Below are positions 1 through 32,000 of a stretch of DNA of 32,000 nucleotides, piece by piece; position 1 is the stretch's first letter, and the number at the start of each line of letters is the position of its first letter. Origin of the DNA: Prochlorococcus marinus str. NATL2A (GTDB lineage Bacteria; Cyanobacteriota; Cyanobacteriia; PCC-6307; Cyanobiaceae); contig NC_007335.2 in the NCBI RefSeq assembly GCF_000012465.1, positions 1,530,001 to 1,562,000 of the forward strand, read 5' to 3'. The notes under the pieces are model-generated. The model saw only the letters and a program-made list of their open reading frames with translations, was not told where the DNA came from and searched no databases. A program made the translations under genes and the position numbers.

Positions 1-462
1 AAGAAAAATTTTGGCTGGATTCATTAATGTTTTTGCAAGTAATGCTCTTTGTTGCTGTCCACCAGACAGAGCATCAAGTCTCCTTTTTGCTAAATGAGAT
101 ATTCCAACACGTTGAAGAGCCGCTTCTAATTCACAACAAGTCGATTTCGAATGATTGACTCGGCCCAAAGAAACTAATCCTTCAACAGTAATTGGAAAAT
201 TCCAATTGAGCTTCCCCCTCTGAGGCATTAAAGCCACTTGAGATCGATTATTTCGCAATGGTTTCCCATCAACAGTAATTTCCCCTTGATTCGGTTTACT
301 ACTCCCTTGCAGCAAGCTTAATAATGTGGACTTACCAGCACCATTCGGACCAACAAGAGCAGTCAAAGTACCTTGCTCAAGCTTTAGAGAAACCTTGCTT
401 AAAGCAGGTTTAATTTTACTTGAATAAGAATATGTCAAATTTTCAGCAATCAAGCTAGGCAT
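1..462 (-). CDS. znuC: Zn/Mn-type ABC transporter ATP-binding protein; N-terminal part only, the gene continues past the window start
   Basis: Reverse translation from the ATG at 462 reads MPSLIAENLTYSYS.... It has a Walker A GPNGAGKST and the ABC signature LSGGQQQR. The ORF stays open to position 1 and is divergent from the ZnuA-like gene. Confidence 0.8.
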   Translation of the reverse strand, partial: MPSLIAENLTYSYSSKIKPALSKVSLKLEQGTLTALVGPNGAGKSTLLSLLQGSSKPNQGEITVDGKPLRNNRSQVALMPQRGKLNWNFPITVEGLVSLGRVNHSKSTCCELEAALQRVGISHLAKRRLDALSGGQQQRALLAKTLMNPAKIFL

Positions 463-512
463 TAATTAGAGGATTTGCTGACAAGAAACATAATATACTT
501 GCCAAGACCAAA

Positions 513-527
513 TGAAAATGATTATCG
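513..527. promoter_or_regulatory. Zur/Fur-family operator candidate in the divergent znuC/znuA promoter
   Basis: TGAAAATGATTATCG matches 13/15 positions of the cyanobacterial Zur 7-1-7 consensus TGATAATNATTATCA (consensus quoted from memory). It lies 16 nt upstream of the GTG at 543 and 51 nt upstream of the znuC ATG at 462. Confidence 0.5.
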
Positions 528-542
528 TTTTAGATACGCTTT

Positions 543-2090
543 GTGTTTTTAACGTTGAATTTTTCAAATCAGTCCAAAAAGGTTAAACCCATAATCAATA
601 AAACAGTTCTCAAAAGTTCTCTTGTTGCTGGAGCATTTTTATTTTCTGGAATCAATCAGACAGCGCAAGCAAATACAAAATCAATTGTTGCTGTAGAGCC
701 ATTGGTTTGCGATGTTGTATCTGCGATTGCACCACCCTCTACGCCCGTGACCTGCTTAATTGACAGAAAGCAAGATGTTCATGATGTCAAGATCACTCCA
801 AGGCAAGCTCAAACACTAAAAAGTGCGAATCAAGTATTTACTCTTGGTTCAGAGATGACCCCTGCAATTAAAAAATGGTTGGATAATCCTTTAACTGTTG
901 TCGTTGGTGTAAGTGCAATAGAAATAGACGATCATGACGACCACGATGATCATGACGATCATTCAGCTGCTAAGCATGATGATCATGACGACCACGATGA
1001 TCATGACGATCATTCAGCTGCTAAGCATGATGATCATGACGACCACGATGATCATGACGATGCCCATGGAGAGGGAGCTTTTGAATGGGCTGGTGTTTTT
1101 GATCTTTCCGCAGGAGTCTACAAATGGTCTTTCGCCAAAGTTGATGGAGACTATGCTGATCCTGCGATGAAAATGGTTATTCTTAAGTCTGGTGATATTG
1201 AAGCATCAGAAGAGCTTGCTAAAGAATTATTAGGATCCAAAAATTCAGAAGTTAAGCGCAATAATGACAAACTTATTGCGCAGGACAAAGCCTACCTTCT
1301 TACATTTAATGAAAAGAAAGACATCACAACATTTACTGTAGAAATCAAAAAATCTGGTAAATACGCTTTCTTTACTGAGCATATGCCGTTTGAGTTTGAA
1401 GCCGATGAACATTTCTTTAAAGATGTTTCAGGCGACGATGTGGAACCGATTTCCCAAGTACCAGATGAAGGAGATCATCATCACCATGACCATGGAGGCT
1501 TAGATCCTCATATTTGGCATGATCCACATAACATCATCAAGATGGGAAATGTAATTTCTAAAAATATCAACAAAAAGATTTCATTCTTTGATAGAGAAAC
1601 TAAAAAAGTTTTAAAAGAAAGAACTCAATCTGTAAATTCCATTTTGAAAGATCTAGATCAATGGACTCAAGAACAAATAGCTACTATTCCTTCTGATCAA
1701 AGGACGATGGTTTCTAAGCACAAAGCCATGGAATATTATGGAGATGCATTTGGATTGAAGACCATGAGCCTACTAGATTTTCTTGGTGATTCATCCAGCC
1801 TTAGGCCTCAAACTATTTCAACTGTATTAGCTGAGCTTAAAGAAGAAAACGTGAAAGTTTTATTCGCTGAGCAAAAGCCTCCTTCAAAGCTATTGAGAAA
1901 CCTCAGTAGACAAACTTCCACTCCTATCGCATCAAATCAAATCTATGTTGACGGTCTAATGCCAACAGGGAATACTGTTTCAGTTGCTGTACATAACACC
2001 TGCACAATTGTTAATTCACTTGGTGGAGAATGTGATGAGCAAGAGGGCGATGAACTTGAGGGGAAATGGAATTCTTTAACTAATCCTTAA
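543..2090 (+). CDS. znuA: Periplasmic metal (zinc) binding protein, ZnuA/TroA cluster A-I family, with an expanded His/Asp-rich insertion of about 190 aa
   Basis: Signal-peptide-like N-terminus KSSLVAGAFLFSGINQTAQA. The LDPHIWHDPHN motif is typical of ZnuA-type binding proteins. His-rich tracts are 3x DHDDHDDHDDH and GDHHHHDHGG. Only GTG (543) or TTG (555) starts are available in frame. Confidence 0.8.
   Translation: MFLTLNFSNQSKKVKPIINKTVLKSSLVAGAFLFSGINQTAQANTKSIVAVEPLVCDVVSAIAPPSTPVTCLIDRKQDVHDVKITPRQAQTLKSANQVFTLGSEMTPAIKKWLDNPLTVVVGVSAIEIDDHDDHDDHDDHSAAKHDDHDDHDDHDDHSAAKHDDHDDHDDHDDAHGEGAFEWAGVFDLSAGVYKWSFAKVDGDYADPAMKMVILKSGDIEASEELAKELLGSKNSEVKRNNDKLIAQDKAYLLTFNEKKDITTFTVEIKKSGKYAFFTEHMPFEFEADEHFFKDVSGDDVEPISQVPDEGDHHHHDHGGLDPHIWHDPHNIIKMGNVISKNINKKISFFDRETKKVLKERTQSVNSILKDLDQWTQEQIATIPSDQRTMVSKHKAMEYYGDAFGLKTMSLLDFLGDSSSLRPQTISTVLAELKEENVKVLFAEQKPPSKLLRNLSRQTSTPIASNQIYVDGLMPTGNTVSVAVHNTCTIVNSLGGECDEQEGDELEGKWNSLTNP
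930..1061 (+). repeat. Perfect 51-bp in-frame tandem repeat, 2.6 copies, encoding DHDDHDDHDDHSAAKHD
   Basis: The unit gatcatgacgaccacgatgatcatgacgatcattcagctgctaagcatgat occurs at 930-980 and 981-1031. Its first 30 nt occur again at 1032-1061. All copies are identical. Confidence 0.95.
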
Positions 2091-2103
2091 TTTTTACAGA
2101 GAC

Positions 2104-2137
2104 AAACCCGTCTACATTTAAAAATGTAGACGGGTTT
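2104..2137 (+). terminator. Stable 14-bp stem-loop right after the znuA stop (terminator, attenuator or RNA-stability element)
   Basis: aaacccgtctacat (2104-2117) pairs perfectly with atgtagacgggttt (2124-2137). No strong U-tract follows (gaaaaaaa), so this is not a textbook intrinsic terminator. Confidence 0.45.
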
Positions 2138-2144
2138 GAAAAAA

Positions 2145-2462
2145 ATGTTTCCAACTAAAGGATATAAAGTTTACAAACAACACTGGGAAGACCAGGCAAG
2201 TTTCATGGATAAACCACCATGGGATAAAGATAAGATATTAAAACTTACTGTCGCAACTGATTTTGATGACAATCTAAAAGAACTTCAATTTTCAAATCAT
2301 TCGCTGAAAAAAGAGAATAGCAAGCTTACAGTAAGACTAAAAGTTCCTTACAATTATCATGAGCTTGATGACTTTGAATTAAAATCACTTGAATTGTTGG
2401 GTATCCAAAAGAATTGGCTAACTGATATTTCTCTTGATAGCACTCATTGTTCCCATCGTTAA
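2145..2462 (+). CDS. Hypothetical protein (105 aa) between znuA and the COG0523 gene
   Basis: The ORF has an ATG at 2145 (the track start at 2136 is TTG, inside the hairpin). It ends 10 nt before the COG0523 ATG. I recognise no family motif; the C-terminus is THCSHR. Confidence 0.45.
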   Translation: MFPTKGYKVYKQHWEDQASFMDKPPWDKDKILKLTVATDFDDNLKELQFSNHSLKKENSKLTVRLKVPYNYHELDDFELKSLELLGIQKNWLTDISLDSTHCSHR

Positions 2463-2471
2463 TTAAAGAAA

Positions 2472-3854
2472 ATGAGCAACACGCAAAAAGTACCGGTTAC
2501 AATATTGACTGGTTTTCTAGGATCTGGCAAAACAACCCTACTCAATCGAATCCTGAGCGAAGAGCACGGTAAAAAAATAGCTGTTATTGAGAATGAATAT
2601 GGTGAAGTTGGCATTGATCAAGGATTAGTCATCAATGCTGATGAAGAGGTCTTCGAGATGTCCAATGGTTGCATTTGCTGCACCGTTCGTGGTGATCTTA
2701 TTCGTGTACTTGGAAACCTCATGAAGAGGCGAGACAAATTTGACTATGTATTAGTTGAAACTACTGGCCTTGCTGATCCTGGTCCTGTTGCTCAGACATT
2801 CTTTATGGACGATGAAATCCGTGAGGAGTTTTCACTTGATGGAATAGTCACACTTGTTGATGCAGCCCATATAGAGCAACAACTTGGTCGAAGTGATGAG
2901 AGTTCGGAGCAAGTTGCCTTTGCTGACGTCCTTGTCCTAAATAAAACCGATCTAGTTTCAGATGAATCACTCGACAACTTAGAATCACGGCTACGCGATA
3001 TGAATCGTATGGCTCGTGTCATACGTAGTAAACAAGCAGACGTCTCAATTGATACTGTGCTAAATCTAAGTGCTTTTGATCTAGATCAAGTACTTCAGCG
3101 TCGTCCAACTTTTCTTGAACCAGAATACCCATTTGAGTGGACAGGTGTTTTTTCACTTGAAAAAGGTCGCTATGAACTTACGCTCGAAGAAGGTCCAGAC
3201 CCCACAATGTCTCTCGTCCAGTTATTAGACCAAGGTAAAGACGAGACAGCTCTTAACACAGGTGCTGAATCATGCGTGAGACTCTACGCAGAACAAGAAC
3301 AACTTATGAATCCAGGGGATTTGGTTCCAGTCGGCAAGCATGTGAACCTTCAACTTCAATCCGAAGGGACTAAGTCCTTCTTCATAGATGTTGATAAGGC
3401 AAGGGATATAGGTCTATTCACGCAACATACAGCCGAAGAATTTAATATGAAATTAACGAAAGTAAATACTCCTTCTACAGACGAGATAGATAATGATCAG
3501 AACATCTCTACAATTTCTCCAATAGCTGAGAGGGTTTGGGTAGCTGAACACGAACACGATGACGAAGTAGGTTCATTCGCTATCGAGCGAGAGGGTGATG
3601 TCGATCCGGAGAAACTCAATAGATGGCTAAGTCGACTTTTGTCTGAGAAAGGTGTAGATATATTTCGCACTAAAGGTTTCATTAGTTATGCGGGTGAATC
3701 TAAGCGAATAGTTTTTCAAGGAGTACACATGCTCTTCACAGCACAACCTGATAAAGAATGGGGCAATGAACCTCGCCGTAACCAACTCGTCTTTATCGGT
3801 AGAAATCTTGATGAAGCAGAAATGATCAAGGAGTTTGATAAATGTCTGGTATAG
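2472..3854 (+). CDS. COG0523-family G3E GTPase (CobW/YjiA/ZigA-like putative zinc metallochaperone) with a linker insertion of about 110 aa
   Basis: Walker A GFLGSGKTT, metal-binding CICC (CxCC), Walker B ETTGLADP and the NKTD specificity motif are all present. The C-terminal CobW_C-like segment reads GVDIFRTKGFISYAGESKRIVFQGVHMLF. Confidence 0.85.
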   Translation: MSNTQKVPVTILTGFLGSGKTTLLNRILSEEHGKKIAVIENEYGEVGIDQGLVINADEEVFEMSNGCICCTVRGDLIRVLGNLMKRRDKFDYVLVETTGLADPGPVAQTFFMDDEIREEFSLDGIVTLVDAAHIEQQLGRSDESSEQVAFADVLVLNKTDLVSDESLDNLESRLRDMNRMARVIRSKQADVSIDTVLNLSAFDLDQVLQRRPTFLEPEYPFEWTGVFSLEKGRYELTLEEGPDPTMSLVQLLDQGKDETALNTGAESCVRLYAEQEQLMNPGDLVPVGKHVNLQLQSEGTKSFFIDVDKARDIGLFTQHTAEEFNMKLTKVNTPSTDEIDNDQNISTISPIAERVWVAEHEHDDEVGSFAIEREGDVDPEKLNRWLSRLLSEKGVDIFRTKGFISYAGESKRIVFQGVHMLFTAQPDKEWGNEPRRNQLVFIGRNLDEAEMIKEFDKCLV

Positions 3855-4915
3855 AAGCATTTAGTCCCAAGGGAATGCTTCATGAATGTTGGTCTGCTCA
3901 AGCTAACGACTACGCGATTGTCTGCGGCTGGGCACTACAAGGTAAAACTTTTTTAGTAGGTGATGTCGCTGGTGGGCTTTATGCATTTGAGGGAATATCT
4001 GGAAAGCTCATTTGGCAAATAAAAGACATACATAAAGGTGGCTTACTCGCAATGTCTATACATCCAAATGGAAAGACTTTTGCAACTGCTGGCCAAGATG
4101 GACATGTAAATATATGGGAAAGCCAAAAGGGTACGTCAACTAAAACTTTGGAACTTGGGAAAGGATGGGTTGAGCACATCAAGTGGTCCCCAGACGGAAA
4201 ATTTTTAGCTGTAGTTTTTACTAAATACGTCTATGTTTTTGATGATAAAGGTCAAGAACATTGGCGATCAGAGGAGCATCCCAGTACTGTCAGCGCGATT
4301 GCTTGGTCTAATTCAAATGAATTAGCAACAGCATGCTATGGCCAAGTCACTTTTTTTGATGTAGTAAATGACAAGATCAATCAAAAGTTGGAATGGCGAG
4401 GCTCACTAGTATCTATGGTGCTTAGTCCAGATGGAGACATAGTGGCATGCGGCAGCCAAGATAATTCTGTTCATTTCTGGCGTCGTTCAACTGATCAAGA
4501 TTCAGAGATGACAGGCTACCCAGGTAAACCAAGTCACCTAGCTTTTGATCAAACCGGCACAGTCCTTGCTACTGGGGGTAGTGATCGCGTGACGGTTTGG
4601 AGTTTTCAAGGCGATGGTCCTGAGGGAACTGTACCAGGAGAGTTAATGCTTCATACGGAACCCATTTCATGTCTTGCTTTCTCACACAGCGGGATGCTTT
4701 TAGCTTCTGGCTCGAGAGATGGTTCAGTTTTTTCTTGGTTTCTCCAAAAAGATGGTCAGGGTGATCCAGTTGGTGGTGCATTTGCCGGTGACCTTGTAAG
4801 CCAAATCGCTTGGCACCCTGATGACACTGCCTTGGCTGCAATAAATGCAAACGGAGGAATTACGGTTTGGGAGTTTAAGGTTCGGACGAAAACGTCACCT
4901 CAAGGATTCGGATAA
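3842..4915 (+). CDS. WD40-repeat beta-propeller protein
   Basis: WD-like blades recur: ATAGQDGHVNIWE, ACGSQDNSVHFWR, ATGGSDRVTVWS, ASGSRDGSVFSWF and NANGGITVWE. The ATG overlaps the COG0523 3' end by 13 nt. Confidence 0.8.
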   Translation: MSGIEAFSPKGMLHECWSAQANDYAIVCGWALQGKTFLVGDVAGGLYAFEGISGKLIWQIKDIHKGGLLAMSIHPNGKTFATAGQDGHVNIWESQKGTSTKTLELGKGWVEHIKWSPDGKFLAVVFTKYVYVFDDKGQEHWRSEEHPSTVSAIAWSNSNELATACYGQVTFFDVVNDKINQKLEWRGSLVSMVLSPDGDIVACGSQDNSVHFWRRSTDQDSEMTGYPGKPSHLAFDQTGTVLATGGSDRVTVWSFQGDGPEGTVPGELMLHTEPISCLAFSHSGMLLASGSRDGSVFSWFLQKDGQGDPVGGAFAGDLVSQIAWHPDDTALAAINANGGITVWEFKVRTKTSPQGFG

Positions 4916-4933
4916 GGTCAAAATTTCTTATTT

Positions 4934-4969
4934 CCAATAGTTTCTCGAGAGCTACTCGATTGCTATTGG
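4934..4969 (+). terminator. Imperfect compound hairpin downstream of the WD40 gene
   Basis: ccaatag...ctattgg are the outer arms and tcgag-agcta-ctcga the inner stem. No clear U-tract follows. Confidence 0.25.
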
Positions 4970-5061
4970 CTAGAAAATTAAAAACCCAACAAGAGGAGTT
5001 TTTACTGATGTATAAATATTCCACATAACTTATATATGGTTATATCCCACTAGAGGACTCA

Positions 5062-5205
5062 ATGAAAAAAACAATTCTTTGGCTTCAAGAATTACTCATT
5101 TCGATGGGAAATGCTCTATTTCATCCCTATAAAGATAACTCACCTCCAAGTTTTGAGGCACAGCCTTTCAGAGATGACCCTTATAAGAACCGAGGAATTG
5201 CATAG
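5062..5205 (+). CDS. Small hypothetical ORF (47 aa)
   Basis: It runs ATG to TAG and reads MKKTILWLQELLISMGNALFHPYKDNSPPSFEAQPFRDDPYKNRGIA. It is below the track cutoff, bracketed by a 13-nt direct repeat, and matches no family I recognise. Confidence 0.25.
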   Translation: MKKTILWLQELLISMGNALFHPYKDNSPPSFEAQPFRDDPYKNRGIA

Positions 5206-5331
5206 TTAAGGTCAAAATTGTTTTAAATTTCAAGGAGAGGTTCAAGTGGGCCTCTTTTTTATTATCTATTTACGAGAAGAGAAAGTAACGACCGAACCAT
5301 AAAGAATTAGAGAATGTGCTTTAATAAGCCC

Positions 5332-5487
5332 ATGAACACACAGATTAAGAAGAAGTTAAGCTCAAACAATTCTGGCGTTAACTTAAAAAAAACCGACAAC
5401 AAACAACCTACTTGGCATTTTGAAGTTGAAGGTAGCGGTCAAAGAAAGAGATACTTAAGATCTCTTAAAGACAAAGCTGTAGCTTAA
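5332..5487 (+). CDS. Small basic hypothetical ORF (51 aa)
   Basis: It runs ATG to TAA and reads MNTQIKKKLSSNNSGVNLKKTDNKQPTWHFEVEGSGQRKRYLRSLKDKAVA. It is below the track cutoff. Confidence 0.3.
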   Translation: MNTQIKKKLSSNNSGVNLKKTDNKQPTWHFEVEGSGQRKRYLRSLKDKAVA

Positions 5488-5639
5488 TGTATAGCCTTTT
5501 AATAAAACAACTTCATCTAAATCAAACACAACCCCTAGCGCACTAAAAGAGGGCAAAAGTCCCTATAGGATTTTTATTGAATTAGTACTTTCAAGGGATT
5601 TAAAGTATCCAGAGATCGAAAAACCCTTAAAAAAATTCC

Positions 5640-6269
5640 ATGAATTTAATAGCTAGTTATAGAAATAAAGGTTTTGAATCTGTTGCAGATGGTGTGATGT
5701 CATTTTTCGATCGTCGCACAGACTTGCATCGCAATGGAATCGCCTTCAGCAATGGATCAAATAATGATTCAGATCCTGCAAAAATTTCTACTGATATCAG
5801 CCTTGTAGCCATAGATCGTACTGACCCAGAAGCATTTGCACTCTCTGAGGTCATTGTAAGAGGAGTCGATGCTGGGCTTAAAAAATACCTCCAAGATCGT
5901 CCTCTCTTTAATGAGTGCTCCCCAGAACAATCACTATTTGTCAATCCAATTTTCAACATACAACGATACGCTCCTGGAGAAGGATTTAAGAAATGGCACT
6001 GTGACTGGACGATTAGCGAAGAAGCAACCGAACCGGTTCATAGAGTTTTAGCCTGGATTCTCTATTGCAATGATGTCGAATCTGGAGGTACAGAATTCCA
6101 CTGGCAGGAATATCATGAGACAGCTGAACGAGGAAAATTAGTTATTTTCCCTGCTGGATTGACACATATACATAGAGGCAGAGTCAACAAAATTCATTCC
6201 AAAACAATTGCAACTGGTTGGATAAATGCAGGTTCAAGAGACTCATACATTTCCAGACTGGCAAGTTAA
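5640..6269 (+). CDS. 2OG-Fe(II) oxygenase superfamily protein, of the type common in picocyanobacterial islands and cyanophages
   Basis: An HxD motif (WHCDW), distal His candidates (GGTEFHW, LTHIHRG) and the Arg in HIHRGR fit the 2OG-oxygenase facial triad plus 2OG-binding Arg. Confidence 0.6.
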   Translation: MNLIASYRNKGFESVADGVMSFFDRRTDLHRNGIAFSNGSNNDSDPAKISTDISLVAIDRTDPEAFALSEVIVRGVDAGLKKYLQDRPLFNECSPEQSLFVNPIFNIQRYAPGEGFKKWHCDWTISEEATEPVHRVLAWILYCNDVESGGTEFHWQEYHETAERGKLVIFPAGLTHIHRGRVNKIHSKTIATGWINAGSRDSYISRLAS

Positions 6270-6541
6270 TTAATAGAAAAAATATTCTTAAACAATTATT
6301 TTTTCAAGGTAGAGACAAGATTGCTCCATCTGTCCATAGAGTCCATCAGCAATAATTTTTACCCAATCAGACTTTATGCTTGAAAAGACAAAAAGTTTCT
6401 GATCTAAATTGATAATAATTTTTGAAGAAACTTCAACAGATTGAGAATGAATTGTGTATTATCTACAGACGTTCAGCTCTATTCGAGTCGCAGTTAGATT
6501 CAAGCCATGGAACGGGGACTTGAACAATGACAATTTTTCTA

Positions 6542-6682
6542 ATGACTGAACTAACTTACAGAGGACTTAAGTACTCTCAAAACAAATCTGCTAAAAGCTC
6601 TCAAGAAGTGCACTTGCAGTATTGTGGTCATGAAATCATGAGTAAGAGAATCCATGAAGCCATGAAAGCTGAAATGGGTTGA
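6542..6682 (+). CDS. Small DUF4278-like protein
   Basis: MTELTYRGLKYSQ... matches the N-terminal x-L-x-Y-R-G-x-x-Y signature of cyanobacterial DUF4278 proteins as I remember it. An alternative ATG lies at 6527. It is below the track cutoff. Confidence 0.4.
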   Translation: MTELTYRGLKYSQNKSAKSSQEVHLQYCGHEIMSKRIHEAMKAEMG

Positions 6683-6787
6683 GAAAGAATTAGAAAAAAG
6701 TCTTTCCATTAGTTAAATATAGTTTTTAATTATATATTTGAATTCTATTATTTATAAACTAAATAATAGAATAGTTAATTAAAATAT

Positions 6788-6806
6788 TGAATCAATCAAT
6801 ACAGTT
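6788..6806 (+). promoter_or_regulatory. Conserved 19-nt upstream element, copy 1 (TGAATCAATCAATACAGTT)
   Basis: It matches 18/19 positions of 7754-7772. It ends 45 nt before the ATG at 6852. Confidence 0.4.
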
Positions 6807-6851
6807 TTAATTTAATCAATAGCTCAAAATTTAACTCTTTTCAAGTTAAAC

Positions 6852-7046
6852 ATGCAATATGAGCCGGGGACAATAGATTGCCATGTCTTTCTAGAATGCA
6901 AAGAGCAAATAGAGAAGATGCTACTTAGATTATACAAAGTAGAGAATACTGAGCATATTTGCAACCAACTTCAATCTGTTTACCAACAAATAGAAGGTAT
7001 GCATGAGTTAAAGAAAGTTAAGCGAAAAAAAATTTATACTAATTAA
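6852..7046 (+). CDS. Hypothetical protein (64 aa)
   Basis: ATG-initiated ORF preceded by the conserved 19-nt element. No recognisable motif. Confidence 0.4.
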   Translation: MQYEPGTIDCHVFLECKEQIEKMLLRLYKVENTEHICNQLQSVYQQIEGMHELKKVKRKKIYTN

Positions 7047-7255
7047 GCTTTAAGCAAATAAATTCATAACTTGCTTTAATTTTTAATAGATTTTTAATTC
7101 TGTATCAATTAAGTCTTAACTTATTCAACTAAATTACCTATAACTATTTTATCAGAAAACCCGTTCCAAAGTTTTCTGTAGGGAGGTCAGCGCTACTGGG
7201 AAGGGTTTTGACCTCCCTCTATTAAAAAAAAAAGATTATTAATTTAATAAATTTA

Positions 7256-7462
7256 CTAATTAAATCCTAATTTCAAAGTTCCCCAAAGATCAAATGCACC
7301 AAATAAAAAAGCTATAAAAACCAAGTCCCATGCTTTCTGCTTAATAGCCCAAGGAGCAAAAAATACTTCACCAAGGCCATGAAGAGCTGCTCCTATTCCT
7401 AGATGATCTAAAACCAAAAGGCCATGAGATAGTAAAAACAATCCGCTAGCAAAGTATCTCAA
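7256..7462 (-). CDS. Hypothetical small membrane protein with two predicted hydrophobic helices
   Basis: Hydrophobic segments are ASGLFLLSHGLLVL and WDLVFIAFLFGAFDLW. Only TTG starts are available, because the ORF contains no ATG. Confidence 0.35.
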   Translation of the reverse strand: MRYFASGLFLLSHGLLVLDHLGIGAALHGLGEVFFAPWAIKQKAWDLVFIAFLFGAFDLWGTLKLGFN

Positions 7463-7753
7463 AAAGGTATCGTAAGTTATGAGTTTAATTTTTTTTTATG
7501 TTCGAAAAAGTAATCGCTGTTTCAGGGAGAGATTTAAAGGTTTTGACCATCAAGTCAACCAAGAGTTTTTTATTTTTAATGTCTGATTTACTCATAACTT
7601 AATAGCTTTATGTAATTAAATTTATAAATATTTTTTATAATCTTATGTATCATTAATTGCTTTGTGAGCTAAATAAAACAAAGCATATTTGATGACTTTT
7701 AGTATATTTAAATACCCTTACTCTTACCTAAAAGATAATTAATTCGATAAAAG

Positions 7754-7772
7754 TGAATCAATTAATACAGTT
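7754..7772 (+). promoter_or_regulatory. Conserved 19-nt upstream element, copy 2 (TGAATCAATTAATACAGTT)
   Basis: It matches 18/19 positions of 6788-6806. It ends 44 nt before the ATG at 7817. Confidence 0.4.
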
Positions 7773-7816
7773 AGATAGATTTATTCACGTAATATTTGGT
7801 ACAAATAAAATTTTTA

Positions 7817-8326
7817 ATGAAACTCAATTTTGTACCGGTTAATATTTTTCGAGAGACTCCTGAAGTAACTTTTTTAGATGCCAGTGTTGAAGAATCAAAT
7901 GGTAGTGACGTCGTTATTCATAGAGGAGGAGCAACTTCCCCCCCTGATTTAAATAGCTTCGAGCAATATTATGTACATTATCATCAAACAGATAATAATC
8001 TCGTAATTGAGGGAGATAGGATTTTCACGCTATTAAATCCTCTTTGGGATGAACCCCATCACATAATTTATCTCAATAGATTCATGGGTGCACTACAAAT
8101 ACCTATAGGTACTTTTCATAGATCAATATCTGGAAAGGATGGAAGTATTGTTATCAATCAGGCAATCAGAGATAAACAATTTGAGGCAAAAACAGAATTT
8201 AATCCTATAAGTATTGAAAATAGAATTGATCTACAAAAAGCAAAATCTAAAGAACCTATTATCTGGTTATGGAAAGATGGAGAAATAAAGAGAATAAAAG
8301 ATTCTCTATTCCTGAAAGTAGCTTAA
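7817..8326 (+). CDS. Hypothetical protein, possibly a cupin-like beta-barrel
   Basis: 169-aa ORF from the ATG at 7817 (the track start at 7796 is TTG). It has His-rich beta-strand-like motifs (VVIHRGG, YYVHYHQTDNNLVIEGD, GTFHRS). The cupin call is weak. Confidence 0.5.
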   Translation: MKLNFVPVNIFRETPEVTFLDASVEESNGSDVVIHRGGATSPPDLNSFEQYYVHYHQTDNNLVIEGDRIFTLLNPLWDEPHHIIYLNRFMGALQIPIGTFHRSISGKDGSIVINQAIRDKQFEAKTEFNPISIENRIDLQKAKSKEPIIWLWKDGEIKRIKDSLFLKVA

Positions 8327-8372
8327 ATTGAGTATTACTTAAAAAACAAATTAATTCAATACATTATAGTAT

Positions 8373-8483
8373 CTAAGAAATATTTATCTTAAATACTATT
8401 TCTAGTAATAAAACAAATAATACACCTGACATTGCAATCCTGCCATGAACTATTTCAGTTTTACTTAGTCTCTCGAAAGACAT
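8373..8483 (-). CDS. HLIP-like one-helix (CAB/ELIP/HLIP family) mini-protein, 36 aa
   Basis: The reverse-strand ORF reads MSFERLSKTEIVHGRIAMSGVLFVLLLEIVFKINIS. It contains E-x-x-H-G-R-x-A-M-x-G, the chlorophyll-binding helix motif (ExxN/HxRxAM), followed by a hydrophobic helix. It is below the track cutoff. Confidence 0.5.
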   Translation of the reverse strand: MSFERLSKTEIVHGRIAMSGVLFVLLLEIVFKINIS

Positions 8484-8639
8484 GAACTAAAAACAAGCTA
8501 GTCAATTTATAACAAACTAAATAAAGAGAGCAAGTATCAAAAAATGCTTTTTCAGCTTAATTAAATTATTCAATTTTATTTATAAAAACAAAAGACTACG
8601 GCCCAAAAGATATTGTATCTCTTATGACAGACTAAAATA

Positions 8640-8658
8640 GTATGATAAATAATCATAC
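8640..8658. promoter_or_regulatory. Perfect 7-5-7 palindrome GTATGAT-AAATA-ATCATAC (operator candidate, Fur-box-like composition)
   Basis: The arms at 8640-8646 and 8652-8658 are exact reverse complements. The palindrome lies 19 nt upstream of the ATG at 8678. Confidence 0.3.
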
Positions 8659-8677
8659 AAAAAAGATTAAGTAATAA

Positions 8678-8821
8678 ATGAGTCCACTCTTTAAATGCCT
8701 TGGCTGTGGACAAAATATCGAAAGGTCAACAAAGACTTTTTGGAAAAAGAAAGGTCATATTCTTTGCTCTACTTGCCAAGACAAAATAGAGAAAGAAACT
8801 GCTTTTACTCAAACAAAATAG
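8678..8821 (+). CDS. Small zinc-ribbon-like protein (47 aa, CxxC-x19-CxxC)
   Basis: It reads MSPLFKCLGCGQNIERSTKTFWKKKGHILCSTCQDKIEKETAFTQTK. It is below the track cutoff and ends 2 nt from the convergent urtE stop. Confidence 0.4.
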   Translation: MSPLFKCLGCGQNIERSTKTFWKKKGHILCSTCQDKIEKETAFTQTK

Positions 8822-8823
8822 AC

Positions 8824-9531
8824 TTAAACACTAAGGAATTTCTCTACCACCGCTTTACTTAATTCACTAGTTGGGCCATTTGCTACTATCCCTCCACGTT
8901 GCATTGCATAATAACGATCAGCTTGCCTCACAAAATGCAGATGTTGCTCTACTAATAAAACTCCAACACCAGTCTCACTAATAATCCTTTTGACTGCTGA
9001 CTCAATATCTTGAACGATATTCGGCTGTATTCCTTCAGTTGGTTCATCAAGTAAAAGCAACTTTGGTTTTCCCAGTAGTGCTCGCGCAATGGCCAGTTGT
9101 TGCTGTTGTCCACCACTTAAGTCACCCCCTTTACGATCAAGAAATTGTTTTAAGACAGGGAATAGTTCATATACAAGTTCATCAATCTTTTTATGTTTTG
9201 CTAAACCTCCAGGCAAAGCTTCCAATCCAAGTTGAAGATTTTCCTCGACAGTTAGATAAGGTATTATTTCTCGTCCTTGAGGAACATATCCAATTCCTGA
9301 ACGAGCTCTTTGATGAGGTTGCTTTCTATTTACTAAATCTCCATTAAAAATAATCTCTCCACGCCGTGGAGTTAATAAACCTATTAAGGATTTAAGCAAA
9401 GTTGTTTTACCTACTCCATTTCGACCTATAAGACAAACCATCTCACCTTGGTTGATATTCATATCAACATCTCGAAGAATATGACTCTCGCCATAGTAAG
9501 TATTCAAGCCTTTTATCTGAAGCATAGTCAT
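8824..9531 (-). CDS. urtE: Urea ABC transporter ATP-binding protein UrtE
   Basis: Walker A GRNGVGKTT and signature LSGGQQQ are present, in a branched-chain/urea-type ABC ATPase. It is the last gene of a five-gene urt cluster next to the urease genes. Its start shares one nt with the urtD stop (TAATG). Confidence 0.9.
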   Translation of the reverse strand: MTMLQIKGLNTYYGESHILRDVDMNINQGEMVCLIGRNGVGKTTLLKSLIGLLTPRRGEIIFNGDLVNRKQPHQRARSGIGYVPQGREIIPYLTVEENLQLGLEALPGGLAKHKKIDELVYELFPVLKQFLDRKGGDLSGGQQQQLAIARALLGKPKLLLLDEPTEGIQPNIVQDIESAVKRIISETGVGVLLVEQHLHFVRQADRYYAMQRGGIVANGPTSELSKAVVEKFLSV

Positions 9532-10283
9532 TATTCTTCCTCCTCAGATTGTCCTAGATAAACCTCTATCACCAAAGGATCTTTTTGTATTTCGCTCATA
9601 GAGCCTTCCTTCAATACATATCCTTGGTGTAAAACACTCACAGGGCAATCAAGTCTACGAATAAATTCCATATCATGATCAATAACTAAAACAGTATGAT
9701 CACCCGCTAGAGATTTAAGAAGATCAGCAGTTAAATCTGTTTCTTCATCAGTCAAGCCAGCCACAGGTTCATCAACAAGTAACAGGTCAGGGTCTTGTCC
9801 AACTAGCATAGCAATCTCAAGCCATTGTTTTTGGCCATGAGAGAGAGCTCCCGCCCTGATATTGGCTTTTGATTGAAGGTTGACAATACTCATCAAATGT
9901 TGAATTTGATCTAAATGCTTAACCTTTAAATTATCAATCAATAATGAAAAAGGAGTTTTAGGCCTGCTAACTGATAGAGCTAGGTTTTCTTGTACAGATA
10001 GATTTTCAAATATCCTAGGACTTTGAAATTTTCTTCCAATCCCTTTACGCGCTATACGAAACTCCTTTTGACCAAGCAACGATTTTTCTTTAAAAATCAC
10101 ATCACCTTTTGTCGGTAATACTTTGCCAGTAATTACATCTAAAAATGTAGTTTTACCTGCACCATTGGGACCAATAACGGCTCTAAGATCGCCTTTATTC
10201 AAAACCAGATCAAGATCTCTAAGAGCAAGAAATCCCTCAAAGCTAACTGAGATTTTTTTTAGCTCTAGCAATGGAGAACTCAT
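9531..10283 (-). CDS. urtD: Urea ABC transporter ATP-binding protein UrtD
   Basis: Walker A GPNGAGKTT, an LSHGQKQ signature variant and Walker B LLLVDEP are present. An ATGA overlap links it to the urtC stop. Confidence 0.9.
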   Translation of the reverse strand: MSSPLLELKKISVSFEGFLALRDLDLVLNKGDLRAVIGPNGAGKTTFLDVITGKVLPTKGDVIFKEKSLLGQKEFRIARKGIGRKFQSPRIFENLSVQENLALSVSRPKTPFSLLIDNLKVKHLDQIQHLMSIVNLQSKANIRAGALSHGQKQWLEIAMLVGQDPDLLLVDEPVAGLTDEETDLTADLLKSLAGDHTVLVIDHDMEFIRRLDCPVSVLHQGYVLKEGSMSEIQKDPLVIEVYLGQSEEEE

Positions 10284-11395
10284 GATTTCACCTCACCTTG
10301 TTCATTAACTTCAAGACTTGGATATGTCTCCAGTTTTTTATTAATTCCAATTAAAAAGAGTAATTTCTTTAGACCTCCCTTTCGGATCCATCCAAGTACC
10401 CCTTCTGGGAGAGCTGTTACAACAAGAATAAATAATCCACCTTGAATAAACATCCAACTTGCTGGTAATGCTTCACTCACTAAACTTTTTGCATAATTAA
10501 TAAAAACAGCCCCAAGAATTGCGCCTAGTAAAGTTCCTCTGCCCCCAACGGCAACCCAAACAACCATTTCGATAGAGAACGGGACAGTCATAAATTGAGG
10601 CGAAACTATTCCAGATTGAACTGTATACAAAGCCCCTGAAATACCAGCTAAGCCTCCTGCTATTGAGAAAATTATTGTTTTAAAAATTACTGGATTATAT
10701 CCAGTGAAACGAACTCGAGCTTCATCATCTCTAATTCCAATAAGGATATTTCCAAATCGATCTCGAACAATCCACCTCGCAAAAAACCATGCAAGTATCA
10801 CTAAAATAGCTGATATCCAAAAGAACCATCTTTGCATTATTTCAGAACCTACCATTTGTCCAAAAAGTTGAGTCACGTCTGTTTTTAAACCATTTGTTCC
10901 ATTAATCAATTTCTGTTGACCATTAAAGAAATTGAAAAAAACTAAAAGAGCCGCTTGTGTAAGGATCGAAAAATAAACACCTTTAATTCTATTTCTAAAA
11001 ACTAAATAACCTAGAAGACCAGCAATTATTGCTGGTAGCAACCAAATGGAAATAAGAGTAAAAATTGAACTTTTAAAAGGTTCCCAAAAAAATGGAAGTT
11101 TTTCGACTCCATATAAACCAAAAAACTCAGGGATACCATTTGGAAATTCTCCTGAACTATTCAATTGGAGGAACATTGCAGCGCAATATCCACCAAGAGC
11201 AAAGAAAATTCCTTGCCCTAAGCTCAACATTCCTGTGAATCCCCAAATCAAATCAACTCCTAGGGCCACTATTGCAAGAGATAAATATCTACCTAAGAGA
11301 TTTAATCTAAAGACAGGAAGTAATGCAGGAGCAGCAATAATTAATGCAATGATTAGAACCCAAATCCAACTTTTTTTTGTAGAAAAAATACTCAT
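10280..11395 (-). CDS. urtC: Urea ABC transporter permease UrtC
   Basis: A polytopic LivM-like permease in the urt operon position. Confidence 0.9.
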   Translation of the reverse strand: MSIFSTKKSWIWVLIIALIIAAPALLPVFRLNLLGRYLSLAIVALGVDLIWGFTGMLSLGQGIFFALGGYCAAMFLQLNSSGEFPNGIPEFFGLYGVEKLPFFWEPFKSSIFTLISIWLLPAIIAGLLGYLVFRNRIKGVYFSILTQAALLVFFNFFNGQQKLINGTNGLKTDVTQLFGQMVGSEIMQRWFFWISAILVILAWFFARWIVRDRFGNILIGIRDDEARVRFTGYNPVIFKTIIFSIAGGLAGISGALYTVQSGIVSPQFMTVPFSIEMVVWVAVGGRGTLLGAILGAVFINYAKSLVSEALPASWMFIQGGLFILVVTALPEGVLGWIRKGGLKKLLFLIGINKKLETYPSLEVNEQGEVKS

Positions 11396-11398
11396 AAA

Positions 11399-12556
11399 TT
11401 AAGACTCCACCATTCTTCCTTTTTGAGGGAACATCCCAGTTGGTCGAAATTGCAAGAATATGACTATTAGTGCAAATATCATTACTCTAGCCATACTTGT
11501 TGTCGCAAAAAAATCTATTGTTGATGCTAGAGGTGAAGGCATATCTGGCCAAATGGTAAGGAGTCTCCCTGCTCCAATTAAATCAGTCATAATTCCTATA
11601 GAGAAAGAAGCAAGAATTGTGCCTAGCAAATTACCTACTCCACCAAGAACGACAACCATAAAACATCCCACAATATAATTTCCGCCAACATTTGGTCCTA
11701 CTGACCCTAGAAGTGAAACAGCAACTCCAGCAACTCCAGCAAGACCAGAGCCAATTCCAAAAGTAATAATATCTACTGTTTCTGTTGATATACCTAAACA
11801 ATCACTCATAGGTCTATTTTGAGTTACTGCTCTTATTCTCATTCCCCACGCTGTTTTATCGAGAAAGAAAATCACTACTAAAACAGATATTACAGTGATA
11901 AGGATTATTAATAAACGTGTTTTAGGGAAAGTAATTCCAACAAAATCTATACCACCTCTCATCCAAGAAGGAGCAGTAACATCAACGTTCCTTGCACTTG
12001 CACGACTAAGTTTACTTACTAACGAAGATAAAATACCTCCTGTTGCGACACCTATTAATGCAGAAAATCCCCACGTGCATGCCCTTATTAATTTACCTTT
12101 TGCACCAGAAAGTAAGTCATCAGAAATAAATAATGGTGAAAATAATCCAAAGAATAGTGCTACAACCAAACCACTTGCATAAGCGAGAGGAACACTTCTA
12201 ACAAATTGTTGAAGGATTAGACTAACTCCCCATGTAGCTAAAAGTGTTTCAAGAGGACTTCCATAGAGACGTCTAATAACTGTTCGTTCTAAAAGAATCC
12301 CAACTGTTCCACTAACTAAAAAAGCAATCCCAATTGCAACTATGACATACGAATCATAAAAAGGTTTTAAAAAAGAAACTTGTTTAAAAATTAATTGAGT
12401 TATGTATGTGGAATAAGCGCCAAGCATCATCAATTCGCCATGAGCAAGATTAATGACACCCATCAAACCGAAGACAATTGCCAGTCCCAGTGCTGCGACA
12501 AGCAAAACTGAGCCAATAGCAACGCCATTAAAGAGACTTTCAAGTAAAAGTTGCAC
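11399..12556 (-). CDS. urtB: Urea ABC transporter permease UrtB
   Basis: A LivH-like permease. The N-terminus is LLESLFNGVAIGSVLLVAALGLAIVFG and the start codon is GTG. Confidence 0.9.
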   Translation of the reverse strand: MQLLLESLFNGVAIGSVLLVAALGLAIVFGLMGVINLAHGELMMLGAYSTYITQLIFKQVSFLKPFYDSYVIVAIGIAFLVSGTVGILLERTVIRRLYGSPLETLLATWGVSLILQQFVRSVPLAYASGLVVALFFGLFSPLFISDDLLSGAKGKLIRACTWGFSALIGVATGGILSSLVSKLSRASARNVDVTAPSWMRGGIDFVGITFPKTRLLIILITVISVLVVIFFLDKTAWGMRIRAVTQNRPMSDCLGISTETVDIITFGIGSGLAGVAGVAVSLLGSVGPNVGGNYIVGCFMVVVLGGVGNLLGTILASFSIGIMTDLIGAGRLLTIWPDMPSPLASTIDFFATTSMARVMIFALIVIFLQFRPTGMFPQKGRMVES

Positions 12557-12578
12557 TAGCTTGGTTGTTTTTTAAAGA

Positions 12579-12604
12579 AATAAGGAGCCCGAAGGCTCCT
12601 TATT
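12579..12604 (-). terminator. Intra-operon hairpin between urtA and urtB (partial terminator or attenuator)
   Basis: On the minus strand it reads AAUAAGGAGCC-UUCG-GGCUCCUUAUU, an 11-bp perfect stem with a UUCG tetraloop, followed by UCUUU. It lies 29 nt after the urtA stop. Confidence 0.55.
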
Positions 12605-12632
12605 AGAATCTATTTATAAGTCAGAAATTGAA

Positions 12633-13910
12633 TCACATCCTATATTTTTCACCTTTCTTAGGATCAGTCCAATCACAAGCGTAACCTTTTGAACTTGGAT
12701 GTTTTTGGTTCCATGCTTGTGGCTCAACTACTCCAGTTTCTTCAAGGATTGTAAATCCACCCTCTGCATTGATTTCACCGATTCTCACTGTTTGAGATAG
12801 GTGATGATTTGCCATAACTTCTACTGGACCCTGAGGAGCATCGAATGTCTGACCAACCAATGCTTCTCTAACCGCATTGTCATCAAATGTACCTGCATCT
12901 TCAACTGCCTGCTTCCAAAGATAAACCATGTTATAGGCAGATTCTTGAGGATCAGCCACAACACGATCACTACCCCATCTCTTCTTAAAGCTCTTAGCAA
13001 ATTTCTTAGAAGCTGGCGTATCAATAGACATCATGTAGTTCCAAGCACCATAGTGGCCCTCAAGGAACTCAGGTCCAATCGTACTAATCTCTTCTTCCGC
13101 AATGGAGTAGTTCATTACGTAATAACCATTAGAAGGAGTGATTCCTGCGTCCTGGATTTGTTTGAAGAAAGCAACGTTTTGGTCACCATTCAAAGTGTTA
13201 ACTATGATTCCACCATCAGGAAGAGCAACTTTTATCTTCGAGATAATAGGTGCTACCTCAGTATTACCTAAAGGAAGATAATCTTCTCCAACAACTTTTC
13301 CGCCAAGTTGTTTCACTTGAGCTTTAGTAATTGTGTTAGAAGTTCTTGGAAAAACATAATCAGAACCAACTAAGAAGAAATCTCCTCCAGCAGCTGGAGA
13401 GCGCTTATACATGAAATCAGTGGCAGGCTCAGACTGCTGATTTGGAGTCGCTCCTGTATAGAAAATGTTATTGGAGCACTCTTGTGCTTCATATTGAATT
13501 GGGTAATAAAGGAATGCATCTTTTGATTCATAAACTGGAAGCATTGCCTTTCGACTTGCAGAAGTCCAGCCGCCAAAGACTACTGGTACTCCATCCTGGT
13601 CGATTAACTTCTTAGATTTCTCTGCAAAGGTAGGCCAATCTGAGGCACCATCTTCAACGATGTATTCAATTTTATAGCTTTTACCGTCGACTGTTACACC
13701 GCCAGCTGCATTGATTTCCTCAATAGCCATTTTCTCTGTATCAACAAGAGTTGATTCCGAGATTGCCATTGTCCCTGAAAGAGAATGGAGAATTCCAACA
13801 GTTACGGTGTCGTCAAAGTTGCCAGAGGAATCTGATCCACCACAAGCAGTAACAGTTACGGCTAAAGAGGCAGTAGCTAAACCTGCAAAAATGCGCTTTG
13901 AAAGCTTCAT
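12633..13910 (-). CDS. urtA: Urea ABC transporter substrate-binding protein UrtA
   Basis: It has a lipoprotein-type leader (LAVTVTAC-GG) and a LivJ/amide-binding-type periplasmic fold. It is the first gene of the urt cluster. Confidence 0.92.
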   Translation of the reverse strand: MKLSKRIFAGLATASLAVTVTACGGSDSSGNFDDTVTVGILHSLSGTMAISESTLVDTEKMAIEEINAAGGVTVDGKSYKIEYIVEDGASDWPTFAEKSKKLIDQDGVPVVFGGWTSASRKAMLPVYESKDAFLYYPIQYEAQECSNNIFYTGATPNQQSEPATDFMYKRSPAAGGDFFLVGSDYVFPRTSNTITKAQVKQLGGKVVGEDYLPLGNTEVAPIISKIKVALPDGGIIVNTLNGDQNVAFFKQIQDAGITPSNGYYVMNYSIAEEEISTIGPEFLEGHYGAWNYMMSIDTPASKKFAKSFKKRWGSDRVVADPQESAYNMVYLWKQAVEDAGTFDDNAVREALVGQTFDAPQGPVEVMANHHLSQTVRIGEINAEGGFTILEETGVVEPQAWNQKHPSSKGYACDWTDPKKGEKYRM

Positions 13911-14014
13911 GAATTACTAACTAAATTAGTTGTTTGCCCACCTTGGGGTTTAGGAAAAGTATCCAACTGAACACCCCTCTTTTTGTAGTAAATAAGACTG
14001 TTTTAGCTATTTCA

Positions 14015-14028
14015 GTAAACGAAGATAC
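14015..14028. promoter_or_regulatory. NtcA-type site GTA-N8-TAC upstream of urtA
   Basis: GTAAACGAAGATAC lies between the ureG stop (14043) and the urtA start (13910). On the minus strand a -10-like TATTTA lies about 20 nt downstream. The motif is short, so chance matches are expected in AT-rich DNA. Confidence 0.5.
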
Positions 14029-14042
14029 ATTTCCGTATTTGT

Positions 14043-14660
14043 TTATACCATCTTATGCACAGAGGGTATCTGATTACACAAAAACCCTTCAATTATTTTT
14101 ATCCCCTCCCCTGTTTTGGTATTGGTAAAACACCAGGGAAGATTTTTCCTCATAAGCAGAGTATCTCTCTCCATTATTTTCAGGCTTGCTCCAACCATTT
14201 CAGCAAGGTCAATCTTATTGATCACTAATAAATCAGAACGTGTTATTCCTGGCCCTCCTTTCCTAGGGATCTTGTCTCCCGCTGCGACATCAATTATGTA
14301 TATACATACATCTACTAACTCAGGGCTAAAACTCGCAGCTAGATTATCGCCACCACTTTCAACAAATACTAAATCTAAAGTTGTAAATTTATGCTCCAGC
14401 TCTTCAACCGCAATACGATTAATTGAGCAATCTTCCCTTATCGCTGTATGTGGGCAACCTCCAGTTTCAACTCCTTTGATACGTTCAGGTGCTAAAGCCT
14501 TTGAATTCGTTAAAAATTTTGCATCTTCTTGCGTATAAATATCATTTGTTACTACTGCAATCTCTAATCGATCTTTAAGATTTTCACATAGTCTCTGAAT
14601 AATAGCCGTTTTGCCAGATCCTACTGGACCAGCTATGCCAACTCTTAATTTACTTTCCAT
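14043..14660 (-). CDS. ureG: Urease accessory GTPase UreG
   Basis: It has the P-loop GPVGSGKT, the ETGGCPH (CPH) nickel-binding motif and NKIDL. Confidence 0.95.
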
Positions 14661-15331
14661 TAGCTTCGAAATAATCTTGAATAAAGTTCAATATGCGATT
14701 GTTGTGCCATAATCGCGCCCACATCACCAACCCAAATTTCTTTAGGATTCTGCTGCAATAAGTAACTTGCTTGAGACTTTATGTGTCTTAGGGATTTCAT
14801 TTGAAGCTGTTGAGCTTTTGTTGGTCCTAATGACAATAGTCTTAACGCTGCACTCAATTGATTAGCCACCCAACTATATAAAAATCCTTCCACTAAATCA
14901 ATTTGGGGTATATCCCAGCAAACTCCTGCCCAAGCCCAAGCTATCGGCCAAATAAATTTTTTTTCATTACCAGGAAGAGGATGATCTAGATCAATGAGAA
15001 GCTGTAATAGAGATTCACCCATTTGTATTTGTTGAGATCTGACATCTGGCGAATCTCTTAATGAACCAAGCCAAGAATTCCACTCTTCAATAATTAATTT
15101 ATGTTGAACATCTTTATGATCATTCCAATGCTCTAAATCTCTCATAATGTGAGCAATTGAGCTTGCCTCAATTGTTATCTGGCCTCGAGAGAGTTCACTT
15201 TTAATCCAATTAAAAAGTGTTGTCTCGTCATATACTTTTTGATTTTGAACAAGCCACTCCAATCCTTCAGAGTAACTAAAAGCACCAACTGGTAATGATG
15301 GGCTGATTAATTGTAAAAACTCAAGTTTCAT
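14660..15331 (-). CDS. ureF: Urease accessory protein UreF
   Basis: [26 protein letters not shown] is a typical UreF N-terminus. The track's TTG start at 15343 is an alternative. The stop overlaps the ureG start. Confidence 0.85.
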
Positions 15332-15351
15332 AAACGGAATCAATCAAATCC

Positions 15352-15792
15352 CTACTCATAAGCGCCTATCTCAGGAGAAAAAGGTCTTTGGAAACTTTCT
15401 ATTTCAAAACCATGGGCTTCTAACATTTTTCTCATTACTACATCATTGAGTAAATATAACTCTTTATCGTGCAACTCAATCTCAACATGTCTATTACCTA
15501 AATGATAAGCAGCTTTTAACAATTTCAATCTGTTTTCTGAGCTAATTCTTATTACATCTTCGTGAGCGGCCACTATGCTTACAAAAACTTTTGAATTCTC
15601 ACTTTTCAACACCTCTCCAGGAATCAAACGACCTCCTCCTCGAGGCAAATTTAAAATGACATCAATTCCATCTAAAGTTGATCGTTTACCTCGAAGCTGA
15701 GTCCTCTCTTTTGCAGACAAGGGAAGTAAAAGGTTATTTTTTATCACTTGAGCACTAATTCTCTCTGTGAGATAGATTAATTCCTGAGACAA
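15352..15792 (-). CDS. ureE: Urease accessory protein UreE (no His-rich tail)
   Basis: It sits between ureF and the divergent ureD. The LGNRH motif is typical of UreE. It has a TTG start and no in-frame ATG near the N-terminus. Confidence 0.8.
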   Translation of the reverse strand: MSQELIYLTERISAQVIKNNLLLPLSAKERTQLRGKRSTLDGIDVILNLPRGGGRLIPGEVLKSENSKVFVSIVAAHEDVIRISSENRLKLLKAAYHLGNRHVEIELHDKELYLLNDVVMRKMLEAHGFEIESFQRPFSPEIGAYE

Positions 15793-15894
15793 GCTTAAAT
15801 TCTTTGTAGGTCTAAATTTTATAGGTTATGTCTACCAGATCAGACATTTATTATTTTCTCAAAACTAAATGAGCAAAAACGATAAAGCTATTCA

Positions 15895-16818
15895 ATGAAA
15901 TCTCAATGGCATGGAACTTGTGATCTAAGGCTTTTCAAGAGCTCAAGTTCTAACAATAAAGATATTGTCAAAACAATTCATCAAGCGAAAAGTACTGCTC
16001 CATTAAAAGTAATGAGAGTATTCAATGATAAAAAAGATGGGAGATGTGAAATACCAATTCTCCATAGTGCGGGAGGAATTGTTGGAGGTGATCAACTAAC
16101 AATAAATGTAAACGCCGAAGAAGATAGCATTGCTATATGTTCTTCGGTAGCAGCTCAAAAAGTTTATGGAAGTAGAGGCAGATCAAAATTAAATCCGCAA
16201 GGGAGCTGGGCAAATCAAAAATGTTTTTTTCAAATTAAACAAAATTCTGACTTTGAGTGGATGCCTCAAGAATTAATTGTTTATCAGGGAGGTCTTTTTG
16301 AACAAAATATGACTGTTAATCTTGATCCGTCATCAAGCTTTTTATGTGTTGATTTGGTTCGTTTGGGACGAACTGCTGCAGAGGAACAACTTGGTAGTGG
16401 AGTATGGAGATCATCTTTGGAAATCTTTAGGGATAATAATCAAGGAAAACATTATGAATTTAGTGATCGCTTAGAACTATCTGGAGAAGCTCTAAAATCC
16501 ATTCATGGCTTAGAACAGAAACCAGTATTTGGATCTTTAACTTGGATAACACCTAAAAAAATAATGCAAAAAGATTTGTCTGATTTGCTAGTCGAATGCC
16601 GACAACAAAGAGCTGGACTTGAGGGATTTATGACTTGTAGTCTTCTTGAAAATGGCATATCAGCAAGATACACTGGATCATCAACACAATCAGCTCGATT
16701 TTGGTTTTATAGAATTTGGAGTCTTACTAGAGTTTTAAGAAAATTAAGCATGCCTGAATACATGAGAATTTGGCCGATGCAAGAAAATCCATCAAGAGAT
16801 ATAAAATGTCCATTATGA
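15895..16818 (+). CDS. ureD: Urease accessory protein UreD
   Basis: A 307-aa ORF immediately upstream of ureABC and divergent from ureEFG. It has the UreD-like HSAGGIVGGD motif. Confidence 0.85.
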   Translation: MKSQWHGTCDLRLFKSSSSNNKDIVKTIHQAKSTAPLKVMRVFNDKKDGRCEIPILHSAGGIVGGDQLTINVNAEEDSIAICSSVAAQKVYGSRGRSKLNPQGSWANQKCFFQIKQNSDFEWMPQELIVYQGGLFEQNMTVNLDPSSSFLCVDLVRLGRTAAEEQLGSGVWRSSLEIFRDNNQGKHYEFSDRLELSGEALKSIHGLEQKPVFGSLTWITPKKIMQKDLSDLLVECRQQRAGLEGFMTCSLLENGISARYTGSSTQSARFWFYRIWSLTRVLRKLSMPEYMRIWPMQENPSRDIKCPL

Positions 16819-16867
16819 ACTTTTAAGCATTTTTTTGCTAGTAAAATCAGGTTCTAATTATTAAAAA

Positions 16868-17170
16868 ATGTACTTAAGCCCTCAAGAAAAAGACAAATTA
16901 CTAGTAGTCACTGCTGCTCTTTTGGCAGAGCGAAGATTAAATAGAGGTTTGAAATTAAATCATCCTGAAGCCGTCGCTTGGCTCAGCTTTCAAGTACTTG
17001 AAGGTGCCAGAGATGGGAAGAGTGTCTCAACCTTAATGAACGAGGGAACCACATGGTTAACAAAAGAACAAGTCATGGAAGGCGTGCCAGAGCTCATCCA
17101 TGAAGTTCAAATAGAAGCTGTTTTTCCAGATGGAACGAAGCTGGTAACACTTCACAATCCAATTAGCTAA
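16868..17170 (+). CDS. ureA: Urease gamma subunit
   Basis: [37 protein letters not shown] is the canonical UreA N-terminus. Confidence 0.95.
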
Positions 17171-17178
17171 CTACAATT

Positions 17179-17499
17179 ATGTCCTATTTAATTCCTGGAG
17201 AACTTATTCCCGAAGATGGTTTTATTGAACTAAACAAAGGAAGAGAAACCACAACCCTAAAAGTCGCTAACACCTCTGATCGACCTATACAAATTGGCTC
17301 TCATTATCATTTCTTTGAGTCCAATAAAGGTCTAGAATTTGATCGCAAAAAATCTCTCGGGAAAAGGTTAGACATCCCCGCCGGTACTGCTATCAGATTT
17401 GAGCCAGGTGACCAAAGAGAAGTTAATCTTGTTCCTTATGCTGGAGACCGTAAAATTTTTGGGTTCAACGGACTTATAAACAATTCACTTCAACAATAA
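17179..17499 (+). CDS. ureB: Urease beta subunit
   Basis: IPGE...[30 protein letters not shown] is the canonical UreB motif. Confidence 0.95.
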
Positions 17500-17500
17500 G

Positions 17501-19210
17501 ATGCCTTTCAAAATTTCTCGCCAAGCCTATGCAGAGACTTATGGTCCGACGAAAGGCGATCGCATTAGACTTGCAGATACGGACTTAATACTCGAAGTTG
17601 AACAGGATCATACTCACTATGGAGACGAAGTTAAATTTGGTGGGGGAAAAGTTATTCGTGATGGGATGGGACAATCACAACAAAGTAGAGACAATGGAGT
17701 AGTAGATACAGTTATCACAAATGCGCTAATTTTGGATTGGTGGGGAATTGTTAAAGCTGATATTGGCATCAAAGACGGAAAAATCTCAGGTATCGGAAAA
17801 GCTGGAAATCCGGATACTCAAGAAGGTGTCAACATTATTGTAGGCGCCAGTACTGAAGCAATCGCAGGAGAAGGAAGCATTATTACTGCAGGAGCTATTG
17901 ATAGTCACATTCACTTTATCTGTCCGCAACAAATAGAAACTGCTTTAGCTAGTGGGGTTACCACAATGCTCGGAGGAGGGACAGGACCAGCAACAGGTAC
18001 TAATGCAACGACATGTACACCTGGAGCATTTCACATCTCAAGAATGCTGCAATCTGCAGAGGGATTTCCTGTTAATTTGGGATTCTTTGGAAAAGGCAAT
18101 GCAACTAACAAAGCAGCATTAGAAGAACAAGTAAGAGCAGGTGCTTGTGGGTTAAAACTGCATGAAGACTGGGGAACAACACCGGCCTGTATTGATTCCT
18201 GCCTAAGTGTTGCAGATCAACTAGACGTACAAGTTTGTATTCATACAGATACCCTAAATGAAGCTGGTTTTGTTGAAGATACAATTAAGGCAATAAGAGG
18301 GCGAACAATTCATACCTTCCATACAGAAGGAGCGGGAGGTGGTCACGCTCCCGACATTATCAAAATTTGTGGAGAATCAAATGTGATTCCCAGCAGTACA
18401 AATCCAACTAGGCCTTTCACTCTAAATACTCTTGAAGAGCATTTAGACATGTTGATGGTGTGTCATCATTTAGATCCCAAAATTCCAGAGGATGTTGCAT
18501 TTGCTGAGTCAAGAATACGTCGTGAAACTATTGCTGCTGAGGACATACTCCACGACTTAGGAGCCTTTTCTATTATTGCTAGTGACTCCCAGGCTATGGG
18601 TAGAGTTGGGGAGGTGATTAGCCGGACTTTTCAAACTGCTCATAAAATGAAAGTTCAAAGAGGAGCCTTACCTGAGGATAATCAAAGGAATGATAATCAT
18701 CGTCTGAAAAGATATATCTCAAAAGTCACTATTAATCCTGCGATAGCTCATGGAATCAGTGCTCATGTTGGTTCGGTAGAAGTTGGAAAACTAGCAGACT
18801 TAGTACTTTGGAAGCCAGGTTTTTTTGGAATTAAACCTGACTTAGTAGTCAAAGGAGGATGTATCGCATGGGCTCAAATGGGAGATGCAAATGCCTCGAT
18901 TCCTACTCCACAACCAGTTCATGGTCGTCCAATGTTTTCTTCCTTTGGAAAGGCAATAAATCCTACATGTCTGACTTTCTTAAGCGAGAGTGCAATAGAC
19001 GCTGGTGTCCCTGAACGACTCAAATTGGAACGTTCTTATGCTCCCGTTAAAGACACAAGAAAAATATCTAAACAATCAATGAAACTTAATGATGCAAGAC
19101 CAAAAATCGAAGTAGACCCCCAAACATATGAAGTTTTTGCAAACGGAGAGCTTTTGACTTGTGAACCTGCTGAATTACTACCACTTGCACAAAGATATCT
19201 ATTACTTTAG
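17501..19210 (+). CDS. ureC: Urease alpha subunit
   Basis: It has the amidohydrolase nickel ligands ([16 protein letters not shown] with the carbamylated Lys, IHTDTLNE), MVCHHL and a 569-aa length. Confidence 0.97.
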
Positions 19211-19233
19211 TTGATATTAAATTTCAAAAAATC

Positions 19234-19461
19234 TTAGGCTACGAGTGAATCTTCTTTATTAAAAGCCGTTACTCGGAGTCGTTGTTCTAAATTTGGTCCA
19301 TATGACTCTATTCCCCAAATTTCCAATTGCGAACCTTCTGGTGCCACAGACGAGAATACTTCTTGAGGAAAAATAGCTCGTTCTAAAAAAAATCTATCAG
19401 GTCCAATGCATTTCAGTATGACCATGCTAGAAGTGATGTTTCTATAAGAGAAATCGACCAT
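19234..19461 (-). CDS. DUF1830-like cyanobacterial protein
   Basis: MVDFSYRNITSSMVILKCIGPDRFFLERAIFPQEVFSSVAPEGSQLEIW resembles the DUF1830 pattern (Y.N.T......I......FERV.FPG....F.AP....LEI), which I recall from memory. The ATG at 19461 is preferred over the TTG at 19470. Confidence 0.6.
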   Translation of the reverse strand: MVDFSYRNITSSMVILKCIGPDRFFLERAIFPQEVFSSVAPEGSQLEIWGIESYGPNLEQRLRVTAFNKEDSLVA

Positions 19462-19510
19462 AACCCACAATTATTTGTGGAAATTAAAACAAATAAATAA
19501 AAAAGTATTT

Positions 19511-19524
19511 GTAATTTTTTATAC
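19511..19524. promoter_or_regulatory. NtcA-type palindrome TGTA-N8-TACA
   Basis: tGTAATTTTTTATACa is followed on the plus strand, after 21 nt, by TAAACT (TAN3T) at 19546-19551. It lies about 95 nt upstream of the ORF at 19619. A chance match is possible. Confidence 0.3.
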
Positions 19525-19618
19525 AAAAGATATTAATAAAAATATAAACTTTTTATTAATATGTCCAAATCGAACGTCCCCTTTAAGACCGATTAGTTAT
19601 AAAAAAAATTAAAAATTC

Positions 19619-19798
19619 ATGATCTCTACAGCAACACGAATAAGAATAAAAAATATACTAAGTCGACTAGAAAGCAATCAATTAGTCACACTAGAAGAAA
19701 GAATTTTCCTCAATAAATTATCCAATGTTTCTCCATTGGTATCAGAATGGGTTGCATCTGCATTAGGGGCAGAGGCTAGTTCTATAGACAATGAATAG
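19619..19798 (+). CDS. Small hypothetical protein (59 aa)
   Basis: ATG-initiated, it reads MISTATRIRIKNILSRLESNQLVTLEERIFLNKLSNVSPLVSEWVASALGAEASSIDNE with a helical periodicity. It competes with the TTG-only antisense track ORF at 19678-19905. Confidence 0.4.
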   Translation: MISTATRIRIKNILSRLESNQLVTLEERIFLNKLSNVSPLVSEWVASALGAEASSIDNE

Positions 19799-19909
19799 CC
19801 ATGAAGATTAATGGAAACTAGATTTCCATTAAGTAGTTTAAAAGAAATCAAAGCTATACTTTTTAAAGAATATTTAATCAAAGGAATAACAAGTAATAAG
19901 TCCAAGGGT

Positions 19910-19923
19910 GTATCTGAAGATAC
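19910..19923. promoter_or_regulatory. NtcA-type palindrome TGTATC-N4-GATACA upstream of the porin
   Basis: tGTATCTGAAGATACa has perfect 6-bp arms. It lies 90 nt upstream of the porin ATG. There is no canonical TAN3T at the usual 22-nt spacing. Confidence 0.4.
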
Positions 19924-19999
19924 AAAAAAATTCCTAGCAATGTAACAACGAACACATCGAATCTAGTTATTAATTATAAAAATAGATTGCTCTTAATTT

Positions 20000-20008
20000 G
20001 TGTGAGGA
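20000..20008 (+). promoter_or_regulatory. Shine-Dalgarno region with 9-nt complementarity to the conserved Yfr1 sRNA loop motif
   Basis: GTGTGAGGA is complementary to UCCUCACAC, which is part of the conserved Yfr1 motif ACUCCUCACAC. It ends 4 nt before the porin ATG. Confidence 0.35.
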
Positions 20009-20012
20009 CACA

Positions 20013-21020
20013 ATGAAGTTATTTCAGCGTTTGCTGGTGGCTCCTGCTGCACTGGGTCTAATGGCTCCAGTTGCAGTTAATGCAGATACTGCATTTTCAT
20101 CAACCACATCTCTTTCAGGTGGTGCTGTTTTTACTATCGGTTCTGTTGCCGATGGAGGAACAAGTGATACGGAAGAAGAACTCTATATGCAATACGGATA
20201 TGGACTGGACGTAACTTCCAGTTTTACCGGTGAAGATATGCTCTACATGGGTATGGAAACTGGTAATGCTAGTGGTCCATTAGCAAGCATGGATAGCTCA
20301 ACCGGCGGAACTGGTGCTATTACATTGCATTCTTTGTACTATGCCTTCCCTGTGGGCGATCTTTCAGTAACTGCTGGACCGTTACTTGATCAGGATGATG
20401 TTGTTGCTGCAACAACTTCTGCTTACTCAGATGCTTTCAGACTAGGCAGCATGCCTTACTCATTGGCTGGTAACGAAACTGGTCCTGGAGTTGGTGTTGC
20501 TTACTCTGGAGACAATGGATTCGTAGGATCTGTAAGCTTCGTTTCTGTTGGAGGCTCTGATTCAACAGTAGGAATCGGCGCTGATGATGGAGATGATGTT
20601 TCTACATTCACTCTTGGTTATGACGGCGACGGCTTTGGTGGCGGACTTGTAATCGCTACTAATGACGGCGAAGCGGGTGAAGGCTATGACACATTTGGTG
20701 GCGGTATCTATTACAGCCCTGAGTCAGTTCCTGCGACAATAAGCGTTGCTTATGACACAACAGATCCAGAGACTGGTTCTGATGCAACTGATTTGTTCGT
20801 TGGTGTTGACTACGAAGTTGGCCCTGGAACATTGAGTGCTGCTTACAATTCAACTGATATTGATGGCAGTGATTCTGAAGACTCAACAGGATTTGAAGTT
20901 TCTTACAGCTACGGACTTAATGACTATGTCTCAGTAACAGCTGGATTCTTTACTGTTGAAGATACAAGTACTGGTGATGACGATACTGGTGTAGTTGCTG
21001 AGACTTATTTCAGCTTCTAA
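20013..21020 (+). CDS. Outer-membrane porin (Som-type leader), highly acidic
   Basis: The leader MKLFQRLLVAPAALGLMAPVAVNA is typical of marine picocyanobacterial porins. The sequence has alternating beta-strand patterns, is rich in G/S/T/D, and ends in YFSF with a terminal Phe. The track start at 19998 is TTG. Confidence 0.8.
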   Translation: MKLFQRLLVAPAALGLMAPVAVNADTAFSSTTSLSGGAVFTIGSVADGGTSDTEEELYMQYGYGLDVTSSFTGEDMLYMGMETGNASGPLASMDSSTGGTGAITLHSLYYAFPVGDLSVTAGPLLDQDDVVAATTSAYSDAFRLGSMPYSLAGNETGPGVGVAYSGDNGFVGSVSFVSVGGSDSTVGIGADDGDDVSTFTLGYDGDGFGGGLVIATNDGEAGEGYDTFGGGIYYSPESVPATISVAYDTTDPETGSDATDLFVGVDYEVGPGTLSAAYNSTDIDGSDSEDSTGFEVSYSYGLNDYVSVTAGFFTVEDTSTGDDDTGVVAETYFSF

Positions 21021-21030
21021 ACCTTAAAGT

Positions 21031-21082
21031 TTTATCCAATAAAAAGCCTCCTAATAAAATGGGAGGCTTTTTATTGGATAAA
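21031..21082. terminator. Long perfect inverted repeat, an intrinsic terminator after the porin
   Basis: tttatccaataaaaagcctcc (21031-21051) is the exact reverse complement of 21062-21082. The GC core gcctcc/ggaggc is followed by ttttt. Confidence 0.7.
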
Positions 21083-21129
21083 TACAAAAATTAATTTCAA
21101 AATTTAAGTTAACAAGAAAACTAATTTTC

Positions 21130-21264
21130 TTAACTTGATTTATTATTTTCTTTTAGAAAATTATTTGATTTAATTAACCCTTCATAAGGGTCAAGTTTAT
21201 TTAATCTAATCATATCTTCATAAGGATCGGGACTACCTTGAAGATTTTTTTTGGTTTTTCTCAT
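21130..21264 (-). CDS. Small hypothetical ORF (44 aa) with a duplicated DPYE motif
   Basis: It runs ATG to TAA and reads MRKTKKNLQGSPDPYEDMIRLNKLDPYEGLIKSNNFLKENNKSS. There is no family support. Confidence 0.2.
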   Translation of the reverse strand: MRKTKKNLQGSPDPYEDMIRLNKLDPYEGLIKSNNFLKENNKSS

Positions 21265-21300
21265 TTATATTTATTGATAAATAATTGATTTTTATTTTAT

Positions 21301-21477
21301 TTATGCCGCGATATCAGATCTTAAACATCTATCACGACTACCTTTAAACCATCTCATTTGATGCGTAATACGATGACCATTGGGATACAGGTAATTAAGG
21401 TTGCAAGTTGAAGAAAGCTTTTTATTTCTATCAACTCTTTCTTTTAAATCATCTGTATTATTTTGATTTGATTCCAT
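21301..21477 (-). CDS. Hypothetical protein (58 aa from the ATG; the track ORF extends to a TTG at 21570)
   Basis: An ORF only, reading MESNQNNTDDLKERVDRNKK...HRITHQMRWFKGSRDRC. Confidence 0.3.
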   Translation of the reverse strand: MESNQNNTDDLKERVDRNKKLSSTCNLNYLYPNGHRITHQMRWFKGSRDRCLRSDIAA

Positions 21478-21623
21478 AATGAATAACACATATTTACTAT
21501 TTAAAACATCTACTTCATGGATTGACGTCCATGACGAACATAGTGACGATTCCAAAACGAAATAATTCAAAAAGATTAACTAGATAAAATTAATCATTAA
21601 TTCAAGTTAATTTTTTAATGTCT

Positions 21624-21654
21624 AAAAAAAGCAGCTCAATGAGCTGCTTTTTTT
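21624..21654. terminator. Bidirectional intrinsic terminator
   Basis: It reads A7-gcagctc-aat-gagctgc-T7, placed just downstream of the minus-strand gene 21683-21955. Confidence 0.65.
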
Positions 21655-21682
21655 AACCAAGTCAATTTTATTTGTTTGGAGC

Positions 21683-21955
21683 TTAAAAATATTTAAAAGG
21701 AAAAAATATCTTATCAGGACCTGCAAGCATTACTGAAGCAGCAATAAGAGCAGTAACTACTTGAACACCAATAAATTGTTTTTGAAGGTACTTATAAGAA
21801 CCTGTTTCAGAAAGCTCAACTGATGGTTCATTCTCAGGTAATCCATAATAATAAATTTGAGAAATCTGAAAAAAGATCACTAAACCAGCAATTGCAGCTA
21901 AAGGATTAAATCCACCAAATGTGATTGTAGAGAAAGGGATTGTTGAGTAAAGCAT
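21683..21955 (-). CDS. Hypothetical membrane protein (90 aa, two hydrophobic helices)
   Basis: Hydrophobic segments are NPLAAIAGLVIFFQI and GVQVVTALIAASVMLAG. It has an ATG start and is followed by a terminator. Confidence 0.5.
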   Translation of the reverse strand: MLYSTIPFSTITFGGFNPLAAIAGLVIFFQISQIYYYGLPENEPSVELSETGSYKYLQKQFIGVQVVTALIAASVMLAGPDKIFFPFKYF

Positions 21956-21984
21956 TAAAAAAGCATCGCTCTTAACTTCTAATC

Positions 21985-22016
21985 ATTACAGCATTAATTT
22001 AGGGAAATGCTGTAAT
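21985..22016. other. 10-bp perfect stem-loop between rbp and the downstream membrane-protein gene
   Basis: attacagcat (21985-21994) pairs with atgctgtaat (22007-22016). There is no U-tract. Confidence 0.3.
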
Positions 22017-22047
22017 CGCTAATAGACTGAAATCTAAAATTAATTAA

Positions 22048-22296
22048 TTAATTATTTTTGGGTCTAGCTTTTGTAACTCTAATAGCCCTACCCATCCATT
22101 CCACATCTTGAAGATCGTCGATTGCTTTTTGCTCTTGAGCATCATCGCCCATGTCAACAAAAGCGAAACCTCTTTTTCTCCCAGTTTCTCTTTCTAATGG
22201 AAGCTTACAATTAGTGACTTCACCATAACTGCTAAAGACACCAACAATATCTTCAACCTCAGCATCAAACGAGAGATTCCCGATGTAAATAGTCAT
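22048..22296 (-). CDS. RRM-type RNA-binding protein (cyanobacterial Rbp, short form without a Gly-rich tail)
   Basis: RNP2 is IYIGNL and RNP1 is KRGFAFVDM. Confidence 0.9.
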   Translation of the reverse strand: MTIYIGNLSFDAEVEDIVGVFSSYGEVTNCKLPLERETGRKRGFAFVDMGDDAQEQKAIDDLQDVEWMGRAIRVTKARPKNN

Positions 22297-22492
22297 TGGA
22301 TAACGGACCTATAAAATTAATAATGAATGGTCCGAAAAGGGAAAAACCTCAATAATTTGGCTAGAAAGCAAAACTTGAAGAAAGCTATTTGGATAATTCA
22401 GGAATTATACTAGATCTTTTTACCCCAAAAAGGTCAAAACAAAAATTTGCTTTATCGTCCTGTAAAATAACAATACTATTTTTTTATTCTTT

Positions 22493-22669
22493 TTGACACA
22501 AGTAACTGTTGGAGAAAACGAAGGCATTGAATCAGCACTTCGCCGTTTTAAACGTCAAGTTTCCAAAGCCGGCATCTTTGGAGAGTTAAAACGCCTGCGT
22601 CATCATGAAACACCTGTCGAGAAATATAAACGTAAACTGCAACAAAGGCGCAGAAGCAGAAGAAGATAA
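22493..22669 (+). CDS. rpsU: 30S ribosomal protein S21
   Basis: A TTG-initiated 58-aa ORF reading (M)[57 protein letters not shown], the classic S21 sequence. There is an in-frame stop at 22463 and no upstream ATG. It is below the track cutoff. Confidence 0.9.
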
Positions 22670-22725
22670 ACAAATCAAAAAGATTTCAAAGCTCCGATTT
22701 CAAGATTTTTATTAGAATTGATCAA

Positions 22726-22950
22726 ATGGAAAGAGAAAACTGTTGGGTTTGGTTTAAAGGTTCACTGAAAGAAGAAGGAGTTTGGAAGGGTGGTTTTTCT
22801 TCTAAAAAAGATGAGAAGCCAGGAGTTCTTATTCAAAATCCATCTTATGCACAATGTCGTGTTCCCGATTGGCGCATAACGACTACAGAGCCCACAGATA
22901 AGAGAAAAGGGCCAACAATACCTGAAAACGCAGTTTGGAAAATTTTCTGA
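22726..22950 (+). CDS. Hypothetical protein (74 aa)
   Basis: ATG-initiated and Trp-rich (CWVWFKG, GVWKGG). I recognise no family. Confidence 0.4.
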   Translation: MERENCWVWFKGSLKEEGVWKGGFSSKKDEKPGVLIQNPSYAQCRVPDWRITTTEPTDKRKGPTIPENAVWKIF

Positions 22951-22997
22951 ATTTAATAAGTCACTGAATAATTATTCTCCATTTGATTACTGGATTA

Positions 22998-23510
22998 TTA
23001 ATTAGCTTTAACGATTGGGGCTAAATACCTAACAACAGCTGGAGTAATCAATAAAACCGCTATTAATCTAAACGCATGAATTGCTGCCACTGCAGCTCCT
23101 ACTCCAAGTTCTGCACCAACTAGGCTCATGCCGAGTGTTCCTCCAGGAGCAGATCCTAGTAAAGCTATTAAAGGATCAATTCCAAACAGACGAACTACTA
23201 AAAATCCAACAACTAGACCGGTTAGAATTAAAGTAATTGTGATCAAGATGGCTGGCTTCCAAAGAGTTTGTAATTCTGTAAGAGTATCTCTATTTATACC
23301 AGTACCAATAACAGTACCTACACCAATACCAAGCAAAGTTTTTGTACCTATAGGCCATTGAGCAGGTTCGAATTGTCCACTTATGCTTAGGCATCCTGCT
23401 GCCAAAATCGAGCCTAGAAGAGGAGCTGCAGGAATGCCGCTTAGGAGCATCAAACTTCCTAGAGCCGCTCCACTTAGAATGTATATGATCAAAGTCATCG
23501 GAGGATTCAT
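22998..23510 (-). CDS. Integral membrane protein, AbrB-duplication/COG3180-like
   Basis: It has about five hydrophobic helices. The N-terminal pattern SGAALGSLMLLSGIPAAPLLGSILAAG resembles that family. The call is from memory only. Confidence 0.5.
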   Translation of the reverse strand: MNPPMTLIIYILSGAALGSLMLLSGIPAAPLLGSILAAGCLSISGQFEPAQWPIGTKTLLGIGVGTVIGTGINRDTLTELQTLWKPAILITITLILTGLVVGFLVVRLFGIDPLIALLGSAPGGTLGMSLVGAELGVGAAVAAIHAFRLIAVLLITPAVVRYLAPIVKAN

Positions 23511-23800
23511 GATCCAAGCATTAAATCTATATAGTCAGTCTGATCTATTTTTTGTTTTTTAAACGAATTGGGCAATATCAATTTAAAAAGCCTCTCAAAA
23601 AACTTTGCCTTTGAATTAAATTATTAGACTCCTCCTTTCAGAAAACATGAAAAAGGCCTCTGCGCCTAAGTTTTGAAAAGATTTGGAATAGAATTGAATT
23701 TCCTTCCTTTTAACTAATAATCTAATTTTCAATCAAAAAGGTCAACATATTGTTAGTGTCTATTTCTAAATGATTATTTTTGTTATCTATAGATGTCCTG

Positions 23801-25414
23801 ATGAAAGCTAATTTGACTTCTGAATTAAAACCGATTAGATCTAAATCAGAGGTTAAGATCTTGTACGTCAGACTGCCTTGTAATCCTATTTTCCCGATTG
23901 GACCAATTTATTTAGCTGATCATGTTCATAAATGCTTTCCAAAGATTCAACAATTAATTCTAGATTTAGCTTCATTACCTATTTTAGATGTAGATAGAAT
24001 ATTAATAAATAGTATTAAAAGTTTTGAGCCTACACTATTAGTTTTTTCATGGAGAGATATACAAATTTATGCCCCTGTAGATGGGAGAGGAGGAAATCCA
24101 TTACAAAATTCATTTGAAGTTTTTTATGCTCGAAATCCCCTCAAAAAAATTCGAGGTGCTTTAGGTGGTTTTCAACTACTAAAAAGTCATTATGGAGAAA
24201 TATGGAGAAACCAGAGATTAATTAAAAAGGGATTAAAGTATGCAAAGAAATACAAACCAAATGCTAATCTAATATTAGGTGGAGGTGCTGTCAGTGTTTT
24301 TTACAATCAATTAAAAAAGTCACTTCCTAAAGGGACTATTATATCACTTGGAGAAGGAGAGTTATTATTAGAAAAATTAATAAGAAATGAATCAATTGCC
24401 GATGAGAGATGTTTTGTAGTTGGCGAGTCACCTAGAGAAAAACTAATTCATGAGAAACCAAATAATATTATCAAAACTGCATGTGATTATTCCTATATTC
24501 AATCTATATGGCCTGAATTTAAATGGTACTTAGATGGAGGAGACTTTTATATTGGAGTTCAAACTAAAAGAGGTTGCCCTCACAACTGTTGTTATTGTAT
24601 TTACACTGTTATTGAAGGTAAGAAAGTAAGAATTAATCCTGTCAGTGAGGTAATTCAAGAAATCAAGCAACTCTATAATCTTGGTGTTCGTGGCTTCTGG
24701 TTTACAGATGCTCAATTCATACCGTCCAGAGGGCACATTCAAAACGCAAAAGACATTCTTCAAGCTATCCATGACGAAGGATTAAATGATATTCATTGGG
24801 CCGCATACATACGAGCTGACAATCTAGATGAAGAATTAGCTGAATTAATGGTTAGAACAGGTATGAGTTATTTCGAAATTGGCATAACTTCTGGATCCCA
24901 AGAACTAGTCAGAAAAATGAGAATGGGGTATAACTTAAAAACAGTACTGAAAAATTGCGAACTTCTAGCAAAAGCAGGTTTTAAAGCTCAGGTCTCGGTA
25001 AACTACTCATTCAATGTTATAGACGAACGTCCAGAAACAATAAGACAGACAGTTGCTTACCATAGAGAATTAGAGAAAATTTTTGGAGCTGATATTGTTG
25101 AACCTTCTATATTTTTTATTGGACTTCAACCTCATACGTTATTAGAAGAGTATGGATTGGAAAAAGGTTTATTAAAACCTGGATATAACCCTATGAGTTT
25201 AATGCCTTGGACTGCCAGGAAACTCCTCTGGAATCCAGAGCCAATGGGCAAGGAATTTGGAAGAATTTGCCTAGAGGCCTTCGATACCAATCCAAATGAT
25301 TTCGGTAGAACAGTCATGAACTTATTAGAGAGAGATTATGGCATTTCATCCTTAAACGAAGCATTAACTGTGGAGGCTAAAAATCGTCCCGTTCTTGCAA
25401 AAAGCCTTCGTTGA
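23801..25414 (+). CDS. B12-binding-domain radical SAM protein (cyanobacterial family)
   Basis: It has the CxxxCxxC cluster motif in KRGCPHNCCYCIY and an N-terminal Rossmann-like segment. The ATG at 23801 is preferred (the track start at 23780 is TTG). Confidence 0.8.
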   Translation: MKANLTSELKPIRSKSEVKILYVRLPCNPIFPIGPIYLADHVHKCFPKIQQLILDLASLPILDVDRILINSIKSFEPTLLVFSWRDIQIYAPVDGRGGNPLQNSFEVFYARNPLKKIRGALGGFQLLKSHYGEIWRNQRLIKKGLKYAKKYKPNANLILGGGAVSVFYNQLKKSLPKGTIISLGEGELLLEKLIRNESIADERCFVVGESPREKLIHEKPNNIIKTACDYSYIQSIWPEFKWYLDGGDFYIGVQTKRGCPHNCCYCIYTVIEGKKVRINPVSEVIQEIKQLYNLGVRGFWFTDAQFIPSRGHIQNAKDILQAIHDEGLNDIHWAAYIRADNLDEELAELMVRTGMSYFEIGITSGSQELVRKMRMGYNLKTVLKNCELLAKAGFKAQVSVNYSFNVIDERPETIRQTVAYHRELEKIFGADIVEPSIFFIGLQPHTLLEEYGLEKGLLKPGYNPMSLMPWTARKLLWNPEPMGKEFGRICLEAFDTNPNDFGRTVMNLLERDYGISSLNEALTVEAKNRPVLAKSLR

Positions 25415-26187
25415 AAAAACAACGTACCCAATAAAATTATTATTCCAAAAACACTCCCTATTGGATTCACCATATTTCTGCTTGGTCCCAATAAAAAATA
25501 TGGAGTATCAATTGAAAAAACAACCATTCCAGAATCAATTAGATACCAAATACCAACCAATCCGCCATGCAAACCGACACACCCCCATAACGCGCCTCTA
25601 TCAATCGTTCTTCTTAAAGTTAAAACTAATCCAAAAAGAAATAAGCCAGTCAAGAAAGGAATTAACGCTAATAAACTAATATCAGATCTGAAATGGGCAA
25701 GACTAAAAATTGTGGATTGCAAAATAATTCCTCTTCTCACACCAAATAAAAGAGCCATTTCCTCCATTAACCAACCTCGAAAAACTATCTCCTCAGCAAA
25801 AACAATGCCAACTATCAATAATATTGCGTTTAATAATTCAGTAAATTTTATATAGTCAAGTCTATCAATCCAGCCGCATATAAAACAAAATATACACAGA
25901 ATAAATATTAGGAAAACTGAAAATATAAATCCACTAAAGAATATTCTTAATGCTGAAAATTTATTATTTACATCCAAACCAATTGATAGCCATAAATTAT
26001 TAGTTTTCCATCTAATACTTCCCCAACTTGGTAAAACAGCTAAAAAAAGTATGAATGATATTAATGTACCTATAATACTTAAATTATTGGGACTAATACC
26101 CCGATCAAAAATGTAAAAAAAATGACTAACAATCCATCCGGCTGGATATAAAAATAAAAACAGAGTGAGTGTTGGTATCCATTGCAT
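25336..26187 (-). CDS. CPBP family intramembrane glutamic endopeptidase (CAAX protease-like)
   Basis: It has the EEIVFRGW motif (EExxxR), the FSLAHF motif (FxxxH) and a polytopic profile. The ATG at 26187 is preferred, with a TTG alternative at 26214. Confidence 0.8.
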   Translation of the reverse strand: MQWIPTLTLFLFLYPAGWIVSHFFYIFDRGISPNNLSIIGTLISFILFLAVLPSWGSIRWKTNNLWLSIGLDVNNKFSALRIFFSGFIFSVFLIFILCIFCFICGWIDRLDYIKFTELLNAILLIVGIVFAEEIVFRGWLMEEMALLFGVRRGIILQSTIFSLAHFRSDISLLALIPFLTGLFLFGLVLTLRRTIDRGALWGCVGLHGGLVGIWYLIDSGMVVFSIDTPYFLLGPSRNMVNPIGSVFGIIILLGTLFFQRRLFARTGRFLASTVNASFKDEMP

Positions 26188-26231
26188 CTTTTGATGCAAC
26201 CATCTATTCCACAAACTTTTAATTGATGATT

Positions 26232-26603
26232 TCAGCTTTCTAATTCGATTGTGCTTGTCAAGCCTTTTGCCTTTAAAGATTCAGAGTAAAATTCAGCAGG
26301 TTCTAAGTCACACGTAATAACAAGTCCAACACCATTATTATGCGTTTCCAACATAATATTCAAAGCATCCTGTTCACTTAATTGTGGAACTACCTGTCTT
26401 AAAATCTCTACCACATAATCCATCGTATTAACTGGATCATTATGAAGTAAAACCTTATATTTCGGAGATATTTTCCTAACTCGCTGAACTTCCCTATCAA
26501 TAACGGCAGTATCTCCATCAGTTTGATTTGCAGAATCAACCATAATTAAACTTTCAAGATGAATAGCACTTTTTGACAAGGAATTTACCATGATATTACT
26601 CAT
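26232..26603 (-). CDS. clpS: ATP-dependent Clp protease adaptor ClpS
   Basis: [47 protein letters not shown] is the canonical ClpS core. An ATGA overlap links it to the dapL stop. An internal ATG at 26543 is an alternative start. Confidence 0.85.
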
Positions 26604-27826
26604 TTGAGTTTTACGATCCTTTGCATAGCTTTTTCGACATTTTCTCTGCTGTTGAAGGCAGACAATCTAAAATAGCCTTCTCCCGCAGCGCCAAATCCAC
26701 TGCCAGGCGTACCAACAACATTTGCTTTTTCAAGCAAGAAATCGAAGAAATCCCATGAGCTCATATCTTTCGGTGTTTTTATCCATGCATAAGGGGCATT
26801 TACCGCGCCAAAAACTTCAAATCCTGCAGCAGTCAAATTTGATTTAATTATTTCAGCATTGTCCATATAAAAACTTACTAATTTTTTGATTTGTGTCTTC
26901 CCCTCTTTTGAGTAAACAGCTTCAGCACCTCTTTGAACAACATAGCTTACACCGTTGAATTTCGTACTTTGTCTCCTATTCCATAAGGACCACAAATCGA
27001 CTGTTTCTATCCCTGCTTTACCTTTTAAAGATTTGGGAATAACTGTAAAGGCACATCTTGTTCCTGTGAAGCCTGCATTTTTCGAAAAAGAACGAAACTC
27101 AATTGCACAATCTCTAGCTCCCTCAATTTCAAAAATCGAATGAGGAATCGATTCATCTTTAATGAAAGCCTCGTATGCAGCATCAAAAAGAATCAAAGAA
27201 TTATTTTCTTTTGCATATTTTACCCAAGAAACCAGTTGCTCTTTAGTTGCCACAGCCCCCGTAGGATTATTAGGAAAACAAAGATAAATCAAATCAAATT
27301 TATCTTTTGGAATGGATGCCTCAAATCCATTCTCTGAATTAATTGGGATGTAACTTAAACCTTTATACTCTCCTACTGAGTTAGCTTCTCCAGTCCTACC
27401 TGTCATCACATTAGTGTCAACGTATACAGGATAAACAGGATCAGTTACGGCTATTTTATTTTCCTTGCCAAGAATATCTAAAATATTACTGCTATCGCAT
27501 TTAGAGCCATCTGAAACAAAGATTTCTTCAGCTGAAATCTCACAACCACGAGATATATAATCATTCTCAGAGATAATCTCCCGAAGCCATTTATACCCCT
27601 GCTCTGGGCCATAGCCCCTAAAGCCATCTTTTGTTCCCATTTCCTCAATAGCCGCTTTCATTGCTTCACGACAAGCCAAAGGTAGAGGTTCAGTAACATC
27701 ACCGATTCCTAGGCGGATCAAATCAGCATTAGGATTCTTAGAACTAAATTCTGTAATTCTCCGAGAAATCTCTGGGAAAAGATAGCCTGCTTTTAACTTC
27801 AGGTAATCAGCATTAACTTTTACCAC
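26600..27826 (-). CDS. dapL: LL-diaminopimelate aminotransferase
   Basis: The N-terminus [20 protein letters not shown] and the PLP-lysine context [12 protein letters not shown] are typical of DapL. Confidence 0.9.
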
Positions 27827-27965
27827 TTAAAAATCGACAAGATTTATTTTAAGGATAATCCCTGAAACACCTTTAAATCTTTAAACATTGATGATTCCAT
27901 AATTAAAAACTGATTTTTTAATAAAAGCTCCTACTCAAAACAATTAACCAAAAGTGATTCTGTGT

Positions 27966-27971
27966 TAGAAT
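27966..27971 (+). promoter_or_regulatory. Candidate -10 box (TAGAAT) for rne, implying a leader of about 240 nt
   Basis: This is the only strong TAnAAT-like hexamer I picked out in the dapL/rne divergent region. It is unverified. Confidence 0.25.
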
Positions 27972-28217
27972 GAATCAGGAACTGAGAAAAGGGTTTTAGC
28001 CCCTTAATGTTCTTAATTAACGTCATTTTTTCTTAAAGGGACACCTAGATTAAACGTTGGCATCTCCAGCGATTTCAACCGGATCATATTTAATTCCCAT
28101 TCCGAACAGTATTCAAAAATCTCTTTAAGTTTGTTAGACGTTAAAAATTTCCAACAGTTCTTTTTGCAGTTTTTCTGCTAATCAATTTTTCATAGCTTAA
28201 AACGCTCAACATTGTAT

Positions 28218-30140
28218 ATGCCCCAGCAAATTGTCATTGCTGAGCATTTGCGAATTGCCGCTCTGCTCACTGATGAGAGAATAGATGAATTAATCGTCGC
28301 TCAAGGTAGCTACCAAATCGGAGATATTTTCTTAGGAACCGTTGAAAATGTTCTTCCTGGGATAGACGCTGCTTTTGTCAATATTGGTGAAAGTGAAAAA
28401 AATGGCTTTATTCATGTAAATGATTTAGGTCCACTGAGATTAAAAAAAGCAACTGCAGGAATAACAGAGTTGCTCGAACCAAGGCAAAAGGTTTTGGTTC
28501 AGGTGATGAAAGAGCCCACTGGGACAAAAGGGCCTAGATTAACTGGAAACATAGCTCTTCCTGGTAGATATCTAGTACTCCAACCTTATGGACAAGGGGT
28601 AAATATTTCGAGAAGAATAAGCACTGAAAGTGAAAGAAATCGACTTAGAGCATTAGGAGTATTAGTTAAGCCTCCAAGTACTGGACTTTTAATAAGAACA
28701 GAAGCGGAAGATATTTCTGAAGAATTTTTAATTGATGATCTTGAAAATCTTCTTAAACAATGGGAGCTTATTCAACAAGCATCAGAGAGTTGCACTCCGC
28801 CAATTCTCTTAAATAGAGATGAAGACTTTATTCATAGAATTCTTCGAGATCATACAGGTCAAAATCTTACTCAGATTGTTGTAGATAATTCTGAAGCAAT
28901 TGGTCGAGTTAAAAACTTCCTTGGCAAGGATAGTAATGAATTAACAATAGAATTACATAACGATTCGGAAAATATTTTGGAGAAATACAAAGTCATATCT
29001 TCAATTAATGAAGCATTAAAACCCAGAGTTGATCTTCCTTCGGGTGGGTATATAATAATAGAGCCAACAGAAGCATTGACAGTTATTGATGTCAACTCAG
29101 GCTCATTTACACGATCTGCGAATTCCAGAGAAACAGTATTATGGACTAATTGTGAAGCCGCTATTGAGATAGGAAGACAATTAAAATTAAGGAATATTGG
29201 TGGGGTTATTATTATTGATTTTATTGATATGGATACCAAAAGAGATCAACTTCAATTATTAGAACATTTCACATCTGCTATTAATGGAGACTCGGCACGG
29301 CCACAAATAGCTTCACTTACAGAACTAGGACTTGTTGAGCTCACTAGAAAAAGACAAGGTCAAAATATATATGAATTATTTGGAAAGACATCTCCTAATT
29401 CTCAAGGGCAAGGTTATCTTCCAAGCATTACTATTCAAGACATAAATCCAACAACCCCATCTGAAGCTGGCGTAATCAATGCAACTTTAATATCAGGCGA
29501 AGATATTCAATCTTTACAAGAAAGTAATAACAAGAAAAAGCGTATAAATAAAGCAAGAGATATAGAAGCAAACTTAAGCAATGAAGAACACAAATCATCT
29601 ACAGACAACTCAAAAGCTATCTCCACGGATACAATTACAGAAGATATTCAAAAAGAGAGTAATAATAAAAGAAAAGAAACAACGATAATAAATATCAATA
29701 TGAATCAGAATGAAGAGATTGTATATAGTTTAATGGGATTAGATCCTATTTTACTTTTAGAGAAACCTCCACTATCTGAAAACTATAAGGTTAATATAAT
29801 CAGACCTGGGAAAGAGGAAACTAGAGAAGAAAAGAGTAACATGCCTGAGGGTAATCAACAAAAAATAGTTGATGATTCTATTAGCAAACATCAAAATAAT
29901 AATAAGGATATTATTCGTCTTAAAGACAAAAGTAATATTGAACAAAAATCAACCAATTCTGACGAAAAAGAGAGTGATGAAGAAGAAAAAATCAATGTAG
30001 ATTTGGATCAAGAAACAAATGAATTAATAAATATTAATCATAATTCAATAAGCGAAAAGAATGAATTACCTTCCACCGAGTCACAAGAAGTTAATGAGGA
30101 TCCAAGACGAAAAAGAAGAAGGTCTTCAGCCTCTTCTTAA
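28218..30140 (+). CDS. rne: Ribonuclease E (cyanobacterial type)
   Basis: It has an S1 domain ([23 protein letters not shown]), the catalytic region (VIDVNSG...IIIDFIDM) and a low-complexity C-terminal half ending in the Arg-rich nonapeptide RRKRRRSSA. The ATG at 28218 is preferred (the track start at 28212 is TTG). Confidence 0.9.
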
Positions 30141-30142
30141 AC

Positions 30143-30730
30143 ATGGAAGATATAAAATCTCTTATCGCTGGAGTTGATGAAGTAGGAAAAGGTTGTTTAT
30201 TTGGCCCTGTTTTCGCGGCAGCGGTTATTTTAAGCAAAAAGAATGAAATAGAGCTCTTAAATCAAGGTTTGAAAGACAGTAAAAAATTAAGTCAGAGACA
30301 AAGACATAACTTAGTTCCTTTGATAAAAACAAACTCAATAGCTTGGACAATTGGCCAAGCTTCAGCAAGAGAAATAGACGTTATGGGCATCCGAGATGCT
30401 ACTGAGAAAGCCATGCTAAGAGCATTAGAAAAATTTTCATCTCCACCAGACTTAATTCTTGTAGACGGAATTTTACCCATTCGCTTGTGGCCAGGGAAAC
30501 AAAAGACACAAGTTCGAGGTGAAAGTCATTTTGCTTCAATTGCTGCTGCAAGTGTATTAGCGAAAGAAACCAGGGATGAATTAATTAAACGACTAGCTCG
30601 CAAATACAATTGTTATGGACTAGAAAAAAACAAGGGGTATGGAACTGAGATCCATAGAACAAAGTTAATCAAAGAAGGTGCAACAAAACTCCACCGAAAA
30701 AGTTTTATCTCACGATTGAAAAAAAATTGA
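30143..30730 (+). CDS. rnhB: Ribonuclease HII
   Basis: [14 protein letters not shown] (the DEVGRG-like active site), ILVDG and KNKGYGT are present. It starts 3 nt after the rne stop. Confidence 0.9.
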
Positions 30731-30744
30731 TATTTATTTTGTAA

Positions 30745-31257
30745 CTAATTTTCTTTACACCAATTATTAAAATCAACAATTAGCTGCTTCTGAACCCTTG
30801 CCTTAATTCCTAACAAAATACCATTCAAGATTGATTGCCCAGTTTTCTCAAGCATTTTGGGAGGAATTAATCTCAATAGGTGAGGCTGACTGACCGTTAC
30901 ACCCAAAAGAGCTTCGCCTTCAAGACCTGATAGTTTTGCATCCAAAACTGCATCTAAAGTTAAATCGAAATCATCAACTAATCCCAAACCATCTAAGTGG
31001 CTTTCAGTTACATACATTCTAATTTTTTTCTCAGAATTTTCCACACCGATTGATACGACTGGATTTATTTGAAGTTGAAAAACCTTAAAACTTGTGACTT
31101 CGTACTTAAAGCTTCCTGGCCCTAAAGGGGTCAATTTTTTAGGATCTAGCATTGCTCCTACAACTCTTTCCTGTTGTAGGAGATAATCAGGTAGTTTCTC
31201 CTGATTATTTTGAACAACTAGATCAATTTTTTGTCGTGCTGTAAAGGCAAGAGCCAT
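30745..31257 (-). CDS. DUF1997-like cyanobacterial protein
   Basis: A 170-aa ORF. The pattern LPDYLLQQERVV...L...G.FKYEV..FKVFQL.I.PVV resembles DUF1997 from memory. The ATG at 31257 is preferred (TTG at 31263). Confidence 0.55.
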   Translation of the reverse strand: MALAFTARQKIDLVVQNNQEKLPDYLLQQERVVGAMLDPKKLTPLGPGSFKYEVTSFKVFQLQINPVVSIGVENSEKKIRMYVTESHLDGLGLVDDFDLTLDAVLDAKLSGLEGEALLGVTVSQPHLLRLIPPKMLEKTGQSILNGILLGIKARVQKQLIVDFNNWCKEN

Positions 31258-31313
31258 TATCAAAAACTTGCTCAGTTTGATCTTATCGGTTTTTACTCCT
31301 TTTTTTTTATCTA

Positions 31314-32000
31314 ATGTTAACTCGAGTGGCCTATCTAGGGCCTAAAGGAACATACGCTGAACAAGCCGCGAAAGCGCTAGCAGAGCTTGAGAAGCTTGAC
31401 TCTCCAGTATTTTCCCCTTGCAAAGGGTTAAGGTCTGTGGTGGATAATCTTGCAAACAATCTTTGTGAAGCAGCCGTAGTACCAATTGAAAATTCAGTAG
31501 AAGGTGGAGTCACCACAACATTAGATTCTCTATGGAGACATGAAAACCTATTTATACATAGAGCCCTAGTACTACCTATTAAACACTCATTAATGAGTAG
31601 CGGATCAATTTCAAAGATTTCAGAAGTCCTATCCCATCCTCAGGCAATAGCACAATGCAGCCAGTGGTTAAATGACAATATTCCAAATGCAGTTCATCTA
31701 CCAACTAATTCAACGGCAGAAGCAATAAGAATGGTAAGAGGAAGCTTATTTAGAGCAGCGATAGGATCCAAAGATGCAAGTGAGGATCTGAATATTCTGG
31801 CTTATCCTATTAATGATATTGAAGGGAATTGCACTAGATTCGTTCTTCTCAGTAAGAACAACATTAAAGTGGATGGGAATAAGGCAAGTATGGCCTTTTC
31901 TCTTAAGTCGAATAGTCCGGGTGCATTACTAAAAGCATTGAATTGCATCGCAAATCTTGGCTTGAATATGAGTAGAATTGAATCACGTCCTTCTAAAAGA
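31314..32000 (+). CDS. pheA: Prephenate dehydratase; 5' part only, the gene continues past the window end
   Basis: From the ATG at 31314 it reads MLTRVAYLGPKGTYAEQAA...VVPIENSVEGGV...TRFVLL...ESRPSK(R). These are the PDT domain motifs plus the start of the ACT domain. The frame is open to the window end and is absent from the ORF track. Confidence 0.85.
   Translation, partial: MLTRVAYLGPKGTYAEQAAKALAELEKLDSPVFSPCKGLRSVVDNLANNLCEAAVVPIENSVEGGVTTTLDSLWRHENLFIHRALVLPIKHSLMSSGSISKISEVLSHPQAIAQCSQWLNDNIPNAVHLPTNSTAEAIRMVRGSLFRAAIGSKDASEDLNILAYPINDIEGNCTRFVLLSKNNIKVDGNKASMAFSLKSNSPGALLKALNCIANLGLNMSRIESRPSKR

What the first reader, a model, noticed from the sequence alone, without database searches (positions are those of the whole stretch)
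1074..3461. The same ~100-125-aa module sits in the His-rich-loop position of both the periplasmic ZnuA-like protein and the cytoplasmic COG0523 GTPase
ZnuA-like residues ~178-305 (nt 1074-1457) and COG0523 residues ~218-330 (nt 3123-3461) align by eye.
- N-end: GAFEWAGVFDLSAGVY versus YPFEWTGVFSLEKGRY.
- Middle: DPAMKMVIL versus DPTMSLVQL.
- C-end: TFTVEIKKSGKYAFFTEHMPFEFE versus SFFIDVDKARDIGLFTQHTAEEFN.
- The spacing from FEW to FT-x-H is nearly identical (100 versus 98 residues).

Ordinary ZnuA proteins have only a short His/Asp loop just before the DPHxW motif. Ordinary COG0523 proteins have only a short His-rich linker between the GTPase and CobW_C domains. Here both positions hold the same apparently folded module, still flanked by His-rich tracts (3x DHDDHDDHDDH and GDHHHHDH in ZnuA; AEHEHDDE in COG0523).

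Two adjacent zinc-handling proteins in different compartments sharing one module suggests domain shuffling within the locus. It also suggests a common role, such as metal capture, metal hand-off or recognition of a shared partner. I do not recognise this module as a named domain.

Two speculative points:
- There is a faint resemblance to ZinT/YodA motifs ([DE]W-G-V-[WF]; KY..F..H-x9/10-H).
- The 105-aa orphan ORF between the two genes (2145-2462) is module-sized. It shows a faint match to the C-terminal half (LTVRLKVPYNYHELDDFEL), so it could be a third, degenerate copy.
Basis: partly seen in the sequence, partly recalled or inferred. Interest (0 to 1): 0.72.

Follow-up and report, generated by a model that had tools for sequence, protein, structure and literature searches.

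The report
Uncatalogued zinc/cobalt-transport accessory domain, two copies
The periplasmic zinc-binding protein and the neighbouring cytoplasmic metal-chaperone GTPase of this Prochlorococcus zinc operon each carry a copy of the same folded ~110-residue domain, which has no Pfam, NCBIfam or PDB match and also occurs in ZIP, CDF, CzcB, CbiM and CbtA metal transporters from bacteria and marine algae, so it is probably a general metal-handling module.

Summary
ZnuA-like residues 177-290 and COG0523 residues 218-329 are homologous: BLASTP E=7e-8, profile-profile probability 97.5% (E=6e-12), and reciprocal HMM hits down to about 1e-11. AlphaFold models of both are confident (pLDDT 87 and 89) and share one strand-helix order.

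The module matches no Pfam or NCBIfam model and no PDB sequence or fold. An exhaustive profile search found 674 protein clusters. Hosts among the best 137 include ZnuA (24), ZIP transporters (24, at least some eukaryotic), COG0523 (about 15), CzcB, CDF, CbiM and CbtA. About half have no other Pfam domain.

Glu, Asp, His and Glu-x-Glu residues are nearly invariant across 145 copies, and the flanks are His-rich. Prochlorococcus ZnuA variants with two tandem modules lack the upstream His/Asp repeat.

I infer a Zn/Co capture, relay or sensing domain that sits where His-rich loops normally sit. Metal binding is untested.

- Intra-locus shuffling: modules cluster by host protein.
- ZinT kinship: no sequence or fold match.
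- The 105-aa ORF as a third copy: profile probability 0.1-0.2%.

The COG0523 insert was noted in 2012. I found no report of its homology to the ZnuA insert or its wider distribution.

The parts
515..531 (.). Zur-box-like near-palindrome AAAATGAT-T-ATCGTTTT in the znuC-znuA intergenic region
   Evidence: Read directly from the sequence; the 8-1-8 arms match at 7 of 8 positions. Barnett et al. 2012 (PMC3323870) report a putative Zur box between znuC and znuA in Prochlorococcus. In related contigs, zur (FUR), znuB and znuC lie immediately upstream.
543..2090 (+). ZnuA-like cluster A-I periplasmic metal-binding protein (515 aa), host of module copy 1
   Evidence: Pfam ZnuA PF01297, E=7.7e-44, split into two pieces. 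The N-terminal hydrophobic leader ends in AQA|N. The canonical ligand positions are H80, H323, H393 and D470. Solved ZnuA/TroA/PsaA structures align only outside residues ~126-298.
927..1061 (+). His/Asp-rich tandem repeat (DHDDHDDHDDHSAAKH) immediately upstream of module copy 1
   Evidence: TRF finds a period of 51 nt, 2.6 copies, 100% matches. The length varies between strains, giving proteins of 498-543 aa.
1071..1412 (+). Module copy 1, core (ZnuA residues 177-290). Conserved residues: F180 E181 W182 G184, D202 P203 M205, H280 P282 E284 F285 E286, H290
   Evidence: AlphaFold model: pLDDT 87.2, pTM 0.80, eight strands plus one helix.
1413..1457 (+). C-terminal extension of the non-COG0523 (ZnuA/ZIP-type) form of the module (FFKDVSGDDVEPISQ; family consensus H-x-L-x-D-x-x-G-x-D-x-E-P)
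   Evidence: Conserved in ZnuA-type and ZIP-type copies (consensus of A4). Absent from the COG0523 copy.
1470..1493 (+). His tract GDHHHHDH between module copy 1 and the DPH metal-ligand motif
   Evidence: residues 310-317. Conserved across Prochlorococcus loci.
2145..2462 (+). Conserved 105-aa gene of unknown function between the two hosts. It is NOT a module copy
   Evidence: 335 homologous clusters, listed hits mostly 104-118 aa. Module HMM score is about 1 bit. hhalign probability is 0.1-0.2%. No Pfam or NCBIfam match.
2472..3854 (+). COG0523 G3E GTPase (460 aa), host of module copy 2. CICC motif at residues 67-70
   Evidence: Pfam cobW E=1.4e-61 (residues 8-184) and CobW_C E=3.2e-26 (367-459). 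YjiA aligns to residues 7-214 and 363-452. CICC position.
3123..3458 (+). Module copy 2 (COG0523 residues 218-329). Conserved residues: F221 E222 W223 G225, D243 P244 M246, H319, E322 E323 F324. Residues conserved only in the COG0523 subtype: C268 and H290
   Evidence: AlphaFold model from a COG0523-only alignment: pLDDT 89.4, pTM 0.81, same order of secondary-structure elements.
3543..3566 (+). AEHEHDDE motif between module copy 2 and CobW_C
   Evidence: residues 358-365. Invariant in homologues from cyanobacteria and Gammaproteobacteria MAGs.
3842..4915 (+). WD40 beta-propeller gene overlapping the COG0523 stop by 13 nt (conserved partner gene)
   Evidence: The COG0523-WD40 association was reported by Barnett et al. 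2012.

Best explanation
Both segments are copies of one autonomously folding domain of about 110-130 residues: a beta-sandwich with a single helix. It is absent from Pfam, NCBIfam and the PDB. It is a promiscuous accessory module of Zn/Co-trafficking proteins.

Where it sits. The domain is inserted, or fused, where such proteins usually carry disordered His-rich tracts:
- the loop before the DPH ligand of ZnuA;
- the linker between the G-domain and CobW_C in COG0523;
- the N-terminal side of ZIP transporters (behind hydrophobic signal-like leaders in the examples read), CzcB and CbtA;
- the C-terminal tail of a CDF and after the CbiM domain.

Most likely mechanism (inferred, not shown). The nearly invariant Glu (FEW), Asp (DPxM), His (F-T-E/Q-H) and Glu-x-Glu residues, together with the flanking His tracts, bind Zn2+ or Co2+ reversibly. 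The domain would then act as a capture-and-relay station, or an occupancy sensor, next to the host's primary site. That site is H80/H323/H393/D470 in ZnuA and the CICC site in the GTPase.

What this implies for the locus. In this Zur-controlled Prochlorococcus operon, the periplasmic binding protein and the cytoplasmic chaperone each keep their own long-established version of the domain. The two copies are not a recent local duplication.
For: Shown:
- Homology: BLASTP E=7e-8; hhalign probability 97.5%, E=6e-12; reciprocal HMM hits.
- Fold: both copies are predicted with confidence, pLDDT 87 and 89. Both have the element order b1-b2-b3-helix-b4-(b5)-b6-b7-b8. The COG0523 model used an alignment with no ZnuA-type sequences.
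- Not catalogued: no Pfam or NCBIfam hit for either copy or for 137 family members. No PDB sequence hit. No Foldseek PDB hit with E<0.02 or TM>0.5.
- Distribution: 674 clusters at E<=1e-3 among 1.84 billion representatives. Partner domains are ZnuA 24, Zip 24, CobW_C 15, and one each of CzcB-type fusion protein (in an operon with outer-membrane-factor (OEP) genes and a second CzcB-type gene), CDF, CbtA and CbiM. All of these are Zn/Co uptake, efflux or chaperone proteins.
- Conservation over 145 copies: E 140, W 136, G 137, D 127, M 131, H 143, P 130, E 139, F 141, second E 106.
- Flanks: His makes up 8% of flanking residues versus 4% of whole proteins, and 97 of 143 modules have at least 3 His in a flank.
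- Substitution: 14 Prochlorococcus ZnuA loci with two tandem modules have 1 His in the 60 residues upstream. The 66 single-module loci average 10.8. A second module therefore takes the place of the His/Asp repeat.
- Regulation: a Zur-box-like palindrome lies upstream. The orthologous Synechococcus WH8102 cluster synw0968-0973 is Zur-repressed (PMC9337993).

Inferred:
- In ZigA, a linker Glu in the motif PETEEY is modelled on the CxCC-bound Zn and gates GTP hydrolysis (PMC13001444). Here the module begins inside a similar-looking EPEYPFEW stretch. I did not align the two motifs. If they correspond, its N-terminal Glu would lie near the CICC site.
Against: - No metal-binding measurement exists for any member.
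- I could not obtain model coordinates, so I have not shown that the conserved Glu, Asp, His and Glu residues cluster in space.
- Trp, Met, Gly, Pro and Phe are equally invariant and may simply form the core. The acidic and His residues could stabilise the fold or a protein interface instead.
- Flanks of the COG0523-type copies are only mildly His-rich (4%).
- The ZnuA-module model used an alignment that included COG0523-type sequences, so it is not independent of them.
Confidence: 0.6

Rival explanations
1. Regulatory or sensor domain. The module binds metal only when metal is plentiful and then inhibits its host. It would block the ZnuA cleft or ZnuA docking to ZnuB, gate ZIP or CDF transport, or lock the GTPase. 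It would not feed metal to the primary site.
For: - A regulatory role has been proposed for the ZnuA His-rich loop, which occupies the same position (Wei et al. 2007, cited in PMC8786288).
- The COG0523 linker gates GTP hydrolysis in ZigA (PMC13001444).
- The module occurs on both uptake proteins (ZnuA, ZIP, CbiM, CbtA) and efflux proteins (CDF, CzcB). A sensor explains this more naturally than a one-directional relay.
Against: No data separate sensing from relay. The same conserved residues and His-rich flanks fit both readings. Tandem duplication in ZnuA and ZIP looks more like added capture capacity.
Confidence: 0.2
2. Protein-protein interaction or oligomerisation domain that does not bind metal itself. 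It might dock a partner or tether hosts together, with the flanking His tracts doing the metal chemistry.
For: - The fold is beta-sandwich-like, and the weak, non-significant Foldseek matches are jelly-roll capsid, lectin and CBM domains, which are typical binding scaffolds.
- Conserved WD40 and 105-aa genes accompany the Prochlorococcus COG0523.
Against: - The two copies in this locus are in different compartments.
- The module occurs in eukaryotic ZIPs, a Paenibacillus CDF and proteobacterial ZnuA and CzcB proteins. The proteobacterial ZnuA loci examined show no adjacent COG0523 gene; WD40 and 105-aa neighbours were not looked for at the other hosts.
- The invariant polar residues are Glu, Asp and His, which are typical metal ligands.
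Confidence: 0.12
3. One reading: the module was recently shuffled between the two adjacent genes of this locus, possibly leaving a third degenerate copy in the 105-aa ORF, and it is distantly related to ZinT.
For: The two module-bearing genes are adjacent in 69 of the 80 best genomic loci.
Against: - The two copies are only about 25% identical. Each is much closer to copies in the same host family from other phyla.
- ORF versus module: hhalign probability 0.1-0.2%.
- No ZinT match by sequence or among the 50 Foldseek matches listed for either model.
Confidence: 0.03

Closest known systems
The ~150-aa insert of cyanobacterial COG0523 'branch 1a' (Barnett, Millard, Ksibe, Scanlan, Schmid and Blindauer 2012, Front Microbiol 3:142)
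   Same: It is the same segment of the same protein family. The authors described it as not His-rich, predicted 4-6 strands and 1-2 helices, suggested it might be a domain in its own right, found no InterPro match, and noted the neighbouring WD40 gene and the zur/znuABC cluster.
   Different: In the passages I retrieved by term search, that paper does not link it to the ZnuA insert or to any other protein. It gives no fold model and no conserved-residue set.
His-rich loops of ZnuA (Synechocystis 1PQ4, E. coli 2OSV) and His-rich linkers of COG0523 proteins
   Same: They occupy the same positions in the hosts and are proposed to concentrate or sense zinc near the primary site. The module remains flanked by such tracts, and a second module replaces the tract in some strains.
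   Different: Those loops are short, disordered and of low complexity. This is a confidently folded domain of at least 110 residues with a conserved core.
ZinT/YodA and the C-terminal ZinT domain of streptococcal AdcA
   Same: An accessory zinc-binding domain that works with, or is fused to, a cluster A-I zinc-binding protein.
   Different: There is no detectable sequence or fold similarity. ZinT is fused at the C-terminus rather than inserted in the loop. The NCBIfam AdcA model matches only the ZnuA body here. From my own knowledge, ZinT is a lipocalin-like barrel of about 190 residues.
HMA (heavy-metal-associated) domains shared by CopZ/Atx1 chaperones and P1B-ATPases
   Same: The same logic applies: one small metal-handling fold recurs in soluble chaperones and in membrane transporters of the same metal, often in tandem.
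   Different: From my own knowledge, HMA is a ferredoxin-like fold with a CxxC site for Cu(I)/Zn. Here the fold is a beta-sandwich with Glu, Asp and His candidate ligands and no sequence relationship. I did not test this comparison directly.
Extracellular domain of mammalian ZIP4
   Same: It is an N-terminal ectodomain that precedes the ZIP transmembrane core and is implicated in zinc acquisition or sensing.
   Different: From my own knowledge, the ZIP4 ectodomain is helical (HRD plus PAL-motif domain). The algal ZIP ectodomains found here are one or two copies of the beta-rich module.

Membership tests
Cluster A-I metal-binding protein (ZnuA/TroA, Pfam PF01297): host of copy 1 | Significant match to the family profile over both lobes | tested here: met
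   PF01297 E=7.7e-44 in two stretches. Forty-two PDB relatives have E<=1e-3.
Cluster A-I metal-binding protein (ZnuA/TroA, Pfam PF01297): host of copy 1 | Three His (or two His) plus a carboxylate at the canonical ligand positions, and export to the periplasm | tested here: inconclusive
   H80 (QDVHD), H323 (DPHIW), H393 (SKHKA) and D470 (YVDGL) are present, and there is a hydrophobic leader. I assigned them by motif, not by structural alignment. Metal specificity (Zn, Mn or Co) is unresolved in the literature (PMC8786288).
COG0523 G3E GTPase: host of copy 2 | cobW G-domain plus CobW_C domain | tested here: met
   PF02492 E=1.4e-61 and PF07683 E=3.2e-26. YjiA matches with E=2.5e-62.
COG0523 G3E GTPase: host of copy 2 | Walker A motif and the CxCC metal motif | tested here: met
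   GFLGSGKTT at residues 14-22 and CICC at 67-70.
ZinT/YodA (Pfam PF09223) | Sequence match to the ZinT profile | tested here: not met
   No ZinT hit for either module or for the 105-aa ORF, even at E<=10.
ZinT/YodA (Pfam PF09223) | Lipocalin-like fold | tested here: not met
Any catalogued domain (Pfam-A 2025, NCBIfam 20, PDB) | Profile or structure match covering the module | tested here: not met
   None of the 137 family members has a Pfam family over the module. InterPro, CDD and the AlphaFold database were not searchable.
The module family defined here (alignment A1 and the profile search) | N-terminal F-E-W-x-G, central D-P-x-M, C-terminal F-[TA]-[EQ]-H-x-[PA]-x-E-F, with about 98-100 residues from F to H | tested here: met
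   Both window copies carry every motif. Each matches the other subtype's HMM.
The module family defined here (alignment A1 and the profile search) | Binds a divalent metal | not testable with these tools
   Inferred only from host context, conserved Glu, Asp and His residues, and His-rich flanks.

The most novel reading that the evidence does not exclude
The module is a new-fold, specific Zn2+/Co2+-binding domain that serves as a common hand-off unit for metal trafficking on both sides of the membrane. In Prochlorococcus it would work in the periplasm on ZnuA and in the cytoplasm on COG0523. In marine algae it would work on ZIP ectodomains. In other bacteria it would work on CDF, CzcB, CbiM and CbtA. 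It would have been selected where Zn and Co are scarce, and in Prochlorococcus it would contribute to acquiring the cobalt that the cell strictly requires through this nominal zinc system.
Probability: 0.2. Interest if true: 0.85.

Novelty: new variant of a known kind. Interest (0 to 1): 0.64.

Why it matters
Zinc and cobalt are vanishingly scarce in the open ocean, and how Prochlorococcus and marine algae acquire them is unresolved. The metal specificity of this universal picocyanobacterial binding protein is still debated (PMC8786288).

A single uncatalogued folded domain recurs in uptake proteins (ZnuA, ZIP, CbiM, CbtA), efflux proteins (CDF, CzcB) and a chaperone (COG0523), from bacteria to eukaryotic phytoplankton. 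This has three consequences:
- It gives a concrete, testable handle: express one 12-kDa domain and measure its metal binding.
- It explains the long-unexplained COG0523 'branch 1a' insert.
- It would improve annotation of several hundred protein clusters, about half of which currently have no recognised domain.

If the domain proves metal-specific, it could also serve as a marker of Zn/Co stress in metaproteomes.

Tried and rejected
- Model coordinates are not exposed. I could not superpose the two models or measure distances between conserved residues. Only the order of secondary-structure elements was compared.
- The mixed alignment A1 was too diverse for the genome scan. The ZnuA-type alignment A2 was used instead, so the genomic census is biased towards ZnuA-type copies.
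- Viral contigs contain no relatives of either subtype.
- The 105-aa ORF as a third copy is rejected.
- ZinT kinship is rejected.
- Recent intra-locus shuffling is rejected.
- The NCBIfam ZrgA hit to ZnuA residues 87-177 (E=2e-9, far below the family cutoff) ends where the module begins (residue 177) and spans the His/Asp repeat. I dismissed it as compositional.
- The diatom protein ZCRP-B was considered as a possible carrier. It is NikA-like and unrelated.
- Full-text searches for the motif strings (FEWAG, FTEHMP, PFEWTG, FFTEH) and for ZnuA or COG0523 insert domains found no description beyond Barnett 2012.

Full report
**Locus**

The window starts inside a zinc-uptake cluster of a low-light Prochlorococcus. 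The best genomic match is 100% identical to single-cell genome AG-402-C09, and matches to cultured strains MIT 1012 and MIT 0916 are 91-93% identical.

Related contigs show the gene order znuB(-), zur(+), znuC(-), then on the plus strand:
- a 515-aa ZnuA-like protein;
- a 105-aa ORF;
- a 460-aa COG0523 GTPase;
- a WD40 protein that overlaps the GTPase stop codon.

A near-palindrome, AAAATGAT-T-ATCGTTTT (515-531), lies between znuC and znuA. Barnett et al. 2012 predicted a Zur box at this position. The orthologous cluster in Synechococcus WH8102 is Zur-repressed (PMC9337993).

**Checking the observation**

The similarity is not chance:
- BLASTP of the two segments gives E=7e-8.
- BLASTP of the two full proteins finds only this pair, E=5e-6.
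- A profile of 7 ZnuA-type modules aligns to a profile of 25 COG0523-type modules with 97.5% probability, E=6e-12, over 102 columns.
- Each subtype HMM finds the other subtype end to end.

The segments are true insertions in their hosts:
- YjiA aligns to COG0523 residues 7-214 and 363-452. Residues 215-362 therefore replace a six-residue linker.
- Solved ZnuA, TroA and PsaA structures align only outside ZnuA residues ~126-298. The insert ends just before the DPH ligand motif (H323).

**Fold**

AlphaFold2 gives confident models for both copies:
- ZnuA copy: pLDDT 87.2, pTM 0.80.
- COG0523 copy: pLDDT 89.4, pTM 0.81, from an alignment with no ZnuA-type sequence.

Both have three strands, one long helix and then four to five strands, in the same order. 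Coordinates are not exposed, so I could not superpose the models.

**Is it a known domain?**

I found no catalogue entry for it. Neither copy hits any Pfam-A or NCBIfam model, even at permissive thresholds. None of 137 family members has a Pfam family over the module.

In the literature I could search, Barnett et al. 2012 had already noticed the ~150-aa insert in cyanobacterial COG0523 'branch 1a'. They suggested it might be an unknown domain and noted the WD40 neighbour. In the passages I retrieved they make no link to ZnuA or any other protein. Motif-string and keyword searches found nothing else.

**How widespread is it?**

An exhaustive HMMER search of 1.84 billion representative proteins with the combined profile found 674 clusters at E<=1e-3 and 284 at E<=1e-10. 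Among the 137 best:
- ZnuA: 24, some with two tandem modules.
- ZIP zinc transporters: 24. They carry one or two modules at the N-terminus, behind hydrophobic signal-like leaders in the examples read. One lies on a eukaryotic contig next to a BOP1 gene, and others are Tara eukaryote transcripts.
- COG0523: about 15.
- One each of a CzcB-type membrane-fusion protein (in an operon with outer-membrane-factor (OEP) genes and a second CzcB-type gene), a Paenibacillus CDF (module after the ZT_dimer domain), CbiM, CbtA and a TPR protein.
- About half have no other Pfam domain. Some are short stand-alone proteins with a hydrophobic N-terminal leader; others are gene fragments.

Every recognisable metal-handling partner (all but single TPR and Hint-domain hosts) acts on zinc or cobalt: uptake, efflux or chaperoning.

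**Conserved residues and flanks**

Over 145 copies the near-invariant positions are:
- F-E-W-x-G (E 140, W 136, G 137);
- D-P-x-M (D 127, M 131);
- F-[TA]-[EQ]-H-x-P-x-E-F-E (H 143, P 130, E 139, F 141, second E 106).

In the window these are E181, W182, G184, D202, M205, H280, P282, E284, F285 and E286 (plus H290) in ZnuA. In COG0523 they are E222, W223, G225, D243, M246, H319, E322/E323 and F324. The COG0523 subtype also conserves a Cys (C268) and a His (H290).

Many non-COG0523 copies instead have two Cys, at profile columns 59 and 73, consistent with a disulfide.

The flanks are His-rich: 8% His versus 4% in the whole proteins, and 97 of 143 modules have at least 3 His in a flank. Striking examples occur around the CDF, CbiM, CbtA, CzcB and TPR copies.

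In 14 Prochlorococcus loci, including the HNLC1 and HNLC2 assemblies, ZnuA carries two tandem modules. The 60 residues upstream then contain a single His, against a mean of 10.8 in the 66 single-module loci. A second module thus takes the place of the His/Asp repeat. That repeat is itself a length-variable 51-nt tandem array.

**Evolution**

Modules cluster by host. Mean identity is 0.48 within ZnuA-type copies, 0.33 within COG0523-type copies and 0.26 between the two types. Nearest neighbours are nearly always of the same host type.

The ZnuA-type form occurs in Gammaproteobacteria, Rhodospirillales, Magnetovibrio, Halothiobacillaceae and Rhodobacteraceae without an adjacent module-bearing COG0523. 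The COG0523-type form also occurs in Gammaproteobacteria MAGs.

In Prochlorococcus the two module-bearing genes are adjacent in 69 of the 80 best loci. This co-occurrence is conserved, but it does not result from recent shuffling within the locus.

**The 105-aa ORF**

It is a genuine, conserved gene: 335 clusters, listed hits mostly 104-118 aa. It has no detectable relationship to the module, scoring about 1 bit against the HMMs and 0.1-0.2% by hhalign. Its function remains unknown.

**Mechanism**

Shown:
- The segments are one homologous, folded, uncatalogued domain.
- It lies in the His-rich-loop position of two Zur-cluster proteins that act in different compartments.
- It belongs to a family associated almost exclusively with Zn/Co-handling proteins.
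- It has invariant Glu, Asp and His residues and His-rich flanks.
- It can replace a His/Asp tract.

Inferred:
- It binds Zn2+ or Co2+ reversibly.
- It relays the metal to the host's primary site or senses its occupancy.

For COG0523, recent work on ZigA models a linker Glu (motif PETEEY) on the CxCC-bound zinc and shows that it gates GTP hydrolysis (PMC13001444). Here the module starts within a similar-looking EPEYPFEW stretch. I did not align the two motifs. If they correspond, its conserved N-terminal Glu would lie close to the CICC site.

I cannot separate relay from sensor, and I cannot exclude a purely structural or docking role. The metal is also uncertain. Zinc is indicated by Zur, ZIP, CDF and CzcB. 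Cobalt is indicated by CbiM and CbtA, and by the reported cobalt competition at this Prochlorococcus binding protein (PMC8786288).

**Verdict**

It is partly wrong: there was no local shuffling, there is no ZinT link and there is no third copy.

One half of it, the COG0523 insert, was flagged in 2012. I found no description of the homology to ZnuA or of the broad distribution.

Noticed in passing
window 6467-6524 (+): Glutamine-II riboswitch aptamer (Rfam RF01704, 65.8 bits against a gathering score of 33, E=6e-14). It lies downstream of the 2OG-Fe(II) oxygenase gene (5640-6269).
   Followed up: no
window 17656-17942 (-): Full-length match to Rfam RF02514, the 5' ureB small RNA (90.8 bits, E=1e-22). 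I did not examine the genes around it.
   Followed up: no
window 2145-2462 (+): The 105-aa ORF between znuA and COG0523 is a conserved gene (335 clusters; listed hits mostly 104-118 aa) with no Pfam or NCBIfam match. Conserved motifs include HWEDQA, FMDKPPW, PYNY and a C-terminal HCS. Its function is unknown, and by position it probably belongs to the Zur regulon.
   Followed up: partly
window 3842-4915 (+): A WD40 beta-propeller gene overlaps the COG0523 stop codon by 13 nt, which suggests translational coupling. The COG0523-WD40 pairing is conserved in related contigs and was noted by Barnett et al. 2012. Its role is unknown.
   Followed up: partly
window 927-1061 (+); loci L008-L087: The His/Asp-rich tract of ZnuA is encoded by a perfect 51-nt tandem repeat (2.6 copies). 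Its copy number differs between closely related strains, giving proteins of 498-543 aa. It is a hypervariable metal-binding tract.
   Followed up: partly
L061, L081 (Prochlorococcus HNLC2 and HNLC1) and 12 further loci: ZnuA in these Prochlorococcus genomes, which include two assemblies from high-nutrient low-chlorophyll waters, carries two tandem modules joined by a 26-38-residue linker and lacks the upstream His/Asp repeat.
   Followed up: partly
L085 (Nitrosopumilus MAG) and L045 (Pelagibacteraceae single-cell genome): ZnuA-type modules 71-77% identical to the Prochlorococcus copy appear in assemblies labelled as an archaeon and as SAR11. This may be bin or well contamination, or horizontal transfer. 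I did not resolve it.
   Followed up: no
window 515-531: The Zur-box-like palindrome ends only 12 nt upstream of the GTG at 543 that gene callers use as the znuA start. Either the operator overlaps the ribosome-binding region or the true start lies further downstream.
   Followed up: no
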